Shown here piece by piece: positions 1 to 64,000 of a DNA stretch of 64,000 nucleotides. The stretch is from an uncultured Faecalibacterium sp. (GTDB lineage: Bacteria; Bacillota; Clostridia; Oscillospirales; Ruminococcaceae). How positions within the stretch are numbered: the stretch's first letter is position 1; the number at the start of each line of letters is the position of its first letter. The position numbers were made by a program, and so were the translations under genes. The notes beneath the pieces were generated by a model that was given only the letters and a program-made list of their open reading frames with translations, did not search any database and was not told the origin of the DNA. The stretch is from positions 28,325-92,324 of the forward strand of contig UQGD01000003.1 in assembly GCA_900540455.1 (NCBI GenBank), given 5' to 3'.

Positions 1-2222
1 CGCAGCGCATTGCTGACAACACAAAAACTGGACAGGCTCATGGCAGCTGCGCCAAACATGGGGTTCAGCGTCAGCCCAAAGGGGATAAAGACGCCGGCTG
101 CCAGCGGGATGCCGATCACGTTGTAGAAAAAGGCCCAGAAAAGATTTTCGTGGATGTTGCGCAGGGTGGCCCGGCTCAGCCGGATGGCGGCGGGCACGTC
201 GGACAGGCGGGAGTTCATCAGGACGACATCGGCGGCATCCAGCGCCACATCCGCCCCAGCGCCAATGGCAATGCCGGTGTCTGCCCGGGTCAGCGCCGGA
301 GCATCGTTGATGCCGTCGCCCACCATGGCCACCTTGCCTTCGGCCTGCAAACGGCGGATCACGGCCTCTTTGCCGTCCGGCAGCACCCCGGCGATGACCT
401 CATCCACCCCGGCGGCACGTCCGATGGCGTTGGCTGTGCGCTGGTTGTCGCCGGTCAGCATCACGACACGGATGCCCATCTCCCGCAGCTGCCGGATCGC
501 CTGGGGGCTGTCCTCCTTTAAGGTGTCTGCAACCGCCACCAGACCCATCAGCCGTCCGGCTCCGCCAAAGAACAGCGGGGTCTTGCCCTCTTCAGCCAGG
601 CGCTGTGCTGCCTGCTCCAAAGCAGGGGACAGCGGCGCTTTTGTCTTGGCAAAAGCCGCACTTCCGCCAAACAGCTCGGTCCCGCCCAGCTTGGCGGTCA
701 GGCCGTTGCCGGGCAGAGCGGTAAAGCTCTCCACCTCCGGCGGGCTCATCTGTTGCTGCTGGGCATAGTCCAGGATGGCCTTTGCCAGCGGATGCTCGCT
801 TTTGCGCTCCAGCGCAGCGGCCAGGTTCAGCAGCTCGGTCTCGGTCACACCTTCGGCGGGCAGCAGGTCGGTGACCCGGGGCTGTCCCTGGGTGATGGTG
901 CCGGTCTTATCCAGCGCCACGATCTGGGTGCGGCCTGCAGCTTCCAGCGAGGCAGCGGTCTTGAACAGGATGCCGTTTTTTGCACCCTGCCCGTTGCCCA
1001 CCATGATCGCCACCGGCGTGGCCAGACCCAGAGCACACGGACAGCTGATGACCAGCACCGAGATGCCGCGGGCCAGGGCAAACCCGGCCTCCCGGCCCAG
1101 CAGCAGCCAAACCACGGTGGTGACGGCGGCAATGGTGATCACAGCCGGGACAAAGACGCCGGAGACCTTGTCTGCGATCTGGGCGATGGGGGCTTTGGTG
1201 GCAGCGGCATCGCTTACCATGCGGATGATCTGTGCCAGGGTGGTATCCTCACCCACACGGGTGGCCTCGCACTTCAAAAAGCCGGATTGGTTCGCCGTGG
1301 CTGCCGAGACCCGGTCTCCGGCGGCTTTGTCCACGGGGATGCTTTCGCCGGTCAGAGCGCTCTCGTTCACAGCGCTTTCGCCCTCCAGCACGATGCCGTC
1401 CACAGGGATGTTTTCGCCGGGGCGCACAACAAAGAGATCGCCTTTGCGCACCTCTGCAATGGGGACGGTCACTTCGGCGCCATCCCGCACCAGAGTGGCC
1501 GTCTGGGGGGCCAGTTTCATCAGGCTTTTCAGTGCATCGGTGGTCTTGCCCTTGGAGCGTGCTTCCAGCATTTTGCCCACCGTGATCAGGGTCAGGATCA
1601 TGGCGGCAGACTCAAAGTAGAACTCCATCATGTAGTGTTCCACCAAAGCCATATCGCCGTGGAGCTGCGCGCTGGTCATCTGGAACAGGGCGTAGGTGCT
1701 CCATCCAAAGCTGGCGGCGGAACCAAGGGCGACCAAAGTGTCCATGTTGGGTGCGCCGTGGAGCAGCCCCTTAAAGCCGTTGATAAAAAACTTTTGGTTG
1801 ATGACCATAACAGCGCCGGACAGCAAAAGCTGCACCAGCCCCATGGCGATGTGGTTGCCCTCAAACCAGGCGGGCACAGGCCAGCCCCACATCATATGCC
1901 CCATAGAAAAGTACATCAGCACCAGCAAAAAGCCCAAAGAGGCGATCAGTCTCCGGCGCAGCTGCGGGGTCTCGTGGTCAGCCAGGGCATCCAGCTGGGC
2001 GCTGGGGGCGGCAGGGGAGGCGGCGTTTTTCGGGCTGGCGCCGTAACCGGCATTCTCCACCGCCTGCAGGATCTCTGCCTCGCTGGCAGTGCCCTCCACT
2101 CCCATGGAATTGGTCAGCAAGCTGACCGAACAGCTGGTGACCCCTGGCACGCTTTTTACGGCTTTTTCTACCCGGGCAGAGCAAGCCGCACAGCTCATGC
2201 CGGTAACATTGTATTGTTCCAT
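1..2222 (-). CDS. copA: Copper-translocating P-type ATPase, partial: the C-terminal end runs off the window start
   Basis: The minus-strand translation from the ATG at 2222 begins [22 protein letters not shown], a heavy-metal-associated GMxCxxC motif. Near 250-340 the reverse frame encodes [14 protein letters not shown], the P-type ATPase hinge motif. A GGAGGA RBS sits upstream. The ORF is absent from the track because it has no in-window stop. Confidence 0.9.
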
Positions 2223-2249
2223 CCTTCCTCCTTGGTCTGGTCAAACGAT

Positions 2250-2585
2250 TCAGCGCATCAGGCGCTGCAAAACATCCAGCAGCTCGTCCACTTTGTCCTC
2301 TTTGCCCTGGCGCAGGTCCTCTGCAACACATACCCGGATGTGCTGGTCCAACAGCTCCCGGGTCAGGCTGTTCAGGGCAGAGCTGGCTGCGGCGACCTGG
2401 ATCAGGATATCCGGGCAGTAGGCATCCCGCTCGATCATGCCCCGGATGCCCCGGACCTGTCCTTCGATCCGGCTCAGCCGGTTGGAAAGCTTTTTGGTCT
2501 CCTCGGGGGTGCGTTTGCGGTGGCGGCAGCAGCACGCTGCTTCTTCCTGGGGGGCGGGGGAGCACTGCGGATGATCGGATAACAT
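2250..2585 (-). CDS. csoR: CsoR/RcnR-family copper-sensing transcriptional repressor
   Basis: The 111-aa product, MLSDHPQCSP...RIEGQVRGIRGMIERDAYCPDILIQV, matches the CsoR DUF156 fold. An AAAGGAG RBS lies 6 nt upstream. The gene sits 27 nt upstream of copA on the same strand. Confidence 0.85.
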   Translation of the reverse strand: MLSDHPQCSPAPQEEAACCCRHRKRTPEETKKLSNRLSRIEGQVRGIRGMIERDAYCPDILIQVAAASSALNSLTRELLDQHIRVCVAEDLRQGKEDKVDELLDVLQRLMR

Positions 2586-2670
2586 AGAAAACTCCTTTCC
2601 TGAGAGAACGGCGGCGGGCACTTTCCGGCTCCGGCAGTTCTCCTTTGCAGGTGGTCGGTGCGGGAAAAGC

Positions 2671-2692
2671 TATATACCCTATGGGGGTATAT
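2671..2692. promoter_or_regulatory. Putative CsoR operator, a GC-cored pseudopalindrome (ATATACCC-TATGG-GGGTATAT), in the csoR-copA promoter region
   Basis: The inverted repeat is seen directly in the sequence. It resembles the B. subtilis CsoR operator type TACCCnnnnGGGGTA. Confidence 0.55.
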
Positions 2693-2778
2693 CTGCAAGC
2701 TGATTCTACCATGGTTTGTCCCGTAAAACAAGCAGCAATGCCTGCTGCGGTTGTGAAAATACTGTGAAAACGCTGCGC

Positions 2779-2826
2779 AAAAAATAAAAAAGCCGCTGTA
2801 CAGCCGGTCAAGGGCCGTACAGCGGC
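2779..2826 (-). terminator. Rho-independent terminator for the isomerase/esterase transcription unit
   Basis: A 10-bp perfect stem, gccgctgtac/gtacagcggc, is followed on the minus strand by a U-run. Confidence 0.6.
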
Positions 2827-2846
2827 AGAAATATATAGAGGAAAGA

Positions 2847-3683
2847 TCAGCCGCAGAAGCTGCGGATAAAGGCGATGTCGCTGGCAGCACGGGCGGGGAC
2901 CGCTTCCTCCCGCAGCACAGGCAGACTGTCCTGCGGCAGCTGACGCAGCATGGCAAAGCCGCCGGCGTAGTCGATGACCGAGTCCTCCAGGCTGGTGGAA
3001 TAGTGGCTGCCGTCCGGCCGGAACGCCTGGCCCTTAAAATGGACCGCAGCGATCTTGTCGCCGTACCAGTTGGCGGCTTTATCCCAGATCCGGCGCTGTG
3101 CGTCCAGGCTGGCATCCTCGGCGCCGATATAGTTGGCCAGGTCAAAGATCACCCGCAGATTGGGGCTGGCCATGGTGTCCAGTACCATCTTGACCGCCTC
3201 TGGGGTGTTCATAGCATGGTGGTAAACACATTCCACGCCAAACAATACGCCCTGCTCCTCGCAGGCGGGCAGGATCTCTGCCAGGCTGCGCAGCAGCGCT
3301 TCCTGAGCTTCCCGCCGGGTGACACCGGGCTGCTTGCTCATGCTGGTGGTCTCGCTGCCCATGCAGACGCTGCCCAGGAGCTTTGCATTGCGGATCTGTC
3401 CCAGTACCTTGGCGGTCTCGGCTCTGCGGCGCTCCTCGTCTGCATAGGACAGCTCTACATAGGTTCCGTAGACCGCAGCTTGTACGCCGCTTTTCTGGAT
3501 GGCGTCCTGGGTCTCGGCTACCAGGGCAGGGGTCACGTCCCCGTAGCTGGATACGCCCTGGATGGCCTTGGTATACGCCAGCTGGGTGCAGGCAAAGCCT
3601 GCCTCCCCGATGGCCTGGAACAGCTGTTCCGGGGTCTGGCGGCCAAAATCATGGCCGCGTGCGCCAATCATAAACTTGGGCAT
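2847..3683 (-). CDS. Sugar phosphate isomerase/epimerase (xylose-isomerase-like TIM barrel)
   Basis: The product begins MPKFMIGARGHDFG and has an overall AP-endonuclease-2 / TIM-barrel character. An AAGGAGGAG RBS precedes the start. Confidence 0.6.
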   Translation of the reverse strand: MPKFMIGARGHDFGRQTPEQLFQAIGEAGFACTQLAYTKAIQGVSSYGDVTPALVAETQDAIQKSGVQAAVYGTYVELSYADEERRRAETAKVLGQIRNAKLLGSVCMGSETTSMSKQPGVTRREAQEALLRSLAEILPACEEQGVLFGVECVYHHAMNTPEAVKMVLDTMASPNLRVIFDLANYIGAEDASLDAQRRIWDKAANWYGDKIAAVHFKGQAFRPDGSHYSTSLEDSVIDYAGGFAMLRQLPQDSLPVLREEAVPARAASDIAFIRSFCG

Positions 3684-3687
3684 AGCG

Positions 3688-4476
3688 TTACTCCTCCTTG
3701 CCCTGCTGGCCGAACAGACGCTCGGCAAACAGGTTCCACTGCCGTCCCCACCAGTACCAATCGTGGGCTACATCGTAGCCCCAGACTTCCAGATGCACCG
3801 GCAGTCCCTGCGCCTGCAGCAGCTGCGCCAGCGCCTGGGTGTCGGCCAGAGCATCCTGCTCATAGGGGCCTTGTCCGGCGCAAAGGGTCAGCTGATCCGG
3901 CTTTGCCTGTGCCAGAAGGGTCTTGTCCGTCAGGCCGTCTTTGTGCAGATATTCCGTGGGACTGTTGCGCAGCCAAAGGTCATCCCGGGCGATCTCCTGC
4001 CCCTGCGCAAAACGATGCAGGTCGTACAGGCCGGACAGCCCCACCGCACCGGTAAACAGGGCGGGGCGGCGCAGACGGCAGTTTACTGCTTGGTAAGCGC
4101 CGATGTCCACACCGGCACACCAAAGGGAGGTTTTGGGGGTCTTGCCGCCAGCGGCGTTCAGCTCCAGGATGCGGGGAGCCAGCTCCCGGGTCAGGTAGCA
4201 GAAATATTCCTCCTGCATCTCAGCCCGGCGGCGCAGAGGCAGGTCTGCATCCAGCAGACCCTCGCCGTCCAGGCCGTCCGCGCAGAACAGCTGCATCTTG
4301 CCTGCATGCAGCAGGGGAGCGCAGGCCGCCACCAGGCCCTGATCTTCCCAATCATAAAAGCGTCCGCCGCGGCCGGGCAATGCCAGCACAGGGCAGCCGC
4401 TGTGCCCAAACACCTTGAACTCCATATCCCGGCCCAGGGTGGGGCTCCACTCCTTGTAATATGTGCCTTCGATCAT
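3688..4476 (-). CDS. Putative esterase (esterase D / PF00756-like alpha/beta hydrolase)
   Basis: The N-terminus, MIEGTYYKEWSPTLGRDMEFKVFGH, is typical of the putative-esterase family. A GGGAGAGG RBS precedes the start. Confidence 0.6.
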   Translation of the reverse strand: MIEGTYYKEWSPTLGRDMEFKVFGHSGCPVLALPGRGGRFYDWEDQGLVAACAPLLHAGKMQLFCADGLDGEGLLDADLPLRRRAEMQEEYFCYLTRELAPRILELNAAGGKTPKTSLWCAGVDIGAYQAVNCRLRRPALFTGAVGLSGLYDLHRFAQGQEIARDDLWLRNSPTEYLHKDGLTDKTLLAQAKPDQLTLCAGQGPYEQDALADTQALAQLLQAQGLPVHLEVWGYDVAHDWYWWGRQWNLFAERLFGQQGKEE

Positions 4477-4506
4477 TGGTATCCTCTCCCTTTCTGTTTC
4501 AGCGGA

Positions 4507-4683
4507 TCACACGAACTGGTTGCGCTGCGGGTCGTACACATAGCCGATGGCGGCCAGCGTGCTGCACAGCTGCGCTTCGTCCGCTTCCAGGTCCTCGCAC
4601 AGGGCGGCCAGGGTGGGGTAATAGTCCCGCAGCTTCAGGTTCAGCACGCTCAGCAGCATGACGGGGTCCTTGGGCAAAACCAT
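4507..4683 (-). CDS. DUF4250-family small protein
   Basis: The product, MVLPKDPVMLLSVLNLKLRDYYPTLAALCEDLE, carries the conserved DUF4250 core LSVLNxKLRD. An AAGGAGG RBS precedes the start. Confidence 0.6.
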   Translation of the reverse strand: MVLPKDPVMLLSVLNLKLRDYYPTLAALCEDLEADEAQLCSTLAAIGYVYDPQRNQFV

Positions 4684-4735
4684 GGGGGAAAGCCTCCTTT
4701 CATAGACCGGGCGCAGATGCAGACACAAAGCCCGG

Positions 4736-4772
4736 TAAAACAAAAAGCCGGTCACTCGACAAAGTGACCGGC
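4736..4772 (-). terminator. Rho-independent terminator downstream of rpmB
   Basis: A 10-bp perfect stem, gccggtcact/agtgaccggc, has a flanking A-run on the plus strand, giving a U-run on the minus strand. Confidence 0.65.
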
Positions 4773-4785
4773 AACATGCAAAAGA

Positions 4786-4974
4786 TCAGACAGCGCGGGT
4801 GACTTTGCCAGCGCGCAGGCAGCGAGAGCATGCATAGATATACTTGGGAGAGCCCTCCACGACCGCCTTGACACGGCGGACGTTCGGCTTCCAGGTACGG
4901 TTGGAACGACGGTGGGAGTGGGAGACCTTAATGCCAAAGGCCACGCCCTTGCCGCAGCATTCACACTTTGCCAT
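4786..4974 (-). CDS. rpmB: 50S ribosomal protein L28
   Basis: The product is MAKCECCGKGVAFGIKVSHSHRRSNRTWKPNVRRVKA. A GGAGGTG RBS precedes the start. Confidence 0.95.
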   Translation of the reverse strand: MAKCECCGKGVAFGIKVSHSHRRSNRTWKPNVRRVKAVVEGSPKYIYACSRCLRAGKVTRAV

Positions 4975-5203
4975 GGTATTTGCACCTCCTAGCAATGAAG
5001 TTGAAGAATTCAAAATAATCAGCTTGACTATTCTACCAGATTCCCGTAGGAAATGCAAGTGTTTTTTCAAATTTGCGTCGGCTTTTTTGCTTTCGGGTCA
5101 AAACGCTTGTTTGTCCGGCCCAAAAATAGTATTATAGAAGATGTTTCAATACCGCAGCAGCCGCTGGGTCTGCTGGCGGACAGGATGTGCAAAGGAGAAT
5201 GAC

Positions 5204-5878
5204 ATGACCGCACAAGGCATTTACTATTTGATCCGGGCTCTGGTCACCCTGGTGGCCATTCCTTTCCATGAGGCGGGCCACGCGCTGGCCAGCTGGCTGC
5301 TGGGCGACGATACCGCAAAGCGGGAGGGGCGCCTGTCCCTGAACCCCTTTGCCCACTTTGACCTGCTGGGCACCCTGTGCATGGTGTTTGCAGGGGTGGG
5401 CTGGGCAAAGCCCGTCTCCACCGATCCCCGGAACTTCAAAAACCCCAAGGTGGGCATGGCGCTGACGGCGCTGGCAGGCCCGGTGGCGAACCTGCTGCTG
5501 GCGTATCTGGCTATGGTAGGCTGGAAGCTGATGTATTATTGGGCACCGGCCAACCAGGGCACGATGCTGGTTGCAATGTTTTTGAAGTATATGGTCTCCA
5601 TGAACGTGGGCCTGGCTGTGTTCAACCTGCTGCCGGTGCCGCCGCTGGACGGCAGCCGCATCCTGTTGGTGGCATTGCCGCAGCGGATCTATTTTGGCCT
5701 GATGCGCTATGAGCGGGTGATCCTGGTGGTGATGCTGGCCGCTGTGTGGAGCGGCTTTTTGGATACGCCGCTGTATTACCTGAACAATATGGTGTGGGAC
5801 CTGCTGAGCGCCGGGACAAGCTATATCGACCGCATCGCCTACTCCATCTATTATGCCAGCATCGGGGCGGTGATCTGA
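5204..5878 (+). CDS. Site-2 protease family (M50) zinc metalloprotease
   Basis: An HEAGH zinc motif and an LPVPPLDGSR motif are present. An AAAGGAGA RBS precedes the start. Confidence 0.85.
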   Translation: MTAQGIYYLIRALVTLVAIPFHEAGHALASWLLGDDTAKREGRLSLNPFAHFDLLGTLCMVFAGVGWAKPVSTDPRNFKNPKVGMALTALAGPVANLLLAYLAMVGWKLMYYWAPANQGTMLVAMFLKYMVSMNVGLAVFNLLPVPPLDGSRILLVALPQRIYFGLMRYERVILVVMLAAVWSGFLDTPLYYLNNMVWDLLSAGTSYIDRIAYSIYYASIGAVI

Positions 5879-5879
5879 C

Positions 5880-6623
5880 TTGAACGGGGAGATCACCTTC
5901 CATCTGGAGGACTTTGACGGCCCGCTGGAGTTGCTGCTGGCGCTGGTGTCCAAGCATAAGATGGATCTGCACAACATCCCGATCCTGACTCTGATCGACC
6001 AGTACACCCAAACGGTGGATGCGGCGCGTCAGGCCGGGCCGGAGGTGGCCAGTGCATTCATCGAGATGGCCGCCCGGCTGGTGGAGATGAAGAGCTTTCT
6101 GCTGCTGCCCCGCAGCGAAGAAGGAGAGCGGATGAAGGAGGAGCTGACCGGTCAGCTGGTGGAATACGACCAGTGCCGGCGTCTGGCTGAAAACCTGCGC
6201 CAACGGGCGGAACAAACGGCGCTTTTTGTGCGGCAGCCCCTGGTGCTGGAGTGGGACGATACCTATGCGCTGCATCATCCGGCGCAGATGCTGGTGGATA
6301 GCTGGCAGGCCCTGAACGGCCGGGCGGTCGTTCGTCCGGCGCAGCCCACACCGCAGCAATTCGAGCCGGTGGTGGCAGCGCCGCAGGTCTCGGTGGTCAG
6401 CCGGGTGGTCCATATCCTGCGTCGGCTGGTGGGGGGCGGGGCTGCCCGGCTGGGGCAGCTGTTCACGCCCCGGCAATCCCGCAGTGCCAACATCGCCACC
6501 TTTCTGGCGCTGCTGGAGCTGGTGCGGGGCGGCCGGGTGCAGCTGGATGACGGCGGAGCGGTAACGCTGCGCCGGGGCCGGCTGGCAAAACCAGAAAAGG
6601 GGAGAGAGAATGAACCAGACTGA
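5880..6623 (+). CDS. scpA: Segregation and condensation protein A
   Basis: The N-terminus, FHLEDFDGPLELLLALVSKHKMDLHNIPI, is typical of ScpA. The start appears to be a TTG codon. Confidence 0.85.
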   Translation: MNGEITFHLEDFDGPLELLLALVSKHKMDLHNIPILTLIDQYTQTVDAARQAGPEVASAFIEMAARLVEMKSFLLLPRSEEGERMKEELTGQLVEYDQCRRLAENLRQRAEQTALFVRQPLVLEWDDTYALHHPAQMLVDSWQALNGRAVVRPAQPTPQQFEPVVAAPQVSVVSRVVHILRRLVGGGAARLGQLFTPRQSRSANIATFLALLELVRGGRVQLDDGGAVTLRRGRLAKPEKGRENEPD

Positions 6624-7140
6624 ATTGAGTGCCGCTTTAGAGGCCATGCTTTTTGCCTGCGGGGAACCCATTGGGGCGGACAAGCTGGCCCAGGCGCTGG
6701 GTCAGCCCCAGGCAGCGGTGGAAGCCGGACTGGAGAAGCTGCAGGCCAGCTATCTCCGCCCGTCCTGCGGACTGTGTCTTTTGCAGTTGGAAGACCGCTG
6801 GCAGCTGGCTTCTAAAAATCAGCAGGCTGTGTGGGTGCGCCGGGTGCTGGACACCCGCAAGGCGGTGCCCCTGGGACCGGCTGCGATGGAGACGCTGACC
6901 GTGATCGCTTACAATCAGCCGGTCTCCCGTGCGTTCATTGAACAGGTGCGGGGGGTGGACTCCTCCTCCAGTGTGGCCAGTCTGCTGGATAAGGGGCTGA
7001 TCGAGGAGGCAGGCCGTCTGGATCTGCCGGGCCGGCCGGTCAGTTTTCGGACCACCGATGTATTCCTGCGCACCTTTGGGCTTTCCAGCCTGGCAGAGCT
7101 GCCCCCCGTGCACCCACAGGAAGAGGAGGGAAGACCATGA
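6610..7140 (+). CDS. scpB: Segregation and condensation protein B
   Basis: The product begins MNQTELSAALEAMLFACGEPIG and overlaps scpA by 14 nt. A GGGGAGAGAG RBS precedes the start. Confidence 0.9.
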   Translation: MNQTELSAALEAMLFACGEPIGADKLAQALGQPQAAVEAGLEKLQASYLRPSCGLCLLQLEDRWQLASKNQQAVWVRRVLDTRKAVPLGPAAMETLTVIAYNQPVSRAFIEQVRGVDSSSSVASLLDKGLIEEAGRLDLPGRPVSFRTTDVFLRTFGLSSLAELPPVHPQEEEGRP

Positions 7141-7859
7141 GCGCATTTTTGGCTGTACTGGGCACGGTGCTGCTGTTTTTGGGCAAGTTGCTGCTGATCC
7201 TGGTGCTGCTTGTGTTGGCGGTCGGCGTGTTTTTGCTGCTCTGCCCTTTCTGTGCCGATGTCTGCTGGGAGGGGGAGACCCTTACGGTCCGGGCGGGAGC
7301 AATGGGGCTGACCTTTCCGGTGTTCCAGTACCCAAAGCCGGAGCCTGCCGCTCCGCAGACACCGCCCACCGGCTGGCGCGGGAAGCTGAAAGCCCGGTTC
7401 GCGGCCTGGCGGGCCAAGCGCAAAGAGCGTGCCGCCAAAAAAACTGCGCCTGCTAAGCCAAAAGAACCCACCCCCCCAAAGCAAAAGGCAAAGCTGACCC
7501 TGCAAGTGGTCTGCACCCTGGCACGGGGCTGCGGGCGGATCATGGGGGCTGTGCTTGGGGCGCTGCGTTTTACAAAGATCGATGTCTGTCTGGGCGTCCG
7601 CGGAGAGGACCCCGCAGAGGCAGCCCGCAGCTATGGCCGCCTGAATGCCTGGCTTTACCCGGTGCTGGGCGTGCTGGACCGGACCTTTTACCTGCAATTT
7701 GACCGGTTTCGCATCCTGCCGGATTTTGGCGGGCCGGAGCCGTCCGTGCAGGACCACGTGTCGTTCCGGGTATCTGCCCAGGCTCTGTTTATCGTGATCA
7801 CCACAGTGCAGGTGCTGATGGAGATGTGGAGGGAAAAAGTGCTGGACGTTTTCCTCTGA
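7137..7859 (+). CDS. Hypothetical membrane protein (DUF2953-like), commonly found after scpB in Clostridia
   Basis: An N-terminal TM helix is followed by a Lys/Pro-rich linker. The start overlaps the scpB stop through ATGA. Confidence 0.5.
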   Translation: MSAFLAVLGTVLLFLGKLLLILVLLVLAVGVFLLLCPFCADVCWEGETLTVRAGAMGLTFPVFQYPKPEPAAPQTPPTGWRGKLKARFAAWRAKRKERAAKKTAPAKPKEPTPPKQKAKLTLQVVCTLARGCGRIMGAVLGALRFTKIDVCLGVRGEDPAEAARSYGRLNAWLYPVLGVLDRTFYLQFDRFRILPDFGGPEPSVQDHVSFRVSAQALFIVITTVQVLMEMWREKVLDVFL

Positions 7860-7964
7860 ACTATGGTACAATATCCAGTGAGCAGGCTGTTTTCTCCGCT
7901 CTGTTTTTGACGGGGCGGGTTTTCCACACAGAGAAAAACAGAGAATCAAAGGAGGCCGATTGTT

Positions 7965-8408
7965 ATGGCTGAGCATCCCATTCAAGGTTTGATGGACGTT
8001 ACGATGGACAAGATCCATCAGATGGTGGACTCCAATACGATCATTGGCAAGGCGATCACTACCCCCGATGGCACCACGATCCTGCCGGTGTCCAAAGTGT
8101 CTTTTGGGTTCGCTTCCGGCGGCACGGACTTTGACGGCAAGAACGCCGCCAACCGGGAGCTGTTCGGCGGCGGTTCCGGCGCAGGAGTCAACATCCAGCC
8201 GGTGGCATTTCTGGTGGTCAAGGATGGCTGCGTGCGTACCATCCAGCTGTCCAATGCGTCCAACTCGGTGGACCGGGCACTGACCATGCTGCCGGAGCTG
8301 GTGGATAAGATCCTGGCAACGGTCAAAAAGGAGGAGGCTGCCCCCGCAGAGGGCAAGGCTGCTCCGCAGCAGCCGGAGCAGACGCCCCCGGCAGCACAGA
8401 CGAACTGA
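7965..8408 (+). CDS. ytfJ: Sporulation protein YtfJ (GerW family)
   Basis: The product contains GKAITTPDGTTILPVSKVSFGFASGGTDFDGK. An AAAGGAGG RBS precedes the start. Confidence 0.8.
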   Translation: MAEHPIQGLMDVTMDKIHQMVDSNTIIGKAITTPDGTTILPVSKVSFGFASGGTDFDGKNAANRELFGGGSGAGVNIQPVAFLVVKDGCVRTIQLSNASNSVDRALTMLPELVDKILATVKKEEAAPAEGKAAPQQPEQTPPAAQTN

Positions 8409-8474
8409 TTTTGCACCCCGGGTCCTTGCACCAGGGGTTTGAGCGCCGGGAGGCGCACAAAGGAGAGAGATTTT

Positions 8475-9275
8475 ATGGCAGAAGAACGTATCCAGAAGAT
8501 CATGAGCGAGCAGGGGCTGTGCTCCCGCCGGGCAGCAGAGCAGATCATTGCCGAAGGGCGGGTCAAGGTCAATGGCCACCCGGTAAAAGTGGGGGACAAG
8601 ATGGACCCCAACCGGGATATCCTGCACGTGGACGATGAGCGCATCTATATCCAAAAGGAGCAGAAGCTCTATTACCTGGCACTGTATAAGCCTCGTGGCT
8701 ATGTCACCACTGCCAGCGATGAGCTGGGCCGTAAAACGGTGATGGACCTGGTGTCGGATATCCCCGCCCGGCTCTACCCGGTGGGCCGCCTGGATAAGGA
8801 CAGCGAGGGCCTTTTGCTGATGACCAACGACGGCGCATTTGCCCAGGCGGTCACCCATCCGTCCGGCGGCATTTCCAAGCTGTACCGGGTCACGGTGCAG
8901 CCCCATGCAGATGAGGACCAGATCCTGCGTCTGAGCGCCGGTGTGGTGCTGGATGATGGGACCAAGACCCTGCCCTGCGCCATCAATGTGGTGTCGGACG
9001 AGCCGGGCCGTACCGTGATGGAAATGACCCTGAAAGAGGGCAAAAACCGTGAGATCCGCCGTATGTGTGAGGCTGTGGGTCTGGAAGTGGTGCGCCTGAA
9101 GCGCAACGCCGAAGGCGTGGTCAAGCTGGGGATGCTGGCTCCGGGCAAGTACCGGGAGCTGACCAAGCAGGAGGTATCCGGTCTGCGGGCTGCCGCTGCA
9201 AAGGGCCGTGCCCAGACCCGCAGCGCTGCCCAGGCAGCAGGCGGCTCGGTGCGCCGCACCCATAAGAAGAAGTGA
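8475..9275 (+). CDS. rluB: Ribosomal large-subunit pseudouridine synthase B
   Basis: An S4 domain, RLQKIMSEQGLCSRRAAEQII, and the RluB core, YKPRGYVTTASDELGRKTV...GRLDKDSEGLLLMTNDG, are present. Confidence 0.9.
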   Translation: MAEERIQKIMSEQGLCSRRAAEQIIAEGRVKVNGHPVKVGDKMDPNRDILHVDDERIYIQKEQKLYYLALYKPRGYVTTASDELGRKTVMDLVSDIPARLYPVGRLDKDSEGLLLMTNDGAFAQAVTHPSGGISKLYRVTVQPHADEDQILRLSAGVVLDDGTKTLPCAINVVSDEPGRTVMEMTLKEGKNREIRRMCEAVGLEVVRLKRNAEGVVKLGMLAPGKYRELTKQEVSGLRAAAAKGRAQTRSAAQAAGGSVRRTHKKK

Positions 9276-9315
9276 CTGCCTGCACGTTTTGTCGGTGCAG
9301 ATGGTCGAATAGTAC

Positions 9316-9344
9316 TTGTGAAACCAGGGAGAACATAGTATAAT
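9316..9344 (+). promoter_or_regulatory. Sigma-70-type promoter (TTGTGA-17-TATAAT) upstream of the carboxyltransferase operon
   Basis: The hexamers and the 17-nt spacer were read directly from the sequence. Confidence 0.55.
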
Positions 9345-9388
9345 AGAGACAATTTTGAAAGCTTTTTAGACAAGCAGGAGGTCTTACC

Positions 9389-10708
9389 ATGGCTTCAAAG
9401 AGCAACAAAGGAGCAATTCTCGCCAAGTTTTTTGACGACGGCCAGTACACCACGCTGTTTGCGGACGGCGCAGTGAGCGCGGCCAGCGGCTATGCGGCAG
9501 GCCAGCAGGCTTATGCCGTGTACCAGAACGGCGAGGCCGTCGCCGTCAAGGACGTTGAACGCAACATCAAGGTGCTGGAGCTGGCTGCACAGACTGGCTG
9601 CCCGGTGGTCACCTTCTATGACTCGGTGGGCGCAAAGCTGGCCGAGGGTCTGGATGTGCTGACTGCGGGTTCCAAGCTGAACGCTGCCATCGCAAAGGTG
9701 TCCGGTGTTGTGCCGCAGGTGGCAGTGGTGCTGGGCGTTTGCGGCGGCACCAGTGCGCTGAACGCTGCCAGCGCCGATGTGTGCGTGGTGGCAAAGGACG
9801 CAGAGCTGTTCTTCACCCCGCCGTTCACCTCTGCCGCAAAGGGCGATAAGGCTGCTGCCGCTGGCACCGCCGAGGCTGCCGCTAAGGCAGGCGTGGCCTC
9901 TGTCCTGGCAGAGGATGCCGAGGCTGCTGCGGAGACGGCTGCCCACATCGTGGGTCTGCTGCCCGCCAACAACCTGACCGGTCCCGCTGTGTTCGAGTTC
10001 GAGCAGCCCTCCACCGTGCTGGCTGCTGGTACTGCTCCCGCTAAGGCGGTTGCAGCTGTGGTGGATAAGGACAGCACCGTGGAGCTGTATGCTGGTTTTG
10101 GCAAGGCTGTGTACACCGCTTTTGCTACCATCGGCGGCAGCGCTGTGGGCGTGGTGGCCGTCAGCGGCCAGCTGTGCCACAACTGCGTGTCCAAGGCTTC
10201 CCGCTTTGTCCGCCTGTGCGACGCCTTCAATGTGCCGGTGCTGACCATTGTGGACGCTGAGGGCTTTGCACCCAGCTGCTCCGAGGACATTGCCGGCGGC
10301 ATCCGCGAGGCTGCCCGTCTGGCTGCTACATATGCCGACGCTACCACCGCCAAGATCTGCCTGCTGGCTGGCAAGGCTGTGGGCCCGGTCTACACCGCTC
10401 TGGCCTGCGCCGACCTGCGCATTGCTGTGGAGGGCTGCCTGGTCAGCCCGCTGGAGCCCAGCGCAGCGGTCTCTGTCCTGTATAAGGACGAGATCGACGC
10501 ATCCGATAATATCATCGCCGCAACCAACGCGAAGGCTGCCGAGTACACTGCCCAGCAGTGCAGCGCTGCCGCCGCCGTGGCTGCCGGTGCAGCCGATCTG
10601 ACCTGCGACGCCGCTGGTGCCCGGGCCAGTGTCGTAGCCGCACTGGAGATCCTCAGCAACAAGCGCGCCTCCCGTCTGCCCAAGAAGCACGGCAACATGG
10701 CGCTGTAA
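9389..10708 (+). CDS. Carboxyltransferase-domain protein (12S-like), alanine-rich and divergent
   Basis: Both carboxyltransferase half-domains are recognisable, for example RFVRLCDAFNVPVLTIVDAEGF and LGVCGGTSALNAASADV. At 439 aa the protein is shorter than canonical 12S or PCC-beta subunits. Confidence 0.6.
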   Translation: MASKSNKGAILAKFFDDGQYTTLFADGAVSAASGYAAGQQAYAVYQNGEAVAVKDVERNIKVLELAAQTGCPVVTFYDSVGAKLAEGLDVLTAGSKLNAAIAKVSGVVPQVAVVLGVCGGTSALNAASADVCVVAKDAELFFTPPFTSAAKGDKAAAAGTAEAAAKAGVASVLAEDAEAAAETAAHIVGLLPANNLTGPAVFEFEQPSTVLAAGTAPAKAVAAVVDKDSTVELYAGFGKAVYTAFATIGGSAVGVVAVSGQLCHNCVSKASRFVRLCDAFNVPVLTIVDAEGFAPSCSEDIAGGIREAARLAATYADATTAKICLLAGKAVGPVYTALACADLRIAVEGCLVSPLEPSAAVSVLYKDEIDASDNIIAATNAKAAEYTAQQCSAAAAVAAGAADLTCDAAGARASVVAALEILSNKRASRLPKKHGNMAL

Positions 10709-10759
10709 TTTTGACCGTATACGATTACATCTGATGATCTGATTCAGGAGGGTTCTTCG

Positions 10760-11149
10760 ATGAAGTACTATAACATTACCGTCAATGGCGTTGCTTACAG
10801 CGTCTCCGTGGAGGAGACTGCAGCAGGTGCTGCCCCCGTGGCTGCCGCCCCGGCCGCTGCTCCTGCCGCTCCGGCTGCTCCGGCTCCGGCCGCTCCTGCT
10901 GCACCCAAGGCCCCGGCTGCTCCTGCTGCTGCCGGCGCTGTCTCGGTCAAGGCTCCCATGCCCGGCAACATCCTGGATGTCAAGGTGGCAGCGGGCGCTT
11001 CCGTTAAGGCGGGCGACGTGCTGGTGATCCTGGAGGCCATGAAGATGGAGAACGAGATCCTGGCTCCTCAGGACGGCACTGTTGCATCCGTCAACGTCAA
11101 CAAGGGCGACACGGTCAACTCCGGCGACGTGCTGGTCTCCATGAACTAA
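10760..11149 (+). CDS. Biotin carboxyl carrier protein (1.3S-like biotinyl subunit)
   Basis: An Ala/Pro-rich linker is followed by the EAMKMEN biotinylation motif. Confidence 0.9.
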   Translation: MKYYNITVNGVAYSVSVEETAAGAAPVAAAPAAAPAAPAAPAPAAPAAPKAPAAPAAAGAVSVKAPMPGNILDVKVAAGASVKAGDVLVILEAMKMENEILAPQDGTVASVNVNKGDTVNSGDVLVSMN

Positions 11150-11165
11150 GAGAGAGGTGACAATC

Positions 11166-12569
11166 ATGGCGAAAAAGCCGATCAAAGTGACCGAGGTGGT
11201 CCTGCGCGATGCCCACCAGTCTCTGCTGGCCACCCGCATGACCCTGGATGAGATGCGCCCGATCCTGCCTGAGATGGACAAGATCAACTACTTCTCTGTG
11301 GAGTGCTGGGGCGGCGCTACTTTCGATAGCTGCATCCGCTTTTTGGATGAGGACCCCTGGGACCGCCTGCGCGTGCTGCGCAAGGAGCTGCCCCACCAGA
11401 AGCTGCAGATGCTGTTCCGTGGTCAGAACATGCTGGGCTACCGCCCCTACGCAGATGACGCGGTGGAGTACTTTGTGCAGAAGTCTGTCGCCAACGGCAT
11501 CGATGTGATCCGTATCTTTGACGCACTGAACGACGCCCGCAACCTCCAGACCGCCATCAAGGCTGCCAACAAGGAGGGCGCTCATGTCCAGGGCTGCATC
11601 AGCTACACCCTGAGCCCGGTGCATAACAACGACTACTTCGCTTCCTACGCCAAGACCCTGGAGGAGATGGGTGCAAACTCCATCTGCATCAAGGATATGG
11701 CTGGCCTGCTGACCCCCTACACCTGCTATGAGCTGGTGAAGAAGCTGAAGGAGACCGTCTCCATCCCTGTGGATATCCACAGCCACTACACCGCCGGTCT
11801 GGCCTCCATGTCCATCCTGAAGGGCATCGAGGCAGGTGCAGATATCATTGATACTGCTATGAGCCCCCTGAGCCTGGGCACCAGCCATATGCCCACCGAG
11901 AGCCTGGTGGCTGCTCTGCAGGGCACCGATTACGACACCGGCCTGGATCTGAACCAGCTGAACGTGGTGCGTGCATACTTTGCAAAGCTGCGTGAAAAGT
12001 ACATTGCCAATGGCCAGATCAGCCCCAAGTCTCTGGGCGTGGACGCCAACACCCTGCTGTACCAGGTGCCCGGCGGCATGTTCTCCAACATGCTCAAGCA
12101 GCTTAAGGACGCAGGCAAGGAGGATAAGCTGGACGAAGTGCTGGCCGAGATCCCCCGTGTCCGTGAGGATGCCGGCTATCCGCCGCTGGTCACCCCCACC
12201 AGCCAGATCGTGGGCACCCAGGCTGTGTTCAACGTGATCCTGGGCGAGCGCTACAAGATGGTTACCAAGGAGTTCAAGGGTCTGGTCCATGGCGACTACG
12301 GCCGTACTCCCGCTCCCATCAGCCCGGAGTTCACCAAGAAGATCCTGGGCGACGAGCAGCCCATCACCTGCCGTTTTGCAGACACGCTGGCACCTGAGAT
12401 GGATAAGCTGAAGGCAGAAGCTGCCAAGTGGACCACCCAGGAGGAGGACGTGCTGACCTACGCAATGTTCCCCCAGGTCGCACCCAAGTTCTTCGATAAG
12501 CGCAATGCAAAGCTCCAGGGTGTGGATGCTGCCCATGCAGACTTTGCCAATAAGTCTCACCCGGTCTAA
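11166..12569 (+). CDS. Pyruvate/oxaloacetate carboxyltransferase 5S subunit (OadA/PycB-like, lacking a biotinyl domain)
   Basis: The product contains VTEVVLRDAHQSL...DMAGLLTPY and HSHYTAGLA. It has no C-terminal biotin domain, which is supplied by the upstream gene. Confidence 0.85.
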   Translation: MAKKPIKVTEVVLRDAHQSLLATRMTLDEMRPILPEMDKINYFSVECWGGATFDSCIRFLDEDPWDRLRVLRKELPHQKLQMLFRGQNMLGYRPYADDAVEYFVQKSVANGIDVIRIFDALNDARNLQTAIKAANKEGAHVQGCISYTLSPVHNNDYFASYAKTLEEMGANSICIKDMAGLLTPYTCYELVKKLKETVSIPVDIHSHYTAGLASMSILKGIEAGADIIDTAMSPLSLGTSHMPTESLVAALQGTDYDTGLDLNQLNVVRAYFAKLREKYIANGQISPKSLGVDANTLLYQVPGGMFSNMLKQLKDAGKEDKLDEVLAEIPRVREDAGYPPLVTPTSQIVGTQAVFNVILGERYKMVTKEFKGLVHGDYGRTPAPISPEFTKKILGDEQPITCRFADTLAPEMDKLKAEAAKWTTQEEDVLTYAMFPQVAPKFFDKRNAKLQGVDAAHADFANKSHPV

Positions 12570-12586
12570 GGGTATAGTTTGATCTT

Positions 12587-12625
12587 GTGCCCCCTGTGGA
12601 ATCTCCACGGGGGGCATTTTGTATC
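12587..12625 (+). terminator. Rho-independent terminator after the 5S subunit gene
   Basis: The stem gtgccccctgtgg/ccacggggggcat is followed by a T-run. Confidence 0.6.
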
Positions 12626-12766
12626 CAATAGGGGTGTTTCTCTGGTGGACAGGGGAGGGCGGGCGCTCGGCTGGGATAAGCGGCTTTTTTGTCCGCAGAT
12701 AGTCAAAATGGTCTGGATCTGGGGGGACTGCCTTTGTGTGCGACCTGTGTTTTTTGCCTTGTTTGC

Positions 12767-12795
12767 TTGCAAAACACGCCCTGCCATAGTAAAAT
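12767..12795 (+). promoter_or_regulatory. Sigma-70-type promoter (TTGCAA-17-TAAAAT) upstream of yicC
   Basis: The hexamers and spacer are seen directly in the sequence. Confidence 0.5.
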
Positions 12796-12885
12796 AAAAG
12801 AGTATGTATCATAATATGGGCGGTCAAGCCCGCAACAGATACCTACACTGAAAAAATCCAACGATAAGGAAGAAGAGTGCAGCAG

Positions 12886-13764
12886 ATGATTTTGAGCATG
12901 ACCGGTTTTGGCCGGGGCACTGCGGTGCGCAATGGCCGTGAGATCACGGTGGAGCTGCGCAGCGTAAACTCCCGTTACTTTGAGTACTCCTCCCGGATTC
13001 CCCGCACCTGCAACTATCTGGACAGCCGCCTGAAAAAGCAGCTGAACCAGCGCATCTCCCGGGGAAAGGTGGAGCTGTCCCTCACGATGCAGGAAGTAGA
13101 CGCCGCAGATACCGTGGTCGCAGTCAATCTGGAACTGGCCCGCAGCTATCAGCAGGCGCTGGAACAGATGTCCCAGACGCTCGGGATGCGCAACGATGTC
13201 AGCGCGGGCCTCGTTTCTCGTTTTCCGGAGGTGCTGTCCACCCATCATGCGGATGTGGATGAGGAACAGCTGTGGGAGGATGTTTCCGCCGTTACAGCCC
13301 AGGCGCTGGATCGCTTTGTGGCGATGCGCGCAGCAGAAGGGGAGAAGATGAAGGCGGATATCGAGAGCCGCCTTGCCTTCCTGGAGCAGTGCGTGGGCCG
13401 TGTAGAGAGCCTGAGCGCTGGCCGTGTAGAAAACTATACCGCCCGCCTGTACGAGAAGCTCCGTGTCATTCTGGAGGACCGGGAGCTGGATGATGCACGG
13501 GTGCTGACCGAGGCGGCGATCTTTGCGGATAAGACCGCTGTGGACGAGGAGACCGTTCGTCTGCGCAGCCACATTGCCCAGTATCGGGAGATCCTGTCTC
13601 TGGATGAGCCGGTGGGCCGTAAACTGGATTTCCTTACCCAGGAGCTGAACCGGGAGACCAACACCATTGGCTCTAAGTGCCAGGACCTGGACATCACCCG
13701 TATCGTGGTGGATATGAAAGCCGAGATCGAAAAGATCCGGGAGCAGATCCAGAACCTGGAGTGA
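12886..13764 (+). CDS. yicC: YicC-family stress-induced protein
   Basis: The N-terminus [11 protein letters not shown] matches the family. Confidence 0.85.
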
Positions 13765-13783
13765 TACCGCCGGGAGGCAGAAG

Positions 13784-14062
13784 ATGAAACTTGTCAATAT
13801 CGGTTTTGGCAATATGATCAGCGCCGCCCGTTTGGTGGCGGTGGTCAGCCCGGATTCCGCACCAGTCAAGCGCCTGGTCAAGGAGGCGCGGGAGCGTGGG
13901 ATGCTGATCGATGCATCCTATGGGCGCAGTACCCGGGCCGTTCTGGTCATGGACTCAGATCATGTGGTGCTGTCGGCGCTGACCCCGGAAACGGTGGCCA
14001 GCCGGGCAGCAGGCCAGCCCGAAGGCAGACCATCAGAGGAGGAAGAATCCCATGGAGAATGA
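13784..14062 (+). CDS. remA: RemA/DUF370 family regulator
   Basis: The product begins [32 protein letters not shown]. Confidence 0.85.
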
Positions 14063-14633
14063 AAAATTTCTGTTTGTCGTGTCCGGTCCGTCCGGCGTCG
14101 GCAAGGACAGTGTCGTAAAAAAGCTGCGTGATGCACATCCGGAGATCGCAAAGACCGTTTCCGCTACCACCCGCGCCCCCCGTCCCGGTGAGCAGGAAGG
14201 GGTGGATTATTACTACTGCACCCAGGAGAAGTTCCGTCAGCTGCTGGCGGAAGATCAGATCGTGGAGCACAACTACTATAACCAGAACTACTATGGCACC
14301 CTGCGTTCCGAGGTGAACCGTCACCTGGAAGCGGGCCGCATGGTGGTGCTGGTCATCGACGTACACGGTGCGGCCAACATCAAGCGGCTGTACCCTGGCG
14401 CCAACACCATTTTTCTGCTGCCGCCCTCCATTCAGGAGCTGGAGCAGCGCCTGCGCGGCCGCGGCACCGAGGATGAGGCCAGCGTGCAGCGCCGCCTGAA
14501 CGAGGCAATGAACGAGCTGGCCCAGAAGGACCAGTTCGATCAGAACCTGGTGAACCATGACGTGGATGAATGTGCCGCCGGGCTGTATGCCATGATGCGC
14601 ACCCTGGCTGGCCTGGACAGCAAGGAGCAGTAA
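14052..14633 (+). CDS. gmk: Guanylate kinase
   Basis: The P-loop sequence SGPSGVGK is present, together with TTRAPRPGE. Confidence 0.95.
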
Positions 14634-16895
14634 ATGCCCAAAACGGTGGGGGTCGCGGTCAGCAATGCGACCTTTCATTTCGATAAACTGTATACGTATG
14701 CGGTCTTGCCGGAGCAGCAGGATGCTGTGCGGCTGGGCAGCATGGTATTGGTCCCCTTTGGCCGGGGCAGCCGCGCCCGGATGGGGGTGGTGCTGGCCTG
14801 TGATGCGGAGCCGGAGAGTGCAAAACTCAAGTGCCTGTTTGACGTGGCACCCGCTTCCGCCTGCTTGACCCCGGAGCTGCTGGCTTTGGTGCATTTTTTG
14901 AAGGAACGCACCTTCTGCACCTATTACGAGGCGGTCAAGGCGGTGATCCCCTATGGGGCGCAGTATAAGCCTACGGTGGCGGCAGACGGTGTGACCCCGG
15001 TGCTGCAAAAACAGCTGGTCCGCCATACGGAAAATTCCTACCGTCTCACCGGCAGTCTGCCCCAAAAGCCTAAGCCTACCGCCAAACAGATGGCGGCGGT
15101 GACCCTGCTCAGCGGGGGCGAGCGTACCCTTACAGAGCTGGAAGAGAGGGGCGTGAGCCGGGCGGTACTGGACAACCTGTGCGCCAAAGGCGTGCTGGAG
15201 TGCCGCAAGGTCAACCGCTCTTTGGACCTGTATGGGGACATCCCTTTGCAGAACCGGCCGCTGGTGCTGACGGCGGAGCAGCAGCTTGCTTATGAGGCGC
15301 TGCGCCCCTCTCTGGAGGACCATGACCCCCATGCGGCGCTGCTGTATGGAGTCACCGGCAGCGGAAAGACCCTGGTGTTTATCCAGCTGATCCAGCGCTG
15401 CCTGGAGCTGGGGCGCCGGGCTTTGGTCCTGGTGCCGGAGATCAGCCTTACCCCTCAGATGATCCTGCGGCTGAAATCCCGCTTTGGCAGCCGGGTGGCG
15501 GTGCAGCATTCTGCGCTCAACCACACCGAACGGCTGCTGCAATGGCAGATGATCCAGGATGGCGGTGCAGATATCGTGGTGGGGACCCGCAGCGCAGTGT
15601 TTTCTCCGCTGGAAGATCTGGGCCTTATCATTATCGATGAGGAGCAGGAGCACACCTATCGCTCAGAGTCCGCCCCCCGGTACTCGGCCCATGAGGTGGC
15701 CCGCCGCCGGGCGGCCTCCAGCGGAGCGCTGCTGCTGCTGGCCAGTGCTACCCCCAGCACCGAGACTTTTTATGCAGCCCAGCAAGGGCGCATCCAGTTG
15801 GTGCGGCTGACCCAGCGTTATGGCGGCAATCCGCTGCCCCGTGTGCGGATGGTGGATATGCGGGCAGAGCTGGCCGGGGGCAACCCTCGGGAGATCAGCC
15901 TGGCACTGGAAGATGCGATCCGAAAAAACCTGGAGGAAGAAAAACAGACCATCCTGCTTTTGAACCGCCGGGGCTACCAGACCGTCGCACAGTGCGAGGA
16001 CTGCCGGGAGGTGCTGAAATGCAGCAAATGCAGCGTCCCGATGGTATACCACAAGGCCGCCCGCCGGCTGCTGTGCCACTATTGCGGCAGCCAGATGGAA
16101 CCCCCGCCGCAGCGCTGCCCCGCCTGCGGCGGCAAGCTGCAATACCGGGGCTTCGGCACCCAAAAAGCGGAGGAGGAGCTGGCAGCGCTGTTCCCCCAGG
16201 CCCGTATCCTGCGCATGGATCAGGACTCCACTGCCGCGAAGGATGCCCACGAAAAATTGCTGGCCCGCTTTGCCCGACATGAGTATGATATCATGGTGGG
16301 CACCCAGATGGTGGCAAAGGGGCTGGATTTTGAGGCGGTCACGCTGGTAGGGGTGCTGGGTGTGGATTCACTGCTGTTTGCCCAGGGGTTCCGCGCCTAC
16401 GAGCGGGTGTTCAGCCTGATCACCCAGGTGGTGGGGCGCAGCGGCCGGGCTTCTGACCCTGGTTTTGCTCTGATCCAGACCACCGACCCCTCAAACCCGG
16501 TGCTGTCTTTGGCCGCTGCCCAGGACTACGACGCTTTTTTTGAACAGGAGATCGCCTACCGCCGTCTGGGGCTGTATCCGCCTTTCTGTTCGGTGTGTGT
16601 AGTGGGCTTTGCCGGCGGACAGGAAGCGCAGGTGGGCGCCGCCGCCGCCCGGTTTGCCGTGCTGCTGGCAAAGCTGGCAGCGCAAAGGCCGGGGCTGCCC
16701 CTGCGGGTGCTGGGGCCGACCCCGGCGGGGATCTTGAAGATCAACGAGACTTATCGCTATAAACTGACCCTTAAGTGCCGCAATGATCGCGCGTTCCGGG
16801 ACCTGATGCGGGCCGCACTGGCTGCATATGAGCAGGAAAAACTGCCTGCAAAGGCGACCGTGACCGTGGATCTGCACGCAGATGGGGATATTTGA
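14634..16895 (+). CDS. priA: Primosomal protein N' (PriA helicase)
   Basis: A helicase DEEQEH motif is present, with a Cys4-Cys4 zinc-binding region CEDCREVLKCSKCS...CHYCG...CPACGG. Confidence 0.95.
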   Translation: MPKTVGVAVSNATFHFDKLYTYAVLPEQQDAVRLGSMVLVPFGRGSRARMGVVLACDAEPESAKLKCLFDVAPASACLTPELLALVHFLKERTFCTYYEAVKAVIPYGAQYKPTVAADGVTPVLQKQLVRHTENSYRLTGSLPQKPKPTAKQMAAVTLLSGGERTLTELEERGVSRAVLDNLCAKGVLECRKVNRSLDLYGDIPLQNRPLVLTAEQQLAYEALRPSLEDHDPHAALLYGVTGSGKTLVFIQLIQRCLELGRRALVLVPEISLTPQMILRLKSRFGSRVAVQHSALNHTERLLQWQMIQDGGADIVVGTRSAVFSPLEDLGLIIIDEEQEHTYRSESAPRYSAHEVARRRAASSGALLLLASATPSTETFYAAQQGRIQLVRLTQRYGGNPLPRVRMVDMRAELAGGNPREISLALEDAIRKNLEEEKQTILLLNRRGYQTVAQCEDCREVLKCSKCSVPMVYHKAARRLLCHYCGSQMEPPPQRCPACGGKLQYRGFGTQKAEEELAALFPQARILRMDQDSTAAKDAHEKLLARFARHEYDIMVGTQMVAKGLDFEAVTLVGVLGVDSLLFAQGFRAYERVFSLITQVVGRSGRASDPGFALIQTTDPSNPVLSLAAAQDYDAFFEQEIAYRRLGLYPPFCSVCVVGFAGGQEAQVGAAAARFAVLLAKLAAQRPGLPLRVLGPTPAGILKINETYRYKLTLKCRNDRAFRDLMRAALAAYEQEKLPAKATVTVDLHADGDI

Positions 16896-16916
16896 ATTTT
16901 AGGAGGTAAAACTGCA

Positions 16917-17453
16917 ATGGCTATCCGTACTATCGTAAAAGAGGGCGATCCGATCCTGAACAAGGTCTGCCGCCCGGTAACTTCCTTTGATGACCGTCTG
17001 GCACAGCTGCTGGACGATATGCGGGAGACTATGATCCATGCCGACGGCGTGGGTCTGGCTGGCCCCCAGGTCGGTATGCTGCGCCGCCTGTTCGTGGTGT
17101 GGGATACCACCGATGCACCGGAGGAGATCCCGGCAGATTACGAGTATAAGTTCATCGACTTTGTCAACCCCGAGATCCTGGCTGTGTCCGAGGATGAGGA
17201 GACCGCTTACGAGGGCTGCCTGTCCTTCCCGGGACACAATGGCGCCGTGACCCGCCCTGCGGCGGTCAAGGTCCGCGCCCAGGACCGCAATGGCAACTGG
17301 TTTGAGCTGGAGGCCGACGGTCTGCTGGGCCGCTGCATCCAGCACGAGAACGACCACCTGGACGGTGTGACCATCATGGAGTCCAGCGAGTTTTTCTATG
17401 AGGACACCGATGAGGGCCGTGCTGAGGCAGCCCAGGGGAAAGGGAAGCAGTAA
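16917..17453 (+). CDS. def: Peptide deformylase
   Basis: The GCLSFPG and QHENDHLDG motifs are both present. Confidence 0.95.
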   Translation: MAIRTIVKEGDPILNKVCRPVTSFDDRLAQLLDDMRETMIHADGVGLAGPQVGMLRRLFVVWDTTDAPEEIPADYEYKFIDFVNPEILAVSEDEETAYEGCLSFPGHNGAVTRPAAVKVRAQDRNGNWFELEADGLLGRCIQHENDHLDGVTIMESSEFFYEDTDEGRAEAAQGKGKQ

Positions 17454-18371
17454 ATGAGAGTTTTGTTCATGGGCACGCCGGATATCGCCGCCCAGTGCCT
17501 GGAGGCTCTGTATGCCGCTGGGCACGAGATCTGCGGCGTGTACACCCGGCGGGATAAGCCGGTGGGCCGTAAACAGGTGCTCACCGCTCCGCCGGTCAAG
17601 CAGGTGGCGCTGGCCCACGGTACTCCGGTCTTTCAGCCCCGCACCCTGCGGGGCGGCGCAGAGGACGATACGATCCGTGCTCTTGCGCCGGAGATCATCG
17701 TGGTGGTGGCCTATGGCTGCATCCTGCCTGCTTCGGTGCTGCAGATCCCGCCCCATGGCTGCATCAACCTGCACGTTTCGCTGCTGCCGAATTACCGGGG
17801 CAGCGCACCGGTGCAGTGGTCGGTGCTGAACGGAGATGCGGAGACCGGCGTTTCCATTATGCAGATGGACGAGGGGCTGGACACCGGCGCGGTGCTCAGC
17901 TGTGAAAAGATCGCCATCGACCCGGAAGAGACCAGCGGCGAGCTGTTTGACCGGGTGGCGGCTGTGGGTGCACGGGTGCTGTGCGAGACGCTGCCCGCCA
18001 TTGCCCAGGGCAGCCTGCAGGCGGTTCCGCAGCAGGGGGAGCCCAGTTTGGCCCCCATGCTCACCAAAGAGATGGCACAGTTCACGTTTGACCAGTCTGC
18101 TGCGCATATCCATAACTGGGTCCGCGGTATGAACCCCTGGCCGGTGGCCTGGTTTGCAGCCTCCAGCGGCAAAAAGGTCAAGGTGCTGTCCTGCCGTGTG
18201 GTCCCCAGTGCAGGGCAGGCCCCTGGTACGGTCCTGGCGGTAAAGCCGCTGACCGTTGCCTGTGCCGAGGGCGCTGTGGAGTTGCTGCGGGTGGTGCCGG
18301 AAGGCTCGAAGCCCATGGACGGCAGCGCCTTTGCGGCCGGTCTGCGGCTCAAAGCAGGGGAGGCGCTGTGA
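17454..18371 (+). CDS. fmt: Methionyl-tRNA formyltransferase
   Basis: The product begins MRVLFMGTPD and contains NLHVSLLPNYRG. Confidence 0.95.
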   Translation: MRVLFMGTPDIAAQCLEALYAAGHEICGVYTRRDKPVGRKQVLTAPPVKQVALAHGTPVFQPRTLRGGAEDDTIRALAPEIIVVVAYGCILPASVLQIPPHGCINLHVSLLPNYRGSAPVQWSVLNGDAETGVSIMQMDEGLDTGAVLSCEKIAIDPEETSGELFDRVAAVGARVLCETLPAIAQGSLQAVPQQGEPSLAPMLTKEMAQFTFDQSAAHIHNWVRGMNPWPVAWFAASSGKKVKVLSCRVVPSAGQAPGTVLAVKPLTVACAEGAVELLRVVPEGSKPMDGSAFAAGLRLKAGEAL

Positions 18372-19696
18372 TGGGTGCCAGTCCCCGAGCAGCGGCAGTG
18401 TCCGCATTGATCCGGCAGGAGCAGGACGGCTTCTCCAACCTGATCCTGGACGCAGAGCTTCGGCGCCAAAAACTGGACGGCCGGGATAAAGCCTTTGCCA
18501 GCGCCATCTTCTATACCGTGCTGGAGCACCGTGGAACGCTGGATTATATCCTGGAACAGTTTCTGCCCAAAGGGCTTGCCCGGCTTGATCCGCCGGTGCG
18601 GGAGATCCTGCGCTCCGCTCTGGCCCAGGCCCGCTATATGCAGGTCCCAGTCTCCGCTGCGGTCAATGAGGCGGTCAAACTGACCCGGAGCTTCAAAAAA
18701 TCCAGCGCATCCGGCCTTGTAAATGCCGTGCTGCGCCGTGCCTGCGCCTATGATCTGTCCGGCGCCAGCTTTGCAGATGCCTGTGAGCAGCTGATGGTGC
18801 TGGGCTCTGCCGGGCGGGATGTGGCACAGGTGCTGCATACCTACTATCCGGACGAGGCGCTGGGCATCCTGACCCAGCCTGCTGATGGGGGCTTGACCAG
18901 CCTGCGGGCAAACCCGCTGAAAGCAACGCCGGAAAAACTCTGCACTTTGCTGGAAGAACTGGGCGTGCAGGATGTGCATCCCGGCTTTGTGGAGGGCAGC
19001 GTGTTGGCTCGTTTTGAGGGCAGCCCGGCGGATAAAGAGTTGTTCCGGCAGGGGTATTACCATGTAGAGGGCCAGGCCAGCCAGCTGGCGGCTCTGTGTG
19101 TGGAGGCCGCACCGGGCCAAACGGTGCTGGACCTCTGTGCTGCCCCAGGCGGCAAAACTCTGCTGCTGGCCGAGCAGATGCAGGACACCGGCCGGCTGGT
19201 AAGCTGCGATGTCACCGAGAATCGGGTGGGACTTATCCGCACCGCTGTGCAGCGCATGGGGTTTGCCTGCGTGGAGACCCGCTGCAACGATGCCGCCCAC
19301 CCCGCACCGGACCTGCCGATGGCAGACTGCATCCTGACCGATGTGCCGTGCAGCGGGCTGGGGATCCTGGCCAAAAAGCCGGATATCCGCTATAAAGCGC
19401 TGGACAAGGCACGCTATGCCCAGCTGCTGGCCACCCAGGCATCGATCCTGGATGCCGCCGCAGGGCTTTTGAAGCCGGGGGGACGTCTGGTCTACTCCAC
19501 CTGTACGATCCATCCGGCGGAGAATCAGCAGCAGATCCAGGCTTTCCTGCAGCGGCATCCGGAGTTTACGCTGGCATCGCCGTCGCCGGCAATGCCGCAG
19601 GGGATGCGCTGCACACCGTATGGCATGCTTTCGATCCCCACGGAGACCGGCATGGACGGCTTTTTCATCTGCGCAATGCAGAAAAGCCCCTGCTGA
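18368..19696 (+). CDS. rsmB: 16S rRNA (cytosine967-C5)-methyltransferase
   Basis: A NusB-like N-terminus is joined to a SAM-dependent MTase core, DLCAAPGGKT...DVPCSGLG. Confidence 0.9.
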   Translation: MMGASPRAAAVSALIRQEQDGFSNLILDAELRRQKLDGRDKAFASAIFYTVLEHRGTLDYILEQFLPKGLARLDPPVREILRSALAQARYMQVPVSAAVNEAVKLTRSFKKSSASGLVNAVLRRACAYDLSGASFADACEQLMVLGSAGRDVAQVLHTYYPDEALGILTQPADGGLTSLRANPLKATPEKLCTLLEELGVQDVHPGFVEGSVLARFEGSPADKELFRQGYYHVEGQASQLAALCVEAAPGQTVLDLCAAPGGKTLLLAEQMQDTGRLVSCDVTENRVGLIRTAVQRMGFACVETRCNDAAHPAPDLPMADCILTDVPCSGLGILAKKPDIRYKALDKARYAQLLATQASILDAAAGLLKPGGRLVYSTCTIHPAENQQQIQAFLQRHPEFTLASPSPAMPQGMRCTPYGMLSIPTETGMDGFFICAMQKSPC

Positions 19697-19731
19697 CCCT
19701 GGGGTTCTGATGATAGATTGAGGAGAACGCT

Positions 19732-20772
19732 ATGGAACAAAAACGCTGCATATCCTCCCTGACGCTGGAGGAGCTGGGCGCAGTGCTCAAGGAGCTGGGA
19801 CAGCCCGCTTTCCGGGCAAAGCAGATCTTCCACTGGCTGCACCAAAAGCTGGTGACGGATTTTTCTGCGATGACGGACCAGCCCAAAGCCCTGCTGGAAA
19901 AGCTGGGGCAGGCTTATTATATCGCCGCCCCCCAGATCCAGCGCCGCCAGGAAGCCAAGGATGGTACGGTCAAGTACCTCCTGCGCATGGCGGACGGCAA
20001 CTGCATCGAAACGGTGGTCATGCGCTACCACTATGGCAATACGGTCTGCGTATCCACCCAGGTGGGCTGCCGGATGGGCTGCCGCTTCTGTGCATCCACC
20101 CAGGCGGGCCGGGTGCGCGACCTGGAGGCGGGAGAGATCTGCTCCGAGATCTATACAGCGCAGCGGGATATCGGGGAGCGCATCTCCCATATCGTGCTGA
20201 TGGGCATTGGCGAGCCGCTGGATAACTTTGACCAGGTGCTGAAATTCCTGCATCTGATCTCCTCCCCGGAGGGGGTCAATATCGGGATGCGGAATATCAG
20301 CCTGTCCACCTGTGGCCTGGTGCCGGGGATCGACCGGCTGGCGCAGCATAAATTGCAGCTTACCTTGTCGGTATCCCTGCATGCGCCCAACGACCAGATC
20401 CGCAGCGGCATGATGCCGGTGAACAACGCCTACCCGGTGGACCAGCTCATCAAGGCAGTGCGCCGCTATCAGGACACCACCGGCCGCCGGGTCAGCTTTG
20501 AATATTCCATGGTCCGGGGCGTCAATGATTCGGATGAATGTGCAAAACAGCTGGCAGACCTGATCCGGGGCATGGGTGCCCACGTAAACCTGATCCCCAT
20601 CAACCCGGTGGACGGCAGCCCCTATTCCGCCACCGATGCAGCCAATGTGCGCCGTTTTCAGCACAAGTTGGAGACCTTGGGGGTCAACGCCACCGTCCGC
20701 CGCCGTCTGGGCAGTGAGATCAGCGCCGCTTGCGGCCAGCTCCGCCGGGACGAGATGACGGGAAAGGCATAA
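19732..20772 (+). CDS. rlmN: 23S rRNA (adenine2503-C2)-methyltransferase, a radical SAM enzyme
   Basis: The radical SAM motif CRMGCRFC is present. Confidence 0.95.
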   Translation: MEQKRCISSLTLEELGAVLKELGQPAFRAKQIFHWLHQKLVTDFSAMTDQPKALLEKLGQAYYIAAPQIQRRQEAKDGTVKYLLRMADGNCIETVVMRYHYGNTVCVSTQVGCRMGCRFCASTQAGRVRDLEAGEICSEIYTAQRDIGERISHIVLMGIGEPLDNFDQVLKFLHLISSPEGVNIGMRNISLSTCGLVPGIDRLAQHKLQLTLSVSLHAPNDQIRSGMMPVNNAYPVDQLIKAVRRYQDTTGRRVSFEYSMVRGVNDSDECAKQLADLIRGMGAHVNLIPINPVDGSPYSATDAANVRRFQHKLETLGVNATVRRRLGSEISAACGQLRRDEMTGKA

Positions 20773-20793
20773 AAGGGAGGCAGAAAACAGCCT

Positions 20794-21555
20794 ATGAAAC
20801 TTGCAGGAAAAACCGATGTAGGCCGGGTGCGCCAGGATAACCAGGATGATTTCCGCGCAGGGGAACTGCCCGGCGGCGGAGCCTGGGGCCTGGTGTGCGA
20901 TGGCATGGGCGGTGCCCGGGGCGGCCGGGAGGCCTCCCATGGCGCCTGCGATATGATCGAGCGCAGCTTTCAGCAGCAGTACAGTCAGTGTATGCCCGGA
21001 GAGGAGGAGGCGTTTCTCCGCCGGGCAATGGTGGAGGCCAACCGCCAGGTGTTCCAGCGTGCATCGCAGGAGGAAGCGCTGGCCGGTATGGGCACCACCG
21101 CAGTCTGTGCCTTGGTGCGGGGCGGCCGTGCATTCCTTTGCCATGCAGGGGACTCCCGGGCGTATCTGTACCGGGAGGGCAGGCTGACCCAGCTGACCCA
21201 TGACCATTCCTATGTGCAGGAGCTGGTGGACTGCGGCACCATCACCCCGGAGGAGGCAGAGCATCACCCCCAAAAGAACATCATCACCCGGGCACTTGGG
21301 GTGGATTACCGCCTGGATCCGGACACAACGTCCCTGACGCTCCATCCGGGGGATCGGCTGCTGCTGTGCTCCGATGGGCTGACCAACCTTGTGCCGCAGC
21401 CTGCGCTGGAAAAGTTGCTGGCGGGCCGTCAGATCTTTTATGAACTGCCGGATCGCCTGATCGAAGCGGCAAATGCCGCCGGCGGCACGGACAATATCAC
21501 CGCGCTGCTGATGGATACAGAGCCGATGGAGGATGCCTATGGATCTGATCGGTAA
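20794..21555 (+). CDS. stp: PP2C-family Ser/Thr phosphatase
   Basis: The product begins MKLAGKTDVGRVRQDNQD and contains GMGG and DSRAYL motifs. Confidence 0.9.
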   Translation: MKLAGKTDVGRVRQDNQDDFRAGELPGGGAWGLVCDGMGGARGGREASHGACDMIERSFQQQYSQCMPGEEEAFLRRAMVEANRQVFQRASQEEALAGMGTTAVCALVRGGRAFLCHAGDSRAYLYREGRLTQLTHDHSYVQELVDCGTITPEEAEHHPQKNIITRALGVDYRLDPDTTSLTLHPGDRLLLCSDGLTNLVPQPALEKLLAGRQIFYELPDRLIEAANAAGGTDNITALLMDTEPMEDAYGSDR

Positions 21556-23404
21556 AACACTGGATGGACTGTACCAGGTGCAGGAGATGATCGGCACCGG
21601 CGGTATGGCCAATGTCTATAAAGCAGTGGCAGTGGCTCCCGGCGGCCCGGTGCCCCAGGGTACCGTCGTAGCGGTCAAGGTGCTGCGCTCGGAGCTGATG
21701 CACGACCCGGATCTGGTGCGCCGGTTCCAGAACGAGTCCAAGGCTATTTCGCTTTTGAATCACCCCAATATCGTAAAAGTGTACGATGTATCGGTCACAG
21801 ACCAGCTGCAGTACATCGTAATGGAATATGTGGACGGCATGACCCTGCGCCAGTACCTGAACCAGCGCGGGGGCAAACTGACCAGCCGGGAGACGGTGCA
21901 TTTCATCTCCCAGATCCTCAAGGCGCTGGAGCATGCCCACCGCAACGGCATCGTCCACCGGGACATCAAGCCCCAGAATATCATGCTGCTGGATAATGGC
22001 CAGCTGCGGATGATGGACTTTGGCATTGCACGCATCTCCCGGGCCGAAAACCAGCTCAATGGCGGCAAAGCGATGGGCAGTGTACACTACATCAGCCCGG
22101 AGCAGGCGAAAGGAGAGGAGACCGACTGCACCAGCGACCTGTATTCGGTGGGCGTGATGATGTACGAGATGCTCTCCGGTCAGCTGCCCTTTGACGCAAA
22201 GGATGCGGTGGATGTGGCCTTGCAGCAGATCTCTGAGAAGCCGCGCTCCCTGCGGGAGATCGCTCCGCAGACCCCGCTGGGCCTGGTGGAGATCACCGAG
22301 CGGGCTATGGCCAAAAATCCGGTCAACCGCTATGCCAATGCAGGGGAGATGCTGGACGCATTGGACCGCTATGTCCATGACCCGTCCATCACCTTCCATT
22401 ATGTTTATCAGCCAGAACAGGCTCCTGCAAAGGAGGTACAAAAGCCCATGGAACAAAAAAGAGACCGCCGCCAGCCGGATACCAGCTCGGCCCGCCGGCA
22501 GAAAAAGCCCGCTAAAAAGCGTCGCTCTGTTTTTCTGCCCGTGCTGCTGGGCATTACAGTGGCCTTTGCCCTGGCCTGCGGCGCCATGTGCTGGAGCATC
22601 CTGCAGGACTCCAGCAACCTGATGAACGAAAAGACCGATGTTACCCTGGGCGACTACCTGGGGATGACCCGGGACGAGGTGAATGCCCAGCCCCAGGTCA
22701 CCAGCGGACAGATCCTCATCCAGTGGGAAGAGGAGTATAACAACGACTATGCAGCGGGCTACGTCTATCGCCAGTCGCCGGTGTCCGGCCGTACCGTGCG
22801 GGAGGGGCAGACCATCACCCTGACGGTCAGCCTTGGCACAAAATATATCACGGTGCCGGACCTTGCCAACTATCTGCAGACCGATGCAGAGCGTCTGCTG
22901 CGGGAGCAGGGCGTCTCGGTGCTGGTCACCCAGGCAGTGGAGCCTTCGGTAGCCACGGGGTCGGTCATCCGCACCGAGCCTGCAGCGGGCAGCCAGGTGG
23001 CAGCGGGCACGACAGTCATTGTGTATGTCAGCCGTCCGCAGGTAAATACCAGCACCCGTGTACCTGCCCTGGAGGGCATGGATGTCAACGATGCCCGCAC
23101 CCTGCTGGTGCAGAACCGCCTGGGCCTGGGCAGCCAGACCGAACAGTACAGCGATACGCCTCCGGGCACCGTGCTCAGCCAGAGCCCGGAAGCCGGCGCA
23201 TCGGTAAAGCTGAACAGCCGGATCAATGTGGTGGTCAGTGCCGGGCCGGAGCCTGCACCGGAACCGGAAGTCCCCACTACGCCGGAGGATTGGTGGAGCG
23301 GTCTGTTCGGCGGCGGGGCATCTTCCTCCCCGGCAGAGTCTGAAAGCGAACAGCCGTCCAGTACCCCCAGTCTCAGCGACTGGTGGGCTTCGCTGGTAGG
23401 CTGA
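21539..23404 (+). CDS. prkC: Ser/Thr protein kinase with three extracellular PASTA domains
   Basis: An intact kinase domain carries GTGGMANVYKA, HRDIKPQNI, DFG and APE. It is followed by a TM helix and three PASTA repeats. Confidence 0.9.
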   Translation: MDLIGKTLDGLYQVQEMIGTGGMANVYKAVAVAPGGPVPQGTVVAVKVLRSELMHDPDLVRRFQNESKAISLLNHPNIVKVYDVSVTDQLQYIVMEYVDGMTLRQYLNQRGGKLTSRETVHFISQILKALEHAHRNGIVHRDIKPQNIMLLDNGQLRMMDFGIARISRAENQLNGGKAMGSVHYISPEQAKGEETDCTSDLYSVGVMMYEMLSGQLPFDAKDAVDVALQQISEKPRSLREIAPQTPLGLVEITERAMAKNPVNRYANAGEMLDALDRYVHDPSITFHYVYQPEQAPAKEVQKPMEQKRDRRQPDTSSARRQKKPAKKRRSVFLPVLLGITVAFALACGAMCWSILQDSSNLMNEKTDVTLGDYLGMTRDEVNAQPQVTSGQILIQWEEEYNNDYAAGYVYRQSPVSGRTVREGQTITLTVSLGTKYITVPDLANYLQTDAERLLREQGVSVLVTQAVEPSVATGSVIRTEPAAGSQVAAGTTVIVYVSRPQVNTSTRVPALEGMDVNDARTLLVQNRLGLGSQTEQYSDTPPGTVLSQSPEAGASVKLNSRINVVVSAGPEPAPEPEVPTTPEDWWSGLFGGGASSSPAESESEQPSSTPSLSDWWASLVG

Positions 23405-23417
23405 CAGGGGGAACAGC

Positions 23418-24299
23418 ATGAACGGATATATCCTCAAGGGCATCGGCGGCTTTTACTACGTCCGCACGCCGGATGGCGTGGTGGAATGTAAGCCCCGGGG
23501 CCTGTTCCGCAAGCAGAAGATCACCCCTGTGGCGGGAGATGAAGTGACGTTGGAGATGGAGAATGGCGCAGCGGTGATCGCTGCCATTGCTCCGCGAAAA
23601 AATGTCTTTGTCCGTCCGCCGGTGGCAAACCTGGATGTGCTGTTCCTGGTGGCCAGCACGACCCAGCCCACCCCCAGTACGCTGGTGCTGGATAAGCTGT
23701 CCGCCATCGCAGTGGATAAGGGGGTGCAGCCGGTGATCGTCTGCACCAAGGGCGATCTGTCCGAGACTGCCTTTTTGCAGCAGGCCTACGCACATTCGAC
23801 GCTGCCGGTGATCTGTGTGGACTATGCCACCGGCGCAGGGCTGGAGGAACTGAAAACCTGGATCAGCGGGCGTCTGTGCGCCTTTTGCGGCAACTCGGGC
23901 GTGGGCAAGTCTACTTTGCTGAACGCCCTTGTGCCGGAGCTGGCGCAGCAGACGGGCGAGATCAGCCAAAAATTAGGCCGTGGCCGCCATACCACCCGGG
24001 AAGTGACCATCTTTGAGGCCTTTGGAGGCCGCATTGCAGACACGCCGGGCTTTGCCAGCCTGGAGGCTGGCCGGGCTGGCTTTATCCCGAAGGAAAATCT
24101 GGAGCAGGTGTTTCCGGAGTTTGGGCCATACTTGGGCAAGTGCCAGTTTACAGGCTGCTCTCACCGCAGCGAAAAAGGCTGTGCGGTCCGGGCTGCTGTG
24201 GAGGCAGGGGAACTTTCCCCCAGCCGGTACGCCAGTTACTGCGCTATGTATGATGAGGTCAAGGACGTCAAAGACTGGCAGCGCAGACCAATGATGTAA
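23418..24299 (+). CDS. rsgA: Ribosome small-subunit-dependent GTPase A
   Basis: A P-loop GNSGVGKSTL is present, along with a C-terminal zinc knuckle CQFTGCSHRSEKGC. Confidence 0.95.
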   Translation: MNGYILKGIGGFYYVRTPDGVVECKPRGLFRKQKITPVAGDEVTLEMENGAAVIAAIAPRKNVFVRPPVANLDVLFLVASTTQPTPSTLVLDKLSAIAVDKGVQPVIVCTKGDLSETAFLQQAYAHSTLPVICVDYATGAGLEELKTWISGRLCAFCGNSGVGKSTLLNALVPELAQQTGEISQKLGRGRHTTREVTIFEAFGGRIADTPGFASLEAGRAGFIPKENLEQVFPEFGPYLGKCQFTGCSHRSEKGCAVRAAVEAGELSPSRYASYCAMYDEVKDVKDWQRRPMM

Positions 24300-24310
24300 G
24301 GAGGAAAAGG

Positions 24311-24949
24311 ATGTCCCGTTGTGTGATCCTTTCGGCCTGTCCGGTTCCGCCGGAGCTGGCTGGACTGCTTCGTGCCGATGACTTTATCATTGCCTGCGAT
24401 GCTGGGTATCAGAACTGTGCCCGGCTGGGCCGCCGCCCGGATATCATTGTGGGCGATTTCGACTCAGCGCCTTGTCCGCCGCAGACGGGGGAGGTGGTGG
24501 TGCTTCCGCATGTCAAGGACGATACCGACACAGAATACGCCGCCCGCCTTGCAGCCGAAAAAGGCTTTGACGAGGTGCTACTGTTGGGCGGCCTTGGGGG
24601 ACGCAGGGTGGAGCACACCTTTGCAAACCTGGGCACCGGCCTGGGGCTGGAAAAACGGGGCCTGCGGGCTACTCTGCAAAACGAGCGCAGCCGCATTACC
24701 TATGTGCTGCCGGGCCAGACCCGCCGCTATCCGAAGGAAGCGTTTTTCTACCTTTCGGTATTCCCGCTGGAAGGCCGTGCCGAAGGAGTGTATGAGCGTG
24801 GCTCTTTCTATGAGCTGACCGATGCAGTCCTTACGATGGATTACCCTTTGGGGGTCAGCAATGAGTATGCCCCCGGCTCCGACTGCATCACCATCTCGGT
24901 GCGCACGGGTGCGCTGCTGGTGGTGGAAACTCTCCCGGATAACGAGTAA
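24311..24949 (+). CDS. thiN: Thiamine pyrophosphokinase
   Basis: The TPK catalytic domain contains IACDAGY and VGDFDS. Confidence 0.85.
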   Translation: MSRCVILSACPVPPELAGLLRADDFIIACDAGYQNCARLGRRPDIIVGDFDSAPCPPQTGEVVVLPHVKDDTDTEYAARLAAEKGFDEVLLLGGLGGRRVEHTFANLGTGLGLEKRGLRATLQNERSRITYVLPGQTRRYPKEAFFYLSVFPLEGRAEGVYERGSFYELTDAVLTMDYPLGVSNEYAPGSDCITISVRTGALLVVETLPDNE

Positions 24950-25010
24950 GCTGCACCTTTTTGCGTTCTGCCGCTATAATGGGGGTAGAACAAGGGAAAG
25001 GGTGAGTGGG

Positions 25011-25088
25011 ATGCAGGTCGTTGTGATCAAAAGCCCGAAATGTCTGTGCGGAGTTTTGCGCTGGATCTTCGGCATCCAAAAGAAGTAA
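25011..25088 (+). CDS. spoVM: Stage V sporulation protein M-like 25-aa peptide (unannotated small gene)
   Basis: The product MQVVVIKSPKCLCGVLRWIFGIQKK aligns with B. subtilis SpoVM, MKFYTIKLPKFLGGIVRAMLGSFRKD. A GGGAAAGGG RBS precedes it. A strong terminator follows, and sipL is immediately downstream. Confidence 0.6.
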   Translation: MQVVVIKSPKCLCGVLRWIFGIQKK

Positions 25089-25100
25089 AACGATCCGGAG

Positions 25101-25147
25101 CGCCGCCCCGGCTTTGCAGTACAGCAGAGCCGGGGCGGCTTTTTGTT
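25101..25147 (+). terminator. Rho-independent terminator after the spoVM-like gene
   Basis: The GC-rich stem gccgccccggct/agccggggcggc is followed by a TTTTTTG run. Confidence 0.7.
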
Positions 25148-25208
25148 CTAATGTGTGCGCAGCAGGAATAAAGTAGAGGGTAAGCGGACAGGAAAGGAGC
25201 GTACATTT

Positions 25209-26726
25209 ATGGAACTAAAGATCTTCCGGGATGCACTGCCGGCGGCAGGGGGCAGCTGTACCGTCAAGGCGGAGCTGCCGCTGGAGACCGAGATCCTGAT
25301 CTCGGACTACCTGCCACCGGTGTTCAAATTGGTAAAATGTTTTGCAAAGCCGGTGGTGCTGCAAAAACAGCTGCAGCCCGGGCGGCTGAGCTTGGAGGGG
25401 TACCTGCGCTGTATCGTCTATTACCAAGGGGAGGAGGGGGCGGGTCTGTGCCAGACCGAGCAAAAGCTCCCCTTTGAAAAATCCCTGGAACTGCCGGTAT
25501 TTGACTTTACAGCCTGGACGGCGGTCGTGGAAGGGGCGACCGAATATCTGAACTGCCGGGTGGTCAACCCCCGCCGCATCGAGGTCAGGGGCGCCTTTGG
25601 ACTGGTGGCGTCGGTGCGGGCGCAGGTCAAGACCGAGGTGATCACAGCGCTGTCAGATGGCGGGGTGGAGCAGCGGATGTGTACGCTGTCCGGCGTCAGG
25701 AGCGTGGCCGTGCAGGAAAAGCTCCTCACCGCAGAGGGGGAGCTGACCTTTCCCCGGCCCCCGGAAGCCATTTTGGATATCAGCGGGACCGCTGCCGTGC
25801 GGGAGGTCAAGCTGCTGGCAGGCAAAGCTGTGATCAAAGGGGAGCTGCAAGCCCAGTGCGCTTGGCGGGCAGAAGGCGAGCCTGGCCTGCAAAGCCAGGC
25901 AGTGACCCTGCCCTTCAATCAGGTGCTGGATGTGGAGGGCCTTACGGAGGAATGTCGGTGTTTGTGTGTGGTGGAGCCGGTGGGGTTCACCCTGGCACAA
26001 GGGGAGGGCGAGGCGACCAGCCTGACGGCTACCGCTATGCTGCACCTCCGGGCCTGGCGCAGTTTTCAGCTGCAATGCACCGCAGATGCCTTCTCTACAA
26101 AATATGAAGCCAGCCTGACCCCCCAGACTGTGCCGGTGGAGGGGCTTGCGTGTCTGCTGGAACAGAACGCCGTGGTCAGCGGTTCCGGGCCTTTGCCGGA
26201 TGCCGGGGCAAAGATCCTGGCCTGTTTTGCTTCGTTTAGCCCGGTCCAGATAAGCAGTCAGGGGGAGGGGTATGCCCTCACTGCCAAGGTCACCGCAACG
26301 GCATTTGCGGAGAATAGCCTGGGTGAGCTGGAAAGCTACGATAAAACCATGGACCTGTCGCTGCCGTTGGAGCTGGCTGCGCCGCCGGACAGTGAGTTCT
26401 ATCCGGAATGTTGGCTCTCGGCAGAAAATCTGCAATGCAGCTGCGCCGGGGGCACGTTGGAGGTGTCGGTAACGGTCCATGCGGAGGGGGCAGTGCTCAG
26501 CCGCAGCACCCAGACCTGTGTGGGTGCCATTGAGCTGGGGGAGCCACTGGCACCCGCAGACCCGGAGATCTCTCTGCGCATCTATTATGCCCAGACCGGC
26601 GAGGCGCTGTTTGATATTGCCCGGCATTACCATGTATCTCCGGGTCAGATGCTGGCGGCCAATCAGTTGGACCCTGCGGTCCAGATACTGGAGGAGCCCC
26701 GCCGCCTGCTGGTGCCGGGGGCCTGA
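25209..26726 (+). CDS. sipL: SipL-like spore coat morphogenetic protein (DUF3794 with a C-terminal LysM)
   Basis: A C-terminal LysM domain, LRIYYAQTGEALFDIARHYHVSPGQMLAANQL, is present. The large DUF3794-like body matches the Clostridial SipL architecture. An AAAGGAG RBS precedes the start. Confidence 0.65.
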   Translation: MELKIFRDALPAAGGSCTVKAELPLETEILISDYLPPVFKLVKCFAKPVVLQKQLQPGRLSLEGYLRCIVYYQGEEGAGLCQTEQKLPFEKSLELPVFDFTAWTAVVEGATEYLNCRVVNPRRIEVRGAFGLVASVRAQVKTEVITALSDGGVEQRMCTLSGVRSVAVQEKLLTAEGELTFPRPPEAILDISGTAAVREVKLLAGKAVIKGELQAQCAWRAEGEPGLQSQAVTLPFNQVLDVEGLTEECRCLCVVEPVGFTLAQGEGEATSLTATAMLHLRAWRSFQLQCTADAFSTKYEASLTPQTVPVEGLACLLEQNAVVSGSGPLPDAGAKILACFASFSPVQISSQGEGYALTAKVTATAFAENSLGELESYDKTMDLSLPLELAAPPDSEFYPECWLSAENLQCSCAGGTLEVSVTVHAEGAVLSRSTQTCVGAIELGEPLAPADPEISLRIYYAQTGEALFDIARHYHVSPGQMLAANQLDPAVQILEEPRRLLVPGA

Positions 26727-26749
26727 CCGCAAAAGGAGTGTGGCGCGGT

Positions 26750-26896
26750 ATGTTGTACTCTCTGTGGCTGACCCTGGCCTATCTGGGGCTGACGGCATTG
26801 TCCTTTTATATCCTGTACCGGGTCGTCAAAAAGGCGGTCAAGTCTGCGATCCTGGAATCCTGGAAGTACTGGCCGGGCTCTTCCCCCCGGGAATGA
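26750..26896 (+). CDS. Hypothetical 48-aa small membrane protein
   Basis: The product is MLYSLWLTLAYLGLTALSFYILYRVVKKAVKSAILESWKYWPGSSPRE. An AAAGGAG RBS lies 11 nt upstream. It is below the ORF-track size cut-off. Confidence 0.35.
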   Translation: MLYSLWLTLAYLGLTALSFYILYRVVKKAVKSAILESWKYWPGSSPRE

Positions 26897-26927
26897 CCCT
26901 TTGCCGCATTAAAGGATACCCACAAGA

Positions 26928-26977
26928 CAAAAAGTCTCTCTGCAAGCCGGTTCTGGCTCACAGAGAGACTTTTTTTG
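26928..26977. terminator. Bidirectional rho-independent terminator serving the sipL side and proA
   Basis: A 10-bp perfect stem, agtctctctg/cagagagact, is flanked by an A-run and a T-run. Confidence 0.7.
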
Positions 26978-26991
26978 CGGTTCAGACAGGC

Positions 26992-28254
26992 TCAGCGGAT
27001 CTGTCCGCTGCCATGGATGATGTATTTATAGCTGCACAACTCCTCCAGCCCCATGGGACCACGGGCGTGGAGCTTCTGGGTGGAGATGCCCATCTCGCAG
27101 CCCAGACCAAACTCACCGCCGTCGGTAAAGCGGGTGGAGCAGTTCACGTACACGGCGGCGCTGTCCACTGCTGCGGTAAACAGTGCGGCATGGCTTTCGT
27201 CCTGGGTCAGGATGGATTCACTGTGACCGGTGGAGTGCAGAGCGATATGCTCTATGGCCTGCTGGACGGTGTCCACCACCTTGACAGCCAGGATATAATC
27301 CAGAAATTCCGTGTCAAAATCCTTCTCATTGGCCGGTACACCGGGGATGATCCCGGCGGCGCGTTCATCCAGCCGCAGCTGTACGGGGGGCAGTCCTTGG
27401 GCGATGCGGTCTGCACCCAGTCTCTGGGCCAGGCGGGGCAGGAACAAGGGGGCAATGGCCTGGTGTACCAGGCAGACCTCCTCTGCATTGCAGACGCTGG
27501 GGCGGCTGGCCTTGGCATTCTCGATGATGTCCAGGGCGCGGTCCAGATCGGCACTTTCGTCCACAAAGATATGACAGATGCCGGTACCGGTCTGGATGCA
27601 GGGGACCTTGGCATTTTCCACACAAGCCCGGATCAATCCGGCGCCGCCACGGGGGATCAGCAGATCCACATAGCCCACAGCGGTCATCAGGGTGTTTGCA
27701 GAGGCGTGGGTGGTATCCTCCACCAGGCAGACCGCTGTCTCCGGCAGGCCGCTGGCCCGCACACCCTGCCGCAGTGCCTGAACGATGGCATGGGCCGAAC
27801 GCCAGGCTTCCTTGCCGCAGCGCAGCACACAGGCATTGCCGCTTTTCAGCGCCAAAGCCGCAGCATCGCTGGTCACATTGGGGCGGCTCTCGTAGATGAT
27901 GGCCACTACACCCATGGGGACGGCGGTCTTTTCGATCACCAAGCCGTTGGGGCGTTCGACCCGGCGCAGGACCTGGCCCACCGGGTCGGGCAGGGCGGCC
28001 ACTTCCCGGATGCCGCTGGCCATAGCCTGTACACGCTGGGTCGTCAGGGAAAGGCGGTCCAGCATCACATCGGTGATCTGCCCCCGGGCGGCTTCCATGT
28101 CGGCGGCATTGGCGGCAAGGATGGCGGCCAGGTTCTCCTCCTGGCACAGGGCATCGGCCATGCCCAGCAGCGCCCGGCGGCGGGTCTCGCTGTCCGCTAA
28201 AGCCACCGCGCGTTTGGCGGACCGAGCGGCAGATAGGATCTCTAGGGTGGTCAT
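26992..28254 (-). CDS. proA: Gamma-glutamyl phosphate reductase
   Basis: Full-length aldehyde dehydrogenase-family ProA homology is present. An AAGGAGGG RBS precedes the start. Confidence 0.95.
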
Positions 28255-28257
28255 AGA

Positions 28258-29040
28258 TCAGCCCTCCTTCTTTTGGCGGCCTGCAAACCGGGTGCCGGCG
28301 CTGCGGCCCTCTGCAATGTCGTACAGCACCCGTGGGTCAGCGCCATTGGCAATGACCATATCGGCCCCTTTGGATGTGACCATCTGGGCAGCCCGGAGCT
28401 TGGTGGCCATGCCGCCGGTGCCCAGGGGCGAACCGGCGCCATCGGCCAGTGCCAGGATCTCCGGGGTGATCTGCTCAACCAGCGGGATCAGCTGTGCTTC
28501 CGGGTGGGTATGGGGGTTTGCGGTATAAAGCCCGTCGATATCGCTCAGCAGTACCAAAAGGTCAGCACGGGCGCAGCAGGTCACGATGGCTGCCAGGGTG
28601 TCGTTGTCGCCAATGGAGGTGATCTCATCGGTGGCGACCGAGTCGTTCTCATTGATGATGGGCAGCGCCCCCAGCTCCAGCAGACGGTGCAGCGTGTTCT
28701 CAAAATTGACCCGGCGGCTGTTGTGCTCTACGTCCACACCTGTAAGCAGGATCTGCGCCACAGTGTGATTGTAGGCGTTGAACAGACGGTCGTAGGTGTA
28801 CATCAGCTCGCACTGCCCCACAGCGGCGCAGGCTTGCTTGGAGGCCATGTCGGTAGGGCGTGCAGGCAGAGACAGTTTCCCGACGCCCATGCCAATGGCG
28901 CCAGAGGAGACCAGGATCACCTCATGTCCGGCGTTTTTCAGATCGCTCAGCACCTTTACCAGCCCTTCCGTATGGCGGATGTTCATCCGTCCGGTGGGAT
29001 AGGCCAGGGTAGAGGTGCCTACTTTTACAACAATACGCAT
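28258..29040 (-). CDS. proB: Glutamate 5-kinase (short form, no PUA domain)
   Basis: The product begins MRIVVKVGTSTL and contains VSSGAIGMG. The start was chosen at the internal ATG to avoid overlap with proC. Confidence 0.85.
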   Translation of the reverse strand: MRIVVKVGTSTLAYPTGRMNIRHTEGLVKVLSDLKNAGHEVILVSSGAIGMGVGKLSLPARPTDMASKQACAAVGQCELMYTYDRLFNAYNHTVAQILLTGVDVEHNSRRVNFENTLHRLLELGALPIINENDSVATDEITSIGDNDTLAAIVTCCARADLLVLLSDIDGLYTANPHTHPEAQLIPLVEQITPEILALADGAGSPLGTGGMATKLRAAQMVTSKGADMVIANGADPRVLYDIAEGRSAGTRFAGRQKKEG

Positions 29041-29047
29041 TGCGTTT

Positions 29048-29854
29048 TCAACCCTTTCCCATTTCCTTCGTTTTATCAAATGCGGCGATCACAGCGTCCA
29101 TCACAGCGCCCCGCATCCCATGCTGTTCCAGCACACGCACACCCTGGATCGTGCTGCCGCCGGGGCTGCATACGGCATCCTTCAATGCACCGGGGTGGCT
29201 GCCGCTTTCCAGCACCATCTGGGCACTGCCCAGCACCATCTGAGCGGCATATTCCTGGGCTTTTGCCCGGGGCAGTCCGCAGGCCACGCCCCCGTCGGCC
29301 AGCGCCTCGATCATCTGATAGACCCAGGCCGGGCCGCAGCCGGACACACAGCTGGCTGCATCGATCAGATCCTCCGGCAGAGGGTCCAAACGGCCTGCGG
29401 GTGCCATGACCCGGCAGAATTCCGCCTGTTCGGCCTCGGTGATGCCTTCGGCACAATATTGGATCATACCGGCACCCACAGCGGCGGGAGTGTTGGGCAT
29501 GATGCGGATCACCGGCCAGTCCCCGCCGGCCATCTGCCGGATACGGGCGATGGAAAGCCCCGCTGCCATGGTGCACAGCACAAAGCGGTCCTGTCGTGCA
29601 GCAAATACTGGCTGCAAAGACTGCAAAAGCTGTTCCATCATTTGGGGCTTTACCGCCAGAAAAATCAGCTGGCAGTCCGCCGCGACCTGGCGGTTGTCTG
29701 CCGTGCGGCAGCCCAGCTGTGCGGCCAGGGCCTGTGCCTTGGCTGCGGTGCGGTTGGCCAGATAGACGCTGCTGGGGGCAGCAGCCCGGCAGACGGCCCG
29801 GGCGATGGCGCCGCCCATATTGCCGCAGCCCAGAAAACCGATCTGTTCAAACAT
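29048..29854 (-). CDS. proC: Pyrroline-5-carboxylate reductase
   Basis: A Rossmann GFLGCGNMGGAI N-terminus is present. Confidence 0.95.
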   Translation of the reverse strand: MFEQIGFLGCGNMGGAIARAVCRAAAPSSVYLANRTAAKAQALAAQLGCRTADNRQVAADCQLIFLAVKPQMMEQLLQSLQPVFAARQDRFVLCTMAAGLSIARIRQMAGGDWPVIRIMPNTPAAVGAGMIQYCAEGITEAEQAEFCRVMAPAGRLDPLPEDLIDAASCVSGCGPAWVYQMIEALADGGVACGLPRAKAQEYAAQMVLGSAQMVLESGSHPGALKDAVCSPGGSTIQGVRVLEQHGMRGAVMDAVIAAFDKTKEMGKG

Positions 29855-30025
29855 AGGCTTGGTTCCTCCCTCATAGCATGACCGGGGCGTTTTGCGCCCC
29901 GCTTGCGACTATTTAACCACAGTGGGGCATAAAATCCAAGAGGGAAGGGGGATTTTTGCACGGGTTTTTTGCCGGAGGGGCCGCTGGGTGCCGAAAAAAT
30001 TTTACAAAAAAGATCCTTTTTTCGC

Positions 30026-30054
30026 TTGATGCGGCAAAGAATGTGCGGTATCAT
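30026..30054 (+). promoter_or_regulatory. Sigma-70-type promoter (TTGATG-17-TATCAT) upstream of the TetR gene
   Basis: The hexamers and 17-nt spacer are seen directly. Confidence 0.45.
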
Positions 30055-30110
30055 GGAAAAAGAATCATGGCCAGCGGGAGCCGCGCCCCGCCCCGGAAAG
30101 GATGATATTT

Positions 30111-30698
30111 GTGGCTCAGACGACCAAGCGGGCATTGGAGGCCTCTCTTAAAAAACTGCTTCTCCATAAACCGCTGAATAAGATCACGATCAATGACATC
30201 ACGGAGGATTGTGGTGTCAATCGCATGACCTTTTACTATCACTTCAAGGATATTTACGACCTGGTGGACTGGGTGCTGGCCCGGGATGCCGCCAAGGTGA
30301 TGGAAGGGCACCGCACATTTGATACATGGCACGAAGCGTTCCTGAATATTATGATGGAAGTACAGCAAAACAAGACCCTGGTGCTGAACGTTTACCGCTC
30401 CATGAGCCGGGAACAGATCGAGGTCTACCTGTACCGTCTGCTGGACTCGATGCTGCAGGAGTTTGCTGCCCGGGCACGGCAGGGCATGGCTGTGCGCCCG
30501 GACGACCAGCAGTTCGTGGTGGATTTTTATAAGTACGCCCTGGTGGGCATCATGCTGGAATGGATACGCAAGGATATGAAGGAGGACCCCGCCCGCATCA
30601 CAGCTCAGCTGGACCGGATGATGCGGGGAGACCTGCGCCGGGCACTGAAGCGCTTTAGCACCGATGCCCCGATCGAGACCATCCAGGACGAAAATTAG
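30111..30698 (+). CDS. TetR/AcrR-family transcriptional regulator
   Basis: An HTH region, TKRALEASLKKLLLHKPLNKITINDITEDCGVNRMTFYYHF, is present. A GTG start at 30111 is preferred because the GGAAAGG RBS abuts the ATG at 30102. Confidence 0.85.
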   Translation: MAQTTKRALEASLKKLLLHKPLNKITINDITEDCGVNRMTFYYHFKDIYDLVDWVLARDAAKVMEGHRTFDTWHEAFLNIMMEVQQNKTLVLNVYRSMSREQIEVYLYRLLDSMLQEFAARARQGMAVRPDDQQFVVDFYKYALVGIMLEWIRKDMKEDPARITAQLDRMMRGDLRRALKRFSTDAPIETIQDEN

Positions 30699-30707
30699 AC
30701 AGAATCT

Positions 30708-30737
30708 GCGCCGTGATAGGTTTTCTATCACGGCGCT
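30708..30737. promoter_or_regulatory. Perfect 12-bp inverted repeat (GCGCCGTGATAG-6-CTATCACGGCGC): candidate TetR operator and/or tetR terminator, with a third TGATAG half-site 8 nt downstream
   Basis: The repeat is seen directly, between tetR and the radical SAM gene. Confidence 0.5.
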
Positions 30738-30870
30738 TTGTCTGATAGTGGCTGCCTGGCAGGGGCAGTGGTATGCTGTATCCATCGAAACCATGAAAAC
30801 CTTGCGATCATTCAGCTGGGTGGTCTGTGGCCGCGCAGCTGAAGTTTTATAACAAACGGAGGATTGACTC

Positions 30871-32280
30871 ATGAAGATCGAGATGCAGAGCCTGACCCAT
30901 AAAATGCAGCGGGCCGCTGTGGGCAAGCTGGTGGACGCTGTGCTGGCCCATGCTGCTTCTGACCGGGTGGGGACGGTGTCCCAGCTGGTGGATGTGGCAC
31001 AGCAGTTCTGGGGCGACAGCTATAGCCCGGAAGTGTACGACCAGGCGCGCGCCGCCCTGAGCGACCCGGAAGGGAAGTGGCCGAAGCTGATCGACTGTGT
31101 GCTGGGTCAGCTGGATCCCCATGTGGCCCGCACTACGGCCCTGAACCTGGGGTACGAAGCCTTCTTCCGGGGCACCAAAACCATCCGGGAAAACCGGGTC
31201 CGCTACCAGTGCAATATCCCCTGGCTGATCCTGTTTGACCCCACCTCGGCCTGCAATATGCACTGCACTGGCTGCTGGGCGGGCGAGTACGGCCATAAAA
31301 ACAACCTCTCGTTTGAGGATATGGATCGTATCGTGTCCCAGGGCAAGGAGCTGGGCGTCTACCTGTATATGCTTACCGGCGGCGAGCCCCTGGTGCGCAA
31401 GGCGGATGTGCTGCGCTTGGCAGAAAAGCACAACGACGTGCAGTTTGCTATCTACACCAATTCTACGCTGATCGACGATGCGTTCTGTGAAGAAGTCGCA
31501 CGCCTGGGCAATATCGCTTTCATGCTCTCCATCGAGGGCAGCCCGGAGACCAACGACGCCCGCCGCGGCAGCGGTCATTATACCGCCGTTATGGATGCTA
31601 TGGATCGTCTGCGTACCCACGGCATCCTGTTCGGCACCTCCATCTGCTATACCAGTGCCAACCTGGAGGCGGTCACCAGCGACCGGTTCCTGCGGATGCT
31701 GTCCGACAAGGGGGCACACTTTGGCTTCTACTTCCACTATATGCCGGTGGGCAATGATGCGGCGCCGGAGCTGCTGCCCACGCCGGAACAGCGCCGCTAC
31801 ATGATCCAGCGTATCCGCTATCTGCGCTCGGCAGAAAGCGATATTCCGTTCTTCCCCATGGACTTCCAGAACGATGGACAGTATGTAGGCGGCTGTATTG
31901 CAGGCGGCCGCAACTACTTCCATATCAATTCCGCCGGCGATGCAGAGCCGTGTGTGTTCATCCACTACTCGGACCGCAACATCCACAGCTCCAGCATCCT
32001 GGAGATCCTGCGCAGCCCGCTGTTCATGGCCTACCGGGACGGCCAGCCCTTCAACAAAAACCATCTGCGTCCCTGCCCCATGCTGGAAAACCCGGAAAAA
32101 CTGCGCTGCATGGTCCACGAGACCGGCGCACACAGCACCGACCTGCAATCTCCGGAGTCGGTAGATCATCTGTGCGACAAGTGCCAGAACTATGCCGATG
32201 CCTGGCAGAAGGCGGCAGATGAGATCTGGGACGCTCTGCCTCACCGGGAGGGCGGCTACCAGAATTACAAGACCCGGTAA
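30871..32280 (+). CDS. Radical SAM enzyme with a C-terminal SPASM/twitch-like domain and a ~120-aa N-terminal extension; substrate unknown
   Basis: The CNMHCTGC motif (Cx3Cx2C) is present. A SPASM-like signature, GGCIAGGRNYFHINSAGDAEPC, is followed by further Cys pairs, RPCP...LRCM and CDKC. An ACGGAGG RBS precedes the start. Confidence 0.75.
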   Translation: MKIEMQSLTHKMQRAAVGKLVDAVLAHAASDRVGTVSQLVDVAQQFWGDSYSPEVYDQARAALSDPEGKWPKLIDCVLGQLDPHVARTTALNLGYEAFFRGTKTIRENRVRYQCNIPWLILFDPTSACNMHCTGCWAGEYGHKNNLSFEDMDRIVSQGKELGVYLYMLTGGEPLVRKADVLRLAEKHNDVQFAIYTNSTLIDDAFCEEVARLGNIAFMLSIEGSPETNDARRGSGHYTAVMDAMDRLRTHGILFGTSICYTSANLEAVTSDRFLRMLSDKGAHFGFYFHYMPVGNDAAPELLPTPEQRRYMIQRIRYLRSAESDIPFFPMDFQNDGQYVGGCIAGGRNYFHINSAGDAEPCVFIHYSDRNIHSSSILEILRSPLFMAYRDGQPFNKNHLRPCPMLENPEKLRCMVHETGAHSTDLQSPESVDHLCDKCQNYADAWQKAADEIWDALPHREGGYQNYKTR

Positions 32281-32459
32281 CTCTTTTTGAAAAAAGACTT
32301 TCCCCCATGCTTGACAGAGGCTTTTGATCTGTCCTTCTTGTCCCTTTCAGAACAAAGCTCGCTTCCCTGACCGGAGGCGGGCTTTGTTCCATTTTTGCGC
32401 ATAGCCCCCCGCCCGGTGTGCATAGGGTAAGAGAAGAGGATGCAAAAGGGGGGCAAAGG

Positions 32460-34010
32460 ATGCGGCATGGATATCTGAAAAATGCGGCTCTGCTCACAGG
32501 GGCGGATGTGATGCTGCGGCTGGCAGGCATGGGACTGCGGATCTACCTGGCCAATGCCTTGGGCGGCGAGGGGATGGGTCTGTACCAGCTGGTGCTGGCG
32601 GTCTATTCTCTGTTTGTCACCCTGGCTACGGCAGGGGTCTCGGTGGCGGCGACCCGGCTGATGGCAGAGGAGCTGGGCCAAAACAGGGCGCAGGCCAGGG
32701 GGATGCTGGTGCGCCTGCTGGCAGCGGCTGCAGGGCTGGGCTGCATGGCCCTGGCAGGCCAGCTGGCTCTGGCGCAGGTCGCTGCACAGTGGTGGCTGGG
32801 GGATGTGCGGGCTGCGCCTGCACTGCGGGCCGCCGCATTTGGGATGCCGTGGATGGCGGTGTCCGCTGTGCTGCGGGGCTTTTTTGTGGCCCGGCGGCAG
32901 GTAAAACCCAATGTATGCAGTCAGCTGGTGGAGCAGACCGTGCGGATCAGTGCGGTGGTGCTGGGGCTGGGGTATACGGCAGGCGGCCCGCTGGAGGTTC
33001 GCTGTGCGGTGGTGATGGGCTGTACAGCGTTGAGCGAGGGCATCTCTGCGGGCATCATGCTGCTATTTTACCGGCGGGAGGTGCGCCGCTATTTTAAGGG
33101 CGCTGCCTGCCGTGCGCCCAGGCAGCCAGGCCGTCGCATCTGGGAGATCTTGTGGCCGGTAGGGGGCGGAAGGTGCCTTGCCAGCGCCTTGCATACAGCG
33201 GAAAATATGCTGGTGCCTGCCTGTCTGGGCGTATATCTAGCGGGGGCAGGGGGGCGCAGTGCAGCGGTGGCGCAGTACGGCAGCTTAAAAGGCATGGCGC
33301 TGCCGCTGCTGACCTTTCCCTTTGGGCTGCTGGGCAGTTTGTCGGTGCTGCTGATGCCAGAGATCACCCAGGCGCAGCTCCGGGGGGAGCAGGACCGCCT
33401 GGCTGCGCTGCTGGATCGGATGCTGCGGCTCACGGGGTATTTTTCCGCTTTGGCGGCGGCGCTGTTCTGGGTGTGGGGCGTGCCGCTGGCGCAGGGGCTG
33501 TATGGCAGCGGAGAAGCAGGTTTCTACCTGCGTGTCCTGGCCCCTGCCATGCCCTTGATGTACCTGGAAAGTATGGTGGATGGAGCCATGAAGGGACTGG
33601 GGGAGCAGAAGGCGGTGTTCCGTTACAGCGTGTGGGATTCCATCCTGCGCATTGCGGGGGTGGCGCTTCTGCTGCCCCGTTTTGGGATGAAAGGGTTCCT
33701 CTTTGTGATCCTGGTCTCCAGTCTTTATACCTGCGCAGCCAATACCGGACGGCTGCTCTCGGTGTGTGGTCTGCCGCTGCAATGGATGCGCTGGCTGGGG
33801 GCGCCTGCACTGTCGGGGCTGGCGGCGTCGGTTGCGGGGCTGTGGCTGCGCTGCCGCCTGGGACCTGTGCTGGCGCAGGGCAGGGCTGTCCAGCTGGCGG
33901 CATTGGCTCTGGGTGCTTTTGGCACAGCGCTGGCAGGGGCGGCAGCAGCATGGCCCCTGGGTCTGGGGGAGGAGATGCGTGCGGCGATGGGGCGCAAAAG
34001 CCCCGCCTGA
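32460..34010 (+). CDS. MOP-superfamily polysaccharide/lipid-II flippase (SpoVB/MurJ/Wzx-like)
   Basis: About 14 predicted TM helices are present. The N-terminus, LKNAALLTGADVMLRLAGMGLRIYLANALGGEGMGLYQLV, is typical of SpoVB-type proteins. Confidence 0.7.
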   Translation: MRHGYLKNAALLTGADVMLRLAGMGLRIYLANALGGEGMGLYQLVLAVYSLFVTLATAGVSVAATRLMAEELGQNRAQARGMLVRLLAAAAGLGCMALAGQLALAQVAAQWWLGDVRAAPALRAAAFGMPWMAVSAVLRGFFVARRQVKPNVCSQLVEQTVRISAVVLGLGYTAGGPLEVRCAVVMGCTALSEGISAGIMLLFYRREVRRYFKGAACRAPRQPGRRIWEILWPVGGGRCLASALHTAENMLVPACLGVYLAGAGGRSAAVAQYGSLKGMALPLLTFPFGLLGSLSVLLMPEITQAQLRGEQDRLAALLDRMLRLTGYFSALAAALFWVWGVPLAQGLYGSGEAGFYLRVLAPAMPLMYLESMVDGAMKGLGEQKAVFRYSVWDSILRIAGVALLLPRFGMKGFLFVILVSSLYTCAANTGRLLSVCGLPLQWMRWLGAPALSGLAASVAGLWLRCRLGPVLAQGRAVQLAALALGAFGTALAGAAAAWPLGLGEEMRAAMGRKSPA

Positions 34011-34178
34011 AACAGAAAAGCCACTGGGATGGGCAGCAGGCACAGGCTGTTTATTGAAAAAATCTTTGCAGCGCCGGCGGTTAAAATCAAAGCGTCTGGA
34101 CATGAGGCGACAGATTTAGTATAATACTATAGATTATAAAGGTGCGGTCTACCGTGCCGGATCAAAAGAGGCTAGTTT

Positions 34179-36068
34179 GTGAAAAAAGATAAAATAAAGA
34201 TCGTACTGCGCCGGCTGGTGCTGGTGCTGCTGGATGCTGCCATTGTGGCCTTCAGCTTTTATTTTGCGCTGCTGCTGCGTGCAGACGGCGCCGGGGATGC
34301 GGCCTGGTGGCCTCATAACCGGGACCTGCTGTACAGCAACCTGCCCTGGATCATTGTGCTGTACCTGGCTAGTTTTCTGGCAGGGGGGCTGTACTCTATC
34401 CTGTGGAAGTATGCCGGAGAGCGGGATCTGCTGCGTCTGGCCGGCATGATCGCCCTGCCCACGGTCGGGGTGTTTCTGGTCAACCGGCTGCTGATCCATG
34501 GTGTGCTGTTCAACTCGGCCAACTGTATGGCATCGGTGCTGATCTTTCTGCTTGTGGGCGGCAGCCGTCTGGCCTGGCGTCTGTTCCTGAACCATCCCCT
34601 GGGGGAGCGGATACGGGGCAGCGCCAATAAGGACCCCAACCGTCCGGTGATGATCGTGGGCGCAGGCGAAGCCGGTGCCTGGGCCATCAATGTGTGCAAG
34701 TCCAACCGCATCTACGGCCACCCCGTCGTAGCGGTGGACGACGACCCCATTAAGCTGAACCAGACGATCCACGGTGTGCCGGTCAAAGGCAAGCTGGAGC
34801 AGATCCCGGATCTGTGTGAGCGTTACAGCATCCACAGCATCATCATTGCCATCCCCACGCTGCGGGGCAGCCGCCTGAACCGTGTGATCGACCTGTGTAT
34901 GTCCACCCATTGTGCCGTGCAGATCCTCAGTGATCCGCAGCTGGTAGGGGCAGCCACCCCTCAGCAGGGGGCATTTCGTGAGGTGAATACAGCGGACTTC
35001 CTCTCCCGGGAGGAGGTCCGGCTGGATACCGCCAAGATCTCCCGCTACCTGACGGGCAAAACGGTGCTGGTCACAGGCGGCGGCGGCAGCATCGGCAGTG
35101 AGCTGTGCCGTCAGGTGATGCGTTTTTCCCCGGCACGACTGCTGATCTTTGACGTGTATGAGAACTGCGCGTATGACCTGCAGATGGAGCTGCAGCAGAA
35201 GTATGGCCGGGATGTGCCGGTAACGGTGCTGATCGGCTCTATCCGGGATAAAAAACGGCTGGATGAAGTGTTTGAGACCTACCATCCCACGGTGGTGTTC
35301 CATGCGGCGGCGCATAAGCATGTGCCTCTGATGGAGGTCAGCCCTGCCGAGGCGGTCAAAAACAACGTGTTCGGCACCAAAAATCTGCTCACCAGCGCCA
35401 GCGAGCATGGGGTGGAGCGGCTGGTGCAGCTGTCCACCGATAAGGCGGTCAACCCCACCAGCGTCATGGGCTGCACCAAGCGCCTGTGTGAGATGCTGAT
35501 CCAGACCTTTGCCCGCAACACAGATATGAAGTGTGTGGCGGTGCGGTTTGGCAACGTGCTGGGCAGCCACGGCAGCGTGATCCCGCTGTTTGAGTCTCAG
35601 ATCAAAAAAGGCGGGCCGGTCACCCTGACGGACCCCGGCATCGAGCGCTATTTTATGACCATCCCGGAGGCTGCGCAGCTGGTGCTGCAGGCGGGTGCGC
35701 TGGCAGAGAGCGGCAGCATCTATGTGCTGGATATGGGCGAGCCGGTCAAGATCATGGACCTGGCCCGGCAGCTGATCCGCTTCTATGGCTATGAGCCGGG
35801 CGTCAACATGGAGATCCAGATCGTGGGTCTGCGCCCCGGCGAAAAGCTCTATGAGGAGCTGATGATGGACGAGGAGCAGGATAAGATGCGCCGCACAGAG
35901 CATAACAAGATCTTTGTGGCGCCTCCCCGTAAGATCGACCTGGCAGTATTTTACGATCAGCTGAATCGCCTGGCGCAGGCGGCCGAGCACAACGACGAGG
36001 GCGTTGTGGAGCAGCTGGCAGAGATGATCCCCACCTTTACCCCGGTGCGGGACAACCTGAAACTGTAA
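34179..36068 (+). CDS. capD: Membrane-anchored NAD-dependent UDP-sugar 4,6-dehydratase (CapD/PglF/WbpM family)
   Basis: N-terminal TM helices are followed by VLVTGGGGSIGSELCRQ and a short-chain dehydrogenase core. The start is a GTG with an AGAGG RBS. Confidence 0.85.
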   Translation: MKKDKIKIVLRRLVLVLLDAAIVAFSFYFALLLRADGAGDAAWWPHNRDLLYSNLPWIIVLYLASFLAGGLYSILWKYAGERDLLRLAGMIALPTVGVFLVNRLLIHGVLFNSANCMASVLIFLLVGGSRLAWRLFLNHPLGERIRGSANKDPNRPVMIVGAGEAGAWAINVCKSNRIYGHPVVAVDDDPIKLNQTIHGVPVKGKLEQIPDLCERYSIHSIIIAIPTLRGSRLNRVIDLCMSTHCAVQILSDPQLVGAATPQQGAFREVNTADFLSREEVRLDTAKISRYLTGKTVLVTGGGGSIGSELCRQVMRFSPARLLIFDVYENCAYDLQMELQQKYGRDVPVTVLIGSIRDKKRLDEVFETYHPTVVFHAAAHKHVPLMEVSPAEAVKNNVFGTKNLLTSASEHGVERLVQLSTDKAVNPTSVMGCTKRLCEMLIQTFARNTDMKCVAVRFGNVLGSHGSVIPLFESQIKKGGPVTLTDPGIERYFMTIPEAAQLVLQAGALAESGSIYVLDMGEPVKIMDLARQLIRFYGYEPGVNMEIQIVGLRPGEKLYEELMMDEEQDKMRRTEHNKIFVAPPRKIDLAVFYDQLNRLAQAAEHNDEGVVEQLAEMIPTFTPVRDNLKL

Positions 36069-36125
36069 AAAGCATTGCATACCCACGGCGCAGCAGCCGT
36101 GTTTGAAAAGAGAGGGACGTATCGT

Positions 36126-37412
36126 ATGGAAAAGAAACCGTTTTTGACCGAGGAACAGGCGCAGCAGATCCTGCAGGATGTGCCCACGCCGTTCCATGTG
36201 TACGATGAAAAGGGCATCCGGGAAAATGTGCGCCGCATCAACAAGGCGTTCAGCTGGAACAAGGGCTTCAAAGAGTATTTTGCTGTCAAAGCGCTGCCTA
36301 ACCCCGTGATTTTGCAGATCCTCAAGGAGGAGGGCTGCGGCGTGGACTGCTCTTCCTTGACCGAGCTGATGCTCAGCGAGGCTTGCGGCTTTACGGGGGA
36401 GGAGATCATGTTCTCCTCTAACCAGACCCCGGTGGAAGATATGCAGAAGGCTTGTGAGCTGGGGGCATATATCAACCTGGACGACGCCACTATGGTGGGC
36501 TTTTTGGATCGTGTGGCCGGTGTGCCCCAGAGCATCTTCTGCCGCTACAACCCCGGCGGGACCTTCCAGCTGGGCGCCAGCGAGGAGGGTTTCCAGGTCA
36601 TGGACAAGCCCGGCGATGCCAAGTACGGCATGACCGAGCAGCAGCTGATCGACAGCTATAAGGAGCTGATGAAGAAGGGCGCCAAGGACTTTGGCATCCA
36701 TGCTTTCCTGGCCTCCAACACCATCTCGGATGCCTATTATCCGGAGCTGGCCGGCATCCTGTTTGAGCTGGCCGTTCGGGTGAAAAAGGCGACCGGTGCC
36801 CATATTGCGTATATCAACCTGTCCGGCGGCGTGGGCATCCCGTACCGCCCGGAGCAGACGGAGAACGATATCCTGGCCATCGGCGAGGGTGTGCGCCAGA
36901 AATTTGAGCAGATCCTGGTGCCTGCCGGGATGGGCGATGTGGCCATCTTCAGTGAGATGGGCCGTTTTACCACCGGTCCTTACGGTGCGCTGGTGGCGAC
37001 TGCCATCCACGAGAAGCATATCTATAAGGAGTATATCGGCCTGGATGCCTGCGCTGCCAACCTGATGCGCCCGGCTATGTATGGGGCATATCATCATATC
37101 ACGGTGCTGGGCAAGGAGGACGCCCCCTGCGACCATATGTACGATGTGGTGGGCGGTTTGTGTGAGAACAACGATAAGTTTGCCATCGACCGCATGCTGC
37201 CCCGGATCGATATCGGGGATCTTATCTACATCCACGATACCGGTGCCCATGGTTCGGCAATGGGGTATAACTACAACGGCAAGCTGCGTTCGGCCGAGGT
37301 GCTGCTGTGTGAGGATGGCTCGCATCGCTTGATCCGCCGTGCAGAGACCCCCCGGGACTACTTTGCGACCCTGGATTTTCTGCCTTTCATGAAGCCGCTG
37401 ACCGAGACCTGA
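36126..37412 (+). CDS. lysA: Diaminopimelate decarboxylase-family PLP enzyme (Orn/DAP/Arg decarboxylase family 2)
   Basis: The family motifs FAVKALPN, LSGGVGIPY and GGLCENNDKF are all present. Confidence 0.7.
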   Translation: MEKKPFLTEEQAQQILQDVPTPFHVYDEKGIRENVRRINKAFSWNKGFKEYFAVKALPNPVILQILKEEGCGVDCSSLTELMLSEACGFTGEEIMFSSNQTPVEDMQKACELGAYINLDDATMVGFLDRVAGVPQSIFCRYNPGGTFQLGASEEGFQVMDKPGDAKYGMTEQQLIDSYKELMKKGAKDFGIHAFLASNTISDAYYPELAGILFELAVRVKKATGAHIAYINLSGGVGIPYRPEQTENDILAIGEGVRQKFEQILVPAGMGDVAIFSEMGRFTTGPYGALVATAIHEKHIYKEYIGLDACAANLMRPAMYGAYHHITVLGKEDAPCDHMYDVVGGLCENNDKFAIDRMLPRIDIGDLIYIHDTGAHGSAMGYNYNGKLRSAEVLLCEDGSHRLIRRAETPRDYFATLDFLPFMKPLTET

Positions 37413-37444
37413 GCGGCCGGCGTATTTGAACAAAGAGGCGTGCT

Positions 37445-37840
37445 ATGTTTTTTGGTTTTCAGCTTACCTGCGGCTTGATGCTGGTTTTTTACGGCTATTC
37501 GGTGATGAGAAATCCCCGCATCTGGGGGGATCAGGGCCGCCGTGCCGTTAAGGAAGAAAACTTCCCGGAGTACTGCCGTCAGAATGGTCAGTTCTTCCTG
37601 AAAGCGGGGCTGGTGATGGCGCTTATCGGTGCGCTGGATGCACTGGTCACGCTGGATGGTGTGCTGTATGTGCTGCTGTATGTGTTTGGGCTGGCGTTTG
37701 CGTTTTACCCGCTGATGAATTGGTGCCGCACCAACGAGGGTTTCTCCTGGCCGTGGCCCCATGTGGAGAGCGAAAAGGCCCGGATCAAGCGCCTGCGCAA
37801 GGAGCAGGAGGAACAGCAGGACAACAGCCGTCAGGGCTGA
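37445..37840 (+). CDS. Hypothetical small membrane protein
   Basis: There are two or three predicted TM helices and a Lys/Glu-rich C-terminal tail. An AAAGAGG RBS precedes the start. Confidence 0.45.
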   Translation: MFFGFQLTCGLMLVFYGYSVMRNPRIWGDQGRRAVKEENFPEYCRQNGQFFLKAGLVMALIGALDALVTLDGVLYVLLYVFGLAFAFYPLMNWCRTNEGFSWPWPHVESEKARIKRLRKEQEEQQDNSRQG

Positions 37841-37863
37841 TCCCTGCCGAAAGGAGGGCGTCC

Positions 37864-38451
37864 ATGTATCCGTCCTGCAGTGAGGCCGAGTCTCTCCTTT
37901 ATGAGGCCGAAACCTGTAACCCAGGTCCCTGGGGAGACCACAGCCGCACAGCAGCCCACTGTGCCGCCTGCATTGCCCGCCAATGCGGACTGGACCCGGA
38001 GAAGGCATATGTGTTGGCGCTTTTGCACGATATTGGACGGCGTTTTGGCAAACGACATCTGGGCCATGTGGTGGATGGGTTTGTCTATATGACCCGGCTG
38101 GGCTGGGATGAGCCCGCCCGGGTCTGCCTGAGCCACTCCTTCCCGGATAAAAACCTGGATGATTATGTGGGCCGTCGGGATACGACTCCTGCTGAAACTG
38201 CACTGCTGGAGCGGGAGCTGGGACGGATGGAATACGATGTGTACGATTATCTGATCCAGCTCTGCGATGCGCTGGCCGGGGCAGAGGGCGTGCTGGAGAT
38301 CGAAGCCCGGATGGAGGATGTCCGCCGCCGCTACGGCGCCTACCCGCAGATGAAGTGGGATGCAAATCTTGCGCTGCTGCGCCGCTTTGAACAAGCCTGC
38401 GGCGGGCAAAGCATCTACGATGTGGTGGATAAGGCCCATTTTTACCCCTGA
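37864..38451 (+). CDS. HD-domain phosphohydrolase
   Basis: The H...HD motif, AAHCAACIARQ...LLHDIGR, is present. An AAAGGAGGG RBS precedes the start. Confidence 0.7.
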   Translation: MYPSCSEAESLLYEAETCNPGPWGDHSRTAAHCAACIARQCGLDPEKAYVLALLHDIGRRFGKRHLGHVVDGFVYMTRLGWDEPARVCLSHSFPDKNLDDYVGRRDTTPAETALLERELGRMEYDVYDYLIQLCDALAGAEGVLEIEARMEDVRRRYGAYPQMKWDANLALLRRFEQACGGQSIYDVVDKAHFYP

Positions 38452-38681
38452 CGGATATAACGCCGCCTGCCCGGCTTTTGCCGGAGCGCAGGCGGCGTTT
38501 TTCGTTCTGTCTGCGGGATAAAAGGCCGATTTTCCCCAAAAACTGGCCCAGAAACCTTGTCTTTTGCAAAAAATCAGGTACTATAATAGTATCACAGCCT
38601 GCGCCTTGTTACAGGCTGCTTTTATGGAGATCGTTTGAAAAATACGGTGCTCAAGCCGCAAAAAGGAGGGCGCAGCAGCTC

Positions 38682-39428
38682 ATGCCTACCGAAAAGCAGA
38701 TCCATGAAGGTCACCGCCGCCGGATGTACGCCCGGGTAGAACGGGATGGATTTGACAGCTTGGCTCCCCATGAGGCACTGGAATATCTTCTTTACTTTAC
38801 AAATGCCCGGCGGGATACCAACGCCCTGGCACACGCTCTGCTGGACCGCTTTGGCGACTTTGCATCGGTGCTGGAAGCATCGGAAGAGGACCTGATGCAG
38901 GTGGATGGAATCGGCCCGACCACAGCCCGGCTGCTCCATGGCCTGCTTCCGGTCAGTCGGTATTATGCTCGTACCTGTGCGGGAAAAAAGCGCAGCCTGA
39001 ATACCACCGAGTCGCTGGCAGAGTTTTTGCAGGCGCAGTTCCTGCATTTGCAGCAGGAGCGGGCCATGCTGATTTCGCTGAACCGCAGCCGCCAGGTACG
39101 GTCTGCGGTCTGGCTGCGGGAAGGTGGGCGGCAGGCGGTCTGGCTGGATATTCAAGAGATCGTGACCGCTGCCCTGAAAGGCGGCACCAGCGTGGTGGTG
39201 CTCTGTCATAATCATCCCAACGGCATGGTGCTGCCCTCTATGGAGGATATGCGGGCCACCGGGGAGGTGGTTCGGGCATTGGGGCTGGTGGGCATCCAGC
39301 TTACTGACCATATCATCGTCACCCAGGAGGAGTACTATTCGATGCGGGAGCAGGAGACGCTGCCGTTTTACGATGCGGCGGCGGGGATCATACGCTGGCC
39401 CCAAAAGCGCCCGGTGTGTCCAAAGTAA
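38682..39428 (+). CDS. radC: RadC-like JAB/MPN domain protein (UPF0758)
   Basis: An HhH motif, QVDGIGPTTARLL, is present. The JAB motif VLCHNHPNG...PSMEDM follows. Confidence 0.85.
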   Translation: MPTEKQIHEGHRRRMYARVERDGFDSLAPHEALEYLLYFTNARRDTNALAHALLDRFGDFASVLEASEEDLMQVDGIGPTTARLLHGLLPVSRYYARTCAGKKRSLNTTESLAEFLQAQFLHLQQERAMLISLNRSRQVRSAVWLREGGRQAVWLDIQEIVTAALKGGTSVVVLCHNHPNGMVLPSMEDMRATGEVVRALGLVGIQLTDHIIVTQEEYYSMREQETLPFYDAAAGIIRWPQKRPVCPK

Positions 39429-39453
39429 GGGGCCTTATAAAAGGAAGTGCGCT

Positions 39454-39822
39454 ATGGGACGGAAAGACTTTGAGCGCCTGCCCCGGCAGGAGCGCCAATT
39501 TCTGGCACTCTGCTTGGCATCGGTGGTGCTGTGCGGTGTGCTGGCTGTGTTCTTTGCCGTGTCAACGACGGAACCTGCGGTCTCTGGGTCTGTGACAGCG
39601 CCGCTGTACCAGGCGGCTGTGGTGGACCTGAACACAGCGGATGTGCAGGCGCTTTGTACGCTGCCCGGCGTGGGGGAAAAGCGGGCAAGGGCGATCGTTG
39701 ACTATCGTGTCCGTGCAGGCGGCTTTGGCCAGATGTCAGATCTGCTGGCTATTCCAGGCATCACACCTGCTGTGCTGGAACAGTGGGGGGAACAGGCAGT
39801 GTTGAGCGGGGCAGACGAATAG
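39454..39822 (+). CDS. comEA: ComEA-like helix-hairpin-helix DNA-binding protein
   Basis: A TM segment is followed by VDLNTADVQALCTLPGVGEKRARAIVDYR. Confidence 0.8.
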   Translation: MGRKDFERLPRQERQFLALCLASVVLCGVLAVFFAVSTTEPAVSGSVTAPLYQAAVVDLNTADVQALCTLPGVGEKRARAIVDYRVRAGGFGQMSDLLAIPGITPAVLEQWGEQAVLSGADE

Positions 39823-39954
39823 GACTACTACCACCTGAAGCATACCGCAGACGGAAAATATGTACCGGGAAAAACGGCTGCGCAAAGGCCGACAGGAGGG
39901 TATGTGAACCTTCCTTCCCGCCAAAGACTGAGAATGCAAAGGGGAGAATCCACA

Positions 39955-40461
39955 ATGGAAGCAAAAAAATATTACATCGCCTATGGCAGCAATCTGTCCC
40001 GGCAGCAGATGGCACAGCGCTGCCCGGGGGCAAAGATCGTGGGCGGCGCTGTGCTGAAAGGCTGGCAGCTGCTGTTTGGGTACTATGCCACAGTGGAACC
40101 AGCCGAGGGCAAAAGCACGCCGGTGCTGGTTTGGGAGATCACCTCTGCGCAGGAACAGCAGTTGGATGAATACGAGGATTATCCCAAACTGTACCGCAAG
40201 GCAGAGCTGGCAGTGGAATGTACCCCTCTGGATGAGGGCACACCGCAGCCGCTGACGGCTATGGTCTATCGGATGGAACCCCGTCCCCGTGAATTTCCGT
40301 GCTTTTCGTACTATCAGGGGTTAGAGGATGCCTATAAGGACCTGGGCCTTCCGCTTCACACGCTGGAACAAGCTCTGGCAGACAGCATGGGCAGGGCGGA
40401 AGCCTCTGCTTGGCTGGCAGAGTATCGGCTGAATTACCCGCATCCGGCGTGGACGGATTGA
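39955..40461 (+). CDS. Gamma-glutamyl cyclotransferase-like (AIG2/GGCT fold) protein
   Basis: The N-terminus YYIAYGSNLSRQQMAQRCPGA matches the YGSNL motif of the GGCT/AIG2 family. Confidence 0.7.
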   Translation: MEAKKYYIAYGSNLSRQQMAQRCPGAKIVGGAVLKGWQLLFGYYATVEPAEGKSTPVLVWEITSAQEQQLDEYEDYPKLYRKAELAVECTPLDEGTPQPLTAMVYRMEPRPREFPCFSYYQGLEDAYKDLGLPLHTLEQALADSMGRAEASAWLAEYRLNYPHPAWTD

Positions 40462-40473
40462 TCCTGTGACCTG

Positions 40474-40523
40474 AAAACACCCCCTGCAGTTCGTTCTTTT
40501 GGAACGCTGCAGGGGGTGTTTTG
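40474..40523. terminator. Bidirectional rho-independent terminator
   Basis: The 12-bp stem acaccccctgcag/ctgcagggggtgt is flanked by an A-run and a T-run. Confidence 0.7.
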
Positions 40524-40534
40524 CGTATAGAGCG

Positions 40535-40984
40535 TCACAACGCTTTTTTTAGGTAGATCATATCCACAAGCTGGACGCCGGCCTCCCAGATAGGGTGGTC
40601 ATAGTTTTGGGTGAAAAATCCTGGCACCCGATGACTGCGGACAAAGCCACATTTTTCATAAAAGGGAAGGGTGAGGGGGCTTTCTCCTGTTCCTACCAGC
40701 AGTACAGTGTAGCGGCCGTGGTAGGTTTGGGCAATAAAGTCCAGCATGGATCTTCCGTAGCCCTGGCGCTGGCAGTCCGGTGCTGTGGCCAGGTTTTTGA
40801 CCTCCAGCACACCTTCGCCCTCGTCGGTCAGAATACAGACACACTTTGCTGCGCCCTTTTCCTCCAATAGGTACATCGTGCCCCGCTCCAGATAGCGGTC
40901 GATCATATCCTCCTGCTCATCGGCCAGAAGCAGCAGGGGAAGGTATTGCTTTTTGTTCTGTGTGATCGCACGGATATTCGGCAT
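40535..40984 (-). CDS. GNAT-family N-acetyltransferase
   Basis: The acetyl-CoA-binding motif QRQGYGRSML is present. An AAAGGAG RBS precedes the start. Confidence 0.8.
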   Translation of the reverse strand: MPNIRAITQNKKQYLPLLLLADEQEDMIDRYLERGTMYLLEEKGAAKCVCILTDEGEGVLEVKNLATAPDCQRQGYGRSMLDFIAQTYHGRYTVLLVGTGESPLTLPFYEKCGFVRSHRVPGFFTQNYDHPIWEAGVQLVDMIYLKKAL

Positions 40985-41134
40985 AGGTGGCTCCTTTGGA
41001 CAGTAGCAGGGTGCAGAGGTCTGCTTGGTGAGATCATACCATAAGAGATGCAAAAGTTCATCCAAAACAAAATACCCGGCCGATGGGATGGATCGGCCGG
41101 GCATACAGAGCTGTATCCGTTGGTGTTGGGCAGC

Positions 41135-42670
41135 TTATTCCCACTCCACCGTGGCAGGGGGTTTGCTGGTGATATCATAAACGATGCGGTTGATACCCTT
41201 TACCTCGTTGACGATGCGCACCGAGATGCGGTCCAGCACTTCGTAAGGGATGCGGGCCCAATCGGCGGTCATAAAGTCATCGGTGGTCACAGCGCGCAGG
41301 GCCAGGGTATAGTCGTAGGTACGTCCATCGCCCATCACGCCCACACTGCGTGCGTTGGTCAGCACAGCAAAGTATTGGCTCGGACATTGATCCTGCCCAG
41401 CCTTGGCAAGTTCGTCCCGGAAGATGAAATCTGCCAGCCGCAGGGTGTCTGCCTTCTCCTTGGTCACATCTCCCAGGATGCGGATGGCAAGGCCCGGCCC
41501 GGGGAAGGGCTGGCGGCTGACCAGATATTCCGGCAGGCCCAGCTCCCGGCCCAGCTGACGCACTTCGTCCTTGAACAGCAGGTTCAGCGGCTCCAGGATC
41601 TCCTTAAAGTCTACGTAGTCCGGCAGGCCGCCTACGTTGTGGTGGCTCTTGATCACCGCTGCATCCCCCAGACCGGACTCGATCACATCCGGGTAGATGG
41701 TGCCCTGAGCCAGGTAATCCACTGCGCCGATCTTCTTGGCTTGCTCCTCAAAGACCCGGATGAATTCCTCGCCAATGATCTTGCGCTTGCGCTCCGGGTC
41801 AGCAATGCCGGACAGCTTGTCCAAAAAGCGCTGCTCTGCGTTTACCCGCACAAAGTTCATGGTCCAGCGGGCAAAGGCATTTTCGACCTCGTCCCCCTCA
41901 TGCAGGCGCATCAGGCCGTGGTCCACAAATACACAGGTCAGTTGGCTGCCGATGGCTTCCGCCAGCAGTGCGGCACAGACCGAGCTGTCCACGCCGCCAC
42001 TGAGGGCCAGCAGGACTTTGCCGCTGCCCACTTTCTGGCGGATCTGCTGGATGGCGGTCTGCTTATAGTCCGCCATGGTCCAGCTGCCGGAGGCACCGCA
42101 GACCTCGTACAGGAAGTTGCGGATCATCTGTGTGCCCATCTCCGTGTGGTGGACCTCCGGATGGAACTGCACTCCGTAGAACCGGCGTGCTTCATCCGCA
42201 ATGGCCACATTGGGGCAGGCATCCGAGTGAGCGGTCAGCCGGAACCCGGCGGGGACCTGGGCCATGTAGTCGCCATGGCTCATCCAGGAGATGCCCTCTG
42301 CGGGCAGGCCGCGGAACAGGGGAGAGCTGACGTCGTAATAGGTCTTGGTCTTGCCGTATTCCCGTGCAGAGTCTGCCTGGGCAGGGGTCACCCGGCCGCC
42401 CAGATGGTGCGCCAGCAGCTGGCAGCCATAGCAGATGCCCAGCACCGGGACCCCCAGGGTGAACACTGCGGGGTCTACCTGGGGAGAGTCGGGTTCGTAT
42501 ACGCTGCCCGGCCCGCCGGTGAAAATGATGCCGATAGGGGCAAATTGGCGGATCTGCTCCGCTGTCATGGTGTGGGGGTGGACCTCACAGTACACACTGC
42601 ATTCCCGGACCCGCCGGGCGATCAACTGGTTGTACTGTCCGCCAAAATCCAGGATCAATATTTTTTCCAT
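41135..42670 (-). CDS. guaA: GMP synthase (glutamine-hydrolysing)
   Basis: The product begins [23 protein letters not shown] and has a full-length GATase plus ATP-pyrophosphatase architecture. Confidence 0.97.
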
Positions 42671-42740
42671 AGGCTGTTTCTCCTTGCATGGGTACGGCTT
42701 TCATGCGGGACCCAGTAAGTCCCGCAAAGTGGATTAAATT

Positions 42741-42769
42741 ACTATACACCGACAGGGCGGGGATGTCAA
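42741..42769 (-). promoter_or_regulatory. Near-consensus sigma-70 promoter (TTGACA-17-TATAGT) for guaA
   Basis: The reverse complement of 42741-42769 gives the hexamers. A roughly 60-nt leader follows, containing the hairpin GCGGGAC-7-GTCCCGC. Confidence 0.65.
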
Positions 42770-42814
42770 TCGTCAATTTTACATAAAATGGTTATTTTTA
42801 CGGAAGTAGTTTTG

Positions 42815-42858
42815 CAAAAAATGCCGGGCTGCCTGTGCAGTGCGCAGACAGCCCGGCA
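42815..42858 (-). terminator. Rho-independent terminator after the LRR lipoprotein gene
   Basis: The stem ccgggctg/cagcccgg is followed on the minus strand by a TTTTTTG run. Confidence 0.6.
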
Positions 42859-42909
42859 GGTGCCGTGGCAGAGAAGCTTTATTTATGGATGTTACCGTGA
42901 CACTGCTGC

Positions 42910-44028
42910 TCAGGGCGCTGCATCCAGATAGATCTCCATCCGGCTTCCGTCCAGCTGTTTGGATTGACGGTTGGGCAGGCAGAAGTTAAAACTACAGTAT
43001 CTCAGCTTGGGGGTATCGTCCAGCAGCATCTGGTACACCGACAGCTCCAGCCCAGAGTGGTTGCTCATGTCCAGGAACAGCAGTTCCGGCATTTGGGAGA
43101 TAGGGGTGTAATCCAGCTCGGTATACTGACCCCGCCCGGCAACATCCCGCCCCAGATCCAGATATTGGATGGCGGTCCGGGCCAGAGGCTCATAGCTGGG
43201 CACCGCCGGGGTGCCATCCAGACGCAAGGCATTCAGCTGCGGCATCTGGGTCAACAGTTCCAGAGAGAGGATCTCCGAGGCCCGCAGCTGCAGCTGGGTG
43301 ATGCCGCTGCCCGCCAGGCCGGACAGGTCCACCCGGGGCGCATCCAGCCAGAGATAGCGCAGGCTCTCCATCTGGGTCAGCGGGGTCAGGTCTGGCACGG
43401 TATCGCCCATTACCTGGAGTTTCAGGCTGGTGACCTGGTCCATCCCGGCCAGGGGAGAGAGGTCGGCGGTGTCCTGTACCGCCAGCTCCAGGGAACGCAG
43501 GTCCTCACAGCCGCTCAGGTCCGGCAGCTGGGTCAAATAGGGTCCGCTGACGGGGACGGTATAGCGCAGCACGCACAGGCTGTCAAAGTGGCGCAGATCC
43601 TCCAGAGATTCCAATTTGGGGGCATCGGCGGGGATTTCGCCCTCGATACGGCAGGTCTCGTCCAGCTTGCTGGTGGGCTTGGCCAACTCGGTGTCCTGGG
43701 GCAGACCCTGGTAGGCGGTGATATGGGTGCCGCCGGAGAGGGTGAGGGACTGGATGTCCCATACATCGCTGTGGCGGATCGCCCCGGTGGGCCGGTCCAG
43801 CAGGCTCCGCACCCGGGCTTCCATCTGGGGGTCGGCCCACTGGATCTCATAGTCCTCCCCGTGAGGGGCTTGCTGGGCAAATACGTCGGGAGGAGAAAAA
43901 GCCTCCTGCGCTATTTTTGAAAATGTGGAAATATAGGTGTTGGGAGGTGCAGGCTCTGCTGGGGTACAACCACTGAGCATTAAAAGCAAGGCAAGTACAA
44001 TGCTTGCTGCCTGTTTTCTATGAAACAT
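42910..44028 (-). CDS. Leucine-rich-repeat surface lipoprotein
   Basis: A signal peptide carries the lipobox LLLMLSGC. Tandem LRR-like segments follow, LxxLxLxxxxxLxxL, for example DLSGCEDLRSLELAVQDTADLSPLAGMDQVTSLKLQV. Confidence 0.7.
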   Translation of the reverse strand: MFHRKQAASIVLALLLMLSGCTPAEPAPPNTYISTFSKIAQEAFSPPDVFAQQAPHGEDYEIQWADPQMEARVRSLLDRPTGAIRHSDVWDIQSLTLSGGTHITAYQGLPQDTELAKPTSKLDETCRIEGEIPADAPKLESLEDLRHFDSLCVLRYTVPVSGPYLTQLPDLSGCEDLRSLELAVQDTADLSPLAGMDQVTSLKLQVMGDTVPDLTPLTQMESLRYLWLDAPRVDLSGLAGSGITQLQLRASEILSLELLTQMPQLNALRLDGTPAVPSYEPLARTAIQYLDLGRDVAGRGQYTELDYTPISQMPELLFLDMSNHSGLELSVYQMLLDDTPKLRYCSFNFCLPNRQSKQLDGSRMEIYLDAAP

Positions 44029-44071
44029 TGCAGGATAAACCTTTCTTATCAATGGCGAATATAGCTGATAT

Positions 44072-44428
44072 TTAGTTTGCTATATCAAAACTATTTTCGC
44101 TCTTAGAGGAGCTGTCTTTGTTGCGGGTTGTAATATTGGGAATTTCCAACAGTACGACACTCCAAGTCTGCTTACATCCACTACAATAAAGAGTGGCCCA
44201 ATGGTAAGTGTAGTAGTATGTATACTCTATCCATGTTTTTTTGACTTCAGCCTGTACGCAGTTGTCAGTAGAACAACGAGGACAACACAAGGCAAGAGCA
44301 CCATAAGGAGAGTGGAGAGAAAGCGTATTGTTGGGAGAGGGGGTAATAGCAAATGCACCGACAGCTAAGTAACTTACCAGTAAAACAAGGGAAAGGACAC
44401 TGATAGCGAGCTTGTTGTTTGATCTCAT
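44072..44428 (-). CDS. Small secreted cysteine-rich protein encoded in an AT-rich islet; function unknown
   Basis: A signal peptide MRSNNKLAISVLSLVLLVSYLAVGAFA is followed by six Cys in the mature part. A GGAGG RBS is present. The promoter is of the form TTGATT-17-TATACT. Local GC is about 42%, against about 62% in the flanks. Confidence 0.5.
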   Translation of the reverse strand: MRSNNKLAISVLSLVLLVSYLAVGAFAITPSPNNTLSLHSPYGALALCCPRCSTDNCVQAEVKKTWIEYTYYYTYHWATLYCSGCKQTWSVVLLEIPNITTRNKDSSSKSENSFDIAN

Positions 44429-44590
44429 GCCAAAACCTCCAATCTGTAAAAGGGTGATTCGTTAATACAAGTATAAAATTGTATCCCTAAAAAATCAATA
44501 TCTAGAAGAAAAATCCTGAGGGAGAAAAAAATCCCTAAAAATTGTGCATATCTGCGATTCTTGTAAGGATTCTCTTTTGCTTTGCACGCC

Positions 44591-44977
44591 CTACTTTTCC
44601 TGGGCAAAGGCATAGGCTTCGGCCACCCAGCCCATCAGCTCCGGGTCGAGATCATCCGGGGTGGACAGCAGGATGTGATGGGTCCAGCGGCCGGGGTAGG
44701 GTTCTGTTTTGATCTCTGCCCGGGGCGAGGCCAGCGGTGCGGGCAGCCCCAGGGTCAGTACCAGGTAGGGATCGGGCAGAAGCGCTTTTTTTCGCACCCG
44801 GGCCAAGGAAAGGCAGGCGAAAACGTGCCGGTTGGAAAATGTGATCTGGGTCTTCTGCACACGGGTATGGGTCTCGGGGTGCTGAGCCTGCAATTTTTGC
44901 AGAAAAGCTTCGCAGAGGGGCAGCGCTTGAGGCTGCTGGCTGAAAAAGGCCAGCAGGTCTTGTTGCGTGTGATCCAT
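44591..44977 (-). CDS. Hypothetical protein of a DUF-type family
   Basis: The 128-aa ORF has normal GC and an AAGGAGGG RBS. It matches no named family with certainty. Confidence 0.5.
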   Translation of the reverse strand: MDHTQQDLLAFFSQQPQALPLCEAFLQKLQAQHPETHTRVQKTQITFSNRHVFACLSLARVRKKALLPDPYLVLTLGLPAPLASPRAEIKTEPYPGRWTHHILLSTPDDLDPELMGWVAEAYAFAQEK

Positions 44978-45028
44978 AAAACCCTCCTTATAAACAAAAA
45001 GCAGCCCCTGACGGGGCCGCTTTGCGGG

Positions 45029-45874
45029 TCAAACCATCTTAACAGCCATGGCCTCGCTGGTGCGGTCTTTGGCGGCGTTGGTGTGCTCTGGGTCGTCCAG
45101 CATATACCGCAGCAGCAGCACCTCTGCAACATACAGCACTGCAACCTTGATGGGCAGACTGCCGGAATCCAGCGGGTTTTCCTGTGCGCCGCACAGCAGG
45201 ACCACATCGGCCAGCTCGGCGCCGGGGGAGTCCTCGTAATGCGTGATCAGGATCACCTGCGCCCCGGCGGCTTTGGCGGTGCGCAGGGTCTCCATCATAT
45301 CCCGGGTGGCGCCGGAGTAGGACAAAAACAGCACTACGTCCCCCGGCCCCATCAGGCTGGCAGTCATCAGCTGCAAGTGGCTGTCGCCAGCCGTGCGGAA
45401 CTTTGTGTTCAGTCCTGCAAACCGTGCGCAGATATCATTGGCCAGCAGCATGCTGCCGCCCTGTCCCAGGCAAAATACCTGCTGAGCCTTTTGCAGCAGA
45501 GCCGATGCCTTGTCCACAGCCTCCGGGGAGAGGGTGTTCTGTGTCCCGCTGATGGCTGTTAGAAACAGGGCGTTTGCGTGCTCACACAAGGTGGCGGTGC
45601 TGGCTCCCGGCTCTGGTTCCTGCTGGCTGACCATAGAGCCGGTGGCGTTGGCTTGTGCCAGCGCAATGCGCATCTCATGGTATCCCTCAAACCCCAGCGC
45701 CCGGCAAAACCGAAACACGGTCGCTTCTGCTACCCGGCACTCCCGCGCCAGGGAAGAGATGGACAGATACTGTGCCTCGTCCGCATGCTGCATCAGATAG
45801 TTGGCCACCATCCGCCCGGACTTGGTCAGACTGTCCTGCCGCTGCTGCAGCAGCTCCCAAAAATTGATCGCCAT
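45029..45874 (-). CDS. RpiR/MurR-family transcriptional regulator (HTH plus SIS domain); likely regulator of the adjacent sialic-acid locus
   Basis: An HTH region, SISSLARECRVAEATVFRFCRALGFEGYHEMR, is followed by a SIS domain. The gene is divergent from the sugar ABC operon. Confidence 0.8.
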   Translation of the reverse strand: MAINFWELLQQRQDSLTKSGRMVANYLMQHADEAQYLSISSLARECRVAEATVFRFCRALGFEGYHEMRIALAQANATGSMVSQQEPEPGASTATLCEHANALFLTAISGTQNTLSPEAVDKASALLQKAQQVFCLGQGGSMLLANDICARFAGLNTKFRTAGDSHLQLMTASLMGPGDVVLFLSYSGATRDMMETLRTAKAAGAQVILITHYEDSPGAELADVVLLCGAQENPLDSGSLPIKVAVLYVAEVLLLRYMLDDPEHTNAAKDRTSEAMAVKMV

Positions 45875-46445
45875 ATCCTTCTCCTTTATCAATGTGCCCG
45901 GTGCCCTATGCAGGGAGCAGTGCGTTCAGCATAGGGCTGTTTTTACCATACCTTCTGTACCGGCAGCGCGGCCGGCTCTTATCATGGCATCTGTCAGCAG
46001 GGGCGGGCTGCGGGCACAAAACGGCACGGCCCAATTCATTGCAGATGCATACCCTGCAAAAAGTATAAAAGAAACGCTCAGCCTTGGCAAGAGGCGCATT
46101 GCCCACATTTGCAGCGGTTTTTCTGTGCAGAGAGTATACTTTTTGCGGAAAAGTATGTCTCTTTTTAGAAAAAGATTTTCAATTTGATAAAAAACTTACG
46201 AAAATAATTTTTGAGTTTATCCAGGGGGCAAGGCGCTGAATGGGGGGATGACCAGAAGATTGCGGGATTTTTAACAGTATTTTAGGAAGTATCCCATAAA
46301 ACTGTGCGTTTGCACTGAAAAGCTATTGAAAAATTGTGAATGCCGTGCATAGACAAAATGAAAAAGTTTTTCTATAATAAAGGCACAAAATGCGGCCGCG
46401 GCACGAACGGCCGCTCTCATGACTATATATAAGGAGGAGTTTCCT

Positions 46446-47801
46446 ATGAAAAATCTGATCTCCCGCCGTTCCTTCCTGGCTGCCGCCGGTATCCTGGGCG
46501 CGGCTGGTGCGCTGGCTGCCTGCGGTGGTTCTTCCAGCAGCTCGGCTGCTCCTTCCAGCAGTGCAGCTGCTTCTTCCGGCAGTGCAGCTGCTTCCTCCAC
46601 CAGCATCAAGCTGTGGACATACCCCATCGGCGGCTGGGGCAAGGATGAGACGGTGCAGCAGATCGTTTCCAACTTCAATGCCAAGTACCCGGACATCAAG
46701 GTCACTGTGGAGTATCTGGATTACACCAACGGTGACGACCAGGTCAACACCGCTATCGAGGGCGGCAGCGCACCGGACCTGATCATGGAAGGCCCCGAGC
46801 GCCTGGTGGCCAACTGGGGCGCTAAGGGCGTGATGCTGCCTCTGAACGACCTGTGGACCGATGAGGCCAAGAAGGACATCTACGAGTCTGTGGCTGTGGC
46901 CTGCAAGGACGATGCCGGCAACTACTTTGAGTACCCCCTGTGCATGACTGCACACTGCATGGCCGTCAACATGACCAAGGTCCGTGAGGTGGGCGCTGAG
47001 AAGTACGTCAACACCGATACCCACACCTGGTCCACTGAGGACTTCCTGGCAACGGTGGATGCACTGTACAAGGGTGGCTACGAGAACGTGGCAGCTGTGT
47101 ACTGCGGCGGCCAGGGCGGTGACCAGGGCACCCGCGCCATCATCAACAATATGTATGGCGGCACCTTCACCGATGCAGATCACACTAAGTACACCGCTGA
47201 TTCTGCCGAGAACGTCAAGGCCATCCAGACTCTGTACGACACCGAGGGCATCAACTTCGACGCTTCCATCGTGGGCGGCGACGAGATCACCCTGTTCCGC
47301 AACGGCACCCTGCAGATGGCTTTCTGCTGGAACATCGCACAGCAGCTGAACACCGATAACAACGAGGCTGGTCTGACCAACAACGGCGACGAGATCATGC
47401 CCATGGCATTCCCCACCGACAGCGGCGATCCCAAGCTGTGCGGCGGCATCTGGGGCTTCGGCATCTTTGATAACGGCGACGAGGCAAAGGCAGAGGCTGC
47501 CAAGACCTTCATCGACTTCATCGCAGCCGACCCCGCACAGGTAGGGGAGAGCGTTCTGGCTTCCACCTACTTCCCGGTTCGTTCCAGCGTGGGCGATCTG
47601 TACGCCGACAACGAGATCATGAGCGAGTACAGCAAGTTCATGGCATACCTGGGCGATTACTATCAGATCACTCCGGGCTGGGCTACTGCTCGCACCGAGT
47701 GGTGGAATATGCTGCAGCGTGTGGGCACCGGTGAGCCGGTGGAGACCGCTGTCAAGACCTTTGTGGACAACTCCAACGCAGCTGCGGCAGCTGAGGCTTA
47801 A
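46446..47801 (+). CDS. ABC transporter substrate-binding lipoprotein (family 1, CUT1 sugar type)
   Basis: A lipobox LAACGGSSSS is present. A TAAGGAGGAG RBS precedes the start. Family 1 substrate-binding-protein homology runs throughout. Confidence 0.85.
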   Translation: MKNLISRRSFLAAAGILGAAGALAACGGSSSSSAAPSSSAAASSGSAAASSTSIKLWTYPIGGWGKDETVQQIVSNFNAKYPDIKVTVEYLDYTNGDDQVNTAIEGGSAPDLIMEGPERLVANWGAKGVMLPLNDLWTDEAKKDIYESVAVACKDDAGNYFEYPLCMTAHCMAVNMTKVREVGAEKYVNTDTHTWSTEDFLATVDALYKGGYENVAAVYCGGQGGDQGTRAIINNMYGGTFTDADHTKYTADSAENVKAIQTLYDTEGINFDASIVGGDEITLFRNGTLQMAFCWNIAQQLNTDNNEAGLTNNGDEIMPMAFPTDSGDPKLCGGIWGFGIFDNGDEAKAEAAKTFIDFIAADPAQVGESVLASTYFPVRSSVGDLYADNEIMSEYSKFMAYLGDYYQITPGWATARTEWWNMLQRVGTGEPVETAVKTFVDNSNAAAAAEA

Positions 47802-47982
47802 AAGATCCGCAAGGTGTGTCCGGCATAGGGCAGGCGCTGGGGTGCCGATGCTTGCCATACCAGACATGTTTTATTGAATGAGCGCCCCTTCCTCGCAGAT
47901 TCCCAAACGAGGGAGGGGCTTTTTGCGGAAGGCAAGATGCCTTTGTGATCCTCTTTTGGCCGAACGTTGAAAGAAAGGTTTG

Positions 47983-48909
47983 GTGATCTTATTGGCTGCT
48001 AAGACTGTAGCCCTGGAGCAGCACAAGCGCAGCAGCGCACTGGTTTGGCGGGAGACCGTCGCCTCGTACCTGTTCTTGCTGCCCAGCCTGGTTTTCTTTG
48101 TGGGGTTTGTTATCTACCCCATGATCCTGTGTGTGGTAACAAGCTTTTTTGATTCCACGATGAACCGTGCCGACATCTTTGTGGGCCTGGCAAACTATAA
48201 AGAGCTGTTCTCCGACCCCATCTTCCTGGGGGCACTGCGCAACACCTTTGTTATTGTGGTGGTCTCGGTGCCGGTCACCTGCGTATTCTCCCTGTGGGTC
48301 AGCTCCGCCATCGTGGACCTGCCGGAGTGGGCTACCAGCCTGTTCCGCTGTGTGTTCTACCTGCCGGTGGTCACCGGTTCGGTAGCCGTCACAGTGGTGT
48401 GGAAGTGGATGTACAACAACTACTACGGCATCTTTAACTACCTGGGCAAAAATATGGGCCTGATCGATAAAAATATCAACTGGCTGGGCGATGAGCGGTT
48501 TGCTTTGGGCTGCATCATCCTCATCCTGATCACTACCTCGGTAGGTCAGCCCATCGTGCTGTATGTTTCGGCACTGGGCAACGTGGATCAGTCCATCGTA
48601 GAGGCTGCTGAGGTGGACGGCGCTACCTCTTTCCAGTGCTTCTGGAAGATCAAGTGGCCCGCCATCATGCCCACCACCCTGTATATCCTGGTCATCACCA
48701 CCATCAACTCCTTCCAGTGCTTTGCGCTGATCCAGCTGCTGACCAGCGGTGGCCCCAACCACAGCACCGATACCATTATGTACTACATCTATTATACGGC
48801 CTTCAAGATGTATCGCTATGGCTACGGCAATGCAATGGGTGTTGTGCTTGCGGTGATCATTGCGCTGCTGTCGGCCATCCAGTTCAAGCTGGGCAACCAA
48901 AATAATTAA
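47983..48909 (+). CDS. Sugar ABC transporter permease (MalF-like)
   Basis: Six TM helices and the EAA-type loop region are present. The start codon is ambiguous among TTG 47980, GTG 47983 and TTG 47992. Confidence 0.8.
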   Translation: MILLAAKTVALEQHKRSSALVWRETVASYLFLLPSLVFFVGFVIYPMILCVVTSFFDSTMNRADIFVGLANYKELFSDPIFLGALRNTFVIVVVSVPVTCVFSLWVSSAIVDLPEWATSLFRCVFYLPVVTGSVAVTVVWKWMYNNYYGIFNYLGKNMGLIDKNINWLGDERFALGCIILILITTSVGQPIVLYVSALGNVDQSIVEAAEVDGATSFQCFWKIKWPAIMPTTLYILVITTINSFQCFALIQLLTSGGPNHSTDTIMYYIYYTAFKMYRYGYGNAMGVVLAVIIALLSAIQFKLGNQNN

Positions 48910-48924
48910 AAGGAGGTGCTTTGG

Positions 48925-49884
48925 ATGAAGACCAAACAAAAAGTGGGAAAAAAACACCCCGGCAAGCTCAAGAAAATGAGCGCCTATATGATCCTGACCC
49001 TGATCCTGATCAGCATCGTGGCGGTGCTGTTTGCGTTCCCGCTGTACTGGATCATCACCGGCTCCTTCAAAACCGGTGCGGCCATCAATGCCACTACTCC
49101 GGAGTGGTGGCCCAGCGAGTGGGTGCTTACCAACTATCAGAAGCTGTTTGCTGGCAAAAGCGCCCCTCTGTGGCAGCTGGCAGTGCCCTTTGGCAGTATG
49201 TTCAGCGCCGACGGCGAGCCCATCTACTTCTCGGTAGGCCCCGTGGTCCCCGCTGCCATCCGCTGGATGGTGAACACCGTGTTCATGGCGGTCATGTCCA
49301 TGATCCTTACCTGCATCACCGCCGCTATGGCTGGTTATGCCCTGGCAAAAAAGCGCTTTGTGGGCCGGCAGCTGCTGTTCACTCTGATCGTATGTGCCAT
49401 GGCTCTGCCCAAACAGGTCATCCTGATCCCCCTGCTGCGTGAGATGAGCTCTCTGCACCTGTACAACACGATCTGGGCCGTCATATTCCCCATTGTGGGC
49501 TGGCCGTTCGGCGTGTTCCTGATGAAACAGTTCAGTGAGGGCATACCGACGGAGATGATCGAAGCGGCCCGCATCGACGGCGCCAGTGAGGCAAAGACCT
49601 TTATCAGCATCGTACTGCCCATGGTCAAGCCGGGCATCGGCGCTCTGGCGATCTTTACCTTCATCAACAGCTGGAACGACTATTTCATGCAGTTGATCAT
49701 GCTGTCCAGCACCAGCAACCTGACCATCTCCCTGGGCATTGCAAAGCTCCAGGCAGAAAACAGCACCGACTTTGGCCTGATCATGGCAGGTGCAGCACTG
49801 GCAGCTGTGCCCATCATCATCATCTTCCTGATCTTCCAGAAGTACTTTACCAAGGGCATCGCTATGGGTGCCGTCAAGGGCTGA
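48925..49884 (+). CDS. Sugar ABC transporter permease (MalG-like)
   Basis: The EAA motif region EAARIDGASEAKTFISIVLPMVKPG is present. An AAAGGAGG RBS precedes the start. Confidence 0.85.
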   Translation: MKTKQKVGKKHPGKLKKMSAYMILTLILISIVAVLFAFPLYWIITGSFKTGAAINATTPEWWPSEWVLTNYQKLFAGKSAPLWQLAVPFGSMFSADGEPIYFSVGPVVPAAIRWMVNTVFMAVMSMILTCITAAMAGYALAKKRFVGRQLLFTLIVCAMALPKQVILIPLLREMSSLHLYNTIWAVIFPIVGWPFGVFLMKQFSEGIPTEMIEAARIDGASEAKTFISIVLPMVKPGIGALAIFTFINSWNDYFMQLIMLSSTSNLTISLGIAKLQAENSTDFGLIMAGAALAAVPIIIIFLIFQKYFTKGIAMGAVKG

Positions 49885-49909
49885 TCGAACGAAAGAAGGT
49901 TTGCATCTT

Positions 49910-50839
49910 ATGAAAGATATCCGCAAATACCAGGGTGTTATCCCTGCCTTTTATGCCTGCTATGATGAAAACGGGGCCGTTTCGGCCGAAGGCGCCAAAG
50001 CACTTACCCGCCATCTGATCTCCAAAGGGGTCAAGGGTGTGTATGTGGGCGGTTCTTCCGGCGAGTGCATCTACCAGCACCCGGACGAGCGCAAAGCGCT
50101 GCTGGAAGCTGTGATGAGCGAGGCCGAGGGCAAGCTGACCGTTATTGCTCATGTGGGCTGCAATAACACCGCCGACAGTGTAGAGCTGGCTGCCCATGCC
50201 GAAAGCGTGGGCGTGGATGCCATTGCCTCCATCCCTCCCATCTACTTCCACCTGCCGGAGCACGCCATTGCCCGCTACTGGAACGCAATGTCCGAGGCAG
50301 CCCCCAATACAGAGTTCGTGATCTACAATATCCCTCAGCTGGCAGGTACTGCACTGACCATGAGCCTGCTGAATGAGATGCTGAAGAACCCCAACGTGGT
50401 CGCAGTGAAAAACAGCTCGATGCCCACCCAGGATATCCAGATGTTCAAGGATGCCGGCATTGCAGCCCGCGGCGAAGGCAACTTTGTGGTGTTCAATGGC
50501 CCGGATGAGCAGTTTGTGGCAGGCCGCGCCATCGGCGCAGACGGCGGCATCGGCGGCACCTATGCTGTGATGCCGGAGCTGTATAACGCGATGCACCGCC
50601 TGGTGGACGAAGGCCGCATTGCAGAGGCTCGTGCCATCCAGTACGATGCCAACCGCATCATCTATAAGATGTGCGAGGCGCACGGCAACCTCTATGCAGT
50701 ACAGAAGGAGCTGCTGCATCGGATGTATGGCCTGAATCTGGGCAGCGTTCGTGCTCCGATGCCGGGTCTTGTGCCCAGCGACGAGGCTGTTGTGGTCGAG
50801 GCACAGCGGATGATCGAGCAGGCAGTGGCCAAGCTGTAA
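49910..50839 (+). CDS. nanA: N-acetylneuraminate lyase (DapA/NanA family)
   Basis: The product begins MKDIRKYQGVIPAFYACYDENG and contains GVKGVYVGGSSGE. The genomic context is the nan genes. Confidence 0.8.
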   Translation: MKDIRKYQGVIPAFYACYDENGAVSAEGAKALTRHLISKGVKGVYVGGSSGECIYQHPDERKALLEAVMSEAEGKLTVIAHVGCNNTADSVELAAHAESVGVDAIASIPPIYFHLPEHAIARYWNAMSEAAPNTEFVIYNIPQLAGTALTMSLLNEMLKNPNVVAVKNSSMPTQDIQMFKDAGIAARGEGNFVVFNGPDEQFVAGRAIGADGGIGGTYAVMPELYNAMHRLVDEGRIAEARAIQYDANRIIYKMCEAHGNLYAVQKELLHRMYGLNLGSVRAPMPGLVPSDEAVVVEAQRMIEQAVAKL

Positions 50840-50920
50840 TATCAAACACAAAGCCAGATCCGCTCAGTTTACAAAGGATAAAGCGCCCTCTCTCCCGTGG
50901 GGCAAAGTGCAGCCGGGGTC

Positions 50921-50963
50921 CGCCCGGCCGCCTTGCCCGATACAAGGAGGGCGGGCGTTTTTT
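50921..50963 (+). terminator. Imperfect internal terminator or attenuator between nanA and yhcH
   Basis: The stem cgcccggccgccttg/caaggagggcgggcg has two mismatches and is followed by TTTTTTGG. Confidence 0.45.
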
Positions 50964-51037
50964 GGCTTTTGGCGGGGCAGGGGGGACAGCAATAGGAGCT
51001 GTCCATCTCGCTTGTACCGCAGAAGGGAGCAGAACAA

Positions 51038-51489
51038 TGATCTGTGATACACTGGAGCATCTGGGCCGGTATCGCGGCCTGCACAAAAATCTGGACACCG
51101 CACTGGACTTTCTGGCCCGGCAGGACCTCTCCGCATTGCCGATGGGCACGACCCCTGTGGATGGGGAGGAAGTCTATGTGATGCGGATGGAGGCTGAGCT
51201 TCATCCCGCAGAGGGCACCTATCCGGAATACCATCGCATCTATGCGGATCTGCAGCTGGATCTCACAGGCGCCGAGGCTTGGGCCTATGCCAGCGAGCCG
51301 GGGGCTGAGGTGGGAGAGTACCGGGTGGATATCGGTTTCCAGAATAGCCCCGCGGCGCTGAATGGCACACTGGGACAGGGACGGTTTATGCTGTTCTTCC
51401 CGGGGGAACTGCATCACCCTGGACTGTGCAGCCCGGAAAGCACCGCAGTGGATAAGATCGTGATCAAAATCAAAATGGAGGAACAATAA
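51038..51489 (+). CDS. YhcH/YjgK/YiaL-family protein (putative N-acetylneuraminate anomerase NanQ)
   Basis: DUF386 family features are present, EVYVMRMEAELHPAE and HRIYADLQLDL. Confidence 0.75.
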
Positions 51490-52194
51490 ATGGATAAGCA
51501 AGCGTTGTTTGACCAGATCAAGGGCGGGCTGATCGTCAGCTGCCAGGCGCTGGAGCATGAGCCCCTGTATACCAAGGAAGGCGGCGTGATGCCTTTGATG
51601 GCAAAGGCGGCTGCACAAAGCGGCGCAGTGGGCATCCGTGCCAACACGGTGCGGGACATCACCCAGATCAAAGCAGTGGTGGATCTGCCGGTGATCGGCA
51701 TCATCAAAAAGGACTATCCCGGCACCCCTATGTATATCACGGTTACCATGGCAGAGGTGGATGCTCTGGTGGAGTGCGGCGTGGATATCCTGGCAGTACA
51801 GGGCACCAGTGCCCTTCGTCCGGACGGCTCCACGGCAGCAGACTTTATCCGGCAGATCAAGGCTAAGTATCCGCAGCAGCTGGTAATGGCGGATATTGCC
51901 ACTTTGGAGGAGGCTATGGCCTGTGCGGAGGCCGGTGCAGACTTTGTGGGCACCACCATGCGGGGCTATACGCCGGAGACCAAGGGCATTGATGATATCG
52001 ATTTTGCCTTTATCACCGAGCTGACCCAGAAGTGCCCGGCAAAGGTCATTGCAGAGGGCCATATCCACAGCCCGGAACAGGCAGTGCAGGCTCTGCAGGC
52101 CGGGGCTTTTGCTCTGGTGGTAGGCGGTGCGATCACCCGCCCGGCAGAGATCACGGCACGCTTTACTGGTGCGATCCGCGCAATGGAGCAATAA
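51490..52194 (+). CDS. nanE: N-acetylmannosamine-6-phosphate 2-epimerase
   Basis: The product contains LIVSCQALEHEPLY...IRANTVRDI...PVIGIIKKDY. Confidence 0.9.
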   Translation: MDKQALFDQIKGGLIVSCQALEHEPLYTKEGGVMPLMAKAAAQSGAVGIRANTVRDITQIKAVVDLPVIGIIKKDYPGTPMYITVTMAEVDALVECGVDILAVQGTSALRPDGSTAADFIRQIKAKYPQQLVMADIATLEEAMACAEAGADFVGTTMRGYTPETKGIDDIDFAFITELTQKCPAKVIAEGHIHSPEQAVQALQAGAFALVVGGAITRPAEITARFTGAIRAMEQ

Positions 52195-52207
52195 AAAGGG
52201 GGCTGCT

Positions 52208-53131
52208 ATGAAACAGTATCTCGGCATCGATATTGGCGGAACAGCAGTCAAACTGGGCCTGGTGGATGAGCAGGGCCAGGTGCTGGCCCGGCAGGAGCAG
52301 AGCGTTAGCTTTGATGATTATAAGACCCCGATCCTGGATACCGTGCTGGCAGCTGCGCAGCAGTTTGTTGCCGACCATCCGGCAGAGCTTTCCGGTATTG
52401 GCGTATCCGCTACCGGGCAGATCGACAGCCGGAAAGGCATCGTGGCGGGCACCTGCGGCAATCTGCCCAACTATATCGGCAGCCCCATCAAGGCTTCGTT
52501 GGAGCAGGTGTTCCATCTGCCGGTCACAGTGGCAAACGACGCCAACTGTATGACCTTGGGCGAAGTCTGGGCCGGCGCAGCAAAAGGCTATACAGATGTC
52601 ATTGGTGTAACGCTGGGCACAGGTGTGGGCGGCGGCATCCTTACCGGCGGCCGCCTTCTGGAAGGTGCCCGGGGACTGGGCGGCGAGCTGGGCCATTGCC
52701 GGGTCCATGCGCTGGACGGTGTGCTGTGTACCTGCGGAGCTTCCGGCTGCTGGGAGCGCTATGCAGCAACCACGGCGCTGGTGCGCAATGCATCGCCCCT
52801 TGATCCGTCGCTCTGCGATGGCCGGGCGATCTTTGCTGCGGCCAAAGCAGGGGATGTGCGGGTACTGGCTTTGCTGGAGGATTGGATCGATGAGATCGCA
52901 CAGGGTCTGGCCGGGCTGGTGCATATCTTCAATCCGCAGCTGATCCTGATCGGAGGCGGCGTCAGCGCCCAGCAGGAGCTTCTGATCGATCCGCTGGCTG
53001 CCCGGGTCAAGGCATCGGTCATGCCGGCTTTTGCGCAGGGGTTGGAGCTGCGGGCCGCACAGCTGCACAATGATGCAGGTCTGGTAGGTGCAGTCTATTA
53101 TTTCCGCCAAACACAGGAGGCTTTGGAATGA
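52208..53131 (+). CDS. nanK: ROK-family sugar kinase (likely N-acetylmannosamine kinase)
   Basis: The N-terminus LGIDIGGTAVKLGLVD is present. The ROK zinc motif CTCGASGCWE follows. Confidence 0.85.
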   Translation: MKQYLGIDIGGTAVKLGLVDEQGQVLARQEQSVSFDDYKTPILDTVLAAAQQFVADHPAELSGIGVSATGQIDSRKGIVAGTCGNLPNYIGSPIKASLEQVFHLPVTVANDANCMTLGEVWAGAAKGYTDVIGVTLGTGVGGGILTGGRLLEGARGLGGELGHCRVHALDGVLCTCGASGCWERYAATTALVRNASPLDPSLCDGRAIFAAAKAGDVRVLALLEDWIDEIAQGLAGLVHIFNPQLILIGGGVSAQQELLIDPLAARVKASVMPAFAQGLELRAAQLHNDAGLVGAVYYFRQTQEALE

Positions 53132-53766
53132 AAAAACATATTCTCTGCCTGGGGGATTCCAATACCCATGGCTATTGTGCCGACCCGGCTGACTGCGCAG
53201 ACGGAGGCATCCGTTTTAATGAGGAGGAGCGCTGGACCTGTCGTTTGCAGGCAGCGCTGGGGCCGGATTACCTGGTGACGGAGGAAGGACTCTCCGGACG
53301 AACGACCGTGTTCGTGGACCCGCTGCATGAGTCGATGGATGCGTTGTCGGTGCTGTATCCGCTGCTGAAGAGCCATGAGTTCCTGGATCTGCTGGTGATC
53401 ATGCTGGGCACCAACGATGTAAAGGAGCGCTTTGGTGTCAACGCCGTGTGCATTGGCCTTGGCATGGAGCGGCTGCTGCAGCGGGCCAAGAGCATCGATT
53501 GCTGGGGCGGCAAAGCGCCCAACATCCTGGTGGTAGCGCCGCCGCCCATTGGGGAAGGCTTCTGCGACCCCGCTATGGGCGAGGGCTGCGTGGAGCGCTC
53601 CCGCGGCGTAGCAGAACAGCTGCGGCTGGTAGCACAGCGCAATGGCGTGCATTTTGTGGATGCCGCTGCCTGTGAGTTTAACCAGGTGGACCATATGCAC
53701 TTGACCCGTCAGGGACATGCGCAGCTGGCACAGCTGCTGACCGAGACGATCCCCTCGCTGCTGTAA
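53128..53766 (+). CDS. SGNH/GDSL hydrolase (candidate sialate O-acetylesterase)
   Basis: The GDSNTHG catalytic Ser block is present with a GTND block. The last gene of the nan operon overlaps its start. Confidence 0.75.
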   Translation: MKKHILCLGDSNTHGYCADPADCADGGIRFNEEERWTCRLQAALGPDYLVTEEGLSGRTTVFVDPLHESMDALSVLYPLLKSHEFLDLLVIMLGTNDVKERFGVNAVCIGLGMERLLQRAKSIDCWGGKAPNILVVAPPPIGEGFCDPAMGEGCVERSRGVAEQLRLVAQRNGVHFVDAAACEFNQVDHMHLTRQGHAQLAQLLTETIPSLL

Positions 53767-53776
53767 AAACAATAAA

Positions 53777-53814
53777 CACCCCCTGTCCCTGCCGGACAGA
53801 GGGTGTTTGCTTTG
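53777..53814 (+). terminator. Rho-independent terminator after the nan operon
   Basis: The stem caccccctgtcc/ggacagagggtg is followed by TTTGCTTTG. Confidence 0.6.
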
Positions 53815-53916
53815 TCGGGACTGGCTTTCACACAGCCTGCACATCCCCGGCCTGGTTTTTTCCGGTTGGATGTGCTACAATAAAATACAAAGCTGTAATG
53901 GAAAGGGGGAGTCCCG

Positions 53917-55638
53917 GTGGATGCGATCCGCCTGTGTCCCTATTGTCTGCGCCCTGCACCGATCCCTGCATCAGCCTGTCCTCATTGCGCCCACCGGTTT
54001 GCGGGGGTCAATCCGGCGGGCAGCCTGCCTGTGGGCACGGTGCTGGCTGGGCGCTATACCATCGGTGAACTGATCCGCGTTGACGGAGAGGGCATCCTCT
54101 ACCAAGGGGCAGAAAACCACGGTGCTTTCCGCGTGACCGTCAAAGAGTATCTTCCGCTGACCCTTTCTGCCGAGCGTACCGATGGCCTGATGCTGCGTCC
54201 AAAACCCGGCAGCGAGGTGCTGTTCAAGACCACCCGGATGGATTTTGCAGACCTGTACCGTTCCATTCAACGGATCACCCCGGCTAACGGTCTGGAGGCT
54301 GTGCTGGATGTAGTGGAGGCCAATAACACGGTCTATGCTGTGATGGAGAGCCCGGGCGGCCGCCCGCTACAGAAATGGCTGGAGGAACACCCCGGCCCCG
54401 TAGACCCGGCACAGGCACGGGAGATGCTGCGTCCGGTGTTTGATGGTGTGGTCGCTATGCACCGGGTGGGGCTGGTGCACCGGGGGATCTGCCCGGAAAA
54501 TATCCGTGTGTTGGATAATGGCCGGGCACGTCTGGCGGGCTATGCTACCGTGGGGCTGCGCACCGCAGGCAGCGGCCTGCACGAACAGCTGTACGAAGGC
54601 TATTCTGCGCCGGAACAGTATTCCACTGCGGAATTTGAGGGCCGCTATACCGACGAATACAGCCTGGCCGCCGTATTTTACCGCATGGTCTGCGGCCAGA
54701 GCCCGGTTCCGGCAGCACAGCGGGCAGTGTCCGACTCGAACCCACGGGCTAAGACGCTGGAACCGTCGGTGCCGGTCTATGTTTCAGAGGCGCTGCAAAT
54801 GGGTCTGCGGCTCAAACCCGCCGAGCGGATACAGACGGTACCGCTGCTGATGGAGGCCCTGTCCTCGCCAGAAAAGACCGATGAGCTGGCCCGCAGTCTG
54901 CGTTCCATTCCGGAGGAGGGGGAGGCCGGGGCCAAAACAGGCCGTGGGCGGAGACCCTCGGTGCAGACCATATTGACCAGCATTTTGCTTTTGCTGGCGG
55001 TGCTGACGGCGCTGACCTTGTGGAGCATGCTGGGCCGTCTTTCTGCATTGGAGGCCCCTCCTGCATCGTCTCCAGCATCCTCGGAAGCGGACTCCTCTTC
55101 GGTGATCACACAGCCAAAAAATCAGGTACCCAACCTGGTGGGCATCTCCTATGCGCAGGTGCAGAACCATCGGGAGTATACTGGGATCTATCTGTTCTAT
55201 GTTACCGAGGAATACAGCGATGATGTGCCTGCCGGCACGATCCTGCGCCAACAGCCGGAGGCCGGTACACTGCTTCCGGCAGGGGAGACCATCCGTCTTG
55301 TGGTCAGTAAAGGACCGAAGATGGTGGAGATGCCCCAGCTGATCGGTTTCCCGCAGGATAGTGCTGTGCGGGAGCTGGAAAGCCGGGGTCTGGTTCCCAG
55401 CTGCTTTATGGTGTTCAATGATGGGTCCTATGCTTCCGGCTGTGTGGTCTCTGCCAGTGTGGAAGCGGGAACCATGGCGGAAGTAGGCTCCACCGTAGTG
55501 GTGTATATTGCTGCCGACCGGGATGTGCCGGTGTCGGCGGCTCCGGAGGAGCCTGCCGCATCCCCTGCGCCCGCACCGGCCGAGAGCGCCCCGTCAGCAG
55601 AGGAGGGCGCTTCCTCTGCGCAGCAGCTCCCAGAATAA
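53917..55638 (+). CDS. Membrane-anchored PASTA-domain pseudokinase with an N-terminal zinc ribbon
   Basis: A zinc ribbon, CPYC...CPHC, is followed by a kinase-like domain with degenerate catalytic motifs. These are HRGICPENI in place of HRDxKPxN, AGY in place of DFG, and no GxGxxG, while the VTVKEY Lys and SAPE are retained. A TM helix and two PASTA repeats follow, then a Pro/Ala/Ser-rich tail. The start is GTG with an AAAGGGGGAG RBS. Confidence 0.75.
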   Translation: MDAIRLCPYCLRPAPIPASACPHCAHRFAGVNPAGSLPVGTVLAGRYTIGELIRVDGEGILYQGAENHGAFRVTVKEYLPLTLSAERTDGLMLRPKPGSEVLFKTTRMDFADLYRSIQRITPANGLEAVLDVVEANNTVYAVMESPGGRPLQKWLEEHPGPVDPAQAREMLRPVFDGVVAMHRVGLVHRGICPENIRVLDNGRARLAGYATVGLRTAGSGLHEQLYEGYSAPEQYSTAEFEGRYTDEYSLAAVFYRMVCGQSPVPAAQRAVSDSNPRAKTLEPSVPVYVSEALQMGLRLKPAERIQTVPLLMEALSSPEKTDELARSLRSIPEEGEAGAKTGRGRRPSVQTILTSILLLLAVLTALTLWSMLGRLSALEAPPASSPASSEADSSSVITQPKNQVPNLVGISYAQVQNHREYTGIYLFYVTEEYSDDVPAGTILRQQPEAGTLLPAGETIRLVVSKGPKMVEMPQLIGFPQDSAVRELESRGLVPSCFMVFNDGSYASGCVVSASVEAGTMAEVGSTVVVYIAADRDVPVSAAPEEPAASPAPAPAESAPSAEEGASSAQQLPE

Positions 55639-55650
55639 AAAGGAGGGCCT

Positions 55651-56463
55651 ATGACCGAAAAAAGCTACGATACCCCCTGCGGGTCCATCCATTATTGGGT
55701 CAGCCGTGCCGTGGAAAAAGCATATACCCTCGTGTTTTTGCCAGGTCTTACAGCGGATCATCGCCTGTTTGAGCGGCAGCTGGCGTATTTTGCTCCGCGC
55801 TGCCCCGTGCTGGTGTGGGATGCGCCGGGACATGGACGTTCCTGGCCGTTCCGGCTGGATTTTACCCTGATGGAGAAAGCACGCTGGCTGGAGGAGATCC
55901 TGCAGCGGGAGGCTCTGCCCCCGCCGGTACTGGTAGGCCAGTCGATGGGGGGATATGTGGCTCAGGCTTTTATGCAGCAGTTCCCTGGCAGGGCGAAGGG
56001 CTTTGTCTCCATTGATTCGGCTCCGCTGCAGCGGCAGTATGTCACCGGGGCAGAGCTGTATCTTTTGCAGCGGATGGAGCCAGTCTATCGCTGGTATCCT
56101 TGGTCGCTGCTGGTTTGGTCCGGCAGCGTGGGGTGTGCGGTCTCTCCGTATGGTCAGGAGATGATGCGTCGGATGATGGATGCCTATACCGGGGATCGGC
56201 CCCGATATGCGGCATTGGCAGGCCATGGATACAGGATGCTGGCCCAGGCGATGGCGGCAGACCTGCCTTATCGCATCGACTGCCCGGCGCTGCTGCTCTG
56301 CGGCCGGAAGGATCAGGCGGGTTCCACCCGGCGATATAACAAAGCCTGGCATCGCTGCACCGGGATTCCCCTGGTCTGGCTGGAAAATGCGGGCCATAAT
56401 TCCAACTGTGATAAGCCGCAGCTGGTCAATGCCCTGTTGGAGCGTTTTGTGGCCCAGCTGTAA
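55651..56463 (+). CDS. Alpha/beta-fold hydrolase
   Basis: A GQSMGG nucleophile elbow is present. An AAAAAGGAGGG RBS lies 12 nt after the upstream stop. Confidence 0.8.
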   Translation: MTEKSYDTPCGSIHYWVSRAVEKAYTLVFLPGLTADHRLFERQLAYFAPRCPVLVWDAPGHGRSWPFRLDFTLMEKARWLEEILQREALPPPVLVGQSMGGYVAQAFMQQFPGRAKGFVSIDSAPLQRQYVTGAELYLLQRMEPVYRWYPWSLLVWSGSVGCAVSPYGQEMMRRMMDAYTGDRPRYAALAGHGYRMLAQAMAADLPYRIDCPALLLCGRKDQAGSTRRYNKAWHRCTGIPLVWLENAGHNSNCDKPQLVNALLERFVAQL

Positions 56464-56473
56464 GGAGGATCTT

Positions 56474-56638
56474 ATGGAAAACCAGACAGTCATAAACAAA
56501 ACTGTAAAGTCCGGCCTTACCTTTGGCAGTGCCCTGGCAATGGTCATCAGCTATACCACCTGACATTCGGTAGGGTGGGCCATTCTCCATGGTCTGATGA
56601 GCTGGGTGTATGTGCTGTATTTCGTTCTTCGCTACTAA
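56474..56638 (+). pseudogene. Small two-TM membrane protein ORF interrupted by an in-frame TGA at 56561-56563
   Basis: A TAAGGAGGA RBS precedes the start. The product MENQTVINKTVKSGLTFGSALAMVISYTT runs into TGA, then continues in the same frame as HSVGWAILHGLMSWVYVLYFVLRY to stop. Confidence 0.4.
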
Positions 56639-56642
56639 GATG

Positions 56643-56690
56643 CAAAAACCGGGGGCTTTCCACTATGACGGAAAGCCCCCGGTTTTATTT
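56643..56690. terminator. Bidirectional rho-independent terminator
   Basis: The 13-bp stem ccgggggctttcc/ggaaagcccccgg is flanked by an A-run and a T-run. Confidence 0.75.
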
Positions 56691-56701
56691 GTATAGTTGG
56701 A

Positions 56702-58132
<1,431 letters not shown>

Positions 58133-58134
58133 TT

Positions 58135-58163
58135 ATTATAAAACTTTGCTTTGCGTTTGACAA
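58135..58163 (-). promoter_or_regulatory. Sigma-70 promoter (TTGTCA-17-TATAAT) for gdhA
   Basis: The reverse complement of 58135-58163 gives the hexamers. Confidence 0.6.
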
Positions 58164-58374
58164 TAGCGCTGCGCCAAAAACTTTAGAAAAAACAGATTAA
58201 AAGCCGGACACGCTTCACAAAACAAGAATAAAAAGCAAAAACCGGGAGATGACTTTATTTTATAAAGCAATGCGTGCTTTTGTGTCCCGTCCGAAAAAGT
58301 GTGCCTTTTGCTTGCCGGGGCATGCAAACACAAAACCCCCGCCCGGCGTACCGGACAGGGGACAAAGACGGCGA

Positions 58375-59217
58375 TTACTTCAGCAGCTTTTCGCAGGCAT
58401 CGGCAGCGCCTTCCAGATACTGGCCGCCGTAGGTCTCGATCAGCCCTGCGTCCGACAGACGAGCCAGCTCAGGGTCGATGGGGCACTTGGCCAGCACAGG
58501 CAGGTTATGCTTGGCGGCTACCTCATCCACATGGCTTTCGCCAAAGACCTGGATCTTCTTGCCGCAGTCCGGGCAGAGGATATAGCTCATATTCTCTACG
58601 ATGCCCAGCATGGGTACCTTCATCATCTCGGCCATGTTCACAGCCTTGGCTACGATCATGCTCACCAGCTCCTGGGGGCTGGCGACCACAACGATGCCGT
58701 CTACCGGCAGGCTCTGGAACACGGTCAGCGGCACGTCGCCGGTGCCCGGGGGCATATCCACGAACAGGAAGTCCACGTCCTTCCAGACCACGTCGGTCCA
58801 GAACTGCTTGACTGCGCCGGCAATGACCGGGCCGCGCCAGACCACGGGATCTTCCTCGTTTTCCACCAGCAGGTTGATGCTCATCACATCAATGCCCATC
58901 CGGCTCTGGATCGGCCAGCAGCCCTGGTCGTCTGCCATAGCACGGCCGTGGATGCCGAACAGCTTGGGGATGGACGGGCCGGTGATATCGGCGTCCAGCA
59001 CGCCGCAGTGATAGCCGCGGCGAGCCATTGCGCAGGCCAGCAGAGCGCTGGTCATGCTTTTGCCCACGCCGCCCTTGCCGGACACAACACCGATCACCTT
59101 GCCAATGCGGCTGTGAGGGTTGGGGGCGTCATGCTGCGGGGCCTCGCGGGAAGAGCAGGCTGCCCCGCAATGGGAGCAGTCATGAGTGCATTCTTCGCTC
59201 ATTCTCTCGTTGCGCAC
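58375..59217 (-). CDS. apbC: Mrp/NBP35/ApbC-family Fe-S cluster carrier ATPase with an N-terminal Cys-rich extension
   Basis: A deviant Walker A motif GKGGVGKS is present. A CPDCGK zinc/Fe-S motif is also present. The N-terminus carries CTHDCSHCGAAC. The start is ambiguous between GTG 59217 and ATG 59202. Confidence 0.85.
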   Translation of the reverse strand: MRNERMSEECTHDCSHCGAACSSREAPQHDAPNPHSRIGKVIGVVSGKGGVGKSMTSALLACAMARRGYHCGVLDADITGPSIPKLFGIHGRAMADDQGCWPIQSRMGIDVMSINLLVENEEDPVVWRGPVIAGAVKQFWTDVVWKDVDFLFVDMPPGTGDVPLTVFQSLPVDGIVVVASPQELVSMIVAKAVNMAEMMKVPMLGIVENMSYILCPDCGKKIQVFGESHVDEVAAKHNLPVLAKCPIDPELARLSDAGLIETYGGQYLEGAADACEKLLK

Positions 59218-59471
59218 AGATCTCCTGGAAGGGGGTCTATGCGTTTTCCTCCTTGTATTTTCTAGATCAAAGGACGGCGGACCCGCCCTTGGGTTTGACC
59301 GGTCTCATTTTACCATAAATACCGGGAAGAAACAACCCGCCTGGTTGAGTTGAATATCCTTTGAAGATTTGACTTTACTTTTCTAGACCGCAGATTTATA
59401 ATCAAAACGACTTTAGGAGGAGATTATGGTGGATATCCCTTGATATAGGAAATAAAAGGAGGAGAATATTT

Positions 59472-60107
59472 GTGCAGCTTTTAGGTTCGAGTTTGGTAAC
59501 TTCATTAGCAAATTTGGTGGTGTTCTCAGCGCTGCCCGTGCTCTGGTGGTGGGTACGCCATCGCAAGGAGGTCGGCTTTTCCCATTGGGTCGGTTTGTAC
59601 CGGCCGCAGCTTCAGAGCAGTATTTGGGTGCTTGTGGCGTTTGCGGTGGTATATGGGTTCTTTTATAACTTTGATTTTACCTGCCTGGCAAGCCCGGAGA
59701 CTCTGGCTTATTTAGAGTCCAGCGCCCAGGTCTCTGCCAACGTATATGCAGGGATGGGGGTTGCGGCAATTCCTGCCGCTTTGATAGAGAACTTTATCGC
59801 TAATGGCCTGGCAGAGGAGATTCTCTTCCGGGGGTTTTTGTGCAGGCGGCTGTGCGCTCGATTTGGCAGTATTCCGGGAATCCTGATGCAGGGGGTGCTG
59901 TTTGGGATAATGCACAACCTGCTCTATCTGGCAGCAGGGCTGCAAGTAGGGCTATGGTATCATCTTCTGGTCTTTGGCTTTACTGGGATGGGGGCGTTGC
60001 TGCTGGGCTGGTTGAATCAGCGGATCTTTAACGGTTCAATCTGGCCCAGTGTGCTGCTGCATGGGGCCGGCAACTTCCTCTCCAGTATGCTGGTGGCCTT
60101 TGGATAA
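59472..60107 (+). CDS. CPBP-family intramembrane metalloprotease (CAAX protease / Abi family)
   Basis: The conserved EExxFRG and FxxxH motifs are present, as LAEEILFRGFL and VLFGIMHNL. The start is GTG with an AAAAGGAGGAG RBS. Confidence 0.8.
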   Translation: MQLLGSSLVTSLANLVVFSALPVLWWWVRHRKEVGFSHWVGLYRPQLQSSIWVLVAFAVVYGFFYNFDFTCLASPETLAYLESSAQVSANVYAGMGVAAIPAALIENFIANGLAEEILFRGFLCRRLCARFGSIPGILMQGVLFGIMHNLLYLAAGLQVGLWYHLLVFGFTGMGALLLGWLNQRIFNGSIWPSVLLHGAGNFLSSMLVAFG

Positions 60108-60451
60108 GATGAAAACAAGGGAAAGAAGTTTTTGGACGTAAAATCCACGAAACGCACAAATTCCGGAAAAATTTTGCGGGACTGCTCTGCAAAAAGCCGG
60201 TCGCAGCGGCTTGATGCCACAGCGACAGGGGTTTTACCCGGCAAAATCCAGAAAAAGTGGGGCTTTTTTGCTGCAAAAAGAAAGGAAATGAAAGTCGTAC
60301 TTATTTTACAAAAAAGTCCGTCTTTGTTATAATCCAAACTGCCTTTTCCCAGATGCGGTTCTCAAAGGCGCCCGTAGGTCTATTTTTGGCAGGCCAGACG
60401 GGCTTTCTTTCTGTACGGATGTTCTTTGCAAGTTTGAGGAGAGTGAATCAA

Positions 60452-61843
60452 GTGAAAGAAGTCAAGTTGGAACAGGCAGCTTACGATTTTAACGGTAAGA
60501 TGTCGCTCCGCCAGGCAATTCCGCTGGGTCTGCAGCACGTCTGCGCCATGTTTGTGGGCAACCTGACCCCGCTGCTGATCATCACCGGTGCCTGCGGTAT
60601 GGTGGGGGGCGAGTTTGCCCACCTGCAGATCGACCTGCTCCAGAATGCCATGTTCGTTGCGGGCATCGTCACCCTGGTGCAGCTGTTTGCCATTGGGCCC
60701 ATCGGCGGCAAAGTGCCGATCATCATGGGCACCAGCTCTGGTTTTATTGGGGTGTTCAACAGCGTGGTGGCTACTATGGGCGGCGGCGTGCTGAGCTATG
60801 GCGCCATTATGGGTGCATCCATTCTGGGCGGTTTGTTTGAGACGGTGCTGGGCTTTTTCCTGAAACCGCTGCGCCGGTTCTTCCCGCCGGTGGTCACGGG
60901 CACGGTGGTGCTGTCCATCGGTCTGTCGCTGATCTCTGTGGGCGTCAACTCCTTTGGCGGCGGCAATAAGGCGGCGGACTTCGGCTCTGCGGAGAACCTG
61001 CTGCTGGCGATGTTCGTGCTGGTGGTGATTCTGATCTTCAAGCACTGGACCAAGGGGTTCCTCAGCTCCTCTTCCATCCTGATCGGTATCGTAGCTGGTT
61101 ACTTTGCAGCCATCCTGATGGGCTTTGTGCTGCCCACCACGGGCCTTACCGCAGAAGGGGCAGAGTTTACCAAGGCATGGGTGCTGGATTGGAGCAAGGT
61201 GGCAAATGCCAGCTGGTTTGCTTTGCCTAAGCTGATGCCGGTGCCCATTGAGTTTGACCTGCGGGCGATCCTGCCGGTACTGGTCATGTTCATCGTCACC
61301 GCAGTGGAAACGGTGGGCGATATTTCCGGCGTGATGGAGGGCGGTATTGGCCGTGAGCCTAGCGATGTAGAGCTGTCCGGCGGTGTGATCTGTGATGGCG
61401 TGGGCTCTGCTTTTGCAGCGCTGTTCGGTGTTCTTCCCAATACCTCCTTCAGCCAGAACGTGGGTCTGGTGGCCATGACCAAGGTGGTCAACCGGATGGC
61501 TCTGGCTTCCGGTGCGGTGTTCCTGGTGCTGTGCGGCCTGGTGCCCAAGCTGGGTGCCCTGGTGTCCATTATGCCGCAGGCTGTGCTGGGCGGCGCAGCG
61601 GTCATGATGTTCTCGTCCATCGTCATCAGCGGTATCCAGCTGATCACAAAGGAGAAGATGACCGCACGCAACCTGACCATCGTGTCGGTGGCGCTGGGCG
61701 TGGGCTATGGTATGGGTGCTACGCCCAATATCCTGGCACAGTGCCCGCAGTTTGTTCAGCTTATCTGCGGCGAGTCCGGCATTGTTCCTGCGGCTGCTGT
61801 GGCGATCCTGCTCAACCTGCTGCTGCCGAAAGAAGAAAATTGA
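60452..61843 (+). CDS. Nucleobase:cation symporter-2 (NCS2) permease, xanthine/uracil type
   Basis: The product contains LGLQHVCAMFVGNLTPLLII. About 12-14 TM helices are predicted. The start is GTG with a GAGGAGAG RBS. Confidence 0.85.
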   Translation: MKEVKLEQAAYDFNGKMSLRQAIPLGLQHVCAMFVGNLTPLLIITGACGMVGGEFAHLQIDLLQNAMFVAGIVTLVQLFAIGPIGGKVPIIMGTSSGFIGVFNSVVATMGGGVLSYGAIMGASILGGLFETVLGFFLKPLRRFFPPVVTGTVVLSIGLSLISVGVNSFGGGNKAADFGSAENLLLAMFVLVVILIFKHWTKGFLSSSSILIGIVAGYFAAILMGFVLPTTGLTAEGAEFTKAWVLDWSKVANASWFALPKLMPVPIEFDLRAILPVLVMFIVTAVETVGDISGVMEGGIGREPSDVELSGGVICDGVGSAFAALFGVLPNTSFSQNVGLVAMTKVVNRMALASGAVFLVLCGLVPKLGALVSIMPQAVLGGAAVMMFSSIVISGIQLITKEKMTARNLTIVSVALGVGYGMGATPNILAQCPQFVQLICGESGIVPAAAVAILLNLLLPKEEN

Positions 61844-61872
61844 TCCGGCGCTTTTATCTCGCCGGAATATAG

Positions 61873-61905
61873 AAAACAGCCGGTACATCCGTACCGGCTG
61901 TTTTT
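61873..61905. terminator. Bidirectional rho-independent terminator
   Basis: A 10-bp perfect stem cagccggtac/gtaccggctg has a 4-nt loop and AAAA/TTTTT flanks. Confidence 0.8.
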
Positions 61906-61909
61906 GCGT

Positions 61910-62542
61910 TTACAGCGCGTTTTCCAGTTTTCTCAGCGCTTCCGGGGTGTCGGCATCCTGCAATTCCAGCGGCGAATCCGGGGAGATGAACCGGACCTGT
62001 TCAGGGTGCTGCCGGAGCACAGCGCTGCCGCCCTGCCCCGGCGGCAGATGGAGCAGCGGTCCAAAGTAGGCACGCCCAAACAAAACCGGACTTCCTGCCT
62101 GACGGGGGCCGCTTTGCGGCATCCATCCCAGCCGGAAGATCTGCTGCTCCCGTGCCGGTCCGGCAGAGCAAAATGCCTGGACCAGCCGCTGCAGGGTCTG
62201 TGCTTTCAAAAGAGGCTGATCGCCGGGAAGAAACACGCACCCTGCTAAGGCGGGCTGCTGCTCCAGCAAAGCGGACAAACCCAATGCCACAGTATCACTG
62301 CGCAGCGGCTGGTCATGGAGCAAAGCGGGTATGCCGGTTTTGCGGCAGAGCTGGGCCACCTCTGGGCTGCGGGTCACAGCCAGCCGGGCGCAAAAGACAG
62401 GGGAGTCCGCCAGCGCCAAGGCAGAGCAGACCATAGGCTGCCCCCGAAAAGTGGCCAACAGCTTGTTGGAGCCAAACCGCTGGCTGCGGCCGGAGGCCAT
62501 CACTACACACCCGACAAAAACGGGACTGGCATCGTACTTCAT
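61910..62542 (-). CDS. mocA: MobA-like NTP transferase (probable molybdenum cofactor cytidylyltransferase MocA)
   Basis: The N-terminus VFVGCVVMASGRSQRFGSNKLL matches the MobA/MocA nucleotide-binding motif. The gene is adjacent to xanthine-dehydrogenase-family genes. Confidence 0.65.
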   Translation of the reverse strand: MKYDASPVFVGCVVMASGRSQRFGSNKLLATFRGQPMVCSALALADSPVFCARLAVTRSPEVAQLCRKTGIPALLHDQPLRSDTVALGLSALLEQQPALAGCVFLPGDQPLLKAQTLQRLVQAFCSAGPAREQQIFRLGWMPQSGPRQAGSPVLFGRAYFGPLLHLPPGQGGSAVLRQHPEQVRFISPDSPLELQDADTPEALRKLENAL

Positions 62543-62699
62543 TTTGGACACCTCGTACAGGAAAAAAGCCGAAAAATTCATCCCGCGCAAATTGCGGGCA
62601 AAAGTATGCTTTTAGTATGGATTATACCAAAAAATGTGGTAAAATAAAAGGAGATTGCGGCGCTATGCCTGCCGCCGCCAAAAAAGAGAGGGATTGCAG

Positions 62700-63458
62700 A
62701 TGATTACGATCCGAGAGTATGTCCGGGCCGAAAGCCTGGAACAAGCCTGGCAGCTCAACCAGAAACGCACGAACCGGGTCCTGGGTGGAATGGTCTGGCT
62801 CAAAATGGAAAATATTCCGGTGGGCACAGCCATTGATCTGTCTGCCCTGGGGCTGGATCAGATCCAGGAGACGCCGGAGCAGTTCTCCATTGGCGCCATG
62901 GTCACCCTGCGGGAGCTGGAGCAGCATGCCGGTCTTGCAGCCTATGCACAAGGTGCCTTTAAGGAGGCGCTGCGCCACATCGTCGGGGTGCAGCTGCGCA
63001 ACCTGGCCACGGTAGGCGGCAGTATTTACAGCCGGTTCGGCTTTTCTGACCTGCTGACCCTGCTGCTGGCAATGGATTGCGATGTGGAGCTTTATAAGGG
63101 CGGCATCCTGCCCCTGCGTGAGTATGCGCAGATGCCCTATGACCGGGATATCCTGGTGCGGCTGATCCTGCACAAGACACCGGCAAAGCATATCTATCAG
63201 TCGGTGCGTCCTACCCGTACAGACCTGCCGGTGCTGACCTGTGCTGCGGCACGCACCGAGACGGGTTTCCGGTTTGCGCTCGGCGCACGGCCCCAGCGTG
63301 CGGTGCTGTTTACATTCGATGAGGGGATGACACCCCAGGAGATGGCTGCCGCTGTTCAGGCACAGATCCAGACTGGCTCTAATATGCGGGGCAGTGCCGA
63401 ATATCGCCGCCATCTGGCCGGGGTGCTGGTGCGGCGTGCCGCAGAGCAGCTGGCTTAA
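62700..63458 (+). CDS. Xanthine dehydrogenase-family FAD-binding subunit (CoxM/XdhB-like)
   Basis: An FAD-binding PCMH domain is present, with VRAESLEQAWQL...LGGMVWL and ATVGGSI. Confidence 0.8.
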   Translation: MITIREYVRAESLEQAWQLNQKRTNRVLGGMVWLKMENIPVGTAIDLSALGLDQIQETPEQFSIGAMVTLRELEQHAGLAAYAQGAFKEALRHIVGVQLRNLATVGGSIYSRFGFSDLLTLLLAMDCDVELYKGGILPLREYAQMPYDRDILVRLILHKTPAKHIYQSVRPTRTDLPVLTCAAARTETGFRFALGARPQRAVLFTFDEGMTPQEMAAAVQAQIQTGSNMRGSAEYRRHLAGVLVRRAAEQLA

Positions 63459-63475
63459 AAGGGGAGGGGCTTTGT

Positions 63476-63946
63476 ATGCAGATCCAATTTACATTGAACG
63501 ATAAACCCGTCTCGGCGGATATCCGCCCGGACACATTGCTGCTGGACCTGGTCCGCAGCCTGGGCTGCACCAGTGTCAAACGGGGGTGCGAGACCTCCAA
63601 CTGCGGCTTGTGCACCCTGTTTTTGGATGATAAGCCGGTGCTGTCCTGCTCTGTGCTGGCAGTGCGGGCAGCAGGCCGCCGTGTTACCACCTTGGAGGGA
63701 CTGCAGCAGGAGGCTGCGGAATTCGGCGCATTTATTGCAGACCAGGGGGCAGAGCAGTGCGGCTTTTGCAATCCGGGTTTTGTGATGAACGCCCTGGCTC
63801 TCTTCCGGGAGAATCCGTATCCGTCGGAGGACGAGATCCGGGAGTACCTGGCTGGCAACCTTTGCCGCTGTTCTGGCTACGAGGGACAGCTGCGGGGCAT
63901 CCTGGCCTTTTTGGAATGGAAAAAACAGAAGGAGGCTGTCCAATGA
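63476..63946 (+). CDS. Xanthine dehydrogenase-family [2Fe-2S] subunit (CoxS/XdhC-like)
   Basis: Two [2Fe-2S] Cys clusters are present, GCETSNCGLCTLF and QCGFCNPGFV...NLCRCSGY. Confidence 0.9.
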   Translation: MQIQFTLNDKPVSADIRPDTLLLDLVRSLGCTSVKRGCETSNCGLCTLFLDDKPVLSCSVLAVRAAGRRVTTLEGLQQEAAEFGAFIADQGAEQCGFCNPGFVMNALALFRENPYPSEDEIREYLAGNLCRCSGYEGQLRGILAFLEWKKQKEAVQ

Positions 63947-64000
63947 AAGCTGTCAACCGCTCTGTCCGCAAAAAGGACGCTATGCAGTTGCTTACCGGGC
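63943..64000 (+). CDS. Xanthine dehydrogenase-family molybdopterin-binding large subunit, N-terminus only (truncated by the window end)
   Basis: The product begins MKAVNRSVRKKDAMQLLTG and overlaps the 2Fe-2S gene's stop. Confidence 0.55.
   Translation, partial: MKAVNRSVRKKDAMQLLTG

Follow-up and report, generated by a model that had tools for sequence, protein, structure and literature searches.

The 64-kb window analysed here (the whole stretch of 64,000 nucleotides) encodes a protein with an N-terminal zinc ribbon, a kinase-like domain and extracellular PASTA repeats, in which no part is more strongly conserved than the kinase-like domain despite the loss of its phosphotransfer machinery, indicating a selected, non-catalytic pseudokinase. 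Since the catalytic residues are lost and the domain is nevertheless so well conserved across Faecalibacterium and related gut bacteria, the protein probably takes part in signalling as a non-enzymatic partner; it would most likely serve as a cell-wall receptor or scaffold without catalytic function, and might modulate PrkC. We are highly confident of the retained fold, the family-wide catalytic loss, the constraint, the PpkA-like origin and the recent insertion of a downstream hydrolase gene taken together, while the explanation as a whole, a selected pseudokinase of PpkA-like origin combining PASTA sensing with PrkC-linked signalling, seems reasonably likely.

The topology given in the original prediction, a cytoplasmic kinase fold followed by a single transmembrane helix and two PASTA repeats, is borne out by Pfam and by the AlphaFold model (Table 1). 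That prediction had staked its call on a PASTA match by profile search, and Pfam PASTA matches the protein in two stretches (E = 2.8e-25), whereas the Pfam Pkinase match (E = 2.2e-14) extends only over profile positions 63-202 of 263. The E-values of the ORF and neighbour matches are all far beyond chance. The predicted Cys4 zinc ribbon (C7-P-Y-C10 and C21-P-H-C24) is also present, and its Cys positions are invariant in 40 Faecalibacterium orthologues, with C10, C21 and C24 reaching 90% conservation or more across the diverse family. It is modelled as two beta-hairpins (pLDDT 81-93) and matches Pfam Zn_ribbon_3 in several orthologues. The Pro/Ala/Ser-rich C-terminal tail, likewise foreseen, shows 29% identity among orthologues (dN/dS = 0.36).

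Table 1. Features of the pseudokinase locus and of the stp-prkC pair in the window
Feature	Position	Strand	Remarks
stp (PP2C) and prkC pair	20794..23404	+	within fmt-rsmB-rlmN-stp-prkC-rsgA operon
stp	20794-21555	+	PP2C
prkC	21533-23404	+	Pkinase 176 bits, 3 PASTA, HRD/DFG intact
Palindromic GC-rich hairpin	53774..53808		15-bp stem, between upstream SGNH-esterase gene and pseudokinase gene
Putative extended -10 element TGcTACAAT	53873..53881	+	read by eye
Ribosome-binding site AGGGGGAG	53904..53911	+	5 nt before GTG start of pseudokinase gene
Zinc-ribbon PASTA pseudokinase gene	53917..55638	+	GTG start, 573 aa
N-terminal C4 zinc ribbon, aa 5-26	53929..53994	+	CPYC...CPHC; Cys conservation, model
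Kinase-fold pseudokinase domain, aa 38-320	54028..54876	+	motifs, fold, dN/dS
Single TM helix, aa 349-374	54961..55038	+	AlphaFold model; GRGRR just before (positive-inside)
Two extracellular PASTA repeats, aa 401-466 and 467-535	55117..55521	+	Pfam, structure match, model
Disordered Pro/Ala/Ser-rich C-terminal tail, aa 536-573	55522..55635	+	pLDDT < 50, poorly conserved
Alpha/beta-hydrolase, 270 aa	55651..56463	+	GQS98MG nucleophile elbow; Abhydrolase profiles
Small hydrophobic ORF, 54 codons	56474..56638	+	travels with hydrolase; in-frame TGA at 56561-56563
Strong terminator	56645..56686		17-bp stem; common to convergent gdhA gene

Aligned to the PrkC encoded in the same window, the pseudokinase has HRGICPEN in place of HRDIKPQN (HRG188-190, with N195 kept) and G208-Y209-A210 at the DFG site, which confirms the predicted loss of both the HRD Asp and the DFG Asp. 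The DFG site had been read as AGY; the reading was right in finding no Asp, but it was one residue out of register. The Gly-rich loop, thought to be missing, exists in a degenerate form (R-V-D-G-E-G) that has lost the first two Gly and kept the third. The beta3 Lys (K76, in VTVKEY) and the APE motif (APE231-233, in SAPEQ) are retained as expected, and the structural core is intact, comprising the HRD His, the APE Glu paired with the subdomain-XI Arg, and the alphaF Asp. Only K76 and N195 thus remain of the Hanks catalytic set (beta3 Lys, HRD Asp, Asn, DFG Asp and GxGxxG). The AlphaFold check that had been suggested finds the kinase fold kept, with pLDDT of 96-98 over the domain, and Foldseek gives TM scores of 0.78-0.81 to known kinases including PknA (0.81 to both PpkA and S. 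aureus PknB/Stk1). A pseudokinase in the general sense has the protein-kinase fold but is without one or more of the VAIK Lys, the HRD Asp and the DFG Asp. The protein therefore fits this description, in that the fold is kept and the loss of the catalytic triad is conserved rather than sporadic.

About 40 Faecalibacterium orthologues (about 40 species) share the degenerate motifs without variation, and the zinc ribbon, HRG, G[YF][AS] and APEQ occur together in ~100 of the best 150 representatives at 50% identity. Among 84 diverse representatives at 50% identity from Oscillospiraceae-type Clostridia, the HRD-Asp position holds Gly in 83 and Ala in one, the DFG-Asp position is Gly in 72 and lacks Asp in 78, and the metal-binding Asn of the catalytic loop is replaced by Thr in 50. 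The first two Gly of the Gly-rich loop are likewise replaced throughout the family. PASTA is present in 83 of the 84. The HRD Arg is kept in 73/84, and the activation segment is likewise recognizable (R215 in 80/84, T216 in 61/84, S/T219 in 70/84 and E220 in 58/84). Identity among Faecalibacterium orthologues is 79-80% in the kinase-like domain, 63-65% in PASTA and 24-45% in the linkers; dS is about 0.6-0.8, and dN/dS comes to 0.018 in the pseudokinase domain and 0.036 in PASTA. As judged from these comparisons, the degeneracy is of ancient date, extends over the whole family and is maintained by strong purifying selection. The family is widespread in Oscillospiraceae-type Clostridia, and its members are bitopic in the membrane. 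A decaying PASTA-kinase paralogue, that is, a pseudogene in the making with no retained function, would account for the lost residues and the partial Pkinase match. However, the low dN/dS of the kinase-like domain, the invariance of the degenerate motifs across about 40 species, their recurrence across the deep family, the intact ORF with its strong ribosome-binding site and the confidently predicted fold rule out such decay, and its probability is negligible.

The protein might instead be an active kinase of atypical kind, or some other enzyme that depends on nucleotides, working with non-canonical residues; WNK, CASK and E. coli YegI are precedents. In favour of it, K76 is found in all Faecalibacterium orthologues and Lys or Arg in 76 of the 84 diverse members (Lys 39, Arg 37), N195 is kept in Faecalibacterium, position 112 in alphaC is acidic in 79/84, and a phosphoproteome paper still assigns substrates to the similarly degenerate CD2148 of Clostridium difficile. 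The beta3 Lys/Arg and the acidic position 112 could indeed still support nucleotide binding. Nevertheless, none of the 84 members has Asp or Glu at the position of the catalytic base, the DFG Asp and the Asn are mostly lost as described above, the conserved acidic residues D/N56 and E/D58 in the Gly-rich loop should repel phosphates, and the beta3 position also accepts Gln, His and Glu, which makes enzymatic activity very unlikely.

The original prediction called the protein PrkC-like, and this holds for the topology but not for the kinase-like domain. The best PDB sequence match of the domain is PpkA, the Thr kinase of Pseudomonas type VI secretion (5hnv/5x1r; 80 bits over aa 35-315), which is also a best match in fold and has the KEYxP motif in common. 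Moreover, the kinase domains of active zinc-ribbon kinases match it at 77-135 bits, as against 59 bits for the window PrkC. The protein carries the CxxC...CxxC ribbon and also the signature Y62, E77 and P80, which is shared with PpkA and the zinc-ribbon kinases. The Firmicutes kinases with the motifs GxGGFGITY, KE[YF]xP and HRDISPDN also possess an N-terminal C4 zinc ribbon; PpkA, which is not known to have a zinc ribbon, carries a von Willebrand-type domain in the periplasm. Unlike the pseudokinase, both PpkA and the Firmicutes zinc-ribbon kinases keep HRD, DFG and the Gly loop, and these active relatives bear LRR, SH3, MORN or FHA modules or tandem kinase domains in place of PASTA. From pairwise and profile scores and shared motifs, the domain is assigned to the zinc-ribbon 'KE[YF]xP' (PpkA-like) clade and not to PrkC, while the TM and PASTA module is of the Stk1/PrkC type. 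As it resembles the zinc-ribbon PpkA-like kinases more than PrkC, it does not represent a decayed copy of the latter; a PrkC duplicate was rejected on the score asymmetry and the common zinc ribbon and KEYxP motif. NCBIfam similarities to MADS6, BREX PglW and lanthionine-synthetase kinases lie far below the cutoffs and reflect the generic kinase fold, and a reading as a defence system was hence rejected.

Compared with the PASTA kinases (PknB, PrkC, StkP, Stk1 and IreK; NF033483; 'KAPD' of the bacterial STK atlas), the topology is the same, and the TM and PASTA region matches positions 328-500 of NF033483 as well as the Stk1 PASTA crystal structures (3py9/3m9g). Nevertheless, the protein scores 149.2 bits against NF033483, whose cutoff is 450. 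The pseudokinase differs from these kinases in lacking the catalytic Asp, the DFG Asp and an intact Gly loop, in its N-terminal zinc ribbon, in a kinase-like domain nearer to another clade, in having two PASTA repeats where the window PrkC, a true PASTA kinase, has three, and in the lack of linkage to a PP2C phosphatase gene.

The hydrolase ORF begins 12 nt past the stop codon of the pseudokinase gene and is preceded by its own ribosome-binding site (AAGGAGG), in agreement with the original prediction. The terminator scan detected none between the two genes; the hydrolase is probably co-transcribed with the pseudokinase, and the unit, together with the small ORF, probably ends at the strong terminator shared with gdhA. 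The codon at 56561-56563 within the small ORF is TGA in the window and TGG in the sister locus L056. The hydrolase matches Abhydrolase_6 (71 bits) and Abhydrolase_1 (60.8 bits) above cutoff, shows no specific equivalog at cutoff in NCBIfam, and has generic homologues across Clostridia (Lachnospiraceae and Oscillospiraceae).

The gap of 12 nt, the separate ribosome-binding site, the absence of an intervening terminator, the same arrangement in a sister at 91% identity and the purifying selection on the hydrolase (dN/dS = 0.09) would all be consistent with a functional two-gene module. However, when 51 loci were searched by tblastn with the hydrolase and seven further neighbours from the window, none of the 46 Faecalibacterium loci had a hydrolase within 6 kb of its orthologue, and the hydrolase is also absent beside the orthologue in the relatives at 74% and 72% identity and in five distant members (about 26-43% identity in these context look-ups). 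In the loci sampled, the pairing is confined to the window lineage and the 91% sister, and the joint function suggested from the tight coupling is therefore unsupported. The hydrolase was thus rejected as a conserved partner. As its family is moreover a generic Clostridia enzyme, a two-gene module is highly improbable, and as a property of the family it is largely refuted. The hydrolase and the small membrane ORF are instead a recent lineage-specific insertion between the pseudokinase gene and gdhA, the latter directly following the orthologue in L016 and L017.

The canonical stp-prkC pair that had been noted upstream is confirmed about 32 kb away. Neither the window nor any sampled locus has a PP2C gene beside the pseudokinase gene, the latter never adjoins stp-prkC in the loci examined, and the sampled loci revealed no conserved gene partner. 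The surroundings differ between members: two have yebC upstream, two have ispD/ispDF on the downstream side, and in Faecalibacterium the neighbours are transporters or gdhA/gltBD.

The pseudokinase may plausibly act as a scaffold or decoy for PrkC, although the PrkC-linked mechanism itself is held only tentatively. The PASTA repeats may bind lipid II or muropeptides, or sit at sites of peptidoglycan synthesis, as in PASTA kinases, and the cytoplasmic domain would then relay the signal by protein-protein contacts and not by phosphorylation. The likeliest route would be dimerisation with PrkC, the single PASTA kinase of the genome, or recruitment of substrates to it, possibly with a phospho-switch controlled by PrkC and Stp on the conserved R-T-x-x-S/T-E activation segment. 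Cell-wall and division signalling would be tuned as a result, in the way that the degenerate membrane kinase CD2148 acts on PrkC in C. difficile. The PknB back-to-back interface residues R10 and D76 correspond to R46 (R/K in 77/84) and D131 (D/E in 65/84) of the pseudokinase, but these residues are common in bacterial Ser/Thr kinases generally and hence are weak evidence for heterodimerisation; the window PrkC has Leu and not Arg at the R10-equivalent position ('DGLYQV'). This interface is documented as the surface through which PASTA kinases are activated allosterically (PMC13434768).

It could also be that the receptor or scaffold works independently of PrkC, with PASTA localising it to sites of peptidoglycan synthesis and the pseudokinase domain and zinc ribbon recruiting other partners, such as divisome or envelope-precursor enzymes, without kinase cross-talk. 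The origin of the domain in a non-PrkC clade, the missing linkage to stp-prkC, the ispD/ispDF gene that abuts or overlaps the pseudokinase gene in two divergent members, and a conserved zinc ribbon that could be a dedicated interaction module all point this way. On the other hand, no partner was identified among the sampled contexts, the ispD linkage is seen in two of seven distant contexts under neighbouring accession numbers that may come from one study, and the conserved HRD Arg and R-T-x-x-S/T-E segment suggest phospho-regulation. We consider PrkC independence unlikely. A further form of the PrkC-linked reading is two-receptor cell-wall sensing, in which a dead PASTA receptor of separate origin pairs with PrkC in Oscillospiraceae including Faecalibacterium, a very abundant commensal of the gut. 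Pairing would occur via back-to-back N-lobe contacts and/or co-clustering on PASTA ligands, and might set the activity or substrate choice of PrkC as HER3 does for EGFR; this is speculative and on the unlikely side. HER3/ErbB3 with EGFR and the plant receptor-like pseudokinases share the concept of a ligand-binding ectodomain, a TM helix and a dead kinase, and act by allosteric pairing with an active relative. Nevertheless, they have no homology to the pseudokinase beyond the kinase fold, and for the latter such pairing is hypothetical.

The best functional analogy, as compared by published description, is CD2148, in which the catalytic Asp and Asn are missing and autophosphorylation does not occur; its phosphorylation requires the presence of PrkC, and it modulates cell separation and the PrkC-dependent export of cell-wall hydrolase, changing that of CwlA (PMC8262956, PMC9674922). 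Both are second membrane-anchored Hanks-fold proteins beside a single PASTA kinase, but CD2148 has Ser for Asp and Asn, no PASTA domain and no reported zinc ribbon. Other conserved kinase folds without phosphotransfer residues are ActPs1-3 (including the MviN/MurJ-linked type), GLW, CP1, DYD, DLHK and EssB/YukC, several of them membrane-anchored and tied to the envelope (for instance the MviN pseudokinase in peptidoglycan control and EssB in T7SSb). All seven pseudokinase families of the atlas lack the VAIK Lys and centre on Actinobacteria, Proteobacteria or Cyanobacteria, whereas the present family belongs to Oscillospiraceae and largely has Lys or Arg. Neither PASTA nor an N-terminal zinc ribbon features in the description of any named family, and in the atlas PASTA occurs only with canonical KAPD. 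Membership of ActPs1-3, GLW, CP1, DYD or DLHK was rejected as their signatures, taken from published descriptions only, do not fit. Besides the lost Lys, these signatures include GLW or DYD motifs and a COG3899 fusion, while the present protein shows HRG and GYA.

Our literature search found no description of a zinc-ribbon PASTA pseudokinase, which would add a Firmicutes family to the seven listed, none of which has PASTA. If the two-receptor reading is true, it would be the eighth conserved bacterial pseudokinase family, and a natural pair of receptor kinase and receptor pseudokinase would be described for the first time in bacteria. Growth, division and beta-lactam tolerance of Gram-positive bacteria are centrally regulated by PASTA kinases, whose activation is still debated; a conserved and strongly constrained PASTA receptor unable to phosphorylate would offer a natural experiment by which to study what the class does besides catalysis. 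The hosts, Faecalibacterium and relatives, are major human-gut butyrate producers with little-studied envelope biology. In practice, members of the family carry no annotation beyond 'PASTA domain-containing protein' (the NCBI name), 'hypothetical' or, erroneously, 'serine/threonine-protein kinase'.

The original prediction also placed the pseudokinase in a spore-former, which is doubtful, and Faecalibacterium, the closest relatives of the window lineage, are described as non-sporulating, although the window does contain a SipL/SPOCS gene. Upstream of the pseudokinase gene, a two-hexamer promoter scan did not flag the putative extended -10 element. The GC-rich hairpin further upstream probably separates the transcription units of the SGNH-esterase and the pseudokinase. 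It was flagged on the minus strand, and on the plus strand a weak T-run follows.

The pseudokinase, whose gene and neighbours are listed in the table, has the PrkC-like topology of the original prediction, including the N-terminal Cys4 zinc ribbon (C7-P-Y-C10 ... C21-P-H-C24) and the Pro/Ala/Ser-rich tail, as judged from Pfam, motifs and an AlphaFold2 model. Pfam recognised PASTA in two stretches (E = 2.8e-25), bearing out the PASTA call, and a Pkinase match (E = 2.2e-14) spanning just profile positions 63-202 of 263, while the NCBIfam PASTA-kinase model NF033483 reached 149 of the 450 bits set as its cutoff, with its best stretch on the TM and PASTA part. The AlphaFold2 model was built from the 84-sequence family alignment described below (mean pLDDT 89, pTM 0.70). 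It contains a kinase-like domain (pLDDT 96-98), a zinc ribbon of two beta-hairpins (pLDDT 81-93), a TM helix at residues 349-374, PASTA units at 401-464 and 469-532, and a C-terminal P/A/S tail without structure. Foldseek against the PDB placed PpkA on top (5x1r/5hnv; TM 0.81, E about 1e-20), followed by S. aureus Stk1/PknB (TM 0.78-0.81) and then M. tuberculosis PknA and PknB; the kinase fold is thus retained in the predicted structure.

Features of the window discussed in the text
Feature	Position	Strand	Remarks
fmt-rsmB-rlmN-stp-prkC-rsgA array	about 17.4-24.3 kb		
stp	20794-21555		PP2C phosphatase
prkC	21533-23404		full Pkinase match 176 bits, three PASTA, HRDIKPQN, DFG
PrkC N-terminus	21533-21580		'DGLYQV'
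SipL/SPOCS gene	25155-26726		523 aa
Sialic-acid-type cluster	51043-53766		
DUF386/YhcH	51043-51489		
NanE epimerase	51490-52194		
ROK kinase	52205-53131		
SGNH/GDSL esterase	53128-53766		
Palindrome	53774-53808		GC-rich, 15-bp stem
Ribosome-binding site	5 nt 5' of pseudokinase GTG	+	AGGGGGAG
Pseudokinase ORF	53917-55638	+	GTG start, 573 aa
Hydrolase ORF	55651-56463	+	270 aa, AAGGAGG before start
Small hydrophobic ORF	56474-56638	+	54 codons, in-frame TGA at 56561-56563
Strong terminator	56645-56686		3' of hydrolase unit

The catalytic motifs were assigned by BLASTP against the window's own PrkC, phmmer against PDB chains and a MAFFT alignment. HRDIKPQN is replaced by H188-R-G190-I-C-P-E-N195, so that HRD reads HRG and the catalytic Asp is lost as predicted, and both the beta3 Lys (K76 in VTVKEY) and APE (A231-P-E233) are kept. 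The earlier observation stands, apart from two minor points of motif reading. DFG corresponds to G208-Y209-A210 and had been read one residue off as 'AGY', although no Asp occurs in either register; the Gly-rich loop (GxGxxG), which had been called missing, is present but degenerate (R54-V-D56-G-E-G59), with the first two Gly lost, the third retained and two acidic residues gained.

A search of 5.8 billion proteins for close relatives returned 5871 matches at E <= 1e-10, and the best 120 of these are all at least 66% identical to the window protein and include no named protein. Two metagenome-assembly proteins (P0001 and P0002) are 99% and 91% identical, and a scan of species-representative genomes yielded 46 Faecalibacterium or Faecalibacterium-like loci at 63-69% identity and none above 69%. 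The degenerate motifs are essentially invariant in 40 extracted orthologues: CPxC...CPxC, DGEG(I/V)LY, (I/V)KEY(L/M)P, HRGICPxN, (A/T)GYAT and YSAPEQY. Identity of Faecalibacterium orthologues to the window protein, and dN/dS between the window and its 91% sister (dS about 0.4-1.0 across regions), are distributed unevenly: 79-80% and 0.018 for the kinase-like domain, 63-65% and 0.036 for the PASTA repeats, 45% and 0.115 for the zinc ribbon, 24%, 45% and 33% for juxtamembrane, TM and linker (0.165 combined), and 29% and 0.36 for the C-terminal tail, with dN/dS of 0.063 for the whole protein. This regional constraint, with its very low value on the kinase-like domain, excludes a decaying paralogue.

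For distant members, an exhaustive HMMER search with aa 1-340 against 1.84 billion 50%-identity representatives gave 1824 representatives at E <= 1e-30. About 100 of the best 150 have one such domain in 520-700 aa and share a degenerate pattern (zinc ribbon, HRG(I/V)(S/C)P, G(Y/F)(A/S/C) and (Y/F)(S/A)APEQ), and 84 proteins of this type, down to about 25% identity, were aligned. The HRD-Asp position is occupied by Gly in 83 and Ala in one, the DFG-Asp position by Gly (72), Asp (6) or Ser (4), and the catalytic-loop Asn position by Thr (50) or Asn (28); an atypical active kinase is a much less likely reading. The beta3 position holds Lys in 39, Arg in 37 and other residues in eight, and this Lys/Arg together with an acidic residue at position 112 (79/84) would make cation-independent nucleotide binding possible, but the acidic residues of the Gly loop speak against such binding. 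Invariant residues are Y62, E77, H188, G228, E233, D246, Y248 and R304, among them the structural core of a kinase, namely the His of HRD, the Glu of APE and the subdomain-XI Arg that it pairs with, and the Asp of alphaF. Since the same degenerate motifs recur in the orthologues and in these diverse members, the sequences support the pseudokinase interpretation and its extension to the whole family. Pfam detects PASTA in 83 of the 84; where public names are given they are 'PASTA domain-containing protein', 'hypothetical protein', 'protein kinase' or 'serine/threonine-protein kinase', and the sources are Gemmiger, Anaerofilum, Pygmaiobacter, Candidatus Merdivicinus, Oscillospiraceae MAGs and one 'Clostridium sp.' MAG.

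The two halves of the protein seem to have different relatives. By phmmer against PDB chains, the best solved relative is PpkA (80 bits over aa 35-315), which shares 'KEYxP' after the beta3 Lys, and S. aureus PknB/Stk1 scores 51 bits. Among the best 150 of the 1824 representatives are also proteins whose catalytic motifs are intact and which begin with the same zinc ribbon; unlike the pseudokinase they carry GxGGFGITY, AIKE(Y/L), HRDI(S/K)PDN and DFG, and many of them have active and degenerate kinase domains in tandem. Ten intact zinc-ribbon kinases bear LRR_5, SH3_3, MORN or FHA modules, and none of the ten has PASTA. Without its zinc ribbon, the kinase-like domain scores 77-135 bits against the active domains of zinc-ribbon kinases and 59 bits against the kinase domain of the window's PrkC, whereas the TM and PASTA half shares homology with its counterpart in Stk1/PrkC. 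Our reading of these scores and motifs is that a zinc-ribbon kinase lineage probably lost catalysis and is now joined to a PrkC-type TM and PASTA module. No protein among the 84 combines PASTA with an intact HRD Asp, indicating that the loss predates the radiation of the family. The zinc-ribbon kinases (P0131, P0156, P0176, P0179, P0194, P0200 and others) are often tandem arrays within one polypeptide, composed of one intact kinase domain and one to three degenerate ones, each preceded by its own zinc ribbon, with C-terminal LRR, SH3, MORN or FHA modules; P0131, for instance, has four kinase-type domains in 1291 aa. They amount to kinase-pseudokinase pairs built into one protein, in the clade that seems to have given rise to the PASTA pseudokinase.

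The hydrolase does start 12 nt past the pseudokinase stop codon with its own ribosome-binding site, and co-transcription in the window lineage is likely, because the gap is short, no terminator lies between the genes and a strong one follows. However, the suggested joint function fails, as the co-occurrence survey did not recover the coupling as a family trait. The enzyme matches Abhydrolase_6, Abhydrolase_1 and Hydrolase_4 in Pfam, reaches no specific NCBIfam equivalog and is 62-71% identical to Oscillospiraceae and Lachnospiraceae proteins, being a generic Clostridia alpha/beta-hydrolase. By tblastn against all fetched loci it is near none of the 46 Faecalibacterium orthologues, and it is absent from the contexts of five distant members. 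Among the contexts examined, the pair with the small hydrophobic ORF is found only in the 91% sister, where the context 5' of the pair differs from the window's. In L016 and L017 gdhA lies directly 3' of the orthologue, the order seen in the window once the hydrolase is taken away; F. prausnitzii ATCC 27768 has the gene on its own, flanked by a TRAP transporter and convergent gltD/gltB; a 74% relative (L058) lacks the hydrolase and keeps the window's nan-cluster 5'; and in a 72% relative its place is taken by an unrelated ORF of 157 aa. The pairing is a recent insertion of ~1 kb and uninformative on family function.

No conserved gene partner emerged from contexts sampled across close and distant members. 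In two distant members (L052 and L061) yebC is immediately 5' of the family gene, ending 36 nt before it inside an rplU-rpmA-obg-rsmF-yebC array. In two others, about 26-28% identical to the window protein, ispD or ispDF abuts or overlaps the 3' end (L054, 8101-8766; L060, 6850-8019), starting at the pseudokinase stop codon or 11 nt before it, which suggests translational coupling in these divergent members. The IspD family supplies isoprenoid lipid-carrier or teichoic-acid pathways, and the link is a suggestive, if thin, fit to a cell-wall sensor.

Pseudokinases and PASTA receptors are each already known. The mycobacterial pseudokinase MviN, the second precedent, is a PknB substrate and recruits FhaA. 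The closest functional precedent is CD2148 of C. difficile, a membrane protein with a Hanks fold in which the catalytic Asp and Asn are missing. It does not autophosphorylate and is phosphorylated only when PrkC is present, and in its absence the PrkC-dependent control of the CwlA hydrolase and of cell separation is altered (PMC8262956, PMC9674922). The bacterial STK atlas, which mentions the MviN crystal structure in connection with family ActPs3, and a 2025 review describe seven pseudokinase families (ActPs1-3, GLW, CP1, DYD and DLHK), all without the VAIK Lys and found mainly in Actinobacteria, Proteobacteria or Cyanobacteria, DYD occurring in Firmicutes too; canonical KAPD is the only family that the atlas links to PASTA. 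A full-text search of non-subscription literature found no paper on a pseudokinase with PASTA repeats, on a PASTA protein with a zinc ribbon or on the Faecalibacterium protein. Set apart by the published family descriptions, a conserved family that unites pseudokinase, PASTA and zinc ribbon in a major gut lineage appears to be previously undescribed.

In this family a PASTA receptor carries, on its cytoplasmic side, a kinase fold that is conserved but non-catalytic, and the intact stp-prkC pair predicted elsewhere in the window is present. Of the 84 members, 73 keep the HRD Arg, and the confidently modelled activation segment retains R215 (80/84), T216 (61/84), S/T219 (70/84) and E220 (58/84). 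R46, equivalent to PknB R10, is R/K in 77/84, and D131, equivalent to PknB D76, is D/E in 65/84; these features would fit regulated signalling through protein-protein contacts. The window's PrkC has 'DGLYQV' at the dimer-interface site where PknB (R10), StkP and B. subtilis PrkC presumably carry Arg-Tyr; the pseudokinase family, unlike this PrkC, keeps the interface Arg, a difference that may bear on who pairs with whom. In PASTA kinases, residues of the R10/D76 type form a back-to-back N-lobe interface for allosteric kinase activation (PMC13434768). A plausible mechanism is that the PASTA repeats would bind lipid II or muropeptides, or localise to wall-synthesis sites, and that the protein would signal by contact instead of phosphotransfer, most probably by pairing with PrkC or presenting substrates to it, possibly with a PrkC/Stp-controlled phospho-switch on its own activation segment; a PrkC-independent scaffold is an alternative.

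Several minor observations concern the window itself. Its GC content of about 60%, taken with the lack of any species representative above 69% identity to the pseudokinase, suggests that the source is probably a Faecalibacterium-related species outside the genome collection. The genes of the sialic-acid-type catabolic cluster directly 5' of the pseudokinase gene overlap or abut, and the same cluster precedes the L058 orthologue; its SGNH/GDSL esterase could be a sialate O-acetylesterase. The palindrome between the esterase and pseudokinase genes scores as a terminator on the minus strand only, where no gene 5' needs one, and has a weak T-run on the plus strand. The small hydrophobic ORF, without a Pfam match, is intact in the sister (L056, 7556-7720: MEKQTIVHKTVKSGITFGSALAMVISYTTWHSVGW...), which has TGG (Trp) where the window has TGA, the frame beyond being otherwise kept; a nonsense mutation, an error in sequencing or read-through may account for the TGA. 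The main conclusion does not hinge on the organism being a spore-former. Clostridial SipL acts in sporulation, in assembly of the coat, and Faecalibacterium, the nearest relatives, is regarded as non-sporulating; a gene encoding two SipL/SPOCS domains and a LysM-like C-terminus is unexpected if the window comes from a non-sporulating relative of Faecalibacterium.
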